Part shown: piece after piece, positions 1-64,000 of the stretch
Numbering within the stretch: position 1 is the first letter of the stretch
Layout: every line of letters starts with the position of its first letter
Assembly (NCBI GenBank): GCA_035547035.1
Contig: DASZVL010000092.1
Coordinates: 86,113 to 150,112, forward strand
Length of the DNA stretch: 64,000 nucleotides
Reading direction: 5' to 3'
Origin: Mycobacteriales bacterium
GTDB taxonomy: Bacteria > Actinomycetota > Actinomycetes > JAFAQI01
Notes under the pieces: model-generated
What the model saw: the letters and a program-made list of their open reading frames with translations, nothing else
Told to the model about the DNA's origin: nothing
Databases searched by the model: none
Translations under genes and position numbers: made by a program

Positions 1-277
1 CACCGCGCTGTTCCTGGTCGGGGGCACCGTCGCCGTCATCGACATCCGCGGCGAGCACGACACGCCGGGGCGGGGCACCCGCGTCGGTCGCCAGCAAGTC
101 GAGCGACGCGACAGCCGCGAGCAAGGACGCCGCGTGCTCCAGCTCCTCCGCGTCGCCTTCGCGGTACCACTCACGCAGCGAAGGCGTCACGGCATACACC
201 GGTCCGGCCGGGGTGGCGACACCCGCGGCCGACCAGTCCCGCAACATCAGGACGGTCGCGGGCAGGTAGACCCGCAC
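1..277 (-). CDS. conserved actinobacterial hypothetical protein, N-terminal part only (gene runs off the left window edge)
   Basis: Absent from the ORF track because no stop lies in the window. Reverse strand from GTG at 277 reads VRVYLPATVLMLRDWSAAGVATPAGPVYAVTPSLREWYREGDAEELEHAASLLAAV... Strong GC3 bias. Starts 9 nt after the patatin stop codon (287-289). Confidence 0.55.
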   Translation of the reverse strand, partial: MRVYLPATVLMLRDWSAAGVATPAGPVYAVTPSLREWYREGDAEELEHAASLLAAVASLDLLATDAGAPPRRVVLAADVDDGDGAPDQEQRG

Positions 278-286
278 GGAACGCCG

Positions 287-1261
287 CTATCCGGCTTGCG
301 AGAGCGGCGGCGTCGTGTCGGCCAGGGCGGCTGCCATGGTCCGAAGCGCGGTGTCGAGCACCGACCCGCGGCGGCGGTGGTCCATCAGGTTGACGCCGAT
401 CGCCTCGAGGTCCTCCCGTCCGGGACCGAGAAGCGTGACAGCGGCCCCCGATCGACGCACCTTGCCGGCTTCGTGCAGAGCGCGCTTCGTCATCGCGCGA
501 CGGAATCGCCGCTCCATTCGCGCCACGACGGTCGTCGGCTCGTCGTAGTCGAAGGAGATCATCGGCGCGAGGACGATGACCTCGTCCAGGCCCTGGCCCG
601 CCAGCAGGTCGAGCGAGGTCGGCGACAGGGCGCCACCGTCGACGTAGCAGCGCCCGCTGATCTCCAGCGGCGCGAACCAGCCGGGGATCGAGCAGGAGGC
701 CATCACCGCGTCCGCAATGCTCGCCTCGGGCGCGCCCGGCGAACCGAACGCGACGCGCTTGCCGGTGTCGTAGTCCATCGCGATGAACCACGCGCGCGGG
801 CGCTCTGGCCAAGTGCCGTCAGGGTTGACCTGCTCGACGAGCTCGCCGACCGCAGCGAGGGTCCCGCGGCCGCGCGGCGCGAGACCGGACAGCGCCGCGA
901 GCACCGGCACCTTGCGGGGATGCAGGACGGTCTTCGCCAGCAGCGACGCCGACCCGATCCGAAGCTGCGGTCGCGGTGGAAGCGTGCCGCCTGCAGCGGA
1001 GTCCGGATCGAAGCCGATCTCGGGATCACCCGGCGCGACGATGCCGCGCTGATGGTTCACGAGGGTGTCGACGCCGAGCCCGCAGGCAAGCATCGCTCCG
1101 ACGACGGATCCCGCCGACGTGCCGACGACGAAGTCCGCGTCTCGCGGGTCCCAGTCATAGGCGTCGGCGAGTGCCGACAGCGCGCCGATCATCCAGGCCG
1201 CGCCGAGCACTCCCCCGCCACCAAGAACCAGACCTCGTCTGGGCGATCCGGCCTTGCTCAT
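287..1261 (-). CDS. patatin-like phospholipase family protein
   Basis: 324-aa ORF with oxyanion-hole GGGGVLG, nucleophile elbow GTSAG and the catalytic Asp in a DGG motif (CYVDGGA). ATGA overlap with the upstream WS/DGAT stop. Confidence 0.9.
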   Translation of the reverse strand: MSKAGSPRRGLVLGGGGVLGAAWMIGALSALADAYDWDPRDADFVVGTSAGSVVGAMLACGLGVDTLVNHQRGIVAPGDPEIGFDPDSAAGGTLPPRPQLRIGSASLLAKTVLHPRKVPVLAALSGLAPRGRGTLAAVGELVEQVNPDGTWPERPRAWFIAMDYDTGKRVAFGSPGAPEASIADAVMASCSIPGWFAPLEISGRCYVDGGALSPTSLDLLAGQGLDEVIVLAPMISFDYDEPTTVVARMERRFRRAMTKRALHEAGKVRRSGAAVTLLGPGREDLEAIGVNLMDHRRRGSVLDTALRTMAAALADTTPPLSQAG

Positions 1262-2667
1262 TTCGCAGTCTCCAAGAGCTCAGCCAGCGAGTCCTCGATA
1301 CAGGTCGCCAGCACATCGATGTCGGGCATGGCATCGCGGTCGCAGTTCATGCCGTAGTAGACGCCGCCGTTGTAGGACATCAGGCCGATCGTGACCGCCT
1401 GCCCCTTCGCGAGTGGCACGACCGGGAAGCAGTCGTCCATCTGCGCGCCGGCCGCATACAGCGGGAACTGCGGTCCGGGCACGTTGGTCACGATCACATT
1501 GAACAGTCGCCGGGACAGACCGGCGCCGAGGCGCGCCGCCGCCGAGTGAATCGTCGGAGGTGCGAAGCCGGTGAGCCGGACGAGTGCGTCCGCGCCGACC
1601 GACTGACCTGACTCCTTGTGTCCCTTCATCGCATAGCTGATCTGGTGAAGCCGGACGACCGGACTGGGCTCGCCGACCGGAAGGTCAACGAAGTACGACG
1701 AGACCCGGTTGCCAAGGGCACCCGCCTCGCCCTCGTTACGCACGCTGACCGGGACCATCGCCCGAATCGTCGTGCTCGGTACGACGGACTCACCGCGAGT
1801 GAGCAGCCAGGCGCGGAGCGCGCCGGCGACTGTGGCGAGCACGACGTCGTTGACGGTGCCGCCGTGGGTCTTGCGAATCCGCTTGTAGTCGTCGAGCGAC
1901 GTCGACGCCATGCCGAACCGTCGCTGCTCGCCGATCGTCGCGTTGAGCGGACTGTCCGGCGCCGAGCGCAGCGACGTACGCGCGACGGACGCGATGCCGC
2001 CCAGTGCCCCGAGCGCGCGACCGGCGACCGCTCGCGCGTCACCGACCCCGGAGCGCACTGTCTCGATCGCGACGGTCGGCCGACGGAGTGTGTCGGCGAC
2101 GGCACCGAGCACGAGCCCGGCGCGGCTTGGCTCCGGCCGAGGCACCCAGGTGTCGTCCGGCGCGTCCTGCGGGGTCGGGGAGGCGTCGAGCAGCACGGTG
2201 CCGATGTCCACGGCGCTGATCCCGTCGACCATCGCGTGGTGAGTCTTGGTGATGATCGCGAACCGGCCGTCGGCCAGTCCCTCGACGAGATAGATCTCCC
2301 ACAGCGGGCGCGCTCGATCCAGCGGCCTCGCCTGCAACCGTCCGACGAGTGCGCGGAGCTGATCGTCGTCGCCGGGCTTGGGCAGCGCGCTGCGTCGTAC
2401 GTGGTAGGTGATGTCGAAGTCCTCGTCATCGACCCAGACCGGGTTGGCGAGATGCGCGGGCACGAACTTCAGCTTCTGGCGATACCTGGGAACGAGTGAG
2501 ATGCGGCGGGCGACGAGGGCGCAGAAGCCGTCGAAGTCGAACGGCTCACCCCGGTGCCCGTCATCCCCGTGCGGAGTGAAGCGCGCGACACTGCCGACGT
2601 GCATCGCCGTGGTCGGCGACTCCATATAGAGAAAGGAGGCGTCGAGCGCAGAAAGCCGTTCGGTCAC
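1258..2667 (-). CDS. wax ester synthase / diacylglycerol O-acyltransferase (WS/DGAT, Tgs family)
   Basis: 469 aa. N-terminal LSALDASFLYMESP and the HHAMVDG active-site motif (HHxxxDG). GTG start. Confidence 0.92.
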   Translation of the reverse strand: MTERLSALDASFLYMESPTTAMHVGSVARFTPHGDDGHRGEPFDFDGFCALVARRISLVPRYRQKLKFVPAHLANPVWVDDEDFDITYHVRRSALPKPGDDDQLRALVGRLQARPLDRARPLWEIYLVEGLADGRFAIITKTHHAMVDGISAVDIGTVLLDASPTPQDAPDDTWVPRPEPSRAGLVLGAVADTLRRPTVAIETVRSGVGDARAVAGRALGALGGIASVARTSLRSAPDSPLNATIGEQRRFGMASTSLDDYKRIRKTHGGTVNDVVLATVAGALRAWLLTRGESVVPSTTIRAMVPVSVRNEGEAGALGNRVSSYFVDLPVGEPSPVVRLHQISYAMKGHKESGQSVGADALVRLTGFAPPTIHSAAARLGAGLSRRLFNVIVTNVPGPQFPLYAAGAQMDDCFPVVPLAKGQAVTIGLMSYNGGVYYGMNCDRDAMPDIDVLATCIEDSLAELLETAK

Positions 2668-2710
2668 GTAAAGAGTCTTCCAGGCTCAGCGCTTCTCAAC
2701 CACTGCGTCG

Positions 2711-3373
2711 CTAGCGGGCGTTCGCCCGAAGGTCGATCCCGAAGAGCGTCTCGAGCTCCTCGATCGTCTGCTGCGGCGTGACGTGGTGCACCCCGACCAT
2801 GCCCACTTCAGCGGCGCCGCGAATGTTCGGAGCGAGGTCGTCGACGAACACGCAGGCTTCGGGCGCGAGCCCGAGCCGCTCGGCAACGAGGCGGTAGATC
2901 CGGGGTTCGGGCTTGCGCATCCCGACCTCGCCGGAGATGACGACGGCGTCGAACAGCTCGTCCCAGTGCTCCCGCGGATAGTCCAGTCCCCAGGAGTTCG
3001 ACAGGAGCGCCGTCGACAGGCCGGCCGCCTTCGCGTGGCGAAGCGCCTCGGTCATCGCCGGCTCGCGACCGAAGCCCGCGAACATCCGGGTCAGCAGCCC
3101 CTTGGCCTCGACCGGGCGGCCGTCCAGCGTCTTCAGCTGCGATGCGAGCTGGCGCTCGAAGTCGGGGACCTCGACCTCACCGCGCTCGAGTGCGTGGACC
3201 GGACTGTCAGCGGCATCCGTGCCGTAGGACAGACCCAGCCAGTCGCGCATCGCGTCCTTGAAGCTCTCCGGATCGATGCCATCGCTGTCGAGCCAGGTGT
3301 CCGTCGTGTCCAGCAGCGGAGAGGTGAGGACGCCGCCGTAGTCGACGATCAACGCCTTGAGCTCTGCGGTCAC
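2711..3373 (-). CDS. HAD-superfamily hydrolase
   Basis: 220 aa. Motif I LIVDYGGVLT and C-terminal CVFVDD motif. 4-nt overlap with the upstream gene. Confidence 0.85.
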   Translation of the reverse strand: MTAELKALIVDYGGVLTSPLLDTTDTWLDSDGIDPESFKDAMRDWLGLSYGTDAADSPVHALERGEVEVPDFERQLASQLKTLDGRPVEAKGLLTRMFAGFGREPAMTEALRHAKAAGLSTALLSNSWGLDYPREHWDELFDAVVISGEVGMRKPEPRIYRLVAERLGLAPEACVFVDDLAPNIRGAAEVGMVGVHHVTPQQTIEELETLFGIDLRANAR

Positions 3374-3963
3374 GGAGTGACCCTACGGGTCGGGCTCACA
3401 GACCTCGGGCCGCAGGTCGGGCTCGGCGTGGCCGTCGGGCTCGGACTCGACGACGCAAGGATCCCGCGCTCCGCCGCCTGGGCTTGCGCCACCGGCACGA
3501 GGGCGCGGAACTTCGGACCGATGTCGACCTCGAGGACCCGGCTGCCGGTCACCTCGGTCATCGACGCGCCGGCGAACTGAGCCGACAGCAGACGGGCGGA
3601 CTGCAGCCGGTCAGCGCTGTACTGCACGGTCGCCACGCCCTTCCCGCGGAACAACGTGTTGCCGGGCTTGCCGACCCGGAAGCTGCGCTGCCGGAGCTCG
3701 CGGGTGACCTCCTTGGCCAAGCCCGTCTTCAAGGTCGCGTTGCGGACGACCACCCGATCCGCTTGCGCAGAGGTGGGGGTCGCCACGGCCGCGGGACACG
3801 GCGGCAGCGCCTTGGGAGGCGCGGACGATCCGCCCGACATGCCCCGGTAGCCGGCGTACCCGCCACCCGCGACCACGAGCAGCACGACGGCAATCGTGAG
3901 GCGGCGGCGCCAGTTGCGGTGCTTTCGCCGCGGCGACAGATCGCCACGCCCCGGAATGGTCAC
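3370..3963 (-). CDS. LytR C-terminal domain-containing membrane protein
   Basis: 197 aa. Basic N-terminus, one TM segment (LTIAVVLLVVAGGGYAGY), then VVVRNATLKTGLAKEVTRELRQRSFRVGKPGN, typical of LytR_C. GTG start only 18 nt from the divergent ACAD ATG. Confidence 0.7.
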   Translation of the reverse strand: MTIPGRGDLSPRRKHRNWRRRLTIAVVLLVVAGGGYAGYRGMSGGSSAPPKALPPCPAAVATPTSAQADRVVVRNATLKTGLAKEVTRELRQRSFRVGKPGNTLFRGKGVATVQYSADRLQSARLLSAQFAGASMTEVTGSRVLEVDIGPKFRALVPVAQAQAAERGILASSSPSPTATPSPTCGPRSVSPTRRVTP

Positions 3964-3981
3964 GGAACCCGATGCTAGAGA

Positions 3982-5229
3982 ATGGCCCAGCCGCTACTCC
4001 CTCTCACGCTGGAGCAGTACATGGACTTCGCCCTGTCGGCCACGGCCGAGGACTACGCCAAACGCCTCGAAGAGTTCATGGACTCGCACGTCTATCCGTC
4101 GGAGAAGGTGTACGACGAGCAGCGCGCGACACTTGTCGCGGCCGGCACACCTGGCACCGTCCCGCAGGTCGTCGAGGACCTCAAGGTGGAGGCGCGCGGC
4201 CGCGGACTGTGGAACCTCTTCCTGCCCGCCGAGTCAGGTCTGACGAACGTCGACTACGCACACCTCGCCGAGATCACCGGCCGTTCTCCCGTGATCGCGC
4301 CGGAAGCGATCAACTGCGCCGCACCTGACACCGGCAACATGGAAGTCCTGCACATGTTCGGCACCGCGGAGCAGAAGGAGCGCTGGCTGCGTCCATTGCT
4401 CGACGGTGAGATCCGCTCTGCGTTCGCGATGACGGAGCCCGCGGTTGCGTCGTCGGATGCAACGAACATCTCCACCGAGATCCGTCGCGAGGGCGACGAG
4501 TACGTCATCAACGGCCGCAAGTGGTGGATCACCGGCACGGCCGACCCGCGATGCGCCGTCATGATCGTGATGGGCAAGACGAACCCGGACGCGCAGGCCC
4601 ACGCCCAGCAGTCCATGGTCCTGGTCCCGATGGACACCCCCGGCGTCACCGTCGTACGCCCGCTTCCGGTGTTCGGCTACTGGGACCAGCACGGCCACTG
4701 CGAGATCACGTTCGACAACGTGCGGGTGCCGGCGTCGAACCTGATCTCAGAGGAGGGCGCCGGCTTTGCGATCTCGCAGGCCCGACTCGGCCCAGGGCGT
4801 ATCCATCACTGCATGCGCGCCATCGGAATGTCCGAGCGGGCACTCGAGCTGATGTGCCGCCGCGCCGTCTCGCGGGTGGCGTTCGGCAAGCCCATCGCAC
4901 AGCAGGCCACGGTGCAGGCCAACATCGCCGAGTCGCGGATGGCGATCGAGCAGGCGCGGCTGTTGACGCTGAAGACCGCGTGGCTGATCGACACCGTCGG
5001 AGCGAAGGGTGCGCGAACCGAGATCGCGGCGATCAAGGTGATCGCGCCGCGCGTCGCGTGCGAGGTCGTCGACCGCGCGATCCAGGTCCACGGCGCAGGT
5101 GGCGTCAGCGACGACTTCCCACTGGCGCAGATGTACGCGCACGCCCGCACCCTTCGGCTCGCGGACGGCCCGGACGAGGTTCACGTCCGCTCGGTCGCTC
5201 GCGGGGAGCTAGGGCGTTACATGCATTAG
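3982..5229 (+). CDS. acyl-CoA dehydrogenase family protein
   Basis: 415 aa with typical ACAD sequence ([23 protein letters not shown]-terminal IYEG-like [11 protein letters not shown]). Alternative start at M14 (4021, [12 protein letters not shown]). Confidence 0.9.
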
Positions 5230-6486
5230 TCGGCGACGCCGGCGTCGCACAGCCGGTGCCTCGCCGGCGATCCGGCGGGCGAGGTCACGGACGGCGACCC
5301 TTGCCGGCGAGCTCGGCGCGACCTCCGACCAGATCCGGCCGGATGCGACTGCGGTGTCGGCCATCGCGGGATCGTCCGGGACGAGGACCGCGTCATCGAT
5401 CGCCGCGTAACGGCCCAGCGCAATCGCAATCTGCTGCGCCGCGTCACCGCGACCGACCGCAGCGCGGCGGACCCGGTTGATGACGGTGATCGGGCGCTGA
5501 CCGTTTCGCGGCCGCGGCAGGTCGACGACCGCCCGCACAAAGCGAGCGATGCCGATCGGATCGGCAGCCGCGACCGCGACGACGACATCGCACGCGCCGA
5601 GCACGTCGACCGCGGCGCCGTTGCGACGTGGAGCGACGGTGTCGTATGACAGCTCTTCGTCCTGCTCCACGCAGAAGCCGACGTCCACGACGACATACCG
5701 AAACGAACGTCGAGCGCGGTCGAGCAGCACCTCGAGCGAGGCCGAACGAAGCTCGTGCCAGCGGTGCGGACCGGTGATGCCGCTCAGGATGCGCAGCTGC
5801 GGCCGGACCTCGACCGCCATGCGCCGCAAGGTGGCGCCGTCCAGCGCCCCGGCGTTCGCCGCACGACATGCGGCGGCGACGCCTGAACCGTCCTCGAGCA
5901 GACCGACGAGCTGAGCGAGCGCCGAGCCGTAGGTGTCGAGGTCGACACAGAGAGTCGGGTGCCCGAGGCCGGCGAGCTCCGCGGCGAGGTTCGCCGCGAC
6001 GACGCTTCGGCCCGGCGCACCCACCGGTCCCCACACCGCGACGACAGCCCCCACGTCGAGCGAGCTGGCGTCGTCCGGCGCCGGGCCAGCCGGATAGAGC
6101 GACGCGCTGTCTCGCACTTCCGTACCGGCCCCTCGCACGGCCGCCACGACGGCGGCGGCGACTCCGCTCGCAGGAGCTGCCTCGGCAACGACTGCGTCGA
6201 TGCCCAGACCTCGCAGCCGGTCGCGGGTTGCGGCGTCCTCGGACGCGAGCGCGACAACCGCAAGACCGGCCGTGCGGAGCCGGTGAACCGCAACGCGATC
6301 GAGCCGGCGGAGGTCGGCTGACAGCAGGACCGCCTGCCCGATCCCGGCCGCAGCCGCCGCGAGCAGATCGGCCACGTCCACACAGCGGCGGACGACGGTG
6401 ACGCCGAGATCGTCGTCATGCAGGCCCGCCGCTAGCTCGGCCTCGCGACGCGGATTCCCGATCGCGGTCAGCACAGTGACGTTCAC
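5209..6486 (-). CDS. TadZ/CpaE-like ParA/MinD-family P-loop protein with N-terminal receiver-like domain
   Basis: 425 aa. The N-terminal ~120 aa resemble a CheY-like fold without obvious phospho-acceptor context. Deviant Walker [27 protein letters not shown] overlap with the SAF gene stop. 21-nt convergent overlap with the ACAD 3' end. Confidence 0.7.
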
Positions 6487-7181
6487 GGCGTCGCGGGCGC
6501 GGTCGGCACAGAGGTCGGCGACGGCGTGTCGACCGCGCGCTCGGCTGCACCTGGAACGCGGACGAGGTCGAGCGTGCCGCCTTCGATCGCGCGAACGACG
6601 GAGCCGACGCTGACTGCCGGCACCTCGATGACGACTGAGATGCTGCCGCTCGTCGACAGCGCACCGGAGGTGCTGACCGAGTCAACCGGCGCCGCACCTA
6701 TGACGAGTCGTGGCTGCGCAGCTTTGTTGCCGCCAGGATCCTTCTTCGTGGCGTAGAGGTCGACGACATCGCCGCGCAGCAAGTCCAGGGGCGCATGTCC
6801 GGCACCGACCGGGACGGTCACGAGCCGCTCAGCGACCAGCGCGCTCGGACTCCCGGTAAGTGCCGCGATAGGCAGCAGCTCGCCTTCCGCGACGTAGCGC
6901 GTGACGACGTAACCCACGGGTGGTCGGCCGGCGGCGACGTACCGATCGCCTTGCCCCTCGAACCGCACGCGTCCGACGACGAGATCGTCGGCGACTAGGT
7001 GCTGTCCCGGGACGAGCGCTCGTCGCGCGACATACACCGACGCGTACCGGTCAGCGGCAGCAAGGATGTGTGCGCCGATGACGATCGGGATGACAACGAC
7101 CGCAACTCCGATGAGAAACCGGACGTCGAACCATCGCGGTCTCGGCAGGCGGCGGGCCTGCGGCGGGCTCTCGCTCGACAC
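6483..7181 (-). CDS. SAF domain-containing protein (CpaB/RcpC-like)
   Basis: N-terminal TM segment (FLIGVAVVVIPIVIGAHIL) followed by YVARRALVPGQHLVADDLVVGRVRF, typical of a SAF/CpaB N-domain. Chosen start is GTG at 7181, preceded by GGAGA 6 nt upstream. The track ORF extends to 7319, but that part overlaps the upstream gene. Confidence 0.7.
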   Translation of the reverse strand: MSSESPPQARRLPRPRWFDVRFLIGVAVVVIPIVIGAHILAAADRYASVYVARRALVPGQHLVADDLVVGRVRFEGQGDRYVAAGRPPVGYVVTRYVAEGELLPIAALTGSPSALVAERLVTVPVGAGHAPLDLLRGDVVDLYATKKDPGGNKAAQPRLVIGAAPVDSVSTSGALSTSGSISVVIEVPAVSVGSVVRAIEGGTLDLVRVPGAAERAVDTPSPTSVPTAPATP

Positions 7182-7260
7182 GAACAATCTCCAAGTCTCC
7201 AGGCGTACGGCGCGCGATCCTGCCGCAGCTCGCGTGCCGCTTGCCGCGACTCGTCCACAG

Positions 7261-7818
7261 CTACTCGAGCCGCGGCCGGACCACAGCGACCGCAGACAGC
7301 GCGATCGTGCGGATGCCACGAATCAACGTGGCCCGTCGCGGCTCGTCGAGAGAGTGCTCGGCGAGGTCCAGGTAGTCGGTCCCGACACGGTCGACCGTTC
7401 CGGTCACCGTTGCACCGTCGGCCAGGACGATCACCATCACCGTGCGATCTCTGGCGAGCACGCGCAGCACCTGGGCCAGCCCGGCTTGCGACGACTCGTC
7501 AGCACCTGCGAGCTCGCGAGCCATGACCGGAAGATCGCGAGCACCGTAGACGTGTCGAGTCGCGACCACGGCCGGCATCGCACCGGCGACCTGAAGCATC
7601 ACCCAACCTGGACCGACGCTGCGAGCCTCGCCGACGATCGGGCCGATGCCTGCAACCGAGAGCTCGACAACCAGGCCACTGACGCCACGCAGTCGCCCCT
7701 CGAGCGTCGTCTGCGCGACCTCGCGGCGGGTGCGGTCGGCAATGTCGGCGTCGAGCGCATCACCGGCGGCCGCTTCGAGCTGACCTTCGAGATCGGCGAA
7801 CAGCAGGTCCCACCTCAT
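7261..7818 (-). CDS. conserved hypothetical protein
   Basis: 185 aa from ATG at 7818 (MRWDLLFADLEGQLEAAAG...). The upstream part of track ORF 7261..8610 is Arg/Ser-rich antisense-type sequence and is discarded. Confidence 0.6.
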   Translation of the reverse strand: MRWDLLFADLEGQLEAAAGDALDADIADRTRREVAQTTLEGRLRGVSGLVVELSVAGIGPIVGEARSVGPGWVMLQVAGAMPAVVATRHVYGARDLPVMARELAGADESSQAGLAQVLRVLARDRTVMVIVLADGATVTGTVDRVGTDYLDLAEHSLDEPRRATLIRGIRTIALSAVAVVRPRLE

Positions 7819-7963
7819 CGCGTTTCCCGTCACCAGGTGTCCCCCTTTCGACGGTTCGAGAGTGTGGCACCGGATCGGCCGCCCACAGGCCGACAATCCG
7901 TCTTGACCGAGACGCGTTGCCTCGCGCACTCTCCGCCACCGTCCGCACGATGGGGAGGCAGCG

Positions 7964-8527
7964 GTGACCGACAGCAGGCAGGCAGCGGAACAGCTGGCAC
8001 AGGTGTTCGGCTTGCGACGGGCGCCGCGATTCGAGGGCCCGTACGACGACGAGCGCCCTGACCCGCCGGCGCAGATGGTCGACGGCAGCCTCGCCCTGGC
8101 CTTTCCGCCTTCGGTGAGCAACGCGCTGCCGTTGCGCCTCGTGCCGCCGGCGCGGGCTGAGGATCTTGCACCAGAACCCTGCCCGCCATCGCAGGTCCCG
8201 AGCCCGCGCCGGTTCGTCGCGCCGTTCGCGCAGGGCGTCGCTGAGGTGCTGATGGGCGTACGCCCACCGCAGCAGCTCGCGCAGGCCGCCACCCTCGACG
8301 TACTCGGGCAGCTCGAACGCAACGCAGGCCGGCTCGCCCCACGATTGGCGGCCCGCACCGCAACCCGACCGCGGCCAAGAGTGTCGTCCGTGCGCCTGTG
8401 CGAGCCGGCGGAGGGAGTCGCCGAGGTCTGTGCGGTCGTCGACACCGGTGCCCGTCGTCGGGCTCTCGCCCTACGACTCGAGCTCATCGCCGGCCGCTGG
8501 CAGTGCACCGTCCTGCGAGTGGGCTGA
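7964..8527 (+). CDS. Rv3235-like family protein (paralog 1)
   Basis: 187 aa. C-terminal core FAQGVAEVLMGVRPPQQL...VAEVCAVVDTGARRRALALRLELIAGRWQCTVLRVG. GTG start with GGAGG 5 nt upstream. secA-proximal position, as for Rv3235. Confidence 0.75.
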   Translation: MTDSRQAAEQLAQVFGLRRAPRFEGPYDDERPDPPAQMVDGSLALAFPPSVSNALPLRLVPPARAEDLAPEPCPPSQVPSPRRFVAPFAQGVAEVLMGVRPPQQLAQAATLDVLGQLERNAGRLAPRLAARTATRPRPRVSSVRLCEPAEGVAEVCAVVDTGARRRALALRLELIAGRWQCTVLRVG

Positions 8528-8653
8528 TCGCAGCAACGAACCCTGTCCGCTCGCTGCCAATGCCGCTCGCGGCCGCGAAAAAACGTTGATCTGCTCTGGT
8601 TCCGGACCAACGGCCGTTCCTATCTTCCGCCCCCAATCGACTGGGGGAACCAC

Positions 8654-9094
8654 ATGAAGCTCATGTTGTTGGAAGCACCGGAGACGGCGGCCGAACCGGC
8701 TGCCGCACGCGGGTTGCGGCTCGTCACCGAGCTGCCTCGGCAACGACCGCTGCCGCCCGTTCGACCGCCGCGGCGCGACCCGCGACCGGTTGCTGAGAAC
8801 TTTGCCCGCGGAGTTGCCGAGGTCCTGGTGCGTGCGCGCACCGTCGATCAGCTTCGGGACCTCGCGACGTTCGAGGTGATTCGCGTCATCGAACGCGCCG
8901 CCGGCCGCCAGCAGCCGGCCGCTGGTCGCCGGCCGGTGCAGCCGCGACTGTTGTCCGTGCACCTCGGTACGCCGGCCCCCGGCGTGATCGAGGCATGCGC
9001 AGTCGTCGATGGCGGGGTACGCGCGCGAGCATTCGCGTTTCGGCTCGAGTGCATCCGCGACCGCTGGCGCTGCACGGTGCTGCAGCTCGGCTAG
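8654..9094 (+). CDS. Rv3235-like family protein (paralog 2)
   Basis: 146 aa. The core FARGVAEVLVRARTVDQL...VIEACAVVDGGVRARAFAFRLECIRDRWRCTVLQLG aligns with paralog 1 over about 105 aa. Confidence 0.75.
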   Translation: MKLMLLEAPETAAEPAAARGLRLVTELPRQRPLPPVRPPRRDPRPVAENFARGVAEVLVRARTVDQLRDLATFEVIRVIERAAGRQQPAAGRRPVQPRLLSVHLGTPAPGVIEACAVVDGGVRARAFAFRLECIRDRWRCTVLQLG

Positions 9095-9133
9095 TCAGGT
9101 GCACTGACCGACCAGACACGTTGGTGACGCATC

Positions 9134-9256
9134 CGCATGTCACATAGATGTCGTGAAATGCAACCGCTGTGTGACATGCGGGTCGCAAATCGCGACACCC
9201 ATGTGACATGCGAGCACCGAGACCGGCACGGTTGGCAACCATGCGGGTCGCGACAC

Positions 9257-9257
<1 letters not shown>
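9134..9257. repeat. intergenic structured repeat element, copy A (three ATGT[C/G]ACAT palindromes, 32-bp phasing)
   Basis: Palindromes are centred at 9141, 9173 and 9205. The outer pair forms a perfect 12-bp inverted repeat: CGCATGTCACAT (9134-9145) and ATGTGACATGCG (9201-9212). Positions 9134-9213 align without gaps to 24531-24610 at 62/80 identity (hand count). There is an extra internal repeat, CATGCGGGTCGC[AAATCGC]GACACC, at 9175-9199 and 9240-9257. Confidence 0.8.
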
Positions 9258-12130
<2,873 letters not shown>

Positions 12131-12185
12131 GCGGCCAGTCTATGGCGGCGATCTCCGGGCCTACGGCTCCGTGCTGACGCCGGCC

Positions 12186-12944
12186 CTAGTGGGACGAAGC
12201 CGCAAGCCACTCAGCGAAGGTCTGCTTCCCGCGGCGATAGTCCCCCATCGGCAGCAGGCCATCGGTGGCCAGACCCTTGCCCACCGCGCCCGGCATCCGC
12301 ATCCGCGCGACAATCCGGCGGCTGCTTCTCGCCCGGAGCACAAGTCGCACCAAATCGGCCATCTCGTGCACCTCGGGTCCTGCCACGTCACCGGCCCGCC
12401 CGACGGGCGTGCCCAGCGCGACATCCACCAGCGCTTGGGCCGCCTCCTGGGCTGCGACCGTCTGGCTGCGCATCCGAGGAATCGGCACGACCGGTCCGCG
12501 GGGCGCCCGCTCCAGCAGCTGTGTCGGGAACTCGTGGAACTGGGTGGCGCGCACGACGCTCACCGGGAGCTTGCCCTCCAGCGCGATCGCCTCTTGCAGG
12601 CGCTTGCCCATGTAGTAGCCCATGTCGACCCGGTCACAACCGACGATCGACAGCACCACGAAGTGCTCTACGCCGGCCCGTGAGCCGGCCTCGATCAGGT
12701 TGGTGGTCGCAGCACGGAAGAACCGCTCGGAGGCGGCACGGCCGAGCGCGGCGACATTGCTGACGTCGATGACGACCTGCGAGCCCGCGATGGCCTCGTC
12801 CAGGCCGCTGCCGGCTGCCACATCGACACCGGTCGAGCGCGCGACCACGACGGGCTCGTGTCCTGCCGCGCGCAAGCCGTCGACGACGTGGCGTCCGACG
12901 ACGCCCGTTCCACCCACGACCGCAACTTTCACCGAGTGGCTCAC
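12186..12944 (-). CDS. NAD(P)-binding SDR/NmrA-like oxidoreductase
   Basis: Rossmann motif KVAVVGGTGVVG near the N-terminus. Start is either GTG at 12944 (GTGA overlap with the cax stop) or GTG at 12932. The track ORF extension to 13007 is unlikely. Confidence 0.75.
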   Translation of the reverse strand: MSHSVKVAVVGGTGVVGRHVVDGLRAAGHEPVVVARSTGVDVAAGSGLDEAIAGSQVVIDVSNVAALGRAASERFFRAATTNLIEAGSRAGVEHFVVLSIVGCDRVDMGYYMGKRLQEAIALEGKLPVSVVRATQFHEFPTQLLERAPRGPVVPIPRMRSQTVAAQEAAQALVDVALGTPVGRAGDVAGPEVHEMADLVRLVLRARSSRRIVARMRMPGAVGKGLATDGLLPMGDYRRGKQTFAEWLAASSH

Positions 12945-13996
12945 CCCCACCAGAACGAGGCGGCGACAACTGCGTACAGCCCGACGAGCGCTGACCCCTC
13001 GAGCCATTCGTACTCGCCATCGATGATCACGAAGCTGACTGCCAGCACCGAGGCAACCACAGTCGAGACCAACAGCGGCGGAAACGCAAGGGTGAACGTC
13101 GCGCCGCCGATCGCCGGAGAGATCAGGACGAGCACCGGCGCAAGCACGAGTGCGATCTGCAGCGGCGAGTTGAGGATCACCGAGAGCGCGTGGTCGGCCC
13201 GACCGCGCGCCGCCAACTGGATTCCAACCACGTTCTCGACCGCGTTGCCGGCGATGGCGACGATCACCAGACCCGCGAACGCCTGCGAGATGTGCAGCGC
13301 GCCGAGCGCAGGCTGCAGGGCGGCAACGAACCAGTCAGAGACGAATGCGGCCAGTACGCCGGTGACGGCGAGCGCAGCGATTGCGACCGGCGCCGGCCAC
13401 AGCGCGGCGTCAGGTTCGTGCTCCGCCTCGCCTTCGCTTCGACGCAGCGACGACGGCACCGAGAGAGCGAACACCGCCAGCAGCACGATCGATGCGATGA
13501 CGGACAGTGCGCGTTCATGATCGGACGCCGGACTGTTGACGTAGTGGGCGAGGCTCGGCACCAGCATCGCCGCGACCGCGAGGATCATCAGCGCGATCAG
13601 CGTTCGCGCGCGGTTGGCATCGAAAGCCTGTCGGCCGTTCTTCAACCCGCCGACCACGAACGCGAGACCGAGAACGAGCAGGACGTTGGAAAGGATCGAT
13701 CCGATGATCGCGGCCTCGACGACCTTCACGAGGCCCTCGCGCAAGGCGAAGATGCACACGAACAGCTCAGGCAGATTGCCGAGCGCGCTCTGGACGACGC
13801 CGGTCGCACCGGATCCCAGCCGGTCCGCGACCTGCTCGACGCTGCGGCCCACCAGAGCCGCGAGCGCCGCCAGCGCAAGCCCGGCGACGACAAACGTCGC
13901 AACGTGGGCGGCGCCCGCGAAGTTGAGCACGCCGGCGACGATTGTCAGGACCGTCGCCGACCCGATGATCAGGCGGTCTGATCGCGCGAGCGACAC
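12941..13996 (-). CDS. cax: calcium/proton exchanger (CaCA/ChaA family)
   Basis: 351 aa, polytopic. Alpha-repeat signatures GNLPELF and GNAVENV. Confidence 0.88.
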   Translation of the reverse strand: MSLARSDRLIIGSATVLTIVAGVLNFAGAAHVATFVVAGLALAALAALVGRSVEQVADRLGSGATGVVQSALGNLPELFVCIFALREGLVKVVEAAIIGSILSNVLLVLGLAFVVGGLKNGRQAFDANRARTLIALMILAVAAMLVPSLAHYVNSPASDHERALSVIASIVLLAVFALSVPSSLRRSEGEAEHEPDAALWPAPVAIAALAVTGVLAAFVSDWFVAALQPALGALHISQAFAGLVIVAIAGNAVENVVGIQLAARGRADHALSVILNSPLQIALVLAPVLVLISPAIGGATFTLAFPPLLVSTVVASVLAVSFVIIDGEYEWLEGSALVGLYAVVAASFWWG

Positions 13997-14002
13997 GAAG
14001 GA

Positions 14003-14728
14003 TCAGGTGATCTCGAGCAGCTTTTCGCGGACGGCGTAGACGACCGCCTCCATCCTCGAGTGCAGCTGGAGCTTCTCGAGGATGTTGCGGATGTGGTTCT
14101 TCACGGTGTTCTCGCTGATGAACAGCTGCTTGGCGATGTCGCGGTTGTTCATGCCCTTGGCGACGAGTCGGAGCACCTCCATCTCGCGGTCGGTCAGCCG
14201 CGGAACCGGTACCTGCTGGCGCTCCTCGCCGCGCTTGACCATCGAGGCGAACTCGTTGAGGAGCTTCGACGCCATCGACGGAGAGATGAGGGACTGCCCG
14301 CCGTGTACGGCGCGCACTGCGGATGCCACCTCGTCGATCGGGATCTCCTTGAGCAGGTAGCCCATCGCCCCTGCCTTGATCGCGTCGTACAGGTCGGCTT
14401 CCTCGTCGCTGATCGTCAGCATGATGATCTTTGCGCTCGGGACGGCGTCCTTGATCGCGACGCAGGCGTCGATGCCCCCGCGCTTGGGCATCCGCACATC
14501 CATCAGCACGACGTCGGGCAGCGCCTCGATCGACTTCTCGACTGCCTCCGCACCGTCCTCGGCCTCGCCGACGACCTCGATGTCGGGCTCCGAACCGAGC
14601 ACCATCTCCAGGCCGCGCCGGAACAGCGCGTGGTCGTCGACGACCAGGACTCTGATTGGTTCCCCGTCGCCCGGCGGCAGTGGCTCGCTAACACTGCTGT
14701 CGGTCATGTCCGTCACCGTGTCCTCCAC
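14003..14728 (-). CDS. LuxR/NarL-family two-component response regulator (no adjacent kinase)
   Basis: Receiver domain (IRVLVVDDHALFR...VVLMDVRMP) plus a C-terminal LuxR HTH (LTDREMEVLRLVAKGMNNRDIAKQLFISENTVKNH). The start is ambiguous: GTG 14728, GTG 14716 (GGAGGA 4 nt upstream) or ATG 14707. Confidence 0.92.
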   Translation of the reverse strand: MEDTVTDMTDSSVSEPLPPGDGEPIRVLVVDDHALFRRGLEMVLGSEPDIEVVGEAEDGAEAVEKSIEALPDVVLMDVRMPKRGGIDACVAIKDAVPSAKIIMLTISDEEADLYDAIKAGAMGYLLKEIPIDEVASAVRAVHGGQSLISPSMASKLLNEFASMVKRGEERQQVPVPRLTDREMEVLRLVAKGMNNRDIAKQLFISENTVKNHIRNILEKLQLHSRMEAVVYAVREKLLEIT

Positions 14729-14758
14729 ATTGCGCGGGCAGCCGAGCAGCGCGGACGT

Positions 14759-15175
14759 CTACTCGTCGCCGGGGCCAATGATGGCACGGTCCCCGTTCAG
14801 ACTGGGCTGAAGAGCGGGGCTCAAGCCCCCTCCGGTCGCGGTCGCGACCGATTCCGGCGTCCGGGCACCGTGATGGACGCGACGGCGGTCGGCAGCCCGC
14901 CGAAGCTGGTTTCCGAGCTTCTCGACAGCTGCGTCGAAGGCTGCAAAGGCATCTGCCGCTGCGCCCACCGCCCGCAGGGCCGGGCCGCGCGCGTGATACG
15001 TCAGCTCGACGTGGATCCTTCCCGCTGACTGTCGCGGGTTGCGCTCCTCACTGACCTCGACATCGACCCGCTCAGCCTTGCGGTCGAGTCTCGCTAGCCG
15101 ATCGAGCTTGTCCTGCACATTCGTGCGGAACCGCTCTCCCACCGTGGTGTTGCGCGACCTCACGACGACGTCCAC
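14759..15175 (-). CDS. hpf: ribosome hibernation promoting factor, short form (N-terminal RaiA/HPF domain only)
   Basis: 138 aa from GTG 15175, with AGGAGG 8 nt upstream. VDVVVRSRNTTVGERFRTNVQDKLDRLARLD...ERNPRQS...RRRVHHGARTPESV matches the HPF N-domain plus linker. The stop comes after IIGPGDE. There is no room for the ~60-aa C-terminal dimerisation domain before the next gene. Confidence 0.85.
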   Translation of the reverse strand: MDVVVRSRNTTVGERFRTNVQDKLDRLARLDRKAERVDVEVSEERNPRQSAGRIHVELTYHARGPALRAVGAAADAFAAFDAAVEKLGNQLRRAADRRRVHHGARTPESVATATGGGLSPALQPSLNGDRAIIGPGDE

Positions 15176-15253
15176 CGAGCAGACCTCCTGTCTCCCAGCC
15201 TGGGTGCGGGTGACTTGTGGCTGACGGTAGTGCCATTCCCCCCGCACCCCCAA

Positions 15254-15922
15254 CTACCAGTTTCTTCGGCGCGCGGTGGCGGCAATTGCAGCCGATCCGA
15301 CAACTTTCGCGCCGACGCGGGTCAAGGCGGCTGCCGCTTCGGACATCGTGGCGCCGGTCGTCACCAGATCGTCGACGACCACGACTGCGCGGCACTCGAG
15401 TCTTCGCACGACAGCCGGTCGAACCGCGAGCGCGCCGGCGAGGTTCGCAGCTCGCGCCGGCGCGGACAGTCCGGCAGAGTCCGCGACAGGTCGCGCCTGC
15501 ACGAGGCCGGGAACAACTACGGCACGATGGCCGGCAAGGCGCAGCTGCCTCGCCGCTCGACCGGCCAGCAGTCGCACCGTGTCATCGCCCCGGCGCCGGA
15601 CCGCGGCACCGGCGGATGGCGCAGGCACCAGGAGCACTGACTGGTCACGGTGCAGCGCAGCGCCGACTGCGCGCGCGAGCACGTCACCCAGGGGCTTCGC
15701 CAGCCCGACGGCACCGCGCTCCTTGAATGCGAGCAGCAGCGCGCGGGTCGGGCCGTCGTACGTCGCGACCACATACGTCGCCGGCATGCCGGCGGGACAC
15801 GGCGTCGGATAGTGACGAACCGCAGGCGCGGCAAGCGGCAGGGCGCACCGATGGCAGAGCATGCGGCCCGGCGTTCCGCAGCCCGCGCATTGCGTCGGGC
15901 AGATCAGGTCGAGCAACGACAT
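15254..15922 (-). CDS. comF: ComF family protein (phosphoribosyltransferase domain)
   Basis: N-terminal zinc-finger-like CPTQCAGCG...CHRC and the C-terminal PRTase motif VVVVDDLVTTGATM. ATG at 15922. The upstream extension of the track ORF overlaps lpqB. Confidence 0.85.
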   Translation of the reverse strand: MSLLDLICPTQCAGCGTPGRMLCHRCALPLAAPAVRHYPTPCPAGMPATYVVATYDGPTRALLLAFKERGAVGLAKPLGDVLARAVGAALHRDQSVLLVPAPSAGAAVRRRGDDTVRLLAGRAARQLRLAGHRAVVVPGLVQARPVADSAGLSAPARAANLAGALAVRPAVVRRLECRAVVVVDDLVTTGATMSEAAAALTRVGAKVVGSAAIAATARRRNW

Positions 15923-15990
15923 GCGACCGAGCGTCGGAGTCGCGGATGCGCTCACGGCACGCCATGCAAGCGAGATGTGGGCGAATCCCG

Positions 15991-17682
15991 CTATCCCCCG
16001 GCGTACTCGGGGCTTGCGGCTTCTGACACCCTGCGCCAGCGCCGGCCGGCGAGCTGCCAGGTCCCGGCAGGGCTCGCCGCCAGCACGCGCTCGCCCGGCG
16101 CCGCCGCGACGGTGTCGACCGCTGCCGGCAGCCCCGGGCCACTCAGGTCCGCGATCTGATAGCCGTCCGAGGTGACTCGGACGACGCCGCGTCGTCCCCC
16201 CGCCCGCAAAACGGTGGTGACGAGCTCGTCGGCGGCCGCCCACGCGACACCGGCCACGTCGGATCTCGCCCGCACCAGCACCCGCGGCTCGCGAAACTCG
16301 AAGCGACTCCCGGACTGCACCACGGTGGCAAGGTCGAGCTCCGCACCGCCGGCGGTGGCCACCACGGCGGCGACCCGGGCGCCGTCGCGCGACATGGCGA
16401 GGTCGCGTACCGACGCGCCCTTCAGCCGGCCGGTCAGCGTCACCCGCTGCGGCCGGCTGTCGGGTGCGGCGGCGTACACGTGACCGGAGGAGGTCGCGAC
16501 GAACACCGCGTTTCCCGGCCCAAAGGTCGGCGACGTGATCTGCGTCGCGCGCAGCCGCTGATGCAGCGGGCCGGCGATGTCGCCGACGAGCAGCTCCTCA
16601 CTCGCTCCGGTGTCACGGATGCCGGCGAGGACTTGGCCGTCGGCGCTACGGGCGGCGGCGATGAGCGCGACGTGGTTCAGCGCCGGCGGGACTGCGGCGT
16701 CAATGCCGAGGACATTGCCGTCGTGCACGACCAGCGCACCCCGCAGGGCCGCAACAGGCGCCGGATCGAACTGCCGCCAGGAGCTCGCCGGCTGAAGGCT
16801 CGGTACGCCTGGGGCTTCCAGCGGCGAGCCGTTGGCGAGTAGATGGACCGCGGTGACCGAGGAGAGCTGGCTCAGCGTCCACACGATCTGTGCCGAGAGG
16901 CGCGCCCCCTGCGCAGCGCTGATCTGGCTCGCGCCGGACGAGAGGTCGACCTCCGCCACCCCGTCGGCGCTGATCGGGACGTTTCCGACGAGAGTGGTCC
17001 CGCGCGGAACTGCCGTGCGGACGCCTGGTGCGAGCAACGGGCTCGGACCAGCGAGCAATCCACGAATCAACGTGGTCGCGATGCCTGGCTCCTGGGGTGG
17101 CACGAGCACCGGCTGCGGGACGAGTCGAGTACCGGCGGGCGTCAGGAAGTACAACGCCGCAGGCTGGAGCAATCGCCCTGCATCGTCCGAGGACAGCAGA
17201 ACGCCCGCGTCGAGGTGGCTGATGCGCCACTGACCGGCATGGCGGGTGAGGTGATACGTCCGCCTGATCGAGCCGCCGCCCACGCGATACACGCCGTGCG
17301 GGCCGACCACACCGACCCGCTGCGCGCGTACCACGACGGTGTCGCGCCCGCTGGGCACGAGTCGGCTCGGCTCGGCATAGATCGTCATGCCACTGGCGGT
17401 GCTCCACGTCGTACCCGGAGCCAGGTAGGACCGGGCGACGCCGTATCCGCCGTCGCTGTCGACCATCGCGCGCAGGAAGCCGCCGACCAGCTGCACCGGG
17501 CTGGCACCGGGCTGAGGACCGGCCGGCACCTCGCGCACGGTCACGTCGGCGAGCCCACCGCCTGCGGCAGCGACTGGGCGGCCGACCCGAACCGGCCCCG
17601 AATCGGGGACGCCCGCGCAACCGCCGACCGCGACGAGCGCCACAGCGACCGCAAGCCCGTGACGACGTGCCCGGGCGATCAT
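15991..17682 (-). CDS. lpqB: MtrAB-associated lipoprotein LpqB
   Basis: 563 aa. Lipobox LVAVGGC. Lies immediately downstream of mtrB with a 4-nt overlap, the conserved mtrA-mtrB-lpqB order. Confidence 0.93.
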   Translation of the reverse strand: MIARARRHGLAVAVALVAVGGCAGVPDSGPVRVGRPVAAAGGGLADVTVREVPAGPQPGASPVQLVGGFLRAMVDSDGGYGVARSYLAPGTTWSTASGMTIYAEPSRLVPSGRDTVVVRAQRVGVVGPHGVYRVGGGSIRRTYHLTRHAGQWRISHLDAGVLLSSDDAGRLLQPAALYFLTPAGTRLVPQPVLVPPQEPGIATTLIRGLLAGPSPLLAPGVRTAVPRGTTLVGNVPISADGVAEVDLSSGASQISAAQGARLSAQIVWTLSQLSSVTAVHLLANGSPLEAPGVPSLQPASSWRQFDPAPVAALRGALVVHDGNVLGIDAAVPPALNHVALIAAARSADGQVLAGIRDTGASEELLVGDIAGPLHQRLRATQITSPTFGPGNAVFVATSSGHVYAAAPDSRPQRVTLTGRLKGASVRDLAMSRDGARVAAVVATAGGAELDLATVVQSGSRFEFREPRVLVRARSDVAGVAWAAADELVTTVLRAGGRRGVVRVTSDGYQIADLSGPGLPAAVDTVAAAPGERVLAASPAGTWQLAGRRWRRVSEAASPEYAGG

Positions 17683-19256
17683 GCGCGGGCCGCCTGCGCG
17701 GGCGGGCCGTCCGAGGGCTGGACCTCGTCGGGCTCCAGGGGCAGCGGGGAGGCGGTGAGCGCACTACCGGCATGTGACGGCAACGTGACGCGGAACACCG
17801 AGCCGCGGCCCGGCTCTCCCCACGCCTGCAGCCAACCGCCGTGCAAGCGCACGTCCTCCAGCGCGATGGACAGACCTAGCCCGGTGCCCCCGCGGGTGCG
17901 GGCGCGCGCCGGATCGGCGCGCCAGAACCGGCCGAACACCAGCGAAGCCTCGCCCGGGCGCAGCCCGACGCCATGGTCTCGGACGGTGATCGCGACCGCA
18001 TCGCCCGATCCGCGCAACCGAACCGAGACGGGCTCCCCTTCCCCGTGCTCGAGAGCGTTGTCCACGAGGTTGCGCAGGACCCGCTCGATGCGCCGTGCGT
18101 CGACGTCAACGACGACGGGCTCGTCCGGCAGGTCGGCAACGATCGACGAGCCGCGACGCTCGGACAGGGGCGCTGCGAGGTCGATCACCTGCTTGACCAG
18201 ATGTACGACGTCGATCGGCTCGGCGTCGAGAACGGCCGCACCCGCGTCGTGCCGGCTGATCTCCAGCAGATCGGACAGTAGCGACTCGAACCGGTCGAGC
18301 TGCGCCTGCAGCAGCTCGGAGGATCGGGTCAGCTCAGGTGGCAGGTCGGCGCTCGAGTCGTGCAGGATGTCGGCGGCCATGCGGATCGTGGTGATCGGCG
18401 TACGCAGCTCATGCGACACGTCCGCGACGAAGCGGCGTTGCAGCCGGCTGAGCTCACGCAGCTGGGAGATCTGCTGCTGCACGGTGTCCGCCATGCGGTT
18501 GAACGAGGCCGCGAGCGTCGCGAGGTCGTCCTCACCACGAACCCGCATCCGCTCCTTCAGTCGACCGGCCGCGAGCCGCTCGGCCGTCGCGGCAGCCTGC
18601 CGTACCGGCCGGACCACCTCCCTCGTCACCACTGCCGCGATGCCGACCAGCAGCAGTACCAGCGCAGCGCCTGCGAACAGCATCGTGCGCTCGACCAAGC
18701 GGATGGTCGCCGCTTCACGAGTCAGCGGAAAGACGTAGTAGAGCTGGTAGCGCACGGCGCCGGCCTGCACGGGCGCACCGATCACCAGGGCCGCCGTCGG
18801 CTGCCGCCCGTTGCGCAACCGCGTGTACGTCCATGCCTCACTACCGAGGCGTGACACCGTGGACTGCAGCTCGAGCGGGATGCTCGCAACCGCGGACGCC
18901 GGACCGTACGACGCCAGCCCGGGCCCGGCGGGCAGCATCACAACATCGTTGTCACCCTGGTCGCTCGACAGCTCGGTGACGATGCCGTAGGCGGTGCGCT
19001 CGACGGCGTTCGGGTCGGAACCGGGCAGGGCGAGGAACTGGTCCTGGGCGTGCTGAACGCCACTGCCGAGCTGGCTCTGTGCCGAGCGGACTGCCGAGCT
19101 CAGCAAGCCACTGCGCACCTGGTGCAGGATCGTGACGCCGATCAGCACACTGACGGTCGCCGACAGCAGCAGCGTGGTCGCGACCACTCGGGTCTGCAGT
19201 GAGGAGCGCCACTGGTGACGGATCGCGCGGCCGGGACCGGTCAGCCACCGCCTCAC
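17679..19256 (-). CDS. mtrB: sensor histidine kinase MtrB
   Basis: 525 aa. Two TM segments, HAMP, H-box SHELRTPITTI, and N/G boxes (NLVDNALEH, GTGLGLSI). Confidence 0.95.
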   Translation of the reverse strand: MRRWLTGPGRAIRHQWRSSLQTRVVATTLLLSATVSVLIGVTILHQVRSGLLSSAVRSAQSQLGSGVQHAQDQFLALPGSDPNAVERTAYGIVTELSSDQGDNDVVMLPAGPGLASYGPASAVASIPLELQSTVSRLGSEAWTYTRLRNGRQPTAALVIGAPVQAGAVRYQLYYVFPLTREAATIRLVERTMLFAGAALVLLLVGIAAVVTREVVRPVRQAAATAERLAAGRLKERMRVRGEDDLATLAASFNRMADTVQQQISQLRELSRLQRRFVADVSHELRTPITTIRMAADILHDSSADLPPELTRSSELLQAQLDRFESLLSDLLEISRHDAGAAVLDAEPIDVVHLVKQVIDLAAPLSERRGSSIVADLPDEPVVVDVDARRIERVLRNLVDNALEHGEGEPVSVRLRGSGDAVAITVRDHGVGLRPGEASLVFGRFWRADPARARTRGGTGLGLSIALEDVRLHGGWLQAWGEPGRGSVFRVTLPSHAGSALTASPLPLEPDEVQPSDGPPAQAARA

Positions 19257-19951
19257 GGTGGGCCGGCCTTGTAGCCCACCCCCCGCACCGTCACGACGAC
19301 GTCCGGATGCTCAGGGTCGCGCTCGACCTTCGCCCGTAGACGCTGCACGTGGACGTTGACGAGACGGGTGTCGGCGACGTGGCGGTAGCCCCACACCTGC
19401 TCGAGCAGGTGGTCACGGGTGAACACCTGCCGCGGCTTGCGAGCAAGCGCGACGAGGAGGTCGAACTCGAGCGGTGTCAGTGCGATCGGCTGGCCGTCAC
19501 GGCTGACCACATGCCCCGCGACGTCGATCACGACATCACCGATCTGCAACGTCTCACCGACGACGTCGTCGTTGCGGCGCAGCCGGGCGCGGATCCGCGC
19601 GACGAGCTCCTTCGGCTTGAACGGCTTGACGATGTAGTCGTCAGCACCCGACTCCAGGCCGATCACGACATCACCCGTGTCGGCGCGTGCCGTCAGCATC
19701 ACGATCGGCGTCCCGCTCTCGGCCCGGATCGCACGGCACACGTCGACCCCGTCGGTTCCCGGCAGCATCAAGTCGAGCAGCACGAGATCCGGCTTCGTGC
19801 TGCGGAACGCGGCGAGTGCACTGTCGCCGTCGCCGACAAACGACGGTTCGAAGCCCTCGTTGCGAAGGACGATGCCTAGCATCTCCGACAGCGCAGGATC
19901 GTCATCGACCACCAGCACTCGGGCCTTCACCCCACCATCGTGGCACCGCAT
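19253..19951 (-). CDS. mtrA: OmpR-family response regulator MtrA
   Basis: Near-identical in long stretches to mycobacterial MtrA as I recall it (KPFKPKELVARIRARLRRND, LTPLEFDLLVALARKPRQVFTR, LLEQVWGYRH, DTRLVNVHVQRLRAKVE, VRGVGYKAGPP). Start is ATG 19951 or GTG 19930. Confidence 0.95.
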   Translation of the reverse strand: MRCHDGGVKARVLVVDDDPALSEMLGIVLRNEGFEPSFVGDGDSALAAFRSTKPDLVLLDLMLPGTDGVDVCRAIRAESGTPIVMLTARADTGDVVIGLESGADDYIVKPFKPKELVARIRARLRRNDDVVGETLQIGDVVIDVAGHVVSRDGQPIALTPLEFDLLVALARKPRQVFTRDHLLEQVWGYRHVADTRLVNVHVQRLRAKVERDPEHPDVVVTVRGVGYKAGPP

Positions 19952-20063
19952 GGTGGCCGCGGCCGGATCCCCAGCTCGGTACGACGGCGGAACGATCCCC
20001 AATGCGGCCGCTGCAGGCCGCAATGCCGGCAGAGCTGTCAGGAGCGCCACGCAGTCTCGCGGC

Positions 20064-20234
20064 ATGGCCGGAACCCTGATTGATGCGTGGTCGGTGGTCG
20101 TCTACACCGAGATGCCGTTGACGGCGGCGGAGACTGACGAGCTACGTCACCGCGTCGAGCGCGAGCTGGTTGCGGCGGCAACGTGGATGACCGCCACGCT
20201 CGACCCGCATGTCCTGGTGCGAGTCGAGCAGTGA
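20064..20234 (+). CDS. small hypothetical protein (56 aa)
   Basis: ATG at 20064, sequence MAGTLIDAWSVVVYTEMPLTAAETDELRHRVERELVAAATWMTATLDPHVLVRVEQ. About 80 percent GC3 by eye. It fills the mtrA-ahcY gap on the opposite strand. No recognisable domain. Confidence 0.35.
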   Translation: MAGTLIDAWSVVVYTEMPLTAAETDELRHRVERELVAAATWMTATLDPHVLVRVEQ

Positions 20235-20246
20235 CGGGCAGCGGTC

Positions 20247-21692
20247 TTAGTAGCGGTAGGCGTCGGTCTTGAACGGGCCTTCGACCGGTACGCCGATGTA
20301 GTCGGCCTGCTCGTTGGTCAACGTCGTGAGCTTCACGCCGAGCGCGTCGAGATGCAGCCGAGCGACCTTCTCGTCGAGGTGCTTCGGAAGGACGTGGACG
20401 CCGACGGGGTAGTCATCGAGCTTCGTGAACAGCTCGACCTGCGCGATGGTCTGGTTCGTGAAGGAGTTGCTCATCACGAACGACGGGTGGCCTGTCGCGT
20501 TGCCGAGGTTCAGCAGCCGGCCCTCGCTCAACACGATGATCGAATGACCGTCGGCAAACACCCACTCGTCGACCTGCGGCTTCACGTTCTCGCATCGGAC
20601 GCCCGGGAGTGCTGCGAGCCCCGCCATGTCGATCTCGTTGTCGAAGTGCCCGATGGTGCCGACAATCGCGCCCTGCTTCATTCGCGCCATGTCGGTGGCC
20701 TTGATGATGTTGAAGTTGCCGGTCGCCGTCACGAAGATGTCGGCGGTCTCGACGACGTCGTCCAACGTGAGGACCTGGTAGCCGTCCATCGCAGCCTGCA
20801 GCGCGCAGATCGGGTCGATCTCGGTGACGATGACCCGAGCGCCCTGGCCACGAAGTGACTCGGCGCAACCCTTGCCGACGTCGCCGTAGCCGAAGACCAC
20901 GGCGACCTTGCCGCCGATCAGAACGTCCGTGCCGCGGTTGATGCCGTCGACAAGCGAGTGGCGGCAGCCGTACTTGTTGTCGAACTTCGACTTGGTCACC
21001 GAGTCGTTGACGTTGATGGCGGGGAACAGCAGCTCGCCGCGCTCGTGCATCTGGTAGAGCCGGTGCACGCCGGTCGTGGTCTCCTCGGTGACGCCCTTGA
21101 TCGCGCCGGAGATGTTGGTCCAGCGGGTCGCGTCCTCGGACAGCGACTTGGTGAGCAGGCGAAGGATCACGCCGTACTCCTCGGAGTCGGCCGTCGACGG
21201 GTCAGGAACGCTGCCGGCCTTCTCGAACTCGACGCCCTTGTGCACGAGCAGGGTCGCGTCACCGCCGTCGTCAAGCAGCATGTTCGGGCCCGCACTCTTT
21301 CCATCAACCGAGGCAGGCCACAGCAATGCCTTCTCGGTGCAGTCCCAGTACTCCTCGAGCGTCTCGCCCTTCCACGCGAAGACCGGGACGCCGGCGGGAG
21401 CGTCAACGGTGCCCTCGGGGCCGACGACGACGGCTGCCGCCGCATGGTCCTGGGTCGAGAAGATGTTGCACGAGGCCCAGCGGACCTCCGCGCCGAGCGC
21501 AACGAGTGTCTCGATCAGCACAGCGGTCTGGATCGTCATGTGCAGCGAGCCCGTGATGCGCGCGCCTGCGAGCGGCTGCGCAGCGCCGTACTCCGCCCGC
21601 ATCGCCATCAAGCCAGGCATCTCGTGCTCGGCAAGGACGATCTCCTTGCGCCCGAACGCGGCGAGCGAAAGGTCGGCGACTCGGTAATCCAT
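20247..21692 (-). CDS. ahcY: adenosylhomocysteinase
   Basis: 481 aa. [32 protein letters not shown]-binding GYGDVGKG, and a C-terminal tail ending KTDAYRY. Confidence 0.98.
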
Positions 21693-21744
21693 CGGAAGCT
21701 CCAGAGCGGACGGGACGATAACGGTGTCGGAGCCAGACTACGGG

Positions 21745-22887
21745 TCAGTCGCGCGCGACGAGCCTGGCCTTGAGGTCGTTGATCGGCCCGATCGGCGTCG
21801 GGTCGAATCCGGTGGCGAGCGCGACGTAGACCGATGCGAAGTCGACGAGGCCGACGATCGAGGCGAGGCGCTCGAAAGCGGAATCACCCTCTGCCGACAG
21901 GACGGAGACGCCGACGCCGCGAGACCGGGCTACCTCGATGGAGGCATCGGCGCGCAGCGTGGCGTGGCCACCATCGTCGTCGCGGAGCATGACCAGGCGC
22001 AACCGGAACGGATCCGGATCCTCGACGCGGTCCCGGAAGATGTCGTCGTCGGCCGAAGCGCCTGCGAGGTTGCCGTCGAGGACCACCGACTGGTTGTGGT
22101 GCGCCTCCGGAAGCGCGCCCGCGATGGCGGGAGCCTTCGCGTTCTCGGCAAGCTGGCAGGCGGCGCGCAGCGCCGAGATCGGGCCGATCTCGCCACTCCC
22201 CCAGAACATCGGCAGCACGTCGAGCAGCTCGGCCGCGAGCGACTTCGCCGGGTTCACGAACGACTCGAGATCGGGGCGGCACGAGGACGCGATCGACTCG
22301 AGCCGGATTGCCGCCGCCTCCAAGTCGGCGAGGTCGTCACCGAGATCGAGCAGTCCCGCGCGCTCCGCCACCACGAGCAGCGGAACGACAAGGGCCCAGA
22401 GCGACGCCCGGGGAGCGACCTGCCCGACCACCGGGACGAAGGCGCCGTGCTCGGATCGGCAGTGCAGGTCCAGAGGCGAGTCAGCCGCGCCGACGCCGAG
22501 CAGTCGAGCACCCCGCCGGGCCGCCTCGACGGCGCTGCTCAGCGTCTCGGCCGTCGTACCGGAGCAGGACACCGCCATGACGAGGTCCGCGGCGCCGACC
22601 CAGCCGGGCAGGCTGTATCCCCGGTGAACGACCACCGGCACCGGGCATCTCGCGACCGCCAGAGCGGCGAGGACGTCGCCGGAGACCCCGGAGCCCCCCA
22701 TGCCGGCAACCACGATCGCGCGCGGGCGAGTGTCCAGCGCGAGTGGCGCGAGGGAGGCGTCCTGGACGGCCGTCAGCGATGAACGAATCTGAGCGGCGGA
22801 GCCTGCGACCGCCCGCAGCATGCCCGACGCGTCGAGCTCTGCGATCGCGGCTGGGTCGTCGAGACGATCGACGGCGACGGCTGGCAT
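21745..22887 (-). CDS. SIS domain protein (putative bifunctional phosphoglucose/phosphomannose isomerase, Rv3256c-like)
   Basis: 380 aa. IVVAGMGGSGVSGDVL SIS motif. Sits next to the phosphomannomutase gene. Confidence 0.8.
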   Translation of the reverse strand: MPAVAVDRLDDPAAIAELDASGMLRAVAGSAAQIRSSLTAVQDASLAPLALDTRPRAIVVAGMGGSGVSGDVLAALAVARCPVPVVVHRGYSLPGWVGAADLVMAVSCSGTTAETLSSAVEAARRGARLLGVGAADSPLDLHCRSEHGAFVPVVGQVAPRASLWALVVPLLVVAERAGLLDLGDDLADLEAAAIRLESIASSCRPDLESFVNPAKSLAAELLDVLPMFWGSGEIGPISALRAACQLAENAKAPAIAGALPEAHHNQSVVLDGNLAGASADDDIFRDRVEDPDPFRLRLVMLRDDDGGHATLRADASIEVARSRGVGVSVLSAEGDSAFERLASIVGLVDFASVYVALATGFDPTPIGPINDLKARLVARD

Positions 22888-22912
22888 CAGCGGATCAAAA
22901 CGCGACGAACGC

Positions 22913-23086
22913 CTATGCGTCCGGCTTGCGTGCCTCGTCGATCAGCAGCACCGGGATGTCGTCGCGCACCGGGTAGGCGTAGCCGCAGCCGGTGCACACG
23001 AGCTCGCTCGCCGCGTCGTCGACGCGCAGGTCGGCTCGGCAGTTCGGACAAGCCAGGATCTCGAGCAACGACGGGTCGAGGTTCAC
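22913..23086 (-). CDS. Trm112 family (UPF0434) small zinc-ribbon protein
   Basis: 57 aa from GTG 23086: VNLDPSLLEILACPNCRADL...CTGCGYAYPVRDDIPVLLIDEAR. The upstream Arg-rich part of the track ORF is discarded. Confidence 0.75.
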   Translation of the reverse strand: MNLDPSLLEILACPNCRADLRVDDAASELVCTGCGYAYPVRDDIPVLLIDEARKPDA

Positions 23087-23097
23087 AGTCGCTGAGT

Positions 23098-24450
23098 CTA
23101 CGGGCGGCGGATCACGTCGAGAACCTCGTCGCGCAGCTTCTCCATCGTGGCGCGGTCGGCGGCCTCGACGTTGAGCCGCAGCAACGGCTCGGTGTTGGAC
23201 GCGCGCACGTTGAACCACGCATGGTCATCCAGCTCCACGGTGAGGCCATCGAGCTCGTCGGTACGGGCGGCCCGCGAGGCGAATGCCTCCCTGACTGCGT
23301 CGAGCGATGCCCTCGTGTCGGCGACTTCGCTGTTCACCTCGCCTGAGCCGACGTACCGGTCGTAGGAAGCGAGCAGGGCCGACAGCGGACCGTCGTAGCC
23401 GCCGAGAGCTGCGAGCACATGGAGTGCGGCGAGCATGCCCGAGTCGGCACGCCAGAAGTCTCGGAAGTAGAAGTGACCTGAGTGCTCGCCCCCGAACACC
23501 GCGCCGGTGTCGGCCATCGTCGCCTTGATGAAGGAGTGTCCGACCCGGGTCCGCACCGGGGTACCGCCGCGTTGACGCACGATCTCGGGCACCGCGTGCG
23601 AGGTGATGAGATTGTGGATGATCGTCGCACCCGGCTCGCGCTCGAGCTCACGCTCGGCGATCAGCGCCGTGAGGACAGACGGCGACACGATCTCCCCGCG
23701 CTCGTCGACCACGAAGCAGCGATCCGCATCCCCGTCGAAGGCAAGCCCGACGTCCGCACCTCGCTTCAGCACCTCCGCCTGGAGGTCGCGGAGGTTCTCA
23801 GGCTCGATGGGGTTCGCCTCGTGGTTCGGGAAGCTGCCATCGAGCTCGAAGTACATCGGCGTCAGGTCGACGGGCAGCGACTCGAAGACCTTGGGCACGG
23901 TAAGGCCGCCCATGCCGTTGCCGGCATCGACGACGACCCGCAGCCGGCGGAGGTCGCTGATGCCGGGCACGAGCTTGATCAGGTACGCCGCGTAGTCGCC
24001 GAGCAGATCGCGCTGCGTCACGCTGCCTCGCGGGCCGTCGGTGTCCGGCACGCCCCTCTCGGCGAGGTCACGGATGTCGGCGAGCCCGGTCTCCAAGCCG
24101 ATCGGCGCTGCGCCGGCGCGGCACATCTTGATGCCGTTGTAGCGCGCCGGATTGTGGCTCGCGGTGAACATCGCACCCGGCACACCGAGCGTGCCGGCGG
24201 CGTAGTAGAGGAGGTCCGTCGACCCCAGCCCGGCCTCGACGACGTCAGCGCCCTGCGCCGTCGCACCGTCAGCGAAAGCGGCGGCGAGGCTGGGCGAGGA
24301 CTCGCGCATGTCGTGCGCGGTCACGATCCGGTCGGCGTCGAGGAAGCGGACGAACGCGGCGCCGAGTGACCGCGCGAGCGCGGTGTCGAGCTGATCGGGG
24401 ACGACGCCCCGGATGTCGTACGCCTTGACGATCGCGCTGAGCCGACTCAC
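23098..24450 (-). CDS. manB: phosphomannomutase/phosphoglucomutase
   Basis: 450 aa. Active-site loop FTASHNPARYNGIK, metal loop FDGDADR, sugar-binding GGEHSGH. Confidence 0.95.
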   Translation of the reverse strand: MSRLSAIVKAYDIRGVVPDQLDTALARSLGAAFVRFLDADRIVTAHDMRESSPSLAAAFADGATAQGADVVEAGLGSTDLLYYAAGTLGVPGAMFTASHNPARYNGIKMCRAGAAPIGLETGLADIRDLAERGVPDTDGPRGSVTQRDLLGDYAAYLIKLVPGISDLRRLRVVVDAGNGMGGLTVPKVFESLPVDLTPMYFELDGSFPNHEANPIEPENLRDLQAEVLKRGADVGLAFDGDADRCFVVDERGEIVSPSVLTALIAERELEREPGATIIHNLITSHAVPEIVRQRGGTPVRTRVGHSFIKATMADTGAVFGGEHSGHFYFRDFWRADSGMLAALHVLAALGGYDGPLSALLASYDRYVGSGEVNSEVADTRASLDAVREAFASRAARTDELDGLTVELDDHAWFNVRASNTEPLLRLNVEAADRATMEKLRDEVLDVIRRP

Positions 24451-24530
24451 CCAGCGACGCTACCCGCGCAGATCGCTCCCATGACTCGAGCCCGCCTCGG
24501 GCCGCGCCCGACGCGTCGCGACCCCTCGCT

Positions 24531-24610
24531 CGTATGTCACACAGGTGTCGTAGATCGCTGCCCGTATGTCACATGGGCGTCGCAGATCACAACACCCATG
24601 TGACATGCGA
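24531..24610. repeat. intergenic structured repeat element, copy B
   Basis: Palindromes ATGTCACAC, ATGTCACAT and ATGTGACAT are centred at 24538, 24570 and 24602, the same 32-bp spacing as copy A. Ungapped 62/80 identity to 9134-9213. Lies between the zinc-ribbon gene stop (24643) and the manB start (24450). Confidence 0.8.
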
Positions 24611-24642
24611 TCCGGGCCGAGCGAACGCCCGGGAGGCGGCAC

Positions 24643-24918
24643 CTACTTCTTCGGCTTGGCAGTGCGGCTGAGGACGTCGGCGAAGTCGAGCGCACCCTTC
24701 GCGTCGGCCCAGACCTTGTGCTCGCAGGCGTGGCAGGAGCAGAACGTGACAGGCGTTCCGTCCGTGAGGGTCATCGCGAGGGCGGTCACGCGCTCGCTGC
24801 CGCACGACGGGCAGCATTGACCGGCGCGGGCGCCGGGGCGGGTCAGTGAAGAGGGCGTGGCGTCGCGCTGGTCGGGGATCGAAAGGCCGACAGGCTTGCA
24901 GGCGTCAATCGACTTCAT
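24643..24918 (-). CDS. small 4-Cys zinc-ribbon protein, function unknown
   Basis: 91 aa from ATG 24918, with GGGAGG 8 nt upstream. CPSCGS...CSCHAC cysteine pairs and a lysine-rich C-terminus (AKPKK). Confidence 0.6.
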   Translation of the reverse strand: MKSIDACKPVGLSIPDQRDATPSSLTRPGARAGQCCPSCGSERVTALAMTLTDGTPVTFCSCHACEHKVWADAKGALDFADVLSRTAKPKK

Positions 24919-25047
24919 GGGGGGGAACCTCCCGGTGGGCACCGGAGTTGGCTGGGATGGGGAAGACGAACAAGCAAGGTCTTCGGCGCCGCGGCCGAAT
25001 GGCTTGAGAATGCGGCGGTTCTAGGACAAATCGGACATGAGCCGCCG

Positions 25048-25407
25048 CTAGGCGGTCGGCGGGATCACGCGCAGGTGGCCCCGGCGCCCGAACTCGGCAG
25101 GCTCCGGCTCCGCCACCACCGGCACGGGCGGCAGCGGGCGCGCGGCCTCACGAACCGCCTCGGCGAGCGCAGCGAGGTCGTCCTCACCGGGCAACGCCGC
25201 GTCGGCATCGACGTCGAGCCTGACCACTTCCCAGCCCCTGGGCGCAGTGAGCCGGTCGGCGTGGGCATCACACAGGTCGTAGGAGTGCGGCTCGGCGTAC
25301 GTCGCGAGCGGGCCCACCACCGCTGTGGAGTCCGAGTAGGCATAGGTGAGCGTCGCGACCGCGGGGCGGCCACATGCGGTCCGCGAGCAGCGGCGCAGAG
25401 GGCTCAC
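25048..25407 (-). CDS. DUF3499 domain protein (Rv3258c-like)
   Basis: 119 aa. RRCSRTACGRPAVATLTYAYSDSTAVVGPL...HSYDLCDAHADRLTAPRGWEVVRL. Confidence 0.8.
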   Translation of the reverse strand: MSPLRRCSRTACGRPAVATLTYAYSDSTAVVGPLATYAEPHSYDLCDAHADRLTAPRGWEVVRLDVDADAALPGEDDLAALAEAVREAARPLPPVPVVAEPEPAEFGRRGHLRVIPPTA

Positions 25408-25516
25408 GTCGCGACGGTACTCGCCGACAAGGTCCGCAAGCCATCACCGACGCACGTGTCGCGCGGGTGAATCCTGCCCACCCGTACCCTGCCGGGATGC
25501 AGGACCGGCGCAGCCG

Positions 25517-25942
25517 ATGAGGCGTGACCGCCACGGCAGAGGGGCGCGGGGAGCGCTCGCGCCATCGACCGTTCCGGTCGCCGCGACAGCTGCCGACCGC
25601 TTCGACCGGCTGGCCAGCGCGGCCATCGAGCACGTCGAGCGCCGCTGGCGCGATCAGCTCGCCGACGTCGAGTTCGCCGTCGACCTGGTCCCGCCAGTGG
25701 ATGTCGAGGAGACCGGAGGCCCGGCCGAGGGGTCGATCGAGTCGGGCGGCGTGCTGCTGGCGCAGATTCTCCCCGCGGTTGCGCGGCAGCAGGCCCACAT
25801 CATCCTGTATCGCAAGCCCATCGAGCTGCGAGCCAGAGACAGCGAGGACCTCGAGGACCTGGTCCACGACATCGTCGTCCACGTGATCGCCAACTACCTC
25901 GGGCTGGAACCCGGCGTCGTAGATCCGGGTTTCGACGAGTAG
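25517..25942 (+). CDS. Rv3259-like conserved actinobacterial protein (family often annotated as zincin-like metallopeptidase)
   Basis: 141 aa from ATG 25517. RFDRLASAAIEHVERRWRDQLADVEFAVDLVP...ILYRKPIELRARDSEDLEDLVHDIVVHVIANYLGLEP. No HExxH motif is visible. Divergent from the DUF3499 gene, as in the Rv3258c/Rv3259 pair. Confidence 0.65.
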   Translation: MRRDRHGRGARGALAPSTVPVAATAADRFDRLASAAIEHVERRWRDQLADVEFAVDLVPPVDVEETGGPAEGSIESGGVLLAQILPAVARQQAHIILYRKPIELRARDSEDLEDLVHDIVVHVIANYLGLEPGVVDPGFDE

Positions 25943-25961
25943 GTCCTGTCTGACAACCTGG

Positions 25962-27416
25962 TCAGTCGACCCCGAGCCTCGGCTCCTGGCGCACCGCCGG
26001 CAGCGGCAGCGGCTGCGGGAGCGGCGTGAGCGGCTCGCTCGTCATCAGCGCGCCATGCGCGCCGTGCAACAGCAGCAGCCGCACGGCGTAGATCGGGCCC
26101 GACCCCGTCGAGGTGACGACGAATGACCATGGGCCGGTCCGCGACTTCACGAGATCGGTGAGGTAGGTCTGCACGGTGTGCCCGGCTGCGACGTTGATCG
26201 TCCGGCTGCCGCCCGACGGGGTGGTGACGCGGACCGAGCCGGCGCCAGCGGGAGCGCTCAGGATCAATACGCAGTCGCCGCCGTCAGGCTCCCGCCCCGT
26301 GGCAACTGCGGCCGGTAAGCTCAGCGGCTTCGTCGCGGCCAGCCAGATGAAGTCGGGTCGCAGCTTGCTTCGTCCCGGGACCAGGCTGGCTTCCCCCGAG
26401 GCGAACACCGGAATGTCACTGGTCAACAAGACGGCACCAGACAGCCCGTTCAAGGCCTTGGTCACATCCACGGTGGCGGTCCGGCCCGGACCCACCACGA
26501 AGTCCTTCGCACTCGAGGGTGTGAACTCACCATCCGGGGTCGCAACCTTCACGGACACGCTGGCGTCCGACGTGCCGGGGTTCACGACGACGAGGCTGCG
26601 CGGACCCGCGGTGGCGGGGAAGCCCGGGATGACGAGATGTCGAGACGGGGGCACCGTCGGCGGCACCAGGTCGCCGCCGTTCGACTCGATTCCCTGGCTC
26701 CTGCGGTCGATCACCGACGCGGTGACCGCACCGCTGTCGGCGTGAACGTGCATCGCGACTGTCGGGATGTCGGGCGCAACGGTGAAGATGCCGACGGGAA
26801 CCCGGGAACGGGCGGGCACCCGGATCGAGGCGAGCCGAGGCGTGTCGACCACGCCCTTGGCTGTCCAAAGCGTGACCGCGACGTTGGCGTCGGTCGAGGC
26901 GGCGTTGGCGAGGATCAACCGGTCGGTGAACCCGAGCTTGCCGTTGCCACCGGCGAACCACCAATCGGTCGCGGGCGCCAGGCACGCGCTGCCGGCGAGC
27001 GCGCGGTAGCGACCCTGCGTCGTCTCGACGATCTCGTCTGCGGTCAGGCTGGCGGCAATCGTGCCCTGACTGCTGATCGCCACGGACTCGGGCACCTGGC
27101 TGCGACTGTGGACCGCAGCCCAAGGCAGGACCTTCAACGTCGACGTCGTCGACTTGCTGCCCTCGAGAACGGTCGCAGTCACGGTGCCGGAGCCATGCGC
27201 CGACCCGTGCAGCGCGCCGCCGACGTCGGAGACGGTGGCCACCGAGGAGGTGTGGGCAGGAGAGCCGTTCACGACCGGGCAGATCAGGGTGCTCCCGACG
27301 ACCGGCGCCGTCCCCGCGGACTTCGCGCTGCGGTGGGCCGCCGTCGTGCCGGTCACGAACGCAAGGATCACGGCGACGACGACGACGCCGCCCAGGACCG
27401 GTACGTCGCGCCTCAC
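25962..27416 (-). CDS. DUF5719-like secreted/membrane-anchored protein
   Basis: 484 aa from GTG 27416 (GTGA overlap with the GT2 stop). N-terminal TM segment VLGGVVVVAVILAFV, then a long Ser/Thr/Val/Gly-rich beta-type region. Always read together with the upstream GT2 gene. Confidence 0.6.
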   Translation of the reverse strand: MRRDVPVLGGVVVVAVILAFVTGTTAAHRSAKSAGTAPVVGSTLICPVVNGSPAHTSSVATVSDVGGALHGSAHGSGTVTATVLEGSKSTTSTLKVLPWAAVHSRSQVPESVAISSQGTIAASLTADEIVETTQGRYRALAGSACLAPATDWWFAGGNGKLGFTDRLILANAASTDANVAVTLWTAKGVVDTPRLASIRVPARSRVPVGIFTVAPDIPTVAMHVHADSGAVTASVIDRRSQGIESNGGDLVPPTVPPSRHLVIPGFPATAGPRSLVVVNPGTSDASVSVKVATPDGEFTPSSAKDFVVGPGRTATVDVTKALNGLSGAVLLTSDIPVFASGEASLVPGRSKLRPDFIWLAATKPLSLPAAVATGREPDGGDCVLILSAPAGAGSVRVTTPSGGSRTINVAAGHTVQTYLTDLVKSRTGPWSFVVTSTGSGPIYAVRLLLLHGAHGALMTSEPLTPLPQPLPLPAVRQEPRLGVD

Positions 27417-30400
27417 AGCGTGGTCTTCCGGTGCGTGTGCGGACCTGCCCCGGCGCCGAAGAGGATCACTGCGACCAGTGCCGCAAGCTGGACGACCAGC
27501 CACCAGTGCCGGCTGCCGCTGTCGAAGCTGACCCGGATCTTGCCGGCGCGCGCCGGAAGCTCGAACGCCTGCGCCCAGCCGTAGGCAGTCGTCGGCCGCA
27601 GCTGCTGGCCACCCAGCGTCGCGTGCCACCGTGACTCGGCGGGCTCGGCGAGGACCAGCAGCCGCGACCCGGACCCGGCCGCGACGACAGATCCGTTGCC
27701 CGGCAGCACCTCAGCCGGCGCGGCGGACGGGAGATCGCCACGACTCGCTGTGGCTGCCGCCGACCCGGTGAGGACCGTGATCTCGCCGGTGTTGAGCGAC
27801 GAGTGCCACACGGTGGCGCTCGGCACCGGGATGACGGTGAGCGTGCTCGCCCGGCCCAGCTGCGACGCGACGTGGCGCGCCGTACGGTTCGCAGCTACGA
27901 CGTAGTTGACCCCGAACGGCACGAGCTCCGGCCCCGCACCGGGCTTGCCTGCCACCAGATCCTGAACCGCTGCGGCGAGATGTGCGGACGCGCGATCCGC
28001 CGAGTGTCCGGAGACCGCTTGGTCACCCGACCCGAGCACCGGTCCGCCGGGCATGCGTACGAGCGCGTAGTGGACGTTGTGGGCATCGCCGCCGAGGATC
28101 AATGCCCGTCCGGCCGTCGGCACCTTGAGCTCGGCCTGGACGTAGAGCGGCAGGATCGCCGGCTCGTTGCCGCGCAACGGCTTGGCGACGCCTCTGATCA
28201 GCCACCCACCGACGAGCGTCGCGGTTGCAACGAGAGCGAGACCGACGATCACCACCGCGGTGGGCTGTCGCCAGCCGAAGCTCTGGTCGCGCAGTGCCGG
28301 CCTGGCGCCAACTGCGGCGACGACCGCGGTGAGCAACGCACCCGCGCCCGCGACCAGCAAGACTAGACCCGGCCAGTGCCGCGTGCTCGCGAACCCGCTC
28401 GTCACATTGGCTCCGCGGGTCATCACGATCGCCACCACCACACCGACCACGAAGGCAATGGCGCCCAAGCGGGCGGCCGCGATGCGGCTGTCTCGTTGCA
28501 GTCCGAGCACGATCGCGCCGACGATCGGGATGCCGACCCAGAACGGCGGCTGCGCCGGCCCCCCGGCACGCAGGAGCGCGATCAGCACCCCCGACGGAGC
28601 CGAGTGGGACGCGTAGAACTCAGGAAGGCCGCTGCCTGCGAACAACACGCTCGGGTGTGCGATGACGTGCCAGGTCCATGGCAGCAACACCACCAGCGGG
28701 ATACCGAGGACACCCGCAGTCACCGACAGCCGTTCCCTGAGGGCGCCGCCGAGGTGGCCGCCTCCGCCGGCGTCGGCAGCCGGGTCGGCCGACCTCAGAT
28801 AGCCGATCGCAAGGAAGCCGACGCACGCGGCCGCGGCGAACACCCACAACAGCGGCGCAAACGCCGCGGCGACCGCCAGCCACAGGCCGGCTCTCACCGC
28901 CCGCCCGCGCACCGTCCCAAACGCGTCGTGCTGCAGGGCGAGGGTGATGCTCCGCACGACTCGCGGCAGGACGATCGCCGTGACGATCACGTCCAGCCGT
29001 CCGGTCGCAATCGCTCCGGTGACCGCGGGCAGCAGCGCGTAGACGACACAGACCCAGACCCGGATCCGCACCGCCGTTGTGAGGATGCGCAAGGACGTGA
29101 AGGCACTGAGTGCAGCGAGCGGTACCGCGCCGAGGACGAGGATGTCGATCGCCAGCCAGGTCTTGCCGAGCAGCACCGTCGAGAACAGCGCGAGCAACGC
29201 GACCGACGGCGGCGACGGCGCGGTCGACCCGATGTTGGATGGGTGCCACGCACTGACGTACGACGACCACAGGTCGCTGGCGCCGGATGGCATCGGAAGC
29301 AACCGGCCGCCGTGAATCGTGCCGGACAACACGTGCCGGTCGGCGATGACCGCGAGCAGGCTCAAGAGGATGAACAGCAGCGACCCCGGGCGGCGCAGGA
29401 ACTCGCCGACCGCACTGATCTCGTCGGCGAGCGACTCGGCCTCTTCGGACACCGGGCCGGACTCGACGGCGACGCGTCGACGCGAGACCGGAGCGTCAGG
29501 TGCGGCGCCCGACTGCGGACGCATCGTGACGAGGCTCGACACCCACCGACCCGATGGGGGGAACAACCGGCGCAGATCGCCATAGCTCACATCGCGCGAC
29601 GCTTTGCGGGACCGGCGGCTGGCGATCAAGGCGCCAGGTGCTGCGACGACCTGTCCGAGCGCGCTCAGCTCGGCGGCTGCCTCGCGCGGCCGGCGCGACA
29701 GAACGACGAGCGCGATCGAGTGGAGCACGCCCACGACGACGTACCGGAGCAGGAGCAGCGGGACGAGGAAGTCCGCCGTGTTGGCCAGCACGATCCGCAT
29801 TCCGTTGCGTCGGCGCACCACCAAGCTGCGAACCGGCGAGCCCGCCGGCCGGTCGCCGGCACACGACTCGCCGACGTGACGGACCACAGCCCGCGGGACG
29901 ACGACGACTCGTCCGCCCGCGGCGTTGACGCGCCAGCCGAGGTCGATCTCGGCGCCGAACTCGGCGAACTGCGGATCCATCCCGCCGAGTGAGTCCCAGA
30001 TGTCGCGGCGAACCAGCGACCCCGCGACACCCACCGCGAGCACCTCGTCGGTGTCGTCACGCTGTCCCTGGTCGGGCTCGCGACGGTCGAGGCCGGTCTC
30101 CACGTGGCCCGCCGCGTCGATCGACAGGCCGGCCTGAACCAGCAGCGAGCCGTTCCCGTCCAGAACCTTGGGGCCGGCCAGCCAGACCGAGGGCGAGTGG
30201 ACGACGCGCAGCAGCAGCTCGTCGAGCGCCTCGGGCTCGGGCTCACTGTCGTCGTGCAGCAGCCACAGCCATTCCACAGGGGCGTCGTCGCGACTTCGAC
30301 GATCGGGCCGGCCGGCAAGCAGCTCGAGACCGGCGCTGACGGCAGCGCCCACGCCCGCGAAGGCGTCGAGCTCGACGATGTGCGATTTGCCGACTCGGTC

Positions 30401-30583
30401 GGTCGCGATCGCCACTGTCCGGTCGGTGCTTGCGAAGTCGACCACCACGACACGGTCCGCACGGCGGACCTGGTGGGCGAGCGCGTCGAGGGTCTTCGGT
30501 AGCCGCGCCGCGCCGTCGCGGCACATGATGATCGCCGTGACGAGGTGCCCGGGGTGCCGGGTGCGCGAGGAGGTCGGAGACAT
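27413..30583 (-). CDS. family 2 glycosyltransferase fused to a large polytopic membrane domain
   Basis: 1056 aa. N-terminal GT-A fold (VTAIIMCRDGA..., DxD-like LHDDSEPEP, GSLVRRDIW), followed by about 700 aa with many predicted TM helices. Confidence 0.85.
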   Translation of the reverse strand: MSPTSSRTRHPGHLVTAIIMCRDGAARLPKTLDALAHQVRRADRVVVVDFASTDRTVAIATDRVGKSHIVELDAFAGVGAAVSAGLELLAGRPDRRSRDDAPVEWLWLLHDDSEPEPEALDELLLRVVHSPSVWLAGPKVLDGNGSLLVQAGLSIDAAGHVETGLDRREPDQGQRDDTDEVLAVGVAGSLVRRDIWDSLGGMDPQFAEFGAEIDLGWRVNAAGGRVVVVPRAVVRHVGESCAGDRPAGSPVRSLVVRRRNGMRIVLANTADFLVPLLLLRYVVVGVLHSIALVVLSRRPREAAAELSALGQVVAAPGALIASRRSRKASRDVSYGDLRRLFPPSGRWVSSLVTMRPQSGAAPDAPVSRRRVAVESGPVSEEAESLADEISAVGEFLRRPGSLLFILLSLLAVIADRHVLSGTIHGGRLLPMPSGASDLWSSYVSAWHPSNIGSTAPSPPSVALLALFSTVLLGKTWLAIDILVLGAVPLAALSAFTSLRILTTAVRIRVWVCVVYALLPAVTGAIATGRLDVIVTAIVLPRVVRSITLALQHDAFGTVRGRAVRAGLWLAVAAAFAPLLWVFAAAACVGFLAIGYLRSADPAADAGGGGHLGGALRERLSVTAGVLGIPLVVLLPWTWHVIAHPSVLFAGSGLPEFYASHSAPSGVLIALLRAGGPAQPPFWVGIPIVGAIVLGLQRDSRIAAARLGAIAFVVGVVVAIVMTRGANVTSGFASTRHWPGLVLLVAGAGALLTAVVAAVGARPALRDQSFGWRQPTAVVIVGLALVATATLVGGWLIRGVAKPLRGNEPAILPLYVQAELKVPTAGRALILGGDAHNVHYALVRMPGGPVLGSGDQAVSGHSADRASAHLAAAVQDLVAGKPGAGPELVPFGVNYVVAANRTARHVASQLGRASTLTVIPVPSATVWHSSLNTGEITVLTGSAAATASRGDLPSAAPAEVLPGNGSVVAAGSGSRLLVLAEPAESRWHATLGGQQLRPTTAYGWAQAFELPARAGKIRVSFDSGSRHWWLVVQLAALVAVILFGAGAGPHTHRKTTL

Positions 30584-30749
30584 AGCGAGTTCCGGGGCTA
30601 GCCGGCCTTAGCAGCGTACGCGGGCGCTGACGGCGTCAGCGGCCAGGCCGCACCGCATCCTCGGGGCCCCCGGAATCGCGCACCGATCTCGTGGGGTGTA
30701 CCGCGTGGAAGGGCAGGCGTACGCCGCTGGCGGCGTCGTCAGCCTCGCG

Positions 30750-31013
30750 TCAGACGACGCGACGCTTCAGTCGCCGGCGCTCGCGTTCCGACAGGCCACC
30801 CCAGATCCCGAAGCGCTCGTCGTGTGCGAGCGCATACGACAGGCACTCGCCCCGGACGTCGCAGCGACCGCAGACCCGCTTGGCCTCCCGGGTCGACCCG
30901 CCCTTCTCCGGGAAGAACGCCTCGGGGTCGGTCTGAGCGCACAGCGCCTCGACCTGCCAAGGCAGGGGCAACGTCTCGTCCTCTGGGCCCAGCACTACGA
31001 ACTGCTCGGTCAT
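30750..31013 (-). CDS. whiB: WhiB-family transcriptional regulator (WhiB2/WhmD-like)
   Basis: 87 aa. The four Cys C-x22-C-x2-C-x5-C (ALCAQ...VCGRCDVRGEC), the G[IV]WGG turn (FGIWGGL) and a basic tail RRRLKRR. Confidence 0.95.
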   Translation of the reverse strand: MTEQFVVLGPEDETLPLPWQVEALCAQTDPEAFFPEKGGSTREAKRVCGRCDVRGECLSYALAHDERFGIWGGLSERERRRLKRRVV

Positions 31014-31118
31014 GGCACCTCCACGTCAGCTGCCCGCGGCCGACGTACGTCCGCGAGGCCCGGCGTGTCCTGGTCAGGACGGACCGGGTCCTGGCCGGTG
31101 GGGAATGACACGCGTGGA

Positions 31119-31148
31119 ATTACACGCGAGTCGTAACCCAAAAGTCAA
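31119..31148 (-). promoter_or_regulatory. candidate sigma-70-type promoter of whiB (TTGACT-18 nt-TGTAAT)
   Basis: The minus strand reads ccTTGACTtttgggttacgactcgcgTGTAATtcc. The -35 is at 31148-31143 and the -10 at 31124-31119, about 100 nt upstream of the whiB ATG. The inverted repeat CGCGTG-6-CACGCG (31111-31128) overlaps the -10. Confidence 0.45.
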
Positions 31149-31195
31149 GGGGGGCGGTGGTAATTGCTCCACTCCCCGAGCGTGCTATGTGGCGC

Positions 31196-32737
31196 TCAGG
31201 ACTCGTCGACGGGCAGGTCGGGGACCGCCGAGCCGGCTTCGAACCGGGTCGGCTCGCCCGCCCGTGTGGCGCTCGGTGACGACGGCGAGCCCCCGGCCCG
31301 CTTGCGGGCAGGGGCTGACTTCTTGGTCGGCGACGCATTCTTCGCAGCCGCCTTCGCAGGAGCTTTTGCGGGCGTCTTGGCGGCCTTGGTCGCGGGCTTG
31401 GCGGGTGCCTTGCTCGCGGCCTTCGCCGGAGTCTCCGCCGACTTCGGCGAAGCCTTGCGGGCGGGCGCCGTCTTGGGGATCGGCCGAAGCCCGGCACGTC
31501 GCGCAGGCGCACGCGACGGGGCCGGGGCAGGCACCGGCTCGGACAGGCGGGCGAGAACCCCGGGCAGGGAGGGGACATCGGGCTCCGGCCGGTCCACCTG
31601 GTCGCGGCGGTAGCGCGCCGCGTCGCGGCTGTCGCGGCGCCGGTCGACGGCCTCGCCGACGCGGCTTGCGACGGCGCGACGCTCGCGCGGGGCCAGTCCG
31701 GCCGCGAACTCCTCGAGTACGTCGTGCAGCACGCGGTCGCGCTCCCGCTCCAGCGTCCGGTCCCGATCTGCCAGGTAGGCCAGCAGGGCCTGACCCGCGG
31801 CGATGAGCCGCTCAGTGCCGCTGCCGATCGTGCCGGACACGCTGCCGATGGCGGAAGCCTGCTCGGCAAGGGTCGCCTGGACGTCGTCCAGCACGCCCGC
31901 AGCTGCTGCCCGCCCTTCGGACACGACGATGTCGGCTCGGGTCGACCAGTCGCTGCGCAGCTCGCCGAGTGCCGTGGCGACGTCCCTGCTCGAGCTGCCG
32001 ACGGTGTCGTCGACGTGCTCCCGAACCTCGTCGAGGGCATCGGCGAAGTCGTTGCGCAGCTCGGTGAGCTGGAGCTCGACGTTGTCACGGGTCTCGACGC
32101 TGGCCCGCTCCATCGAGGCGAGAACGCCGCTGAGGTCCTCCAGCAGACGGTCGCGCGACTCCGCGAAGCCGTCGAGGATGCCGCCCTGCAGCGACGAAAG
32201 CTGCGCGTCGATCGGCCGGGTGGACTCGTCGATCGCCGTCAAGACCTCGGTGACGAGCGCCTCGATGTGCCGGCGGTCGGCGTCACGAGATGCCGGGTCC
32301 TGCAGCGTCTCGCCGAGGGTGCCGAGGCTGCTCGCGACCGCCTCTCCCAGGTCTTCCAGGCCGGCGCGAACCGCCTCCGCCCACTCGTCGAGAGCACCTG
32401 CCTGCTCCTGGAGCGCCTCCGAGGTCCTCTCCCGGTGCTGGGCAGCCGCGGCGCGCTCGGAGTTCATCGACTGCAGCAACGCCGCAAGCCGGTCGTCGAG
32501 CGAGGCGATCCGCGACTCGAGCCGGTCTGACAGCGCGTCGACGGTGTCCTCGATCGTCGCCAGGCGTTCCTCGAGCTCGGTCATCTCGGCGCGCAGGCCG
32601 GTGAGAGACGCGGCAACAACCGGGCCGACCGGCAATCCGGACTCACCGTTGGTCGTAACCGGTCGCGCGACCAGCGTCTCGAGCCGGTGGATCAGGTCTG
32701 GCCGATCACCGGCCTCGCCCAGCTGCGTCTCTGACAC
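31196..32737 (-). CDS. acidic alpha-helical repeat protein with C-terminal Ala/Lys/Pro-rich histone-H1-like tail
   Basis: 513 aa from GTG 32737, with GGGAG 6 nt upstream. About 400 aa are rich in Leu/Ala/Glu/Asp/Arg (LRAEMTELEERLATIEDTVDALSDRLESRIASLDDRLAALL...). The tail reads PKTAPARKASPKSAETPAKAASKAPAKPATKAAKTPAKAPAKAAAKNASPTKKSAPARKRA. The upstream part of track ORF 31196..33628 is antisense to cofD and is discarded. Confidence 0.7.
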   Translation of the reverse strand: MSETQLGEAGDRPDLIHRLETLVARPVTTNGESGLPVGPVVAASLTGLRAEMTELEERLATIEDTVDALSDRLESRIASLDDRLAALLQSMNSERAAAAQHRERTSEALQEQAGALDEWAEAVRAGLEDLGEAVASSLGTLGETLQDPASRDADRRHIEALVTEVLTAIDESTRPIDAQLSSLQGGILDGFAESRDRLLEDLSGVLASMERASVETRDNVELQLTELRNDFADALDEVREHVDDTVGSSSRDVATALGELRSDWSTRADIVVSEGRAAAAGVLDDVQATLAEQASAIGSVSGTIGSGTERLIAAGQALLAYLADRDRTLERERDRVLHDVLEEFAAGLAPRERRAVASRVGEAVDRRRDSRDAARYRRDQVDRPEPDVPSLPGVLARLSEPVPAPAPSRAPARRAGLRPIPKTAPARKASPKSAETPAKAASKAPAKPATKAAKTPAKAPAKAAAKNASPTKKSAPARKRAGGSPSSPSATRAGEPTRFEAGSAVPDLPVDES

Positions 32738-32839
32738 GCTGACTCCCGTTTTGGCGATCGTTGTGGCTTTCGGAACCCTACGCGGGATTGCCTGCGGGCG
32801 CTCGCGGCACTCGCGTGCAGGTACGAAAGACTGCTGAGC

Positions 32840-33817
32840 ATGCGGGTGACAGTGCTGTGCGGCGGGATCGGCGGCGCGCGCTTCCTGCTGGGACTCCGCG
32901 CGCTGGGCCACGACGTCACGGCGATCGCCAACACGGGCGACGACATGTCGGTGTTGGGCCTGCGGGTCTGTCCCGACCTGGACAGCATCGTCTACACGCT
33001 GGGCGGGGGCGTGTCCGCGGAACGCGGATGGGGCCGCGAGGGAGAGTCGTTCCGGGTCCGCGACGAGCTGGCTGCGTACGCCGACGCCGTGTCCGCAGCA
33101 GACGCGGTGGTGCCGACCTGGTTCGGGCTGGGTGACCTCGACCTGGCGACGCACCTGCTGCGCAGCCGCTGGCTGGCCGACGGCGTCTCGCTGTCCACGG
33201 TCACCCGGTGGCTGTGCGAGCGGTGGCAGACGGGGCTCACCGTCATCCCGGCGAGCGACGACTGGATCGAGACGCACGTCCGGCTGACGGACGGCGCCGT
33301 TGTGCACTTCCAGGAGTGGTGGGTGCGCCTTCGCGCACAAGTCCCGGCGACCGGGTTCGAAGTCCGGGGCGTCGAGGCGGCCAAGCCGGCTCCCGGCGTC
33401 ATCGACGCGATTCGCGACGCCGAGGTCGTGCTGCTCGCTCCCAGCAACCCGGTCGTGTCGATCGGGGTCATCCTCGCCGTCCCCGGCATCGCAGCGGCAT
33501 TGCGCGCAACCGACGCCGCAGTGGTCGGGCTGTCCCCCATCATCGGGGGAGCCGCGGTGAGAGGAATGGCCGATGCGTGTCTGGCGGCGATCGGTGTCGA
33601 GACAGCCGCTGATGCCGTGGCGCATCACTACGGCACGCGTCGGTCAGGCGGCCTCATCGACGGCTGGCTGGTCGACGAGGCCGACGGGAGCCTTGTCGAC
33701 TCGCTCACCCGCGCCGGCTTCGCCTGCCGCGACGTGCCGCTGCTGATGCACGACGTACCGACGACGACCGCCATGGCGGCTGCCGCCATCGATCTCGCGA
33801 CCGGGCTTGGCAGATGA
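32840..33817 (+). CDS. fbiA: 2-phospho-L-lactate (EPPG) transferase, F420 biosynthesis
   Basis: 325 aa. MRVTVLCGGIGGARFLLGL, ANTGDD, CPDLDSIVYTLGGG. Confidence 0.95.
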   Translation: MRVTVLCGGIGGARFLLGLRALGHDVTAIANTGDDMSVLGLRVCPDLDSIVYTLGGGVSAERGWGREGESFRVRDELAAYADAVSAADAVVPTWFGLGDLDLATHLLRSRWLADGVSLSTVTRWLCERWQTGLTVIPASDDWIETHVRLTDGAVVHFQEWWVRLRAQVPATGFEVRGVEAAKPAPGVIDAIRDAEVVLLAPSNPVVSIGVILAVPGIAAALRATDAAVVGLSPIIGGAAVRGMADACLAAIGVETAADAVAHHYGTRRSGGLIDGWLVDEADGSLVDSLTRAGFACRDVPLLMHDVPTTTAMAAAAIDLATGLGR

Positions 33818-34794
33818 CGGCATCGATCGAGGTGTGGGCGCTCGACGGGATCCCGGAGGTGACGGACGGCGACGACATCGCTGCGTTGATCGTCGCGACC
33901 GGCGTCGAGCTGAGCGACGGTGACGTCGTCGTCGTCACCAGCAAGATCGTGTCGAAAGCCGAGGGTCGACTCGTTCCCGGCAACCGCGACGACCACCTTG
34001 CCGCCGAGACGGTTCGGGTCGTGGCGCAACGCGGCCGCACCCAGATCGTGCAGACCCGACACGGCCTCGTTCTCGCCGCCGCCGGGATCGACGAGAGCAA
34101 CGTGCCGGACGGCACCGTCGCGCTGCTGCCGCTCGACCCCGATGCCTCGGCGGCGCGCATCAGGTCGGGTCTGCGACAGCGAGTCGGCGTCGATGTCGCA
34201 GTCCTCGTCACCGACACGATGGGACGTCCATGGCGAGACGGTGTCGTCGACACAGCGATCGGCGCGGCCGGCATCGAGGTCCTCGAGGACCTGCGCGGAA
34301 GCAGCGACAGCTTCGGCCACGTCCTCGAAGTCACCGTCACCGCCCATGCCGACGAGCTGGCGGCGGCTGCCGATCTCGTGAAGGGCAAGCTGTCCAACCG
34401 CCCAGTCGCTGTGGTCCGGGGGTTCGACGTGCGCCGGCCCGGTACCGATCTCGGCGCGAGGCCGCTGGTGCGCCCGGCCGCGGACGACATGTTCTCCGCC
34501 GGCACGCGCGACGCCAGAGCACAGCTGGTCCGGGACAGCGCGCCGGTCACCGCGACGTCGGACACCAGCGCCGACCCGGCGGCGCTGCAACGCGCGATCG
34601 ACGCGATCTGGGCGCCGGCGGTGAAGCTCGCCATCGCGGAGGACGGGCGAGCGATCATCGCGATCGGCGAGCCGCTCGATGTCGGCTACGCGCTCGGCCG
34701 GCTGATGGGTGCGCTGGCCGCGGAAGGCCTGCGCGCTGCTGCGCCGGAGCCCACGAGCGACGGCGCGCGACTGGACGTCACGGGAGCGGGCTGA
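33814..34794 (+). CDS. cofE: coenzyme F420-0:L-glutamate ligase (CofE domain) with short non-canonical C-terminal tail
   Basis: 326 aa. The CofE core covers about residues 1-230 (VVVVTSKIVSKAEGR, AAAGIDESN, VLVTDTMGRPWRDG, ADELAAAADLVKGK). Only about 95 aa follow. The ATGA-type 4-nt overlap with fbiA is present. Confidence 0.9.
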   Translation: MTASIEVWALDGIPEVTDGDDIAALIVATGVELSDGDVVVVTSKIVSKAEGRLVPGNRDDHLAAETVRVVAQRGRTQIVQTRHGLVLAAAGIDESNVPDGTVALLPLDPDASAARIRSGLRQRVGVDVAVLVTDTMGRPWRDGVVDTAIGAAGIEVLEDLRGSSDSFGHVLEVTVTAHADELAAAADLVKGKLSNRPVAVVRGFDVRRPGTDLGARPLVRPAADDMFSAGTRDARAQLVRDSAPVTATSDTSADPAALQRAIDAIWAPAVKLAIAEDGRAIIAIGEPLDVGYALGRLMGALAAEGLRAAAPEPTSDGARLDVTGAG

Positions 34795-35848
34795 ACCGCA
34801 TCGCGCCGTCCGCGATGACCGCGTCGTTCCACACCCGGATCCCGCTGGTCAGCTCGTTGTCCGCGCCGATCGACGCACCTTCGCCGATCACCGCGTTGGC
34901 AACCACCGTCCGCTGACCGATCTTCGCCCGACGACCGACAAGGGAGTTGAACACGGTCGCACCCGCTGCGATGTGCACGCCGTCCGCGATCACGCTACGG
35001 GTCACCTGCGCACCGGCGTCGACCGTGGTCCGCGGGCCGACCACCGAGCCGCCGTTCACGACGGCGCCGGCGTGCACGACGGCATCCTCTTCGAGCAGCG
35101 CCTCGCCCGGCGGGGCGATCAGGGCTGGCGAGTCCAGGACCCCGGTCACGATGTCGGCACTGCCCTTCGCGAACGCTGCGGGTGTGCCGACATCGAGCCA
35201 GTACGACGTGTCGATGTAGCCGAGCAGCATCTCGCCCGCCTCCAGCAGCTCGGGGAATGTCTCCCGCTCAACCGACACGACCCGGCCGTCCGGGATCGTC
35301 TCGATCACCTTCCGGGTGAAGACGTAGCAGCCCGCATTGATGCGGTTCGTCACCGGCGATTCCGACTTCTCGATGAAGCCGGTGACGCGGGCATGCGAGT
35401 CGGTCGGCACGCAGCCGAAGGCACGGGCGTCCTCGACCTCGACGAGGTGCAGCGTGACCGCCGCCTCACGACGCCGGTGCATCTCGAGCTGCGCCCGAAT
35501 GTCGTGTCCGGACAGGACGTCACCGTTCAGCACGAGGACCGGGTCGTCGGGTCCGGAGTCCAGCCGGCGCACGACGTTGCGAATGCCGCCACCGGTGCCG
35601 AGTGGCTCGGTCTCGGTGACGAAGTCGATGCGCATCCCGAAGTCGCGACCGGTGCCGAAGAACTCGTGGAACACCTCGGGCCGGTACGACGTCGCCAGCA
35701 CCAGGTGCTCCACGCCGGCAACGCGCAGCCGCTGCACGAGATGAGAGAGAAAGGGTGCGCCGGCGAACGGCAGCATCGGCTTCGGGGTCCGCAGCGTCAG
35801 CGGCTGCAGGCGGGTCCCCTGTCCTCCGACGAGGACGACGGCTTCCAT
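34778..35848 (-). CDS. mannose-1-phosphate guanylyltransferase / NDP-sugar pyrophosphorylase (Rv3264c-like)
   Basis: 356 aa from ATG 35848. MEAVVLVGGQGTRLQPLT, C-terminal left-handed beta-helix hexapeptide repeats. 17-nt convergent overlap with cofE. Confidence 0.9.
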   Translation of the reverse strand: MEAVVLVGGQGTRLQPLTLRTPKPMLPFAGAPFLSHLVQRLRVAGVEHLVLATSYRPEVFHEFFGTGRDFGMRIDFVTETEPLGTGGGIRNVVRRLDSGPDDPVLVLNGDVLSGHDIRAQLEMHRRREAAVTLHLVEVEDARAFGCVPTDSHARVTGFIEKSESPVTNRINAGCYVFTRKVIETIPDGRVVSVERETFPELLEAGEMLLGYIDTSYWLDVGTPAAFAKGSADIVTGVLDSPALIAPPGEALLEEDAVVHAGAVVNGGSVVGPRTTVDAGAQVTRSVIADGVHIAAGATVFNSLVGRRAKIGQRTVVANAVIGEGASIGADNELTSGIRVWNDAVIADGAMRFSPLP

Positions 35849-35861
35849 GCGGTCTGCGGGC

Positions 35862-36989
35862 CTAGGCCTGGGAGACGGCTCGGGCGTAGGCGGCAAGGTG
35901 GGCCTCGGCGCTCGCCGCCCAGGTGAACTCCTGGGCGCGGGCGAGCGCCGCATCGGCAAGCGTCCGGCGTCTCGCAGCGTCGTCGAGGAGCGCCGAGAGG
36001 GCAGCGCCGATCGACGCGGCGTCCGGCTCGGTGTAGGCGACGGCATCCCCGCCGACCTCGGGCAGCGACAGCCGTTGCGTCGTGAGAACCGGAGTGCCGC
36101 AGGCCATCGCCTCGAGGACCGGAAGGCCGAAGCCTTCACCGTGGCTCGGGAAGGCCACAGCGATCGCGCCACCCAGGTAGCCGGGCAGATCGGCGAAACG
36201 CAGGTAGCCGGGCCGGACGACCCGCAGGTGGCTCGGCACCTCCGCGACGGCCGCGTCGACGTCCTCGTCCCAGCCACGTCCGCCCGCAAGCACGAGCGCC
36301 GGCGGGTCGTCGCGCCAGCTGACGGCCTCGACCCAGCCGCGGATCAGTGCCGGGACGTTCTTGCGCGGCTCGAGCACCCCGAGGAACGCGACGTACTCGC
36401 CCCTGATGCCGAGACGAGCCGCGACCCGCGCCTTCTCGGCATCGGTCGGTGGGTGGAACAGCTGCGGGTCGACACCGTGGTAGGCGACGTCAAGCATCGT
36501 CGGGTCGGCGTCGAGGACCCGGACGAGCTCGTCGCGGGTGGCCTTGCTCGGCACGATCACCCGGGTCGCGCGACGCAGCGCGGTGCGGATCGCGGAGCGG
36601 AAGAACGTCCCCTTCACCGCCGCGATGTCTTCGGGCGCGGTGAAGAAGGTCGCGTCGTGGATGGTGACGACCACCGGACGACCCGCGCGCAGCGGCATCG
36701 TGTAGTGCGGCGAGTGGATGACGTCGACCGCGAGCTGTTGGGCGACCAGCGGCAGCCCCGTCTGCTCCCATGCAAGACGGGCCGGACGATGCGCGATCGC
36801 GGGCGGGCCGGGCACCATCGTCGCTTGCGGCGCGACCTGCGAGTAGCGCTCCGCGTCGGCTCGCTGGCACACGATCGCAAAGTCGGTACCAGCGGCGCCA
36901 AGAGCGCCCAGCAGGCCGTCGACGTAGCGCCCTACCCCACCGCGGTCGGCGGGCACAGCGGTCGCGTCGACCAGCACTCGGGGGGCCAC
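35862..36989 (-). CDS. GT4-family (GT-B) glycosyltransferase
   Basis: 375 aa. The C-terminal E-x7-E region FPSHGEGFGLPVLEAMACGTPV. GTG start with GGGGAGGGAG upstream. Confidence 0.88.
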   Translation of the reverse strand: MAPRVLVDATAVPADRGGVGRYVDGLLGALGAAGTDFAIVCQRADAERYSQVAPQATMVPGPPAIAHRPARLAWEQTGLPLVAQQLAVDVIHSPHYTMPLRAGRPVVVTIHDATFFTAPEDIAAVKGTFFRSAIRTALRRATRVIVPSKATRDELVRVLDADPTMLDVAYHGVDPQLFHPPTDAEKARVAARLGIRGEYVAFLGVLEPRKNVPALIRGWVEAVSWRDDPPALVLAGGRGWDEDVDAAVAEVPSHLRVVRPGYLRFADLPGYLGGAIAVAFPSHGEGFGLPVLEAMACGTPVLTTQRLSLPEVGGDAVAYTEPDAASIGAALSALLDDAARRRTLADAALARAQEFTWAASAEAHLAAYARAVSQA

Positions 36990-37073
36990 GAGCGGCTCCC
37001 TCCCCGTCTGATCTCGTAGTCGGTTCCTTGCGTATTTCAGCGTAGCCCCGCTGTATCCCTCCTGACCCGAGGT

Positions 37074-37697
37074 GTGATCACGACACGAAGCAGCAATCCT
37101 CTTGGGATGGCCACCACCTCAGCTCTGCTCGACAACGAACTACGTCGCGACGGGGCGCGACCGTTCATCACGTCGTACGACGGTGACGGCAACCGGGTCG
37201 AGCTGTCGGTGGCTACGACCGCCAACTGGGTGGCCAAAGCCGCCGGCTACCTCGAGGACGAGCTCGGCATCGAGCCGGGCGAACCGGTGACGGTCGAGCC
37301 CGCGCTGCACTGGCTGACCGCCGTGGTCCTGCTCGCCGGCTGGGCCGTGGGCGCCGACGTCGTCTTCGAGTCGAGCCGCGACCCGGTAGCGGTCGACGTG
37401 CCGCTGGACCCGATGGGCGCCGGTTTCAGCCGGATGGTCGCGGCCTATCCCGACCGGTACGTGCCGAGCGCACCCTCCGGCGAGGCCGCGCCGGGCGAGG
37501 TCCCGATCGGCGCGCGGCTGCTGACGACGCTTCCGCTCGACGAGTCCGGCATCACCCTGGGGCTGCTCGGGCCGCTGGCCGCCGGCGGATCCGTCGTCTA
37601 CGCGCCGCCGACGGCTGATCTGGCCCGGATCGCGGCTGCGGAGCGAGTCACCCACACCGCCGGCGCCGACATCGGCGGGCTACCGAGGTTGGGCTAG
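37074..37697 (+). CDS. TIGR03089-like conserved actinobacterial protein
   Basis: 207 aa (196 aa if ATG 37107 is used). RPFITSYDGDGNRVELSVATTANWVAKAAGYLEDELG resembles the family pattern as I recall it. 18-nt convergent overlap with the next gene. Confidence 0.6.
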   Translation: MITTRSSNPLGMATTSALLDNELRRDGARPFITSYDGDGNRVELSVATTANWVAKAAGYLEDELGIEPGEPVTVEPALHWLTAVVLLAGWAVGADVVFESSRDPVAVDVPLDPMGAGFSRMVAAYPDRYVPSAPSGEAAPGEVPIGARLLTTLPLDESGITLGLLGPLAAGGSVVYAPPTADLARIAAAERVTHTAGADIGGLPRLG

Positions 37698-39695
37698 GTC
37701 GAGGAAGGGTGTCATCGACGCCGGATCGGCAAGCGCGCCGCGAGAGACCGCCTTGTCGAGCGGTACCCCCGCGAGCACTCGCTTCACCGGGACCTCGCAC
37801 TTCTTGCCGTTGATCGTGCGCGGCACCGCGGGCACCGCAATCACCTCGTCAGGGACATGGCGGGGCGACAGCTGCGAGCGGGTCAGCCGGCGGACTTCGG
37901 CCGTCACGTCTTCCAGCGAAGCCCCCGCCGCCAGCACGACGAAGAGCAGCAGCTTGCCCTCCGTGCCCGCGGCTGAGGTGTCGATCACGAGGGAATCGGC
38001 GACGTCGGGCAGCGACTCGACAACCCGGTAGAACTCCGAGGTGCCCATGCGCACGCCGCCGCGGTTGAGGGTGGAGTCGCTGCGGCCGTAGATCACACAC
38101 GAGCCGTCGGCCGCGAACTTCACCCAGTCGCCGTGCCGCCAGACGCCGGGGTAGGTCTCGTAGTACGACGCGCGGAGCCGATCGCCGTCGGGGTCATTCC
38201 AGAACCCGACCGGCATCGACGGCATGGGCGCCGTGATGACGAGCTCGCCTACCTCGTCGAGGACCTCGTGTCCGTCCTCGTCGTAGGCAACCACGGCACA
38301 GCCGAGCAAGCTGGCCGGGATGACGCCCGCGCGGACCGGAAGATTCGGTGCGCCGCCGACGAAGGCCGTGCACACGTCGGTGCCACCCGACAGCGACGAC
38401 AGCATGATGTCTGCGCCGACCGCGTCGTACACCCACGCGAAGCCTTCGGGGGCGAGCGGTGCGCCCGTCGACCCGACGGTCCGGATCGCTGAGAGGTCGG
38501 CCTCGCCGGAGGGCCGCAGGCCGGCCTTCTCGCAGGCCTGGATGAACGGTGCGCCGAGCCCCATGCAGGTGATGCCGGTCCGCTCGGCCAATCGCCACAA
38601 CGTCATCTGGTCAGGGAACGCGGGATTGCCGTCGTACAGCACGATCGCCGACCCGACGGCAAGCCCGGAGACGAGCAGGTTCCACATCATCCAGCCGGTG
38701 GTCGAGAACCAGAAGAAGCGGTCACCCGGTCCGAGGTCGAGATGCAGCGCGAGCTGCTTGGTGTGCTCGAGCAGCATGCCGCCGTGGCCGTGCATGATCG
38801 GCTTCGGCAGACCGGTGGTGCCGGATGAGTACAGCACCCACAGCGGGTCGTCGAAGGCCATGGGCTCGAACGCGATCGAGCCGCCGACAGCGAGAAGGTC
38901 CGACCACGGCGTGGCCCACGACAGCGAGGCCGCCTCGTCGAGGTAAGGAACCAGAACGGTGTCGCGCAGCATCGGCAGCTTGCCGCGAAGATCTTCGACC
39001 GTCGCCGTGATGTCGAACTTCTTGCCGCCGTAGCGGTAGCCGTCGACAGCGACCAGCAACACCGGCTCGATCTGGGTGAACCGGTCCGCGATCGCCGTGG
39101 GACCGAAGTCTGGTGAGCAGCTCGCCCAGATCGCTCCGAGCGACGCGGTGGCGAGCATCGCGACGAGCGCCTCGGCGCCGTTCGGGAGCAGCGCAACCAC
39201 CCGGTCGCCGCGCCCGACGCCCTGCTGCACCATCCAGCTCCGGACACTCGCTACCTGGGTGCGCAGCTCACGCCAGGTCAGGCTCACGTCGCGACCGTCT
39301 TCACGCGCTGCGATCACGGCAACGTCGTCCAGCTCGGCGCGTTGCACGGGATAGAGCAGGTGCTCCGCGTAGTTGGTACGGCCGCCGGGGAACCACCTCG
39401 CGCCCGGCATCTCGCGACTGGTGATCACCGCTTCGTACGGCGCCGACCAACGGATCCCGATCCAGGCATCGAACCCGCCCCAGAAGTCCTCGAGGTGCTC
39501 GACCGACCAGTGGTGCAGCTCGTCGTAGGAGTCGAAGGTCAGGCCTCGCTCGGCCCCGAGCCAGCGTTGAAAGTCAGCGAGCCGCGACCCCGCGACGCGC
39601 TCCGCGCTCGGCGTCCACAACAGGTCGCCCTCGTCCACCACGAGCGGCAGGTTAGCGACCGGGGACGCGGCAGCAACCAGCCGGGCAGACGTCAT
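37680..39695 (-). CDS. acetoacetate-CoA ligase (acetoacetyl-CoA synthetase)
   Basis: LLWTPSAERVAGSRLADFQRWL...HWSVEHLEDFWG N-terminus, AMP-binding motif YSSGTTGLPKPIMH, C-terminal PRTINGKKCEVPVKR. Start is ATG 39695 (44-nt overlap with the ferrochelatase gene) or GTG 39641. The track ORF extension to 40049 is rejected. Confidence 0.9.
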   Translation of the reverse strand: MTSARLVAAASPVANLPLVVDEGDLLWTPSAERVAGSRLADFQRWLGAERGLTFDSYDELHHWSVEHLEDFWGGFDAWIGIRWSAPYEAVITSREMPGARWFPGGRTNYAEHLLYPVQRAELDDVAVIAAREDGRDVSLTWRELRTQVASVRSWMVQQGVGRGDRVVALLPNGAEALVAMLATASLGAIWASCSPDFGPTAIADRFTQIEPVLLVAVDGYRYGGKKFDITATVEDLRGKLPMLRDTVLVPYLDEAASLSWATPWSDLLAVGGSIAFEPMAFDDPLWVLYSSGTTGLPKPIMHGHGGMLLEHTKQLALHLDLGPGDRFFWFSTTGWMMWNLLVSGLAVGSAIVLYDGNPAFPDQMTLWRLAERTGITCMGLGAPFIQACEKAGLRPSGEADLSAIRTVGSTGAPLAPEGFAWVYDAVGADIMLSSLSGGTDVCTAFVGGAPNLPVRAGVIPASLLGCAVVAYDEDGHEVLDEVGELVITAPMPSMPVGFWNDPDGDRLRASYYETYPGVWRHGDWVKFAADGSCVIYGRSDSTLNRGGVRMGTSEFYRVVESLPDVADSLVIDTSAAGTEGKLLLFVVLAAGASLEDVTAEVRRLTRSQLSPRHVPDEVIAVPAVPRTINGKKCEVPVKRVLAGVPLDKAVSRGALADPASMTPFLDLAQPR

Positions 39696-40668
39696 GCGAC
39701 GGACCCAGCTCAGAAAGCGCGCGCCGCGGCGCGCCGCGGTCGAGGCGTTCCTGAACCAGCTCCCGCACCATCGCGACGAAGCGCGCGTCCGCCGCCGGCG
39801 GGTCGGTGCGGTGAAACCCGAGGCCGAGCTTCTTCGCCGTGTCTGCAGCGGCGACGTCCAGATCCCATCGGACCTCGATGTGGTCGCTGACGAAACCGAT
39901 CGGGACGACGACGACGTCAGTGGCGCCATCGGCCGCGATCCCGCGCAAGGCCTCGTCGACGTCCGGCCCGAGCCATGGCACGGTCGGTGGCCCGCTTCGA
40001 CTCGAGAACGCCAGGTCCCACTCGACGCGCGGCGCCGCAGCCGCGACAAGTGCTGCCGCAGCCTCTAGCTGCTTGACGTACAGCCCGCCGGAGGGTCCGG
40101 CGGCTGCCGCCATCGCCTCGGGGATGGCGTGTGCGACGAACAACAGCCGTGGTCGCGTCCGGTCCGGGTCGATGCGGTCGAGCACATCGGCGACAGCATC
40201 CATCTGCGGGGTGATGAATCCCGGGTGGTCGAAGTAGTGACGCAGCTTGTGCAGCTGCGGCGCCGTCGTCCCCAACGGCGCCGCAGCCCCGGCAAGGTCA
40301 TCCTGGTACTGCCGGCACGCGGAGTACGACGCATACGCCGAAGTGACGAACACCAACGCGCTGCGGACCCCTGCCGCAGCCATGTCCTTGACGGCGTCCG
40401 CGACGTAAGGCGACCAGTTGCGGTTGCCCCAGAAGACCGGCAGCTCCAGGCCGTGCGCGGCGAGCTCCTCGACGATCGACGCGACGAGGGCGCGGTTCTG
40501 GGCGTTGATCGGCGAGACGCCACCGAAGTGCAGGTAGTGGTCGGCGACCTCCTGCAACCTCGCCACCGGCACGTCGCGCCCGCGCGTGACGTTCTCGAGA
40601 AACGGCATCACCTCGTCGGGGCCCTCCGGACCGCCGAAGGACAGGACGAGCAGCGCGTCGTACGTCAG
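39652..40668 (-). CDS. hemH: (coproporphyrin) ferrochelatase, likely [2Fe-2S]-type
   Basis: FLENVTRGR, HYLHFGGVSPIN, and Cys residues ACRQY plus the C-terminal CPAGCC. The conserved N-terminal strand YDALLVLSFGGPEGPDEV lies upstream of the first canonical start (GTG 40611). The 5' end is therefore placed at CTG 40668, which has AAGGA 7 nt upstream. Confidence 0.85.
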   Translation of the reverse strand: MTYDALLVLSFGGPEGPDEVMPFLENVTRGRDVPVARLQEVADHYLHFGGVSPINAQNRALVASIVEELAAHGLELPVFWGNRNWSPYVADAVKDMAAAGVRSALVFVTSAYASYSACRQYQDDLAGAAAPLGTTAPQLHKLRHYFDHPGFITPQMDAVADVLDRIDPDRTRPRLLFVAHAIPEAMAAAAGPSGGLYVKQLEAAAALVAAAAPRVEWDLAFSSRSGPPTVPWLGPDVDEALRGIAADGATDVVVVPIGFVSDHIEVRWDLDVAAADTAKKLGLGFHRTDPPAADARFVAMVRELVQERLDRGAPRRALSELGPSHDVCPAGCCRVPGR

Positions 40669-40705
40669 CGCTGTGTCCTTCGCGCATCTGACACGACGAC
40701 GCGAC

Positions 40706-41875
40706 TCAACGAAGTGGATTCGCCTTCAAGAGGTTGCGTGACATGACCACGCGAAGGATCTGATTGGTGCCTTCGTAGATCTGGGTGATCTTGGCGTCGC
40801 GCATCATCCGCTCGAGCGGGAAGTCACGCGTGTAGCCGTACCCACCAAGCAGCTGCACGCCATCTGTCGTGACTTCCATCGCGGCGTCGGATGCGAAGCA
40901 CTTCGCAGCGGCCGACATGAAGGTGAGGTTCGGCTCGAGCCGCTCCGACATCGCGGCCGCCTGGTAGATCAGGGCACGCGCCGCTTCGGTCTTCATCGCC
41001 ATGTCCGCGAGGATGAACGCGACGCCTTGGAACTCGGCGATCGCCTTCCCGAACTGCTTGCGCTCCTGGACGTAGCGGGTGCAGTAGTCGACAGCGCCCT
41101 GCGCGATGCCGAGAGCCTGCGCACCGATCGTGAGTCGCGTGTGGTCGAGCGTCCTGAGGGCCGTCTTGAAGCCCGTCCCCTCGTCGCCGATCATGCGCTC
41201 GGCGGGTATCCGGACGTTGTCGAAGTAGACCTCCGCGGTCGGCGAGCCCTTGATGCCGAGCTTCTTCTCGGGGGCACCGAAGCTGACGCCGCCGTCGTCC
41301 TTCTCGACGACGAACGCCGAGATCCCGTTCGCGCCACGATCGGGATCAGTCACTGCCATGACCGTGTAGAACTTCGACACGCCGGCATTGGTGATCCACC
41401 GCTTCGTGCCGTTGAGGACCCAGCTGTCGCCGTCGCGCTCCGCGCGAGTCTTCATGCCGCCCGCATCGCTCCCGGCTTCCGGCTCGGACAGGCAGTAGCT
41501 GAACATGCCCTCGCCGCTCGCAAGCCGAGGCAGATAGGCCTTCTTGAGGTCCTCGCCGCCGGACAGCAGCAGTCCCATCGTGCCCAGCTTGTTGACCGCG
41601 GGGATCAACGACGAGGCCGCGCATGCGCGGGCGACCTCTTCGATGACGATCGCTGAGGCGATCGCGTCGGCTCCCACGCCGTCGTACTCCTCCGGCACAT
41701 GCACCGCGTGCAGATCGGCGGCGACAAGGGCGTCGTGGACGTCTTGCGGGAACTCGGCCTTCTCGTCGATCTCAGCCGCGCGGGGCGCGATCTTGTCGTC
41801 GGCGAGCTCGCGCACGGTCTTGCGCAGCAGCTCGTGCTCTTCGGGGAGGGTGTACAGGTCGAAGCCGGGATTCAC
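40706..41875 (-). CDS. acyl-CoA dehydrogenase (FadE25-like)
   Basis: 389 aa from GTG 41875 (VNPGFDLYTLPEEHELLRKTVRELADDKIAPRAAEIDEKAEFP). C-terminal QIYEGTNQI. The longer track ORF start at 41959 would overlap the divergent ugd gene. Confidence 0.92.
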   Translation of the reverse strand: MNPGFDLYTLPEEHELLRKTVRELADDKIAPRAAEIDEKAEFPQDVHDALVAADLHAVHVPEEYDGVGADAIASAIVIEEVARACAASSLIPAVNKLGTMGLLLSGGEDLKKAYLPRLASGEGMFSYCLSEPEAGSDAGGMKTRAERDGDSWVLNGTKRWITNAGVSKFYTVMAVTDPDRGANGISAFVVEKDDGGVSFGAPEKKLGIKGSPTAEVYFDNVRIPAERMIGDEGTGFKTALRTLDHTRLTIGAQALGIAQGAVDYCTRYVQERKQFGKAIAEFQGVAFILADMAMKTEAARALIYQAAAMSERLEPNLTFMSAAAKCFASDAAMEVTTDGVQLLGGYGYTRDFPLERMMRDAKITQIYEGTNQILRVVMSRNLLKANPLR

Positions 41876-41927
41876 CCGAACATGGTAGGGGCCGTTAGTA
41901 GGACGTCCTACCTCGTACCCTGGCCGG

Positions 41928-43250
41928 ATGACCGCCCCCCGCATGACGGTGCTCGGCACCGGCTACCTCGGGGCCACCCACGCAGTGTGCATGGCGTCGC
42001 TCGGCTTCGAGGTGCTCGGCCTGGACGTCGACGCGTCGAAGGTCGAACGACTGGCGAGAGGCGAAGTCCCGTTCTACGAGCCGGGCCTCGAGCCGCTGCT
42101 CCGCAAGACGCTCGCGTCCGGTCGGCTGCGCTTCACCACGTCGTACGAAGAGGTGGCCGAGTTCGGTGACGTCCACTTCCTGTGCGTCGGGACGCCGCAG
42201 AAGGAGAACGAGTACGCCGCCGACCTCTCCTACGTCAACGCGTCGGTAGCCAGCCTCGCCCCGCTGCTCGAGCGGCCGTGCGTGTTCGCCGGCAAGTCCA
42301 CCGTGCCGGTCGGCAGCGCCGAGCAGATCGCGACCCAGATCCACTCGACCGCGCCGGCAGGCGAAGCCGTCGAGACCGTCTGGAACCCAGAGTTCCTGCG
42401 CGAAGGGTTCGCCGTCGAGGACACGCTTCATCCCGACCGACTCGTGTTCGGCGTGATGTCGGAGCGCGGCGAACAGGCGATGCGTGAGGCTTACGAACCG
42501 GTCATTGCCGGTGGCACGCCGGTCGTGGTTACCGACCTCGCCACTGCCCAGCTGGTGAAGGTTGCCGCCAACGCGTTCCTCGCGACGAAGATCTCGTTCA
42601 TCAACGCGATGGCGGAGGTGTGCGAGGCCACTCGCGCCGACGTCACGAAGCTCTCGGAAGCGCTCTCCCACGACTCGCGGATCGGCGGGCGCTTCCTGCA
42701 CGCAGGTCTCGGGTTCGGTGGCGGGTGCCTTCCCAAGGACATCCGGGCTTTCATGGCGCGCGCAGGCGAGCTCGGCGTCGACCAGGCGCTCACCTTCCTC
42801 ACCCACGTCGACGCGATCAACCTGCGCCGGCGGGCGCGGATGGTCGACCTCGCGCGCGAGCTGCTCGACGAGTCGGTCGCGAACCAGCGGATCGCGGTGC
42901 TGGGCGCGGCCTTCAAGCCCAACAGCGACGACATCCGCGACTCCCCGGCCCTCGACGTCGCGACTCGACTGCACCAGGCGGGCGCCGACGTCGCCGTCTA
43001 CGACCCGGCGGCCATGGACAACGCCCGCGTTCGCTACCCGGACCTCAGGTACGTCGACTCGACGACCGAGGCGGCGCAGGGCGCGCATCTCGTGCTGCTG
43101 CTCACCGAGTGGCTGGAGTTCCGCGAAGCAGATCCGATGGTTCTCGGCGAGGTGGTCGCCGCGCGCAACATCGTGGACGGCCGCAACGCGCTCGACCCGG
43201 AACGCTGGCGAAGCGCCGGTTGGACGTACCGAGCACTCGGTCGCCCATGA
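41928..43250 (+). CDS. ugd: UDP-glucose 6-dehydrogenase
   Basis: 440 aa. MTVLGTGYLGATHA Rossmann motif and the catalytic-Cys region GFGGGCLPKD. Confidence 0.95.
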   Translation: MTAPRMTVLGTGYLGATHAVCMASLGFEVLGLDVDASKVERLARGEVPFYEPGLEPLLRKTLASGRLRFTTSYEEVAEFGDVHFLCVGTPQKENEYAADLSYVNASVASLAPLLERPCVFAGKSTVPVGSAEQIATQIHSTAPAGEAVETVWNPEFLREGFAVEDTLHPDRLVFGVMSERGEQAMREAYEPVIAGGTPVVVTDLATAQLVKVAANAFLATKISFINAMAEVCEATRADVTKLSEALSHDSRIGGRFLHAGLGFGGGCLPKDIRAFMARAGELGVDQALTFLTHVDAINLRRRARMVDLARELLDESVANQRIAVLGAAFKPNSDDIRDSPALDVATRLHQAGADVAVYDPAAMDNARVRYPDLRYVDSTTEAAQGAHLVLLLTEWLEFREADPMVLGEVVAARNIVDGRNALDPERWRSAGWTYRALGRP

Positions 43251-43258
43251 CCTGGGCC

Positions 43259-43287
43259 GCCGCCGGCCGTCGCCCGATCGGCGGCTT
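43259..43287 (+). terminator. possible stem-loop downstream of ugd
   Basis: GCCGCCG (43259-43265), a 13-nt loop, then CGGCGGC (43279-43285) followed by TT. GC-rich 7-bp stem and a weak U-tract, so function is uncertain. Confidence 0.3.
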
Positions 43288-43367
43288 GCGCCAGGACGGA
43301 TTGGCCCAGAAGACTGAAGCTGCCCACCGACGAGACTGAAACCGAACACGTGGGGTAGTACCGGACC

Positions 43368-43550
43368 GTGATGGGTGACGACGACCGCATGACCGACAGC
43401 GGCCAGCGCGAGCTCGATGTGGCGCTTCGGCTGCTGTCCGAGGGCGTGCCGCTCTCGTTGCTGCTCGATCTCGCGACTCCGCCGCACTCCGACGAGATCT
43501 ATCGCGACGAGGCGGGCGACGCGGCCTGGCTGGTCGGCGCCTCTTCCTGA
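43368..43550 (+). CDS. small acidic hypothetical protein (60 aa)
   Basis: GTG/ATG at 43368/43371. MMGDDDRMTDSGQRELDVALRLLSEGVPLSLLLDLATPPHSDEIYRDEAGDAAWLVGASS. High GC3. Its last 52 nt overlap the 3' end of menE on the opposite strand. Confidence 0.45.
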   Translation: MMGDDDRMTDSGQRELDVALRLLSEGVPLSLLLDLATPPHSDEIYRDEAGDAAWLVGASS

Positions 43551-44689
43551 TCGGCGGCGGCAGCGGCTGCAAGCCGGCGCAACGCGAGCCGGTCGGGCTT
43601 CCCGGACGACAGCCGTGGCATCGCGGCCACGACCACCACGCCTCGAGGCAGCGCAGCTGCCGGCAGCGCTGCCCGGCACCACTCGCGGAGCTCGGCGAGT
43701 GAAGGCGCCGGCTCTACTCGCGACACCACGACGGCGACCACCCGATCGCCCCACCGGCGGTCCGGGACGCCGACGACCTCCGCGTCGGCGATCGCGGCGT
43801 GACGGCGCAGCTCGCGGGCGACCTCGCCGGCGACGACGTTCTCGCCCCCGCTGACGATCACGTCGTCGACCCGGCTGAGCACCCGCAACCGGCCATCCTC
43901 GTCGAGCCGGCCGAGATCGTTGGTCACGAGCCAACCGTCTTCGAACGCCGCCTGGGTGAGGTCTGGTCGCAGCCGATAGCCACTCATGAGCATCGGGCCG
44001 CGAAGCGCGATCCGGCCGTCCGGACGGATCGCGACCTCGACGCCGTCGAGCGGGATGCCGTCGTACACGCAGCCGCCCGCGGTCTCGCTCATGCCGTACG
44101 TCGTGACGAAGGGAACCCGCGCGTCACGAGCGCGCTCGAGGAGGTCCTCGCTCGCCGCGCCGCCACCGAGCAGCACCACCCGGAACCGGGTGAGATCGAC
44201 GCCCTCGTCCAGCAGCGTGACCAGCTGGGCCGGCACGAGCGAGGTCAGCGTCGCCTCCGCGGCGGCGAAGCGCGACACCTCGAACCGCTCGTGCACCACG
44301 AGCGGAATGCCGAGCCGGCGTGCTCGCAGCATCACCTGCAGCCCGCCGACGTGATGCCACGGCAGGCACGACAGCCACACGTCGTCGGGTTGGTGCCCGA
44401 TCCGGTTATGCACCGCGAGATTCGCCGCCTCGAGCGCAGCGTGGGTCAGCTCTACGCCCTTCGGCTCTCCGGTCGACCCGGAGGTCGCGATGACGAGGGC
44501 GACGTCGTCGGCGGCCGGCTGGTCGGGCGACATCGCCGCTCGCAACGCATCGCGAGCCGGCGGGGGCGCCGTGGGATCCAGCGGGAGCACGGCATGGCCG
44601 GCCGCCCACGCCGAGTCGAGCGCAGCGACGAACTCCTCGCCTGGCGGCATCGCCAGGCTGATGAGGGATCGCGAAGCGGTGGCTGGCAT
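43499..44689 (-). CDS. menE: o-succinylbenzoate-CoA ligase
   Basis: 396 aa from ATG 44689. AMP-binding motifs ATSGSTGEPKGV, TYGMSETAGG and SGKPDR. Divergent from menA. Confidence 0.9.
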   Translation of the reverse strand: MPATASRSLISLAMPPGEEFVAALDSAWAAGHAVLPLDPTAPPPARDALRAAMSPDQPAADDVALVIATSGSTGEPKGVELTHAALEAANLAVHNRIGHQPDDVWLSCLPWHHVGGLQVMLRARRLGIPLVVHERFEVSRFAAAEATLTSLVPAQLVTLLDEGVDLTRFRVVLLGGGAASEDLLERARDARVPFVTTYGMSETAGGCVYDGIPLDGVEVAIRPDGRIALRGPMLMSGYRLRPDLTQAAFEDGWLVTNDLGRLDEDGRLRVLSRVDDVIVSGGENVVAGEVARELRRHAAIADAEVVGVPDRRWGDRVVAVVVSRVEPAPSLAELREWCRAALPAAALPRGVVVVAAMPRLSSGKPDRLALRRLAAAAAADQEEAPTSQAASPASSR

Positions 44690-44760
44690 CGTTGTACGAC
44701 GGTAGACGGCAGCAGACGAGGAGCGCGAGACACGTGGGCGACGAGCAACCATCGCGAACG

Positions 44761-45639
44761 ATGGTGTGGGTCGAAGCCGCGCGCCCGCGCACCCTGCCTG
44801 CGTCGCTGGCACCCGTCCTCGTGGGCACCGCAGCCGGTGCCGGCACCAAGGGCTTCTCACATTTGTCGGGAGGTCGCTTCGGACTCGTCGTCCTCGTCGC
44901 GCTGGCCGTTCAGATCGCGGTCAACTACGCCAACGACTACTTCGACGGGGTGCGCGGCGTCGACACCGTGCAACGCGCCGGGCCGCGCCGCGCGGTGGCG
45001 AGTGGCCTCGTGTCGCCGCGCGCGATGCGAATCGCGATCGCGATCGCGATGGCGGTCGCTGCGGGCGCCGGGCTGGCCCTGGCCGCGATCGTCTCGTGGT
45101 GGTTGCTGCTCGTCGGAGCCGCCGCGTTCGTTGCGTTGCTCGGCTACAGCGGCGGACCGCGGCCTTACGCGTCCGCGGGCCTAGGAGAGCTCTTCGTGTT
45201 CCTCTTCTTCGGCCTCGTCGCGACCCTCGGCTCGTCGTACGTCCAGCATTCGCGGCTTCCCGCGACGGCGTGGATCGCGGCTGTCGCCACCGGCGTCCTC
45301 GCCGTCGCAATCCTCGTCGTGAACAACCTGCGCGACGTGCCCACCGACGCGATCGCGGGCAAGCGAACCCTCGCCGTCCGCATCGGCGAGGCCCGAACCC
45401 GGCAGCTCTTCGTCGGCGCGATCGCGCTGGGTCTCGGCCTGGCGGTCATCGGCGAGCCGGTGGCCGCCCGGTCCGCGTGGCCGCTGCTGGCGTTGCTGGC
45501 GCTGCCGCTGGCACGCGAGCCCGTCGCGGCGGTTCGTGGCGGCGGCGTCGGCCGAGCACTCATCCCAGCCCTCGGTGGCACCGGGAAGCTCGAGCTCGCC
45601 GTCGCCGTGCTCCTGGCTGCCGGTCTGCTCCTGGGGTGA
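44761..45639 (+). CDS. menA: 1,4-dihydroxy-2-naphthoate polyprenyltransferase
   Basis: 292 aa from ATG 44761. UbiA-family motifs NDYFDGVRGVD and a second Asp-rich region NNLRDVPTD. Polytopic. Confidence 0.93.
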   Translation: MVWVEAARPRTLPASLAPVLVGTAAGAGTKGFSHLSGGRFGLVVLVALAVQIAVNYANDYFDGVRGVDTVQRAGPRRAVASGLVSPRAMRIAIAIAMAVAAGAGLALAAIVSWWLLLVGAAAFVALLGYSGGPRPYASAGLGELFVFLFFGLVATLGSSYVQHSRLPATAWIAAVATGVLAVAILVVNNLRDVPTDAIAGKRTLAVRIGEARTRQLFVGAIALGLGLAVIGEPVAARSAWPLLALLALPLAREPVAAVRGGGVGRALIPALGGTGKLELAVAVLLAAGLLLG

Positions 45640-46595
45640 GTACCGCCGACCCGGTGACGGCCGTCTACGACATCCCGATGCGGGTGCGATTCCGCGGCCA
45701 GGACCGCCGCACCGGCCTGCTCCTGCGCGGCCCAGCAGGGTGGGGCGAGTTCTCGCCCTTTCCCGAGTACGACGCAGCCGTGTCGGCGCGGTGGCTGGCC
45801 GCGGCTCAGGAGGCGGCGACGGAAGGCTGGCCCGACCCGGTGCGATCGTCGGTACCGGTGAACACGACGGTCCCCGCGGTCGGTCCCGAGCGAGCGCACG
45901 CGCTGGTCGCGTCTTCCGGCTGCCGCACCGCGAAGGTCAAGGTCGCGGAGACCGGGCAGACGCTCGCCGACGACATCGCACGCGTCGAGGCGGTGCGAGA
46001 CGCGCTGGGTCCCGACGGCGCGCTACGAGTCGACGCAAACGCGGCGTGGGACCTCGACTCGGCGGCCGATGCACTGCGTGCGCTCACGCGCTTCGATCTC
46101 GAGTACGCCGAGCAGCCGGTCCGCAGCCTCGAAGAGATGGCCCTGCTGCGCCGGCGGGTCGACGTACGGCTCGCTGCCGACGAGTCGGTGCGGACCGCGG
46201 CGGATCCGCTGCGGGTCGCGGGCCTCGAGGCGGCCGACGTCGTCGTCCTGAAGGTGCAGCCGCTCGGCGGGGTACGTCGCTGCCTGGATGTCGCGGAGGC
46301 GTGTGGCCTGCCGGTCGTCGTGTCGAGCGCCATCGAGACCTCGGTGGGCATTGCGGCGGGCGTCGCGCTCGCCGCCGCGCTTCCCGACCTGCCGTTCGCG
46401 TGCGGGCTCGGGACGGTGCCGCTGATCGACGGCGACGTCTGCGCCGACCCGCTGTTGCCGGTCGACGGCGAGCTGCCGGTGCGGCCGGCGCGCCCGGATC
46501 CGGGCTTGCTCGCGACGCATGCCGCCGACGATGCGACTCGCAACAGGTGGCTGGAGCGGCTGGCCGCGGCGCAGGAGGTGCTGGATGCCCGCTGA
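45636..46595 (+). CDS. menC: o-succinylbenzoate synthase
   Basis: 319 aa from GTG 45636 (GTGA overlap with the menA stop). Enolase-superfamily residues in KVKV, LRVDANAAW, LEYAEQP and LAADES. Confidence 0.9.
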   Translation: MSTADPVTAVYDIPMRVRFRGQDRRTGLLLRGPAGWGEFSPFPEYDAAVSARWLAAAQEAATEGWPDPVRSSVPVNTTVPAVGPERAHALVASSGCRTAKVKVAETGQTLADDIARVEAVRDALGPDGALRVDANAAWDLDSAADALRALTRFDLEYAEQPVRSLEEMALLRRRVDVRLAADESVRTAADPLRVAGLEAADVVVLKVQPLGGVRRCLDVAEACGLPVVVSSAIETSVGIAAGVALAAALPDLPFACGLGTVPLIDGDVCADPLLPVDGELPVRPARPDPGLLATHAADDATRNRWLERLAAAQEVLDAR

Positions 46596-48279
46596 GAACG
46601 CCGGCCGCGCCTTCGCTCTCGTGCTGGTCGACCAGCTCGCCCGGCTCGGCGTGCGGCATGCGGTCGTCGCACCCGGCTCACGGTCGACCCCGATCGCGCT
46701 CGCACTGCTCGACCATCCCGACATCGACGTCCACGTCCGGATCGACGAGCGGAGCGCGGCGTACCTCGCCCTGGGCATCGCGAAGGCGAGTGGGAGGGTC
46801 GTCCCGGTGCTGTGCACCTCGGGCACCGCGACGACGTACTTCCACGGCGCGGTGATGGAGGCCGACCTTGCGCGCGTCCCGCTGCTCGTGCTCACCGCGG
46901 ACCGGCCGCCGGAGCTGCACGGCATCGGGGCGAACCAGACCGTCGGGCAGTCGGGCTTGTACGGCGGTGCGGTGCGGCTGAGTGTCGACGTCCCGGTGCC
47001 GGAGTCATCCGCCTCCTCGGTCAAGCAGTGGCGCGAGCTCGCGTTCAAGGCCGTCGTCGCCTGCACCGGTGGCGACGGCATTCCGGCGGGGCCGGTTCAC
47101 CTCAACCTCGCGCTCCGCGAGCCGCTCGTGCCGATCGACGACGGGATCGGGTTCCCCTTCGACCTCGAGATGAACGCGCCTCGGATCAGCGTCAGACGCA
47201 CTCGCGGTGCCGGCGGCGCGGTCACCTCGCTCGCTGCGCAGCTCGCCGGGAAGAAGGCCGGCGTCGTGGTCGTCGGCGACGCGGCCGGCGATCCCGAGCC
47301 GATCATTCGCTGGTGTGAGGACGCGGGTTGGCCGCTCATCGCGGAGCCTCACAGCAACGCGCGGCAGGGGATCAACGCGCTTCGTGCGACGGACATCCTG
47401 TTGCGCGACGAGGACTTCGTCGCCGGCCACCAACCCGATCTCGTCGTTGTCGTCGGCCGGGTGGGGCTGTCTCGCGCTCTCCAGGACTGGCTGCGCACCG
47501 TTCCCCACATCGTGCTCTCCCCCGACGGCGGAAACTGGGACACCACGCGGTCAGCCACCGCCGTGCTCACCGCATCGACCGATGTGCTCGACCAGGTCAT
47601 GGCCGACACGCACCGAGCCGAACCCGGTTGGCTCGACGGCTGGCTCGCCGCCGCCAACCGCGCGGGAACGGCGGTCGACGCCGTGCTCGACTCAGCGGGC
47701 CTCCTGAACGAGCCACGGGTTGCTCGTGACGTCGCCCGTCTCCTCCCTGCCGGGGGAAGCCTGGTCGTGGCGTCGTCGATGCCGATCCGCGACCTCGACG
47801 TGGTGATGGAGCCACGCGGCGACGTCACGGTCTATGCGAACCGTGGCGTGAGCGGCATCGACGGCTTCGTGTCGTCAGCCATCGGGATCTCGCTCGCCCA
47901 TCCCGAGTCGCCGACCGTCGCGCTGTGCGGCGACCTGTCGTTGCTGCACGACATCAACGGGCTCGCGACGGGTGCGGAGCCGATGCGGAACATCACGTTC
48001 ATCGTGATCAACAACGACGGCGGCGGGATCTTCTCGATGCTGCCGCAGGGGTCCGCCGTCGCGCCTGGTGCTTTCGAGCGGCTCTTCGGGACGCCGCACG
48101 GCGTGGGGATCGAACAGCTGGCGTCGGCCTACGGCGTCGAGCACCGGCTGATCTCGAGCCACGGCGAGCTCGCCGCATTGCTGGCGCCGTCGCACGGCAT
48201 CCGCATCCTCGAGGTACGCACGGACCGGGCGGAGAACGCGGAGCTGCACGCCAGGATGCGTGAGATCAGTCCTGGGTAA
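46585..48279 (+). CDS. menD: SEPHCHC synthase (2-succinyl-5-enolpyruvyl-6-hydroxy-3-cyclohexene-1-carboxylate synthase)
   Basis: 564 aa from ATG 46585 (11-nt overlap with menC). ThDP-enzyme features: GSRSTPIALA, ERSAAYLALG and the ThDP motif GDLSLLHDINGL...NNDGGGIF. Confidence 0.93.
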   Translation: MPAENAGRAFALVLVDQLARLGVRHAVVAPGSRSTPIALALLDHPDIDVHVRIDERSAAYLALGIAKASGRVVPVLCTSGTATTYFHGAVMEADLARVPLLVLTADRPPELHGIGANQTVGQSGLYGGAVRLSVDVPVPESSASSVKQWRELAFKAVVACTGGDGIPAGPVHLNLALREPLVPIDDGIGFPFDLEMNAPRISVRRTRGAGGAVTSLAAQLAGKKAGVVVVGDAAGDPEPIIRWCEDAGWPLIAEPHSNARQGINALRATDILLRDEDFVAGHQPDLVVVVGRVGLSRALQDWLRTVPHIVLSPDGGNWDTTRSATAVLTASTDVLDQVMADTHRAEPGWLDGWLAAANRAGTAVDAVLDSAGLLNEPRVARDVARLLPAGGSLVVASSMPIRDLDVVMEPRGDVTVYANRGVSGIDGFVSSAIGISLAHPESPTVALCGDLSLLHDINGLATGAEPMRNITFIVINNDGGGIFSMLPQGSAVAPGAFERLFGTPHGVGIEQLASAYGVEHRLISSHGELAALLAPSHGIRILEVRTDRAENAELHARMREISPG

Positions 48280-48288
48280 GGTCGCCCC

Positions 48289-48987
48289 ATGGCTGATGAG
48301 AACCCGCGGCAGAACGTCACCTTCCCGAGCAACGGCAGCGAGGCGCACGGCTACCTCGCCGTGCCGGCCTCGGGAAGCGGTCCTGGTGTGATCGTGATCC
48401 AGGAGTGGTGGGGTCTGACCGACCACATCGCGAGCATCTCCGACCGGCTCGCTGCCGAGGGCTTCGTCGCTCTCGCACCAGACCTGTACGGCGGGAAGAC
48501 CGCGCACGACGCAGACACGGCCGGCTCGCTGATGATGAGCCTTCCGGTCGAGCAGGCAGCACTCGACCTCGCGGGCGCCGTCGACTTCCTGCTGGGCCAC
48601 GAGGCGGTCACGTCGTCCCGGATCGGCGCGATCGGCTTCTGCATGGGCGGCGGCTTCGTGCTGATGCTCGCAGCGCAGCAGGGCGACCGGGTCGCCGCAG
48701 CCGTGCCGTTCTACGGCGTCGGTCCGGCCGTCCCGGACGCCTACGCCGGCATCAGGGCTGCGGTTCAGGGTCACTACGCCGAGAACGACGACTTCTTCCC
48801 CGCCGACCAGGCGAGGGCGCAGGAGCAGCAGATCCGCACCGAGTCAGGTGCGGACGTCGAGTACTTCTTCTATCCGGCCGGTCATGCGTTCAACAACGAC
48901 GAGAACCTGCTCGGCACCTACGACAAGGAGCAGGCGGATCTCGCCTGGGGCCGCGCCGTCGACTTCCTGAAGGCGAGACTGACCTAG
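48289..48987 (+). CDS. dienelactone hydrolase family alpha/beta hydrolase
   Basis: 232 aa. GPGVIVIQEWWGL and the nucleophile motif IGAIGFCMGGG (Cys-type DLH). Starts 9 nt after the menD stop. Confidence 0.88.
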   Translation: MADENPRQNVTFPSNGSEAHGYLAVPASGSGPGVIVIQEWWGLTDHIASISDRLAAEGFVALAPDLYGGKTAHDADTAGSLMMSLPVEQAALDLAGAVDFLLGHEAVTSSRIGAIGFCMGGGFVLMLAAQQGDRVAAAVPFYGVGPAVPDAYAGIRAAVQGHYAENDDFFPADQARAQEQQIRTESGADVEYFFYPAGHAFNNDENLLGTYDKEQADLAWGRAVDFLKARLT

Positions 48988-48990
48988 CCG

Positions 48991-49848
48991 CTACGCCGCG
49001 ACCGCGACCGGCGCGCTGCTAACCACCGCGGCGGGTGTCCAGCCAGGGTGGCGCAACACGTATCCCAGCGCGTCACGAACCGACCCCGCGCGTCGTACGT
49101 CGCGGTAGATCGCGACCCACTCGTGGGTCTCGATGCGAAACGGGTTGTGGGTCTCGATGTTCTTCGTCAAGCCGTAGGTCACCGGCGCGACCTCGGGCTC
49201 GAACGAGCCGAACATCCGGTCCCAGATGATCAGGATGCCGCCGTAGTTCTTGTCGAGGTACTCCTGGTTAGAGCCGTGATGCACGCGGTGGTGGCTCGGA
49301 GTGTTGAAGACGAACTCGATCGGAGACCACATCCGCCGGATCAGCTCGGTGTGGATCAGGAACTGGTACAGCAGGTTGATCGCGAAGCTCGTCAGGATCA
49401 GCTCCGGGGCGATGCCGAGCAGGGCGAGCGGCGCGAGGAACGGCAGCGTCGACACGACGACCCAGGGCTGCCGCAGGGCCACCGAGAGGTTGTAGCGGCG
49501 GCTCGAGTGATGCGCGACGTGGATCGCCCAGAGGAACCGCGACTCGTGGTGGAGCCGGTGGTAGGCGTAGTAGGCGATGTCGACGCCCACCATCGCCACG
49601 GCCCAGGCAACCCAACCGCGGTCGAGGTGCACCGGCGCCAGACGATGGAGCGCTACGAGGACAGCCACCTCGACCAGTGCCCAGGGTGCGCCGAGCATCT
49701 GGCTGCCGGCGCCGGCCGCGATGTTCGCCCACGTGTCGCGTACCTCATAGGTCGCTCGTCGAGCTCCGCGGATGAGGTATCGCTCGACGACGATGCTGAG
49801 CAGGAACATGGGGGCGGCGGCCAACAGGACGAGCTGAGCCGTGGTCAT
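48991..49848 (-). CDS. fatty acid hydroxylase / sterol desaturase superfamily membrane protein
   Basis: 285 aa from ATG 49848. Three His boxes: HRLHH, HVAHH and HHRVHH. The upstream part of the track ORF (to 50331) is antisense to the GntR gene. Confidence 0.88.
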   Translation of the reverse strand: MTTAQLVLLAAAPMFLLSIVVERYLIRGARRATYEVRDTWANIAAGAGSQMLGAPWALVEVAVLVALHRLAPVHLDRGWVAWAVAMVGVDIAYYAYHRLHHESRFLWAIHVAHHSSRRYNLSVALRQPWVVVSTLPFLAPLALLGIAPELILTSFAINLLYQFLIHTELIRRMWSPIEFVFNTPSHHRVHHGSNQEYLDKNYGGILIIWDRMFGSFEPEVAPVTYGLTKNIETHNPFRIETHEWVAIYRDVRRAGSVRDALGYVLRHPGWTPAAVVSSAPVAVAA

Positions 49849-49861
49849 GTCGGTAGTCTGA

Positions 49862-49892
49862 CACGACTGGTACAACCAGTCAACCAGTCGTG
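49862..49892. promoter_or_regulatory. FadR/GntR-type operator in divergent intergenic region
   Basis: CACGACTGGTACAACCAGTCAACCAGTCGTG. Perfect palindrome ACTGGT-ACA-ACCAGT (49866-49880). The half-site is duplicated as a tandem AACCAGTC x2 (49874-49889). This gives a second, 10-bp inverted repeat, CACGACTGGT / ACCAGTCGTG. Confidence 0.65.
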
Positions 49893-49914
49893 ATTTCGCT
49901 GCTACCGTGACGCC

Positions 49915-50619
49915 ATGGCGCTCGCTCCGGTCGCTGCGGCTCCGCTCTCGGAGCAGGTGTACCGGCGTCTGCTCGACGCCATCCTCGCCGACGAGTTCGT
50001 CGAAGGCATCCTGCCGTCGGAACGGGATCTCGCCGCGACCTTCGAGGTCAACCGCCATGCCGTCCGGGAGGCCTTGAAGCGGCTCCAGCAGGCGCGCCTC
50101 GTCGAGGTCAGCCAAGGCGGTTCGACCCGGGTCCTCGACTACCGCACCGAGGGCCGGCTCGATCTGCTGGCCGACCTTCTGGTCCGTGCCGGGCACGTCG
50201 ACTGGAAGGTCGCCCGTTCCGCACTGGAGATGCGCGCGTCGATCGGGGCCGACGCCGCGGCCCTGTGCGCAAGACGCGCACCGAAGACACTCCGGTCGCT
50301 TCGCAAGGTGCTCGACGAGATGGCAGCCCACCCCGAGGACCTGTCGGCGCTCGACGCCGACAACGTCGTGTTCTGGACCGCGATCGTCGAAGGCTCGGGC
50401 AACCTGCTCTACCGGCTGTCACTCAACACGCTGCTCGACGGCCTGAGGATCCTTGCCGACTCACTCGGCGAGGACAGCGTCTATCAGCTCGCACGCGAGG
50501 AGTACCTGCAGATCGACGAGCTGCGCGAGGTCGCGAAGGCGATCGGCGCCCGCGACGCCGAGCGTGCCAGGCAGGCGGCGTACGGGCATCTCGCCCGAAC
50601 CGTCACCGCCGCAGGCTGA
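49915..50619 (+). CDS. GntR-family transcriptional regulator (FadR/FCD subfamily)
   Basis: 234 aa. Winged HTH LPSERDLAATFEVNRHAVREALKRLQQARLVEV plus an all-helical C-terminal FCD-like domain. Confidence 0.9.
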   Translation: MALAPVAAAPLSEQVYRRLLDAILADEFVEGILPSERDLAATFEVNRHAVREALKRLQQARLVEVSQGGSTRVLDYRTEGRLDLLADLLVRAGHVDWKVARSALEMRASIGADAAALCARRAPKTLRSLRKVLDEMAAHPEDLSALDADNVVFWTAIVEGSGNLLYRLSLNTLLDGLRILADSLGEDSVYQLAREEYLQIDELREVAKAIGARDAERARQAAYGHLARTVTAAG

Positions 50620-51075
50620 TCACTCGAGCGCAGCAGCAAGCCGGTCGAGCGTGGTGCTCATGGTCTGCCTGTTGCGCGCTGCACGGTCATCGATTCCGGA
50701 GATCTGCTTGCTCATCTCCAGCGCGGATTCCGGCCGCAGGTCCTCGCTCCACTCGGTGACCCGGCAGCCCGAGTCCGTCGGCTCGATGCGATAACCCCAG
50801 GTGGAGTAGTGGAAGTCGTACATCCGGCACTCGAAGGCGAAGGCGCGGCCCGGATCGGCTTCGATGATCGTCGCCTGGGTCGTCCACTCGTTGTCCCCGG
50901 CGCGGTTGTGCCCGTCGAAGCTCGCGCCGACGGCGGCAGCGTCAAAGCCGTCGTGCCAATCGCAGGTGTGACACTCCTGCGACCACTCACCCATTCGCGT
51001 CACGTCGGAGATCGCGGCATATACCGCCTCGGGTGAGGCAGCGATGTCGCGGGAGATCTCGAGTCGGTCGGTCAT
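50620..51075 (-). CDS. SRPBCC (START/Bet v1-like) family protein
   Basis: 151 aa from ATG 51075 (ATGA overlap with the methyltransferase stop). EISRDIAASPEAVYAAISDVTRMGEWS, typical of the polyketide_cyc2/SRPBCC N-terminus. Confidence 0.8.
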   Translation of the reverse strand: MTDRLEISRDIAASPEAVYAAISDVTRMGEWSQECHTCDWHDGFDAAAVGASFDGHNRAGDNEWTTQATIIEADPGRAFAFECRMYDFHYSTWGYRIEPTDSGCRVTEWSEDLRPESALEMSKQISGIDDRAARNRQTMSTTLDRLAAALE

Positions 51076-51854
51076 GTCTTGCTCTTCTCTTGGGGCAGCG
51101 TGATCCTGATCTTGGACTGAGAATGGCCGAGCGCCTCCCAGTCGTCCATGAACTGCGCCGACAGACCGTGACGGTCCGCCGCGTCGATGAGGGTCTCCTT
51201 GCGAAAGTAGAAGTCCTCGCGAAGCTTGCCGTACTCCTTGCCCTCGGTGCGCTTGAACGTGAAGTCGAAGAAGCCGTCGGGTTTCATCAAGCGGCCGACG
51301 TGGGCGAAGCAGTCCTCGATGACATCGAGTGGCGCATGCGAGAACACGCTGTGCGCGTGGATGACATCGAACGACGCATCGGGCAGCACGGTGAAGGTCT
51401 GGTCGCGCACGAGCAAGAGATAAGGCAGCTTGTCGGTCAAGCCACGGCGGGCGACTGTCTGCTGCGCCGCGAACAGCACCTGCTGTGAGATGTCGACGCC
51501 GTAGTAGTGGCCCGGCTCCAGATAGCGGATGAGCCGCCAGCCGGCGCGAAGGTTGCCGCAGCCGATCTCGAGCAGCCGGTGGTGGGGCTCGAGGCCATGC
51601 TGGCGCAGGTAGTCGAACTGCAGCTTGCCAACTCGACGCGAACGCGCGGTCAGGTCGTCGCCGACGGCCGTCGCCTTGCCCGTGACGACCAGGTCGTCGA
51701 CGACAGCGCCGTAGTACGCGAGATGGTCCCGGTGACTCAGCCGCAGCCTCGCGTCGCGGCGAAGCCGGTGGAGGTACCACTTCGCCCGCTGCGGATAGCG
51801 GGACGCCTGCCGCAATGCGCCAACGACGGATCGGCGGTCTCGAAGGTTTGCCAC
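51072..51854 (-). CDS. class I SAM-dependent methyltransferase
   Basis: 260 aa from GTG 51854, with AGGA 6 nt upstream, 8 nt after the menF stop. Motif I LLEIGCGNLR, and DVIHAHSVFSH...LMKPDG. Confidence 0.8.
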   Translation of the reverse strand: MANLRDRRSVVGALRQASRYPQRAKWYLHRLRRDARLRLSHRDHLAYYGAVVDDLVVTGKATAVGDDLTARSRRVGKLQFDYLRQHGLEPHHRLLEIGCGNLRAGWRLIRYLEPGHYYGVDISQQVLFAAQQTVARRGLTDKLPYLLLVRDQTFTVLPDASFDVIHAHSVFSHAPLDVIEDCFAHVGRLMKPDGFFDFTFKRTEGKEYGKLREDFYFRKETLIDAADRHGLSAQFMDDWEALGHSQSKIRITLPQEKSKT

Positions 51855-51862
51855 GACTCGTC

Positions 51863-53098
51863 CTACAGAAGCGCCGACAGCACGGCGTCGAACTTGGCGG
51901 TCGTCTCGGCGACCTCGGCGCCGGGATCGGACTCGGCGACGATGCCGGCACCGGCCCACAGCCGGGCCGTGTCACCCGAAAGCTGCGCACAACGCAGCGC
52001 GATGGCGAACTCGCCGTCGCCGCGCGCGTCCACCCAGCCGACCGGGCCGGCGTACCGGCCACGGGGGGCAGCCTCCAGCTCCGTGATCATCGCGAGTGCG
52101 GCCTCACGCGGCGTACCGCCCACGGCAGCAGTCGGGTGCAACCTTGCGGCGAGCTCGAGCGCCGAAGGCGGTTCGGTGCCGAGCCACGCCTCGAAATGAG
52201 TTGCGAGGTGCGTGACGTTCGCCAGCCGCAGCAACTGCGGCGCGCCGTCACTGACCATGTCCGCCGCGACGGCTGCGAACACGTCGCGGACCGAGTCCGC
52301 GGCGAGCTGGTGCTCACGAGCATCCTTGGTCGATCCGAGCAGCTCGCGCTCGAGCGCCGCATCCTCCTCGGCATCGCCACCACGGCGCACCGTCCCCGCG
52401 AGTACGACGGACTCGGCATGGCGACCGAGCCGTCGCACCAGCAGCTCCGGCGACGCCCCGACGAGCCCGTCACAGACGAAGGTGAAGCAGGACGGGAAGC
52501 GAGCCGCGAGCCGAGCCGCGACGGCGCGCGGATCGAGGACCGACGGCGCCGTCACGTCGAGCGCACGAGCGAGGACGACCTTCTGGAGCGAGCCGTTGCC
52601 GATCGCCGTGACAGCCTGCTTCACCAGGTGCGCCCACTCGTCCTCCGACGGCACGGCCGCGGCAAGCTTGGCCGCCGGCGCCGTCGCCGCGGCGACCGGG
52701 CGCCGGCGTAAGGCGGGCACCGCGACGGCGCCGGGCGGGTTGACGAGGGTGACCCACGACCGGCCCTCGCGACGCCCGAGCACGACCTGCGGCACGACGA
52801 CGACGGAGGCGTCGACCGCCGGATCGAAACCGAGCGAGACGATTGCCACCGGCCCGCAGCCCGGGAGTCCCACGTCGTCACGTGCGGTGATCGCAGCGAG
52901 CGCCGCGCTGACCTCCGCAGGGTCACGGGTCGCGAGCCGCGCGGCCTCACCCCAACCGACGATGCCGTCGCCGCCACGCAGGAAGCCGTAGGCCTTGCCG
53001 GCCGGCAGCCATGTCAGCAGCTCGCCGGGATCGTCGACCTCGACACTCCACGCGATCAGCTCTGCGGCGTCGACCGACGCAACGGCTTTCGTGTTCAT
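51863..53098 (-). CDS. menF: isochorismate synthase
   Basis: 411 aa. Chorismate-binding C-terminal motifs LHPTAAVGGTP, RGRYAGPVGW, AIALRCA and AGAGIVAESDP. Confidence 0.92.
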   Translation of the reverse strand: MNTKAVASVDAAELIAWSVEVDDPGELLTWLPAGKAYGFLRGGDGIVGWGEAARLATRDPAEVSAALAAITARDDVGLPGCGPVAIVSLGFDPAVDASVVVVPQVVLGRREGRSWVTLVNPPGAVAVPALRRRPVAAATAPAAKLAAAVPSEDEWAHLVKQAVTAIGNGSLQKVVLARALDVTAPSVLDPRAVAARLAARFPSCFTFVCDGLVGASPELLVRRLGRHAESVVLAGTVRRGGDAEEDAALERELLGSTKDAREHQLAADSVRDVFAAVAADMVSDGAPQLLRLANVTHLATHFEAWLGTEPPSALELAARLHPTAAVGGTPREAALAMITELEAAPRGRYAGPVGWVDARGDGEFAIALRCAQLSGDTARLWAGAGIVAESDPGAEVAETTAKFDAVLSALL

Positions 53099-53103
53099 GG
53101 GGC

Positions 53104-53613
53104 TCAGGACCCGGCCGGCCTTCCGAGCTCGGACTGCAAGGCGTCGTTCTTCGACCGCGCGGTGTCGGCCAGCCCTTCCTGGAACTTCACCATCGCAGCC
53201 CGCAGCGCGTCGTCACTGACCCCCAGGATGCGGACGGCGAGCAGACCCGCATTGCGCGCGCCGGCGACCGACACGGTCGCGACCGGCACCCCCGCCGGCA
53301 TCTGCACGATCGACAGCAGCGAGTCGACGCCATCGAGATGTGACAGCGGAACCGGTACGCCGATCACCGGCAGCGGCGTGACGGACGCCAGCATGCCCGG
53401 CAGGTGGGCCGCTCCCCCGGCGCCGGCGATGATCAGCTTCAGACCGCGATCGGCGGCGCTCGCGCCGTACTCCAACATGTCCTTCGGCGTGCGATGGGCG
53501 GAGACGACCCGCACTTCGGTCTCGACCCCGAACTCGGCGAGCGCATCTGCAGCCGGCCGCATCGTCGGCCAGTCCGAGTCGCTGCCCATCACAATCCCGA
53601 CCATGGCGCTCAT
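53104..53613 (-). CDS. purE: 5-(carboxyamino)imidazole ribonucleotide mutase
   Basis: 169 aa. [17 protein letters not shown] and AGGAAHLPG. Confidence 0.97.
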
Positions 53614-54713
53614 GACGAGTCCCCCCTCAGCACTGCGACTGCCCGGCGCGCTCGCTCGCGAGTCTGCTCGAGATCATCGCCGAGCGCTGTCACGTGTCCC
53701 AGCTTGCGCCCGGGCCGCGCCGCCTTGCCGTAGAGATGCACCGAGCAGCTGGGCACTGCCTCGAGCGCGGCTGGCAGCGTCTTGGCCAGATCGGTCGTCG
53801 GACCACCCAGCAGGTTGACCATCACGGTGAACGGGGCTCGGGTGCGGGTGTCGCCGAGCGGCCAGTCGAGAATCGCGCGAAGGTGCTGCTCGAACTGGCT
53901 CGTCGTCGAACCTTCGATCGACCAGTGGCCGGAGTTGTGTGGGCGCATCGCGAGCTCGTTGACCAACAGCCCGTTCGGTGCTTCGAAGAGCTCCACCGCG
54001 AGCACGCCGACGACATCGAGCTCTTCGGCGATTCGCACGGCGAGCGCCTGAGCCTCTGCAGTCAGCGCATGGCTGAGCCGCGGCGCGGGAGCGATGACCT
54101 CGACGCAGATGCCACCGTCCTGCACGGTCTCGACCACGGGCCAGCACTTGGTGTGTCCGGACGGTGTCCGCGCCACCTGCACGGCGAGCTCGTGGACGAT
54201 GGTGACCTTCTCCTCGACGATCACGTCGCCGGTCGGCAATGGGTCGCTCTCGCCGACGACCCAGACGCCGCGGCCGTCGTACCCGCCTCGCACCGCCTTT
54301 GCGATGTACGGCCGCGGCAATGCGCTCGGATCGTCGGACCACTTCGGGATCGGGATGCCGAGCTCGCCCAGCCGCTGCCGCATCGCGCGCTTGTCCTGCG
54401 CGTACCGCAGCGCGCCGGCACCCGGACGCGTGGCGACGCCGGAGGTCGCGAGTGCGGCGATCAGCTCGTTCGGCACGTGCTCGTGGTCGAAGGTGACGAC
54501 GTCGCAGCTCTTCGCGAAGCGCTCGACCGCTTCGGCGTCCGCCGCGGCGCCGAGCTCCACCTCGGGTGTGACGAGCGCGGCGCCGTCGTCCGCATTGTCG
54601 GCGAGGACCCGCAAGGTCAGGCCGAGAGAGATCGCAGCCTGATGGGTCATTCGAGCGAGCTGACCAGCCCCGACCATGCCCACGACCGGCAGTCCGGTCG
54701 CCTTGGCGGTCAT
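53610..54713 (-). CDS. purK: 5-(carboxyamino)imidazole ribonucleotide synthase
   Basis: 367 aa. ATP-grasp fold, [12 protein letters not shown] and C-terminal RKLGHV. 4-nt overlap with purE. Confidence 0.95.
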
Positions 54714-54730
54714 CCTCTGACTCGGGACAC

Positions 54731-55879
54731 TTACAAGCCCAGGTCTCGGGCGATGAGCATCCGCTGGATCTCGGACGTGCCCTCGCCGATCTCAAGGATC
54801 TTGGCGTCGCGCCAGTGCCGCGCCACCGGGAACTCGTTCATGAACCCGTACCCGCCGAACACCTGGGTCGCGTCGCGCGCGTTGTCGACCGCGATGGTCG
54901 ATGAGTACAGCTTCGCGATCGCTGCCTCGCGCTTGAACTTCTCGCCCGCGAGCATCCGCGAGGCCGCGTCGAGGTACGCGACGCGCGCGACATGGGTGCG
55001 GACCTCCATGTCTGCGATCCGGAACGCGACCGCCTGGTTCGACCCGATCGGCGCGCCGAACGCCTCGCGCTCCTTGGCGTAGCGCACCGACTCGTCGACG
55101 CAAGCCTGCGCGAGGCCGACACCGAGAGCCGAGATCGCGATCCTGCCCTCGTCGAGGGTCGAGAGGAACTGGGCGTAGCCGCGACCGCGCTCACCCAAGA
55201 CGTTCTCCGCCGGCACCCGGCAGTCCTTGAACGACAGCTCGCGGGTGTCGCTCGCGTGCCACCCGACCTTGTCGTACTTCTTCGACGGCGTGAACCCCTC
55301 GCGCGGCACCGGGACCATGATCGAGGTCAGCTCGGGCCTGCCGTCGGCGCGGTCTCCGGTGCGGCAGAGCGCCGTCACGAGGGTCGTGATCTTCGTGCCG
55401 GAGTTCGTGATGAACGCCTTGGTGCCGTTGACCACCCACTCGTCGCCGTCAAGGACGGCGCGGGTGCGCGGGTTGCCGGCATCCGAGCCACCGCCCGGCT
55501 CGGTCAAGCCGAACGCGGCGAGCGCCTCGCCGCTGCACAAGGACGGCAGCCACTCCTTGCGTTGTTCCTCGGTGCCGAACCGGTACACCGGCATCGAGCC
55601 GAGACCCACCGCGGCCTCGAGGGTGATTGCCACGCTCGAGTCGGCGCGCGCGAGCTCCTCGATCGCCAGGCACAGCGCGAGGAAGTCGCCGCCCATGCCG
55701 CCGTACTCCTCGGGGAACGGCAGCCCGAACAGGCCCATCTCGCCCATCTGAGCGATCACCGGGTACGGGAACTCGCCGGTCCGGTCGGCCTCTTCAGCCT
55801 GTGGCGCAACCACCTCGCGGGCGTAGGTCTCAACGCTCTTGCGCAGTGCTTCGTGCTCATCACTCAACCGGTGGTCCAC
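54731..55879 (-). CDS. acyl-CoA dehydrogenase (short/branched-chain type)
   Basis: 382 aa. GLTEPGGGSDAG, FITN, and C-terminal ILEIGEGTSEIQR. GTG start. Confidence 0.92.
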   Translation of the reverse strand: MDHRLSDEHEALRKSVETYAREVVAPQAEEADRTGEFPYPVIAQMGEMGLFGLPFPEEYGGMGGDFLALCLAIEELARADSSVAITLEAAVGLGSMPVYRFGTEEQRKEWLPSLCSGEALAAFGLTEPGGGSDAGNPRTRAVLDGDEWVVNGTKAFITNSGTKITTLVTALCRTGDRADGRPELTSIMVPVPREGFTPSKKYDKVGWHASDTRELSFKDCRVPAENVLGERGRGYAQFLSTLDEGRIAISALGVGLAQACVDESVRYAKEREAFGAPIGSNQAVAFRIADMEVRTHVARVAYLDAASRMLAGEKFKREAAIAKLYSSTIAVDNARDATQVFGGYGFMNEFPVARHWRDAKILEIGEGTSEIQRMLIARDLGL

Positions 55880-55956
55880 CTGACGATTTTCGCATGATGC
55901 CGAAGGTCGGATGGCACCAAAGTTGGTCTTCAGGGTTGACCCGTACCCTCGGGTAG

Positions 55957-56439
55957 GTGGTCCGAGCGAGGGTGAAGCACCTCTACACGACCTTCGAACA
56001 CCTGATCCACGAGATCGCGAAGTTCGGGGTGGTCGGCGCGGTCGCCTTCGTCCTCACGACAGTTCTGAACAACCTCTTCCACTTCGGGGTCGGGCTCGGT
56101 CCGCTCACCAGCTTCGGTTTGGCGACGGTGATCGCCGCCGTCTGCTCGTACTTCGCGAACCGCCACTGGACCTGGCGGCACAAGGACGACAGCGGACTCG
56201 GGCGCGGGCTGTCGTTGTTCCTGGGCCTGTCCGCGATCGGGCTCGTGGTCTCGGAGATCCCGGTCGGCTTCAGCGAGTACGTCCTCGGCCTGCATTCGAC
56301 GCTCGCCTACAACGTCTCCTCGACGTTGGTCGGCACCGCTCTCGGAACGGTCTGGCGGTTCTGGTCGTTCCGCAAGTGGGTCTTCCTGGAGCCCGAGCCG
56401 GAGCGCACCGAGGACGCCGAGCACAACGCGTTGGTCTAG
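55957..56439 (+). CDS. GtrA-family membrane protein (Rv3277-like)
   Basis: 160 aa, four TM segments. FGVVGAVAFVLTTVLNNLF and YFANRHWTWR. Confidence 0.85.
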   Translation: MVRARVKHLYTTFEHLIHEIAKFGVVGAVAFVLTTVLNNLFHFGVGLGPLTSFGLATVIAAVCSYFANRHWTWRHKDDSGLGRGLSLFLGLSAIGLVVSEIPVGFSEYVLGLHSTLAYNVSSTLVGTALGTVWRFWSFRKWVFLEPEPERTEDAEHNALV

Positions 56440-56460
56440 ACCGGCGTCACCCGGAACGAG

Positions 56461-58056
56461 CTACACCGGTGTCACTCCGTGACGTCTTGTCGAGAACGCC
56501 CGGTCCTTGTTGCGGTACGCCGCGAACCGCCGGATCAGGTCGTGGCGCAGCTGCTCCGGCTCGACGATTGCGTCGATCACGAGCTCGCCGGCAAGGTGGA
56601 CGACGTCGATGTCCTCCTCGTACTCCTCGCGCAGCTTCATGACGTAGGCCTCGCGCTCGGCCTCGTCCTCGATCTTCTGGATCCGGTTGTAGTGGACCGC
56701 GTTGATCGCGGCCTCCGCGCCCATCACGGCGATCTTGGCCGTCGGCAGCGCGATCGTCGCGTCAGTGCCGAAGGCCGGTCCAGACATCGCATACAGACCC
56801 GCGCCGTAGGCCTTGCGCACGATCACCGAGATCTTCGGCACGGTCGCCTCGCAGACCGCGGTGATGAGCTTCGCGCCGTGCCGGATGATGCCCTCGCGCT
56901 CTACCGCCGTACCGACCATGTAGCCGGGCACGTCGGCAAGGAAGAGCAACGGCACGTTGAACGCGTCGCACAGCTGGATGAACCGCGCTGCCTTGTCGGC
57001 GGAGTCGACGAACAGGACCCCGCCCTTGATCATCGGATTGTTGGCGACAACGCCGACGACCTCACCGTCGAGCCGGCCGAAGCCGACGATGATCTCCTTC
57101 GCCCACAGCTCGTGGACCTGGAAGAAGGAACCCTCGTCGAGGACCGCCGCGATGTAGCGGCGCATGTCGTAGGCCTGCCGGTCGTTGTCAGGCACCATCG
57201 CGCGCAAGTCGCCGGAGCCAGCCGGACGCGCCTCGGCCGACGGAGGCTGACCCTGCCAGTTCGACGGCAGGTACGAGAGGTAGCGGCGCACGGTGCCGAT
57301 CGCGCTCGGCTCGTCGGGAGCTAGGAAGTGCCCGACCCCCGAGACGCTGCAGTGCATCCGGGCGCCACCCATCTCCTCGAGGGTGGTCTGCTCGCCGACG
57401 ACCATCTCGACCATGCGAGGTGAGCCGAGATACATCGACGCGTTGCCCTCGACCATCACAACGACGTCACAGAAGGCGGGGATGTACGCCCCACCGGCCG
57501 CACTCGGACCGAACAGCGCGCACACCTGTGGGATGGCGCCGCTGGCCTTGACCTGGTTGTAGAAGATCCGGCCGGCGTGACGACGGCCCGGGAACATCTG
57601 CACCTGATCGGTGATCCGAGCGCCGGCCGAGTCGACCAGCCAGACCATCGGCACGCGCAGCGAGTAGGCCTGTTCGATGGTCCGCACGATCTTCTCGACC
57701 GTGCGCGCGCCCCACGAGCCGGCCTTGACCGTGGAGTCGTTGGCCATCAGGCACACCTGTCGGCCGTCGATGCGCGCCGTGCCGGTCACAACGCCGTCGG
57801 CAGGAAGGTCGCCGGCCAGCGCGTTGGCGAACTCGCCATCCTCGATGAACGAGTCTTCGTCGACGAGGAGCCGGATCCGCTCGCGGGCGAAGAGCTTGCC
57901 CTTCTCCGCGTTCGCGGCGTGGTACTTGTCGGGGCCGCCACGCGCGATGTCTTCGCGGAGCTTCTTGATGTCGGTCACGTCCACCTCCCCGCCCGCCGCC
58001 ACTGATGGAGCCGGCTTCGCCAGCGCTTCAAATGGCGAGACTAGAGGAACCAGCAC
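56461..58056 (-). CDS. acyl-CoA carboxylase carboxyltransferase (beta) subunit, AccD family
   Basis: 531 aa. Two crotonase-like CT domains, with MANDSTVKAGSWG, GPSAAGGAYIPA, and VVANNPMIKGGVL...LLFLADVPGYMVG. Confidence 0.9.
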   Translation of the reverse strand: MLVPLVSPFEALAKPAPSVAAGGEVDVTDIKKLREDIARGGPDKYHAANAEKGKLFARERIRLLVDEDSFIEDGEFANALAGDLPADGVVTGTARIDGRQVCLMANDSTVKAGSWGARTVEKIVRTIEQAYSLRVPMVWLVDSAGARITDQVQMFPGRRHAGRIFYNQVKASGAIPQVCALFGPSAAGGAYIPAFCDVVVMVEGNASMYLGSPRMVEMVVGEQTTLEEMGGARMHCSVSGVGHFLAPDEPSAIGTVRRYLSYLPSNWQGQPPSAEARPAGSGDLRAMVPDNDRQAYDMRRYIAAVLDEGSFFQVHELWAKEIIVGFGRLDGEVVGVVANNPMIKGGVLFVDSADKAARFIQLCDAFNVPLLFLADVPGYMVGTAVEREGIIRHGAKLITAVCEATVPKISVIVRKAYGAGLYAMSGPAFGTDATIALPTAKIAVMGAEAAINAVHYNRIQKIEDEAEREAYVMKLREEYEEDIDVVHLAGELVIDAIVEPEQLRHDLIRRFAAYRNKDRAFSTRRHGVTPV

Positions 58057-58098
58057 AGCGCGACCGTGGGCGAACTCAACAGAGATCGGGCCTCGCAG

Positions 58099-58620
58099 TC
58101 ATGCGATCGCACACTCCATCCAGAGCACGTCCCACCACTGCTCGAACTTGCGCCCGACCTCGCTCATGGTCCCGATCGGCGCGAAACCGAACTTGGCGTG
58201 CAGCGCCACCGAGCCGGGATTGGGCAGGGCGATCACGGCGTACGCCCGATGCAGCGGCTCGCCGCGCAGCTCGGCGAACAGCCGTTCGTAGAGCGCCGTC
58301 CCGAGCCCGCCTGACGTCGCGTCGGGGCGCAGGTAGACGGTCACCTCGATCGAGGTGTCATAAGCGCGGCGCGGCCGGAACCGGCTGCTGCTGGCGTAAC
58401 CGACAACGTCACCGTTGCGGACCGCGACGAGCAGGCGATACGGACCTAACGACCGGTAGTGGTCGAACCATTCCCGCCGGTCCTCGACCGTGTGCGGCTG
58501 GAGGTCGAACGTGGCCGCGGTGTTCAGGACGTAGTGGTTGTAGATGTCGGTCAGCGCCGGGAGGTCGCCCTCGGCGGCGTACCGGACCTCGATGTCGGTG
58601 CCGGCCCCGGAATCCGTCAC
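58099..58620 (-). CDS. GNAT-family N-acetyltransferase (phosphinothricin/MSO acetyltransferase-like)
   Basis: 173 aa. DIYNHYVLNTAATFDLQPHTVEDRREWF and the acetyl-CoA loop SGGLGTALYERL. 4-nt overlap with the upstream gene. Confidence 0.85.
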   Translation of the reverse strand: MTDSGAGTDIEVRYAAEGDLPALTDIYNHYVLNTAATFDLQPHTVEDRREWFDHYRSLGPYRLLVAVRNGDVVGYASSSRFRPRRAYDTSIEVTVYLRPDATSGGLGTALYERLFAELRGEPLHRAYAVIALPNPGSVALHAKFGFAPIGTMSEVGRKFEQWWDVLWMECAIA

Positions 58621-59531
58621 GCGGGCGTCGTGCGGCTGCGCGGCCCGGCGCGCAGCACCTGGCTCGGCAAGGTGCGGCCGACAATCCGCTCGGCTGTCGC
58701 GGCCGCGTCGATCATCGCGTCAAGGTTGATGCCGGTGTCCACGCCCATGTCCTCGACCATGTGGATCAGCTCCTCGGTCGCGACGTTGCCGCTTGCGCCA
58801 GGGGCGTATGGACACCCCCCGAGGCCGCCGACGCTCGCGTCGAAGTCGTTGACGCCGAGCTGCATCGCCGCGAGCACGTTGGCTAGTCCGGTGCCGCGGG
58901 TGTTGTGAAAGTGCAGGTTGACACCGACGTCCGGGGTCGCCATCCGCAGCTCGCCCACGAGCCGCGTGACCCGACCCGGTGTCGCCATCCCGGTCGTGTC
59001 GCCGAACGCGATCCCGTCGGCGCCGTCTCGCACCGCGCGGCCGGCGACGGACACGACACGCTCGACCGCAACATCGCCCTCGTACGGGCAACCCCATGCG
59101 GTGGCGACGATGACCTGGACTCGGGCCTCCATCCCGTGCGCGAGGTTGATCAGCTCCGCGATCTCATCCAGCGACTCGTCGGTGCTGCGGTTGATGTTCT
59201 TGCGGTTGTGGGTGTCTGACGCCGACACCACAACCTCGATGTCCCGGAAGCCGGCACCCAGCGCGCGTTGCGCGCCTCGCAGGTTCGGCACGAGCGCCGA
59301 GTAACGGACGTCATCGTTGCGGGCGATTCCGGCCCACACCTCGTCAGCGTCCGCCATCTGCGGGATCGCCTTCGGTGACACGAAGCTCACGGCTTCGATA
59401 CGGCGTACGCCGGTCGCCGACAGCGCGTCGAGCAGCTCGACCTTCGCTTCCGTGGAGACCGGCGCTTCGTTCTGCAGGCCGTCGCGCGGCCCGACCTCGC
59501 GGAGACTGATAGCGGAAGGAAGGTCGCTCAC
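58617..59531 (-). CDS. hydroxymethylglutaryl-CoA lyase
   Basis: 304 aa. EVGPRDGLQNE, FVSPK, HFHNTRG and GGLGGCPYAPGASGN. Confidence 0.95.
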   Translation of the reverse strand: MSDLPSAISLREVGPRDGLQNEAPVSTEAKVELLDALSATGVRRIEAVSFVSPKAIPQMADADEVWAGIARNDDVRYSALVPNLRGAQRALGAGFRDIEVVVSASDTHNRKNINRSTDESLDEIAELINLAHGMEARVQVIVATAWGCPYEGDVAVERVVSVAGRAVRDGADGIAFGDTTGMATPGRVTRLVGELRMATPDVGVNLHFHNTRGTGLANVLAAMQLGVNDFDASVGGLGGCPYAPGASGNVATEELIHMVEDMGVDTGINLDAMIDAAATAERIVGRTLPSQVLRAGPRSRTTPA

Positions 59532-59540
59532 AACGCGACT

Positions 59541-60509
59541 CTAAGACGACGAGGCCCGGCGAAGCCGCATCGGTTGCAGCATCGCGTAGCCGCGCACCGG
59601 CCGCGGCGGCACTCGTCGAAGCTGCCAGTCCGAGTCCCCGTCGAGCGCGGCGGCGAACTCACGGTCGACGAGGACAGACCCGGGTCGCGCGATAGACGTG
59701 AGCCGGCTGGCGAGATTCACCGGTTCGCCGTACACATCACCGAGCCGCGACAACACGGTGCCGAAGGCGAGCCCGACCCGCAGGTCCGGAATGGACTCGT
59801 CGGCCGGAACCTCTTCGGACAGCCGCATTCCGATCTCTGCGGCGGTCCGTGCGTCATCCGCCACGAACAGCACCTCGTCGCCGATGGTCTTGATGACTCG
59901 ACCGCCACCGGTCGCCACGACGTCTGAGGCGTGCGCTTCGAACCGCTCGACCAGCGCACCGAGCTGCGCGTCGCCGATCTCGCGGGTGAGGCTGGTGAAC
60001 CCCACCAGGTCGGCGAAGCCGACCGCGATCGTCCCCGCCGCGAACTCGTCGCCGCTTCCGGCCAGGACGCGGCCCGCGACGGCCGCAAGATGACGTCGCC
60101 AGACGTAGCCGATCAGCTCCTCGACGACCGGGACGAGCTCCTCGGCCCGACGCATCGCCTGGTCCGGCGCGAGCGACGGGTCGAGAACCGAGCCGATCGC
60201 CGCGAGCTGCCAGTCGGCGAGGCGTGACAGCGATTGGCCGAGTGCGCGCGCCATCGACACCTGCATGTCGGGTGGCAGCCAGCCGGCGACGCCGAGCGAA
60301 TCAACCGTGCGAAGCGCCCACACGTCGCGGTCCGTGAACGCCTCGACACCGTCCTCGACGTCGGCGAAGCCGAGTGCGTTCCACAGCTCGGTGCAGCGGT
60401 CGATCGAGACGCCGGACAGCTCGGACACCTGAAGTCGCGTGTAGCGGCGCTCGCCGCCGAGCAGCTCGCGTTCGAGCGCGGCCGGATCAAGATGCTGGGG
60501 ATCAGTCAT
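59541..60509 (-). CDS. class III adenylate cyclase with N-terminal MerR-like HTH-type domain
   Basis: 322 aa from ATG 60509. Catalytic residues are present: VGFADLVGFT, KTIGDEV and GEPVNLASRL. The N-terminal YTRLQVSELSGVSIDRCTELWNALGF resembles an HTH. Confidence 0.85.
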   Translation of the reverse strand: MTDPQHLDPAALERELLGGERRYTRLQVSELSGVSIDRCTELWNALGFADVEDGVEAFTDRDVWALRTVDSLGVAGWLPPDMQVSMARALGQSLSRLADWQLAAIGSVLDPSLAPDQAMRRAEELVPVVEELIGYVWRRHLAAVAGRVLAGSGDEFAAGTIAVGFADLVGFTSLTREIGDAQLGALVERFEAHASDVVATGGGRVIKTIGDEVLFVADDARTAAEIGMRLSEEVPADESIPDLRVGLAFGTVLSRLGDVYGEPVNLASRLTSIARPGSVLVDREFAAALDGDSDWQLRRVPPRPVRGYAMLQPMRLRRASSS

Positions 60510-60513
60510 CGCG

Positions 60514-61947
60514 TCACCTGTTACCCCGGCGCAGCCGGGCAACTTCGGCAGCGAACCGTTCTTGTGCCGCCATCGGATCGCCCAGCGCGGACCTGATCAG
60601 CTCGCGGCGTCGCTTCGCGGTCGCATCCCGCCCGCCGGTGGCTGCTGCGACGAACGCGTCGAGTCCGGAGAGGTCGGGACCGAGCTGGAATCCTCCGGCG
60701 GTCGACGGGAACTGCTTCGTGAACTCCCGCCGGCCGAGGTCACGGGTGTCGGCAACCGCGTACGGCCGGTCGTAGGCAAGGAACTCGGCGATCACGCTGG
60801 ACACATCAGCGACGAGACCCGCGGCGTCGGCCATGGTCCGGCTGATCGGCTCGGCATGCGGGATCTGGCCCACCCGCCGGACGATGGCCTGGTGGGCCTG
60901 CCGCACGGCCGCATTGCGCCGCCCAGTGAGCGGATGGGGCCGGTAGCGGACCTGCACATCGGGACGGGCAAGCAACGCGTCTACGAGCGCGACGCCGACG
61001 TGGGGAAGCGAGCTGTGGTGTTCGTCGTCGCCCCAGCCTTCCCAGGTCGGGGCATAGACGATCACCGGCGGCTCAGGCGGCGGCTCCACCGGCGGTACGA
61101 ACTGCGGTCGGCCGATCTCGCGAATCGCGTCGTCGCGCACCCCGACGGCAGCGTCCGCGTAACGCTGCCGCCCGAGCGGGCCCGCGACCCATACCTCGTC
61201 GTACACCCGCGCATAGGGATTCGTGCTGTCCGGCTTGTCGCTCTCGCCGTGCCCGACGAACACGCAGACCGTCTCGGGTCGGCGGATCATCGACAGGTTG
61301 TTGCCGCTGTGCGTCACGAAGAAGGTGATGACCCGACGCGGCAGTGGGAGTGCGGCGACGAGCCCGTTGTACGGCGTGGAGACGACGGGGAACGGGGAGT
61401 CCGTCAGCTGGTCCATCACGATGTCGCTGCGGAGCAGCACCAGCGTGCGCAGGCCGATCCGCTCGATCGGCGCGAACCACATCCGCAGCTGGTAGAGCTC
61501 CTCGGCGTTACCCGCGAAGTAGATGACCAGCTCCGGATCGAATCGCCCGACGGCGGCGGAGATCGCGTCGCTCGCCCGTTGCCGAAGCCCGGAGCGATGA
61601 TCGCGCCAGAGCAGTCGCCCGAGCACGGCGACGGACGGCAGGGAGAGCACTGCCGCGATCAACGGCCCACCGCGCGGACGCACGAGCAGACGCGGCGCAG
61701 GGCGAGGCATCCGGAACTCACCGAGGTCAAGACCATGGCTTCTCAGGGGCGTACGGCGCATCCGGGCGACGAGGCCGCGCAACGCCTCCGCGACGGCAGT
61801 GGCGGCAAGGAGGAGGCCCATCGCGACAGCGACCGCGATCGCGGCCGGAAGCGAAAGGTTCCTCGCGACGACCAGCGTCACTACGACGCCGGCGAGGCCG
61901 ACCCAGATCGGCGTACCCATGCCGGCTGCTCGTGCTTTGGCGATCAC
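60514..61947 (-). CDS. membrane-anchored TagB/TagF-like CDP-glycerol glycerophosphotransferase family protein
   Basis: 477 aa. About 3 N-terminal TM segments, then Glyphos_transf-like motifs VIVYAPTWEG, YRPHPL and LVADVSSVIAEFLAYDRP. 4-nt overlap with the upstream PH-domain gene. Confidence 0.65.
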   Translation of the reverse strand: MIAKARAAGMGTPIWVGLAGVVVTLVVARNLSLPAAIAVAVAMGLLLAATAVAEALRGLVARMRRTPLRSHGLDLGEFRMPRPAPRLLVRPRGGPLIAAVLSLPSVAVLGRLLWRDHRSGLRQRASDAISAAVGRFDPELVIYFAGNAEELYQLRMWFAPIERIGLRTLVLLRSDIVMDQLTDSPFPVVSTPYNGLVAALPLPRRVITFFVTHSGNNLSMIRRPETVCVFVGHGESDKPDSTNPYARVYDEVWVAGPLGRQRYADAAVGVRDDAIREIGRPQFVPPVEPPPEPPVIVYAPTWEGWGDDEHHSSLPHVGVALVDALLARPDVQVRYRPHPLTGRRNAAVRQAHQAIVRRVGQIPHAEPISRTMADAAGLVADVSSVIAEFLAYDRPYAVADTRDLGRREFTKQFPSTAGGFQLGPDLSGLDAFVAAATGGRDATAKRRRELIRSALGDPMAAQERFAAEVARLRRGNR

Positions 61948-62444
61948 TTCAGCCGCTGCGCCTCGTCCTCGACCAGGCGGTAGATCTCGCGCTGCACCTC
62001 CTCGACGTGCGGCACGTCGTTCAAGGAGACCTGGCCACGTTCGCCGGCCGACTCGATGACGAGGGTGCCCGATCCGAACAGCCGCTCGACGATGCTTCGC
62101 GAGAAGGAAACATCGTTGACCCGGGTCAACGGGATGTCACGGCCCTTGCGCGACAGCACGCCGTTTCGCATGAGCACGCGGCGATCCGTCACGACGTATC
62201 GCGTGGTCAGCCAGAACAGGAACGGCCGAAGCGACCACCAGACCAGGATCACGACGGCAATCGCAAGGATCAGCCATCGCACGTACTTGCGGGCGCTGTC
62301 GTCGGGCAGCGAGAAGTAGACGTACGACGCGAGCCCGACCACGACCGGCAAGAGGAGCACCGGCCCCGCGACGCGCCGCCAGTGCGGGCGCAGGTTGCGA
62401 ACCACATGCTCGTCCGCGTCAAGGATGTTCTCCGGGAAGCCCAC
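61944..62444 (-). CDS. bacterial PH domain (bPH_2/YdbS-like) membrane protein (Rv3278c-like)
   Basis: 166 aa. Two TM segments, then YVVTDRRVLMRNGVLSRKGRDIPLTRVNDVSFSRSIVERLFGSGTLVIES. Confidence 0.85.
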   Translation of the reverse strand: MGFPENILDADEHVVRNLRPHWRRVAGPVLLLPVVVGLASYVYFSLPDDSARKYVRWLILAIAVVILVWWSLRPFLFWLTTRYVVTDRRVLMRNGVLSRKGRDIPLTRVNDVSFSRSIVERLFGSGTLVIESAGERGQVSLNDVPHVEEVQREIYRLVEDEAQRLK

Positions 62445-62447
62445 CGC

Positions 62448-63254
62448 TTACCCCCTCTTCCGGGCGTGCGTCACGTCACCGACCAGCCAGGCCTGCGATT
62501 CACCAGTCTTCTCGTCGCGGACGAGCAGCCGGCCCGTGTCGTCGACATCCATCGCGATCCCTCGCACCACTTCTCCCCCTGGCAGCTCGAGCTCGACGTC
62601 GGCGCCAATCGTCTCGCATCGCTCCCGGTACGCGGGGAGCACCGAGGCGGGGTCCCCGGACCAGCGCCATTCGGCGTACCGGCGGGCGAGTGCCCGCAAC
62701 ACCTCTTTGAGCAGCGGTTCCCGATCCGTCACGCCGCCGGCGAGGAGCAGGCTGGTCGCCGTCTCGACCGGAAGCTCGTCGTCTCGGGTAGAGACGTTGA
62801 GGCCGATCCCGACGACCGCAGCCCCGCCCGCGAGCTCCACCAGCAGGCCGCCCAGCTTCCGGCCCTCGACCAGCACATCGTTCGGCCACTTCAAGGTCGC
62901 CTCCACTCGGCCGACGGTCGACACCGCCTCGACCGTCGCCAGCCCGGCGATCAGCGGGAGCAGGCTCAGCTGTGCGGCATCGAGAGATGGCCGCAACAGA
63001 ACCGAGAAGGTCAGCCCCGCTCGGGGTGGTGACTCCCACCGCCGGTCGAGGCGGCCGCGTCCCGCCGTCTGCTGCTCGGCGACGAGGACGAGTCCCTCCG
63101 CCGCACCTGCGCGAGCCTTGGCCGCAAGGTCCGCGTTGGTGGAGTCTGCCCGCTCGACGACCTCGACCTGCCGCCAGAGATCCCCCACGAGCGCCCGCTG
63201 CAGCCTTGCTGCGGACAGCGGAGGCCGAGACAGGTCGCTGAACGCGGAGATCAC
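62448..63254 (-). CDS. birA: biotin-[acetyl-CoA-carboxylase] ligase
   Basis: 268 aa from GTG 63254, with GGAG upstream. AEQQTAGRGRLDRRW and KWPNDVLV...KLGGLLVE. The upstream part of the track ORF is Arg-rich and overlaps the accD5 promoter region. Confidence 0.9.
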   Translation of the reverse strand: MISAFSDLSRPPLSAARLQRALVGDLWRQVEVVERADSTNADLAAKARAGAAEGLVLVAEQQTAGRGRLDRRWESPPRAGLTFSVLLRPSLDAAQLSLLPLIAGLATVEAVSTVGRVEATLKWPNDVLVEGRKLGGLLVELAGGAAVVGIGLNVSTRDDELPVETATSLLLAGGVTDREPLLKEVLRALARRYAEWRWSGDPASVLPAYRERCETIGADVELELPGGEVVRGIAMDVDDTGRLLVRDEKTGESQAWLVGDVTHARKRG

Positions 63255-63325
63255 ACGTCTCCACCCCTCCCGCCGCCCAGGAGCTGAGCCAGCGACGCTG
63301 GCACCGCTCGTTACGCTAACGGCCC

Positions 63326-64000
<675 letters not shown>

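Follow-up and report, generated by a model that had tools for sequence, protein, structure and literature searches.

Phased palindromic arrays beside secA in a Mycobacteriales genome: a dispersed repeat family and a nuclease-like gene bracketed by its arrays

The gap between secA and its convergent neighbour in a Mycobacteriales genome contains three short palindromes at equal distances, and the same arrangement is found at a second site in the window (the whole stretch of DNA analysed, 64,000 nucleotides). The locus raises the question of what such an element is: a signal belonging to secA, a set of sites for a regulator, a structured RNA, or one copy of something that spreads. We addressed this through the anatomy of the two copies, their presence in relatives, the wider repeat family and the one gene found to lie between its arrays.

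Two copies in the window and their insertion polymorphism

The features of the two loci are as follows.

8654-9094, plus strand: DUF6459 gene, convergent with secA
9095-9133, no strand: left flank of copy A, missing in relatives
9134-9213, no strand: copy A, 80 nt with three cores, belonging to the palindromic repeat family F1
9137-9145, no strand: core 1 of copy A, ATGTCACAT
9169-9177, no strand: core 2 of copy A, GTGTGACAT, with one mismatch
9201-9209, no strand: core 3 of copy A, ATGTGACAT
9214-9256, no strand: right flank of copy A, missing in relatives
9257-12130, minus strand: secA, product 100% identical to P0001, the SecA of a Mycobacteriales MAG; stop codon 44 nt from copy A
23098-24450, minus strand: phosphomannomutase gene, following copy B in the minus-strand direction
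24512-24638, no strand: imperfect inverted repeat bracketing copy B, arms 24512-24532 and 24618-24638, 71% complementary
24531-24610, no strand: copy B, the second three-core F1 element
24643-24942, minus strand: conserved ORF of 99 aa, preceding copy B in the minus-strand direction, with homologous ORFs called in loci L194-L196 of relatives

Each copy carries three ATGTSACAT cores whose centres are exactly 32 bp apart (in copy B the cores occupy 24534-24542, 24566-24574 and 24598-24606), and 9134-9213 aligns with 24531-24610 without a gap at 62 of 80 positions. The pattern TGTSACA-N25-TGTSACA-N25-TGTSACA, with at most one mismatch, matched the window twice and was absent from each of 100 dinucleotide-preserving shuffles. 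Pattern and alignment agree with the first-pass annotation, which had described three palindromes at 32-bp phasing in two copies; a search of the window with nhmmer added no third one. The outer 12-nt inverted repeat reported at the same time is present and belongs to a longer one: the arms of copy A, 9134-9165 and 9181-9212, form a 32-nt inverted repeat that is 81% complementary. These arms pair with one another, placing the middle core at the hairpin tip. Copy B is nested within a larger potential hairpin formed by the bracketing arms listed above. Symmetry is chiefly a property of the element as a whole and not of the single unit. A description of each unit as a perfect palindrome of 29-31 bp was rejected, local symmetry being found only at ±1-4, ±7 and partly at ±9 and ±12 from the core centre. 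Because each copy is a near-palindrome, the orientation of A relative to B is barely resolvable (A against B, 62/80; A against the reverse complement of B, 59/80), which leaves little of the earlier statement that both lie in the same orientation.

The flanks of copy A contain further fragments. A recurring piece had been noted at 9175-9199 and 9240-9257; repeat comparison recovers it, with a partial piece at 9240-9257 repeating 9175-9186 and 9190-9199. This piece makes up a partial unit, CATGCGGGTCGC-GACACC, in the right flank and adjoins the secA stop codon. In the left flank, GTGACGCATC...GTTGGTGAC is similar to GCGTCACAACACC, the degenerate unit at the end of four-core members; judged by this resemblance, the left flank is possibly a decayed fourth unit.

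Copy A sits in a 162-nt convergent gap. In four relatives whose SecA is 85-90% identical to that of the window, the gap between secA and the DUF6459 gene is 3, 8, 11 and 29 nt (L189, L190, L192 and L193, respectively). Relative to these genomes the entire 162-nt spacer is extra DNA, not just the 80 nt that had been taken as the unit. Two of the four relatives carry the repeat family at other loci. Since the orthologous sites are empty in all four, the element is not conserved at the 3′ end of secA, and the idea of a locus-specific secA 3′ signal is not supported. On the minus strand, the stop codon of the 99-aa ORF precedes copy B by 33 nt, and the phosphomannomutase gene starts 80 nt beyond the copy. 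Of the orthologous spacers, those of L194 and L196 contain no array and that of L195 contains one with four cores. The element is therefore insertion-polymorphic. We note that a short-read contig of the same organism ends inside copy A. A metagenome scan with the SecA C-terminus returned best relatives that are 57-58% identical there, none with the element; at this identity they are too distant to be informative.

A repeat family across actinobacterial genomes

A family scan with a core-containing pattern, restricted to one genome per species, returned at least 107 loci. The hosts are uncultured soil actinobacteria, and among the matches listed Mycobacteriales/Frankiaceae MAGs have multiple matches per genome. 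The same architecture recurs within each of these genomes, so further copies do exist beyond the window. Copy A is 80-89% identical to copies in other genomes (88.8% for L007, for example).

The phasing of the cores is fixed. F1 arrays (n = 34) hold 3-6 cores each, and 90 of their 93 steps measure exactly 32 bp; the spacing does not vary freely among copies. Their sizes are uniform, in classes of 80 and 112 nt, and three-core and four-core subfamilies are distinct. Solo cores were not found, the smallest element being the triple-core 80-mer. The termini are sharply defined, about 10 nt beyond the outer core centre, and share the conserved sequence G.TCGCATGTSACAT. The central base of the core, first described as free, is C or G at 111 of 111 in-register positions in 29 arrays (56 C, 55 G); the search patterns required S, and the rule is supported mainly by the unbroken 32-bp chains. 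The identity of this base shows no association with unit orientation. Sister families (in MFD05502, MFD04434, binchicken_co54_360, CP_BM_RX_R9_1 and Streptomyces L054) retain the core, the three sites and a 30-31-bp period, and their arms are unrelated. In one lineage (MFD05502) the core is altered to ATGGSCCAT with a period of 31. Conservation of the core across families is partly built in, because all loci were ascertained with a core-containing pattern.

All arrays are intergenic; by a crude gene caller, 32 lie between convergent genes, 29 between tandem genes and 8 between divergent genes. Gene 3′ ends are the prevailing position, many arrays lying no more than 20 nt from both stop codons. 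The recurrent neighbours are members of generic families only (ABC transporters, TetR, enoyl-CoA hydratase and MFS).

The earlier impression that the element matches no recognised Rfam family was borne out, with no match at gathering thresholds anywhere in the window; a permissive local scan gave only chance-level matches to miRNA hairpins (no more than 21 bits, where the gathering scores are 50-83). Plasmid and phage collections searched by blastn with the element gave no match. A literature string search for ATGTCACAT returned primers and unrelated text only, and no description emerged from literature searches that covered actinobacterial REP/RAYT, the pairing of DUF559 with palindromes or with AbiEi, and Vsr-like proteins associated with repeats. 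The 80-nt element thus apparently belongs to an undescribed family of short palindromic repeats, which is dispersed and insertion-polymorphic.

A gene bracketed by arrays and what it may explain

A gene encoding a protein of about 313 residues is flanked on both sides by the genome's own array family at every locus read. The loci read at the DNA level comprise four loci and one short contig.

P0241, L030:128-1069: arrays on both sides
P0242, genome U6196, locus L200: F1 arrays with four cores on each side
P0258, genome MFD04434, locus L197: F3 arrays of this genome at both ends
P0275, genome MFD05502, loci L198 and L199: arrays of period 31 on each side, core ATGGSCCAT

Given the synteny of L030 with L200, the loci represent three independent genomic contexts. 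Elsewhere arrays occur about once per 30-100 kb; at that density, arrays on both sides of the gene in three independent contexts are not a matter of chance. In five more homologues, extensions of the ORF translate such cores. One homologue is encoded in the window genome: P0245 (HVV76453.1), whose accession falls in one block with that of SecA (HVV77864.1). Each MAG appears to have a single copy of the gene. Its neighbours at the three loci are unrelated genes (MFS/PtsI, Pyr_redox/YCII and DUF4233/ndk), and no gene for an AbiEii nucleotidyltransferase toxin is next to it at these loci. The upstream array lies about 90 nt from the gene. The connection of the protein to the arrays is positional.

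The AlphaFold2 (AF2) model of the protein (pLDDT 93, pTM 0.87) was searched with Foldseek. The N-terminal part matched AbiEi (6y8q, E 1.3e-4) and Rv2827c (1zel, E 9.5e-4), and the C-terminal 100 or so residues matched the catalytic domain of I-Bth0305I (3r3p, prob 0.97, TMt 0.73), with further matches to NGO0050 (3hrl, prob 0.91) and AbaSI. PADLOC assigns residues 3-166 to AbiEi (E 1e-11). Pfam gives weak DUF559 and AbiEi_4 matches, that to DUF559 being sub-threshold (best E 0.043). A profile search of PDB sequences with the protein yielded nothing meaningful, nor did hhalign find a match to E. coli Vsr, for which an approximate sequence was used; the fold assignment thus relies on Foldseek and PADLOC. 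According to the model, the protein combines an AbiEi-like winged-helix DNA-binding module with a Vsr/DUF559-like PD-(D/E)xK nuclease fold. Residues D229, H239, E240, N242 and H247 are invariant in the homologues. Candidate specificity-determining residues, which would separate ATGT-type from ATGG-type proteins, are few, at 2 of about 313 positions (n = 9). The AbiEi/DUF559-like family is large: a cutoff of E<=1e-30 gives 489 clusters, and one of E<=1e-10 about 4,800.

On balance we lean towards regarding copies A and B as non-coding, non-autonomous repeats resembling REP/BIME or REPIN elements, from a family dispersed throughout the lineage and partnered by a nuclease of a non-HUH type. Copy A would then have inserted into a tiny gap between two convergent genes. 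With cores 1 and 3 in the inverted arms and core 2 central, a single strand would fold as one hairpin of about 80 nt; in duplex DNA the three cores would lie on one helical face. The dedicated protein, normally one per genome, would recognise the cores, bind and probably nick at or near them, and may copy or maintain arrays at new intergenic sites, as is thought for RAYT and REPINs. The upstream flanking array is probably also an operator for the partner gene and the downstream array its terminator. A transcribed hairpin probably acts as a 3′-end barrier or stabiliser, an RNA effect that would be a by-product or secondary benefit. The first-pass annotation had proposed a protein-binding array. 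The strictly kept phasing and a candidate binder gene bracketed by arrays now speak for that proposal; binding itself is still a hypothesis.

The broader proposition is that arrays and bracketed nuclease gene constitute an unrecognised repeat-enzyme system of Actinomycetota, functionally comparable to REPIN-RAYT but with a PD-(D/E)xK nuclease in place of the HUH tyrosine transposase, in which the protein recognises ATGTSACAT (ATGGSCCAT in one lineage) and drives the spread or maintenance of the arrays, with co-divergence of protein and repeat. We consider the case for this proposition evenly balanced. We know of no PD-(D/E)xK nuclease that transposes DNA alone. The flanking arrays could serve the partner gene only, as operator and terminator, with dispersal by another route.

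A different account, which we think unlikely, takes array-gene-array (about 1.2 kb) as the mobile unit; recombination between the flanks would delete the nuclease gene, much as solo LTRs arise, and A and B would be the scars. The paired flanking arrays are indeed similar to one another in direct orientation (77/87 in L197, 87/117 in L200, 75/95 in L198), the genomic context of the gene differs between lineages, and its homologues are often found on contigs of 1-3 kb bounded by repeats. Direct orientation is weakly defined for near-palindromic arrays, however, and the reverse-complement comparison scores nearly as high. The single-copy state of the gene in each MAG, together with the synteny of L030 and L200, suggests that it rarely moves, and arrays of 3-6 units in three- and four-core subfamilies are better explained by independent amplification of arrays.

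A role in RNA or transcription, with a 3′-UTR hairpin, bidirectional terminator or protector of mRNA 3′ ends kept by selection and its repetitiveness incidental, seems to us improbable. The stems that had prompted the earlier reading as structured RNA or terminator are real: both copies fold very stably as RNA on either strand (z -4.8 to -8.3), the sense strand giving the more stable fold in each, and the single-stranded DNA folds score z -3.7 to -6.2, copy A forming a long hairpin as RNA and as ssDNA. The marked preference of arrays for convergent gaps and the 3′ ends of genes would also suit such a role. Yet relatives do without the element at the same loci. No terminator-like site was found in 8900-9500; the hairpin of copy A has no T-run on either strand, and it lacks the U-tract that accompanies a GC-rich hairpin in an intrinsic (Rho-independent) terminator. 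The stronger-folding strand across arrays is sense in 9 and antisense in 11 unambiguous cases, with no consistent bias, and a strand-specific RNA role is not favoured given copies in both orientations with respect to transcription. Of 31 pairs in the three-core alignment only 3 covary (covariation term -0.18), and the alignment varies too little for this figure to be weighed against sequence conservation. Moreover, a plain hairpin leaves unexplained the invariant 9-bp core in families with unrelated stems.

We attach very little credence to a classical MITE, that is, an internally deleted DDE transposon whose outer arms are TIRs and which is mobilised in trans by a full-length IS. Sharp-ended terminal inverted repeats of about 25-32 nt, insertion polymorphism and the uniform 80- and 112-nt size classes fit; target-site duplications are at chance level, direct repeats of at least 4 nt flanking 7 arrays against a mean of 4.85 in shuffled left/right pairings, and several of the boundary direct repeats (GATC/GGAT) fall within the palindromic terminus itself. 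In actinobacterial loci totalling about 0.6 Mb, no transposase was found beside an array; the only array-bracketed gene encodes a PD-(D/E)xK-type protein, and variation in tandem unit number is atypical of MITEs.

An array for a host regulator or nucleoid protein, such as MtrA boxes, through which a recruited chromosomal protein would regulate neighbouring genes or organise the chromosome, is just as hard to credit: one-face helical phasing is strictly conserved and mtrAB lies within the window, as it does in homologous loci, but the sites are at gene 3′ ends and not at promoters, their presence differs at orthologous loci of close relatives, and the array-bracketed gene offers a better candidate for a binder. 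The sites bound by MtrA and other regulators of the OmpR family are direct repeats and not palindromes. The overlap with the reported MtrA motif, GTCACAgcg (CACGCCG/CACGAGG is also reported, in promoter regions; PMC2945938), is confined to the 6 nt GTCACA, after which the element has a T before GCG. The MtrA link suggested earlier is unsupported by this overlap and by dispersed 3′-end copies that do not resemble a regulon.

If the system is as we propose, its interest is threefold. To our knowledge, dispersed extragenic palindromes have been well studied in Proteobacteria, and the RAYT tyrosine transposase is the only known dedicated enzyme; a second, unrelated enzyme class located between its own repeats would mean that repeat-enzyme partnerships evolved more than once. 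It would also give a first functional handle on the large, uncharacterised actinobacterial AbiEi/DUF559-like family, and would supply a natural nuclease, specific for sequence or structure, whose target is a defined palindrome of 9 bp. In practice, the arrays break short-read assemblies and can pass for regulatory sites beside essential genes such as secA and rplJ.

Comparison with known systems

Like MITEs such as the Correia elements of Neisseria and ERIC, the arrays are small, non-coding and insertion-polymorphic, have terminal inverted repeats and would form long hairpins if transcribed. They differ from MITEs in lacking target-site duplications and in their phased tandem structure with variable unit number; no cognate DDE transposase was found among the array loci scanned, nor an autonomous IS with the same ends in the array loci examined.

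The N-terminal 170 or so residues of the partner protein resemble AbiEi and Rv2827c both in profile and in structure (PADLOC and Foldseek matches above). AbiEi proteins are reported to bind inverted repeats in their own promoter, which fits the position of the array upstream of the partner gene. Unlike an AbiE system, the partner gene has no adjacent AbiEii, its product carries a C-terminal nuclease fold, and cognate-like sites are found genome-wide and not at one operator. The C-terminal residues superpose on I-Bth0305I, a Vsr-like EDxHD homing endonuclease, and are DUF559-like, with an invariant acidic/histidine set. The gene would further resemble those of selfish nucleases in lying within its own presumed recognition sequences. 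Unlike a homing endonuclease gene, it is in neither an intron nor an intein; the DUF559 similarity is sub-threshold, and cleavage is a prediction from the model.

The closest parallels are with REP, BIME and REPIN-RAYT systems. In E. coli and Pseudomonas, the gene for the enzyme believed to spread the classic REP repeats is likewise positioned between two repeats. REP elements are located mainly in convergent or unidirectional gene gaps, close to 3′ ends (PMC3733652), and the arrays likewise cluster in convergent and tandem gaps, often within 20 nt of stop codons. They share with REP and BIME elements the form of short imperfect palindromes, multiple loci per MAG and a strictly extragenic location; as in BIMEs, regularly spaced composite units occur in lineage-specific sequence variants, and as in REPs no target-site duplication is detected. 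The array ends bear neither GTAG nor CGTC, the unpaired tetranucleotide tags conserved at one end of REP palindromes, the invariant part being the 9-bp palindrome ATGTSACAT or ATGGSCCAT. CGTC REP families have an 8-9-bp stem starting with AT, a 4-5-nt loop and a CCA tail, features that do not fit the arrays. Single units are absent, the minimum being the triple-core 80-mer, and the host phylum, Actinomycetota, is unmentioned in the Di Nocera survey. Two approximate Y1 (RAYT/IS200) transposase queries gave no significant tblastn match in about 1.3 Mb. According to two reports (PMC3337134, PMC2817692), the RAYT gene is normally single-copy with repeats on both sides. The gene described here is likewise normally single-copy and bracketed by arrays; in place of an HUH/Y1 transposase, it is predicted to encode an AbiEi-like winged helix joined to a Vsr/DUF559-like nuclease.

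Two phased arrays in the window

A triple of palindromic cores (ATGTSACAT) at 32-bp centre-to-centre steps is present at two places in the window: on the 3′ side of secA (copy A, 9134-9213) and at 24531-24610 (copy B). None of 100 dinucleotide-preserving shuffles contained it. The copies are identical at 62/80 positions without a gap. The palindromes, their exact phasing and the second copy are thus as the first-pass annotation described them. No third copy was found in the 64-kb window by nhmmer.

8654-9094, + strand: DUF6459 gene, left border of the 162-nt gap around copy A
Centre 9141: core 1 of copy A, ATGTCACAT
Centre 9173: core 2 of copy A, GTGTGACAT
Centre 9205: core 3 of copy A, ATGTGACAT
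9257: secA stop, right border of the 162-nt gap, which copy A partly occupies
Centres 24538, 24570, 24602: cores of copy B
Copy B neighbours, both minus strand: conserved 99-aa ORF and phosphomannomutase

The outer 12-nt inverted repeat reported earlier forms the tip of a longer one of 32 nt (9134-9165 / 9181-9212, 81% complementary), and the recurring piece at 9240-9257 repeats 9175-9186 plus 9190-9199. Two details require revision. The relative orientation of the copies, read as the same, is barely defined since copy A matches the reverse complement of copy B at 59/80 positions. The core's central base, described as free, was always C or G across the 111 in-register positions examined. We note that copy B (in 24451-24642) is enclosed by a larger imperfect inverted repeat of its flanks (24512-24532 / 24618-24638), and looks as though it had landed at the apex of an older hairpin downstream of the 99-aa ORF. 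The DUF6459 gene belongs to a tandem Rv3235-like pair (7964-8527 and 8654-9094), convergent with secA and kept in all four relatives examined.

A dispersed, insertion-polymorphic repeat family

The pattern ATGTSACA-N20-30-TGTSACA-N20-30-TGTSACAT, scanned in one genome per species, matched at least 107 loci, with some 16 expected by chance. A few uncultured Mycobacteriales/Frankiaceae MAGs supply most of the matches listed, several loci apiece, and the window copies are 80-89% identical to their family members. Among the matches listed, this family (F1) is represented by 34 arrays that range from 3 to 6 cores, three or four being usual, with two truncated two-core runs; 90 of 93 steps are exactly 32 bp in a search that permitted 27-37 bp, and no solo cores were found in F1. 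Array ends are sharp, conservation stopping about 10 nt beyond the outer core centre (terminus G.TCGC-ATGTSACAT); target-site duplications were looked for at these arrays and not found. An 80-nt three-core subfamily (the window copies, L007, L025, L078, L091) is distinguished from a 112-nt four-core subfamily with a distinct head, GGTGTTGTGAC. Nearly all data derive from MAGs, and two loci (L030 and L088) appear mis-binned.

In high-GC loci, 80 arrays were examined with a crude gene caller based on GC3, and every one is intergenic; the contexts comprise 32 convergent, 29 tandem and 8 divergent cases, and many arrays lie no more than 20 nt from both stop codons. Published REP elements show the same placement (PMC3733652). 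Several arrays are adjoined by another short repeat of unrelated sequence, (A)AACCCGCAACNACCAGGGGC ... GTTGCG ... CCGGCCCGTTGCGYTGGCAC, resulting in a composite, BIME-like mosaic:

L065 2540-2620 (reverse complement); L086 6250-6317; L092 2590-2660
L022 3420-3480; L047 590-660; L195 2200-2330

In four relatives (L189, L190, L192, L193; SecA 85-90% identical to the window's), secA and the convergent DUF6459 gene lie 3, 8, 11 and 29 nt apart. The element is absent downstream of secA in these four, and the window's entire 162-nt spacer is therefore extra DNA. Two of these relatives, SMAG_U6222 and SMAG_U5953, have family members elsewhere. At the site of copy B, L194 and L196 have a short spacer with no array, and L195 has a four-core array. 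Arrays can also persist: the rplA-rplJ spacers of U6196 and SMAG_U6222 both hold one with shared flanks (95/117 identical; L086 6318-6434 against L065 2423-2539). At three of their four cores a central C in one copy faces a G in the other, or vice versa, and which base occupies the centre does not depend on unit orientation. The swaps suggest that the core flip-flops or that a C:G pair is tolerated either way round. A short-read Logan contig of the window's organism (SRR12170515; L108 3481-3525) stops inside copy A, and L199 and L030 likewise begin or end within arrays; the repeat breaks assemblies. Copy A is a member of a dispersed repeat, not a secA signal, and we regard the family and its insertion as practically certain.

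Other actinobacterial MAGs among the matches listed show the same plan on unrelated arms: three ATGTSACAT cores with a period of 30-31 bp, outer arms that are inverted repeats of each other, and spacers able to form hairpins.

MFD05502 and binchicken_co54_360: AAGCAATGTCACATTGCCCC...
MFD04434: GTTCGTATGTCACATAAGGGTTGC...
CP_BM_RX_R9_1: own variant

On the chromosome of cultured Streptomyces sp. NBC_00005 (L054 5242-5324), an (almost) perfect 80-nt palindrome with three cores at 31-bp spacing occupies a convergent-gene gap; this strain would be an experimentally tractable host if it also encodes the associated protein. Conservation of the core across families is partly ascertained because the search pattern required it; that reservation does not extend to the recurrence of the same core number and spacing on differing arms. 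Matches in Dehalococcoidia MAGs (L001, L013, L020, L021, L026, L041 and others; an AT-rich dispersed repeat with several TGTSACA sites, AAAATGTCACACTGTGACA...ACGAAAATGTCACAAATGTCACA) and Turneriella (L014, L052, L076; tandem 31-nt repeats containing ATGTCACAT) surfaced only because the pattern contained the core. These and other such matches have different architectures and may be unrelated to the actinobacterial families.

A gene bracketed by its own genome's arrays

The 2.3-kb contig L030 carries a 313-aa ORF between two arrays, with no Pfam or NCBIfam match. It has 199 homologues at E ≤ 1e-5, many on 1-3 kb contigs; the named ones all come from Mycobacteriales/Frankiaceae MAGs (one labelled Mycobacterium sp.). 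Every homologous locus read is flanked by arrays on both sides.

P0242 (U6196, L200): four-core F1 arrays, ending about 87 nt upstream of the start codon and beginning 6 nt past the stop
P0258 (MFD04434, L197): F3 arrays of the same genome, both sides
P0275 (MFD05502, L198 and 1,150-bp contig L199): period-31 arrays with core ATGGSCCAT, both sides

The association therefore holds even in a lineage with a changed core. These variant arrays (CCCCACCAATGGGCCATNNGTGGGGC-TATAG; L198 2830-2910 and 3935-4015; L199) also occur away from the P0275 gene (L079 5210-5260). They are found alongside ATGTSACAT-core families, within one genome or between close relatives, a hint that each genome may hold two repeat-protein pairs. 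The ORF calls of five further homologues extend into array cores. Away from these genes there is roughly one array every 30-100 kb, so double flanking in three independent genomic contexts is not coincidence, and the linkage is very probably real. Locus-tag prefixes suggest one gene copy per MAG as a rule. The gene is not within the 64-kb window; the window's genome encodes a homologue, P0245 (HVV76453.1), in an accession block common to the window's SecA and PMM.

At all four loci the spacer of about 87-94 nt between upstream array and gene start holds at least one TCCAC motif; by sequence, these resemble DnaA boxes or a promoter/operator element.

L200 2915-3000: GGTTATCCACC
L030 42-127: CTGTCCACGG
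L198 2905-3000: CCGTCCACAT/CCGTCCACTG/TTGTGGAC
L197 2971-3063: ATTTCCACAG

A confident AlphaFold2 model from a 44-sequence alignment (pLDDT 93, pTM 0.87) predicts a DNA-binding/nuclease fold. Over its N-terminal 170-200 or so residues it matches two structures, AbiEi antitoxin (6y8q, E 1.3e-4) and Rv2827c (1zel), and PADLOC AbiEi profiles cover residues 3-166 (E 1e-11). Matches to the C-terminal 100 or so residues are homing endonuclease I-Bth0305I, in its Vsr-like catalytic domain (3r3p, prob 0.97, TMt 0.73), DUF559-like NGO0050 (3hrl) and AbaSI. Invariant residues concentrate in this nuclease part (P228-D229, H239-E240-x-N242, H247, Q257, R259). Viral DUF559/Vsr proteins match weakly, and Pfam DUF559 and AbiEi_4 only below threshold; nothing came from searching PDB sequences with a profile or from an hhalign comparison with Vsr. 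No AbiEii toxin gene adjoins the gene at the three homologous loci read. Thresholds of E ≤ 1e-30 and E ≤ 1e-10 place 489 and 4,779 clusters, respectively, in the wider family.

Possible function and relation to known systems

AbiEi-type proteins bind inverted repeats, and we infer from this that the protein would bind the cores. It might then nick there, and binding and nicking together would spread or maintain the arrays. We put action of the protein on the arrays at slightly better than even. The main rival is a mobile array-gene-array unit, solo arrays being recombination scars. RNA-level effects, termination or 3′-end protection, are plausible as by-products, and leave the invariant core unexplained. 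Both copies are predicted to fold into a single long hairpin (RNA z −4.8 to −8.3; single-stranded DNA z −3.7 to −6.2), in keeping with the structured 3′-UTR RNA proposed earlier, but arrays face either way relative to transcription, and the strand that folds more strongly is sense in 9 cases and antisense in 11. No U-tract terminator was found at the element, which counts against the bidirectional terminator also proposed. The suggested link to MtrA boxes comes down to six shared bases and is not supported.

The element has no match in Rfam, as the first-pass annotation had supposed, or in a blastn search of plasmid and phage collections; neither these nor the searchable literature describe the family or such a gene-repeat pairing. 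RAYTs are thought to spread or maintain REPINs, and the role proposed here for the array-flanked protein is likened to theirs. Extragenic palindromes with a dedicated flanked gene are a known kind; the arrays differ in their core, triple-site phased architecture, host phylum and, above all, enzyme class.
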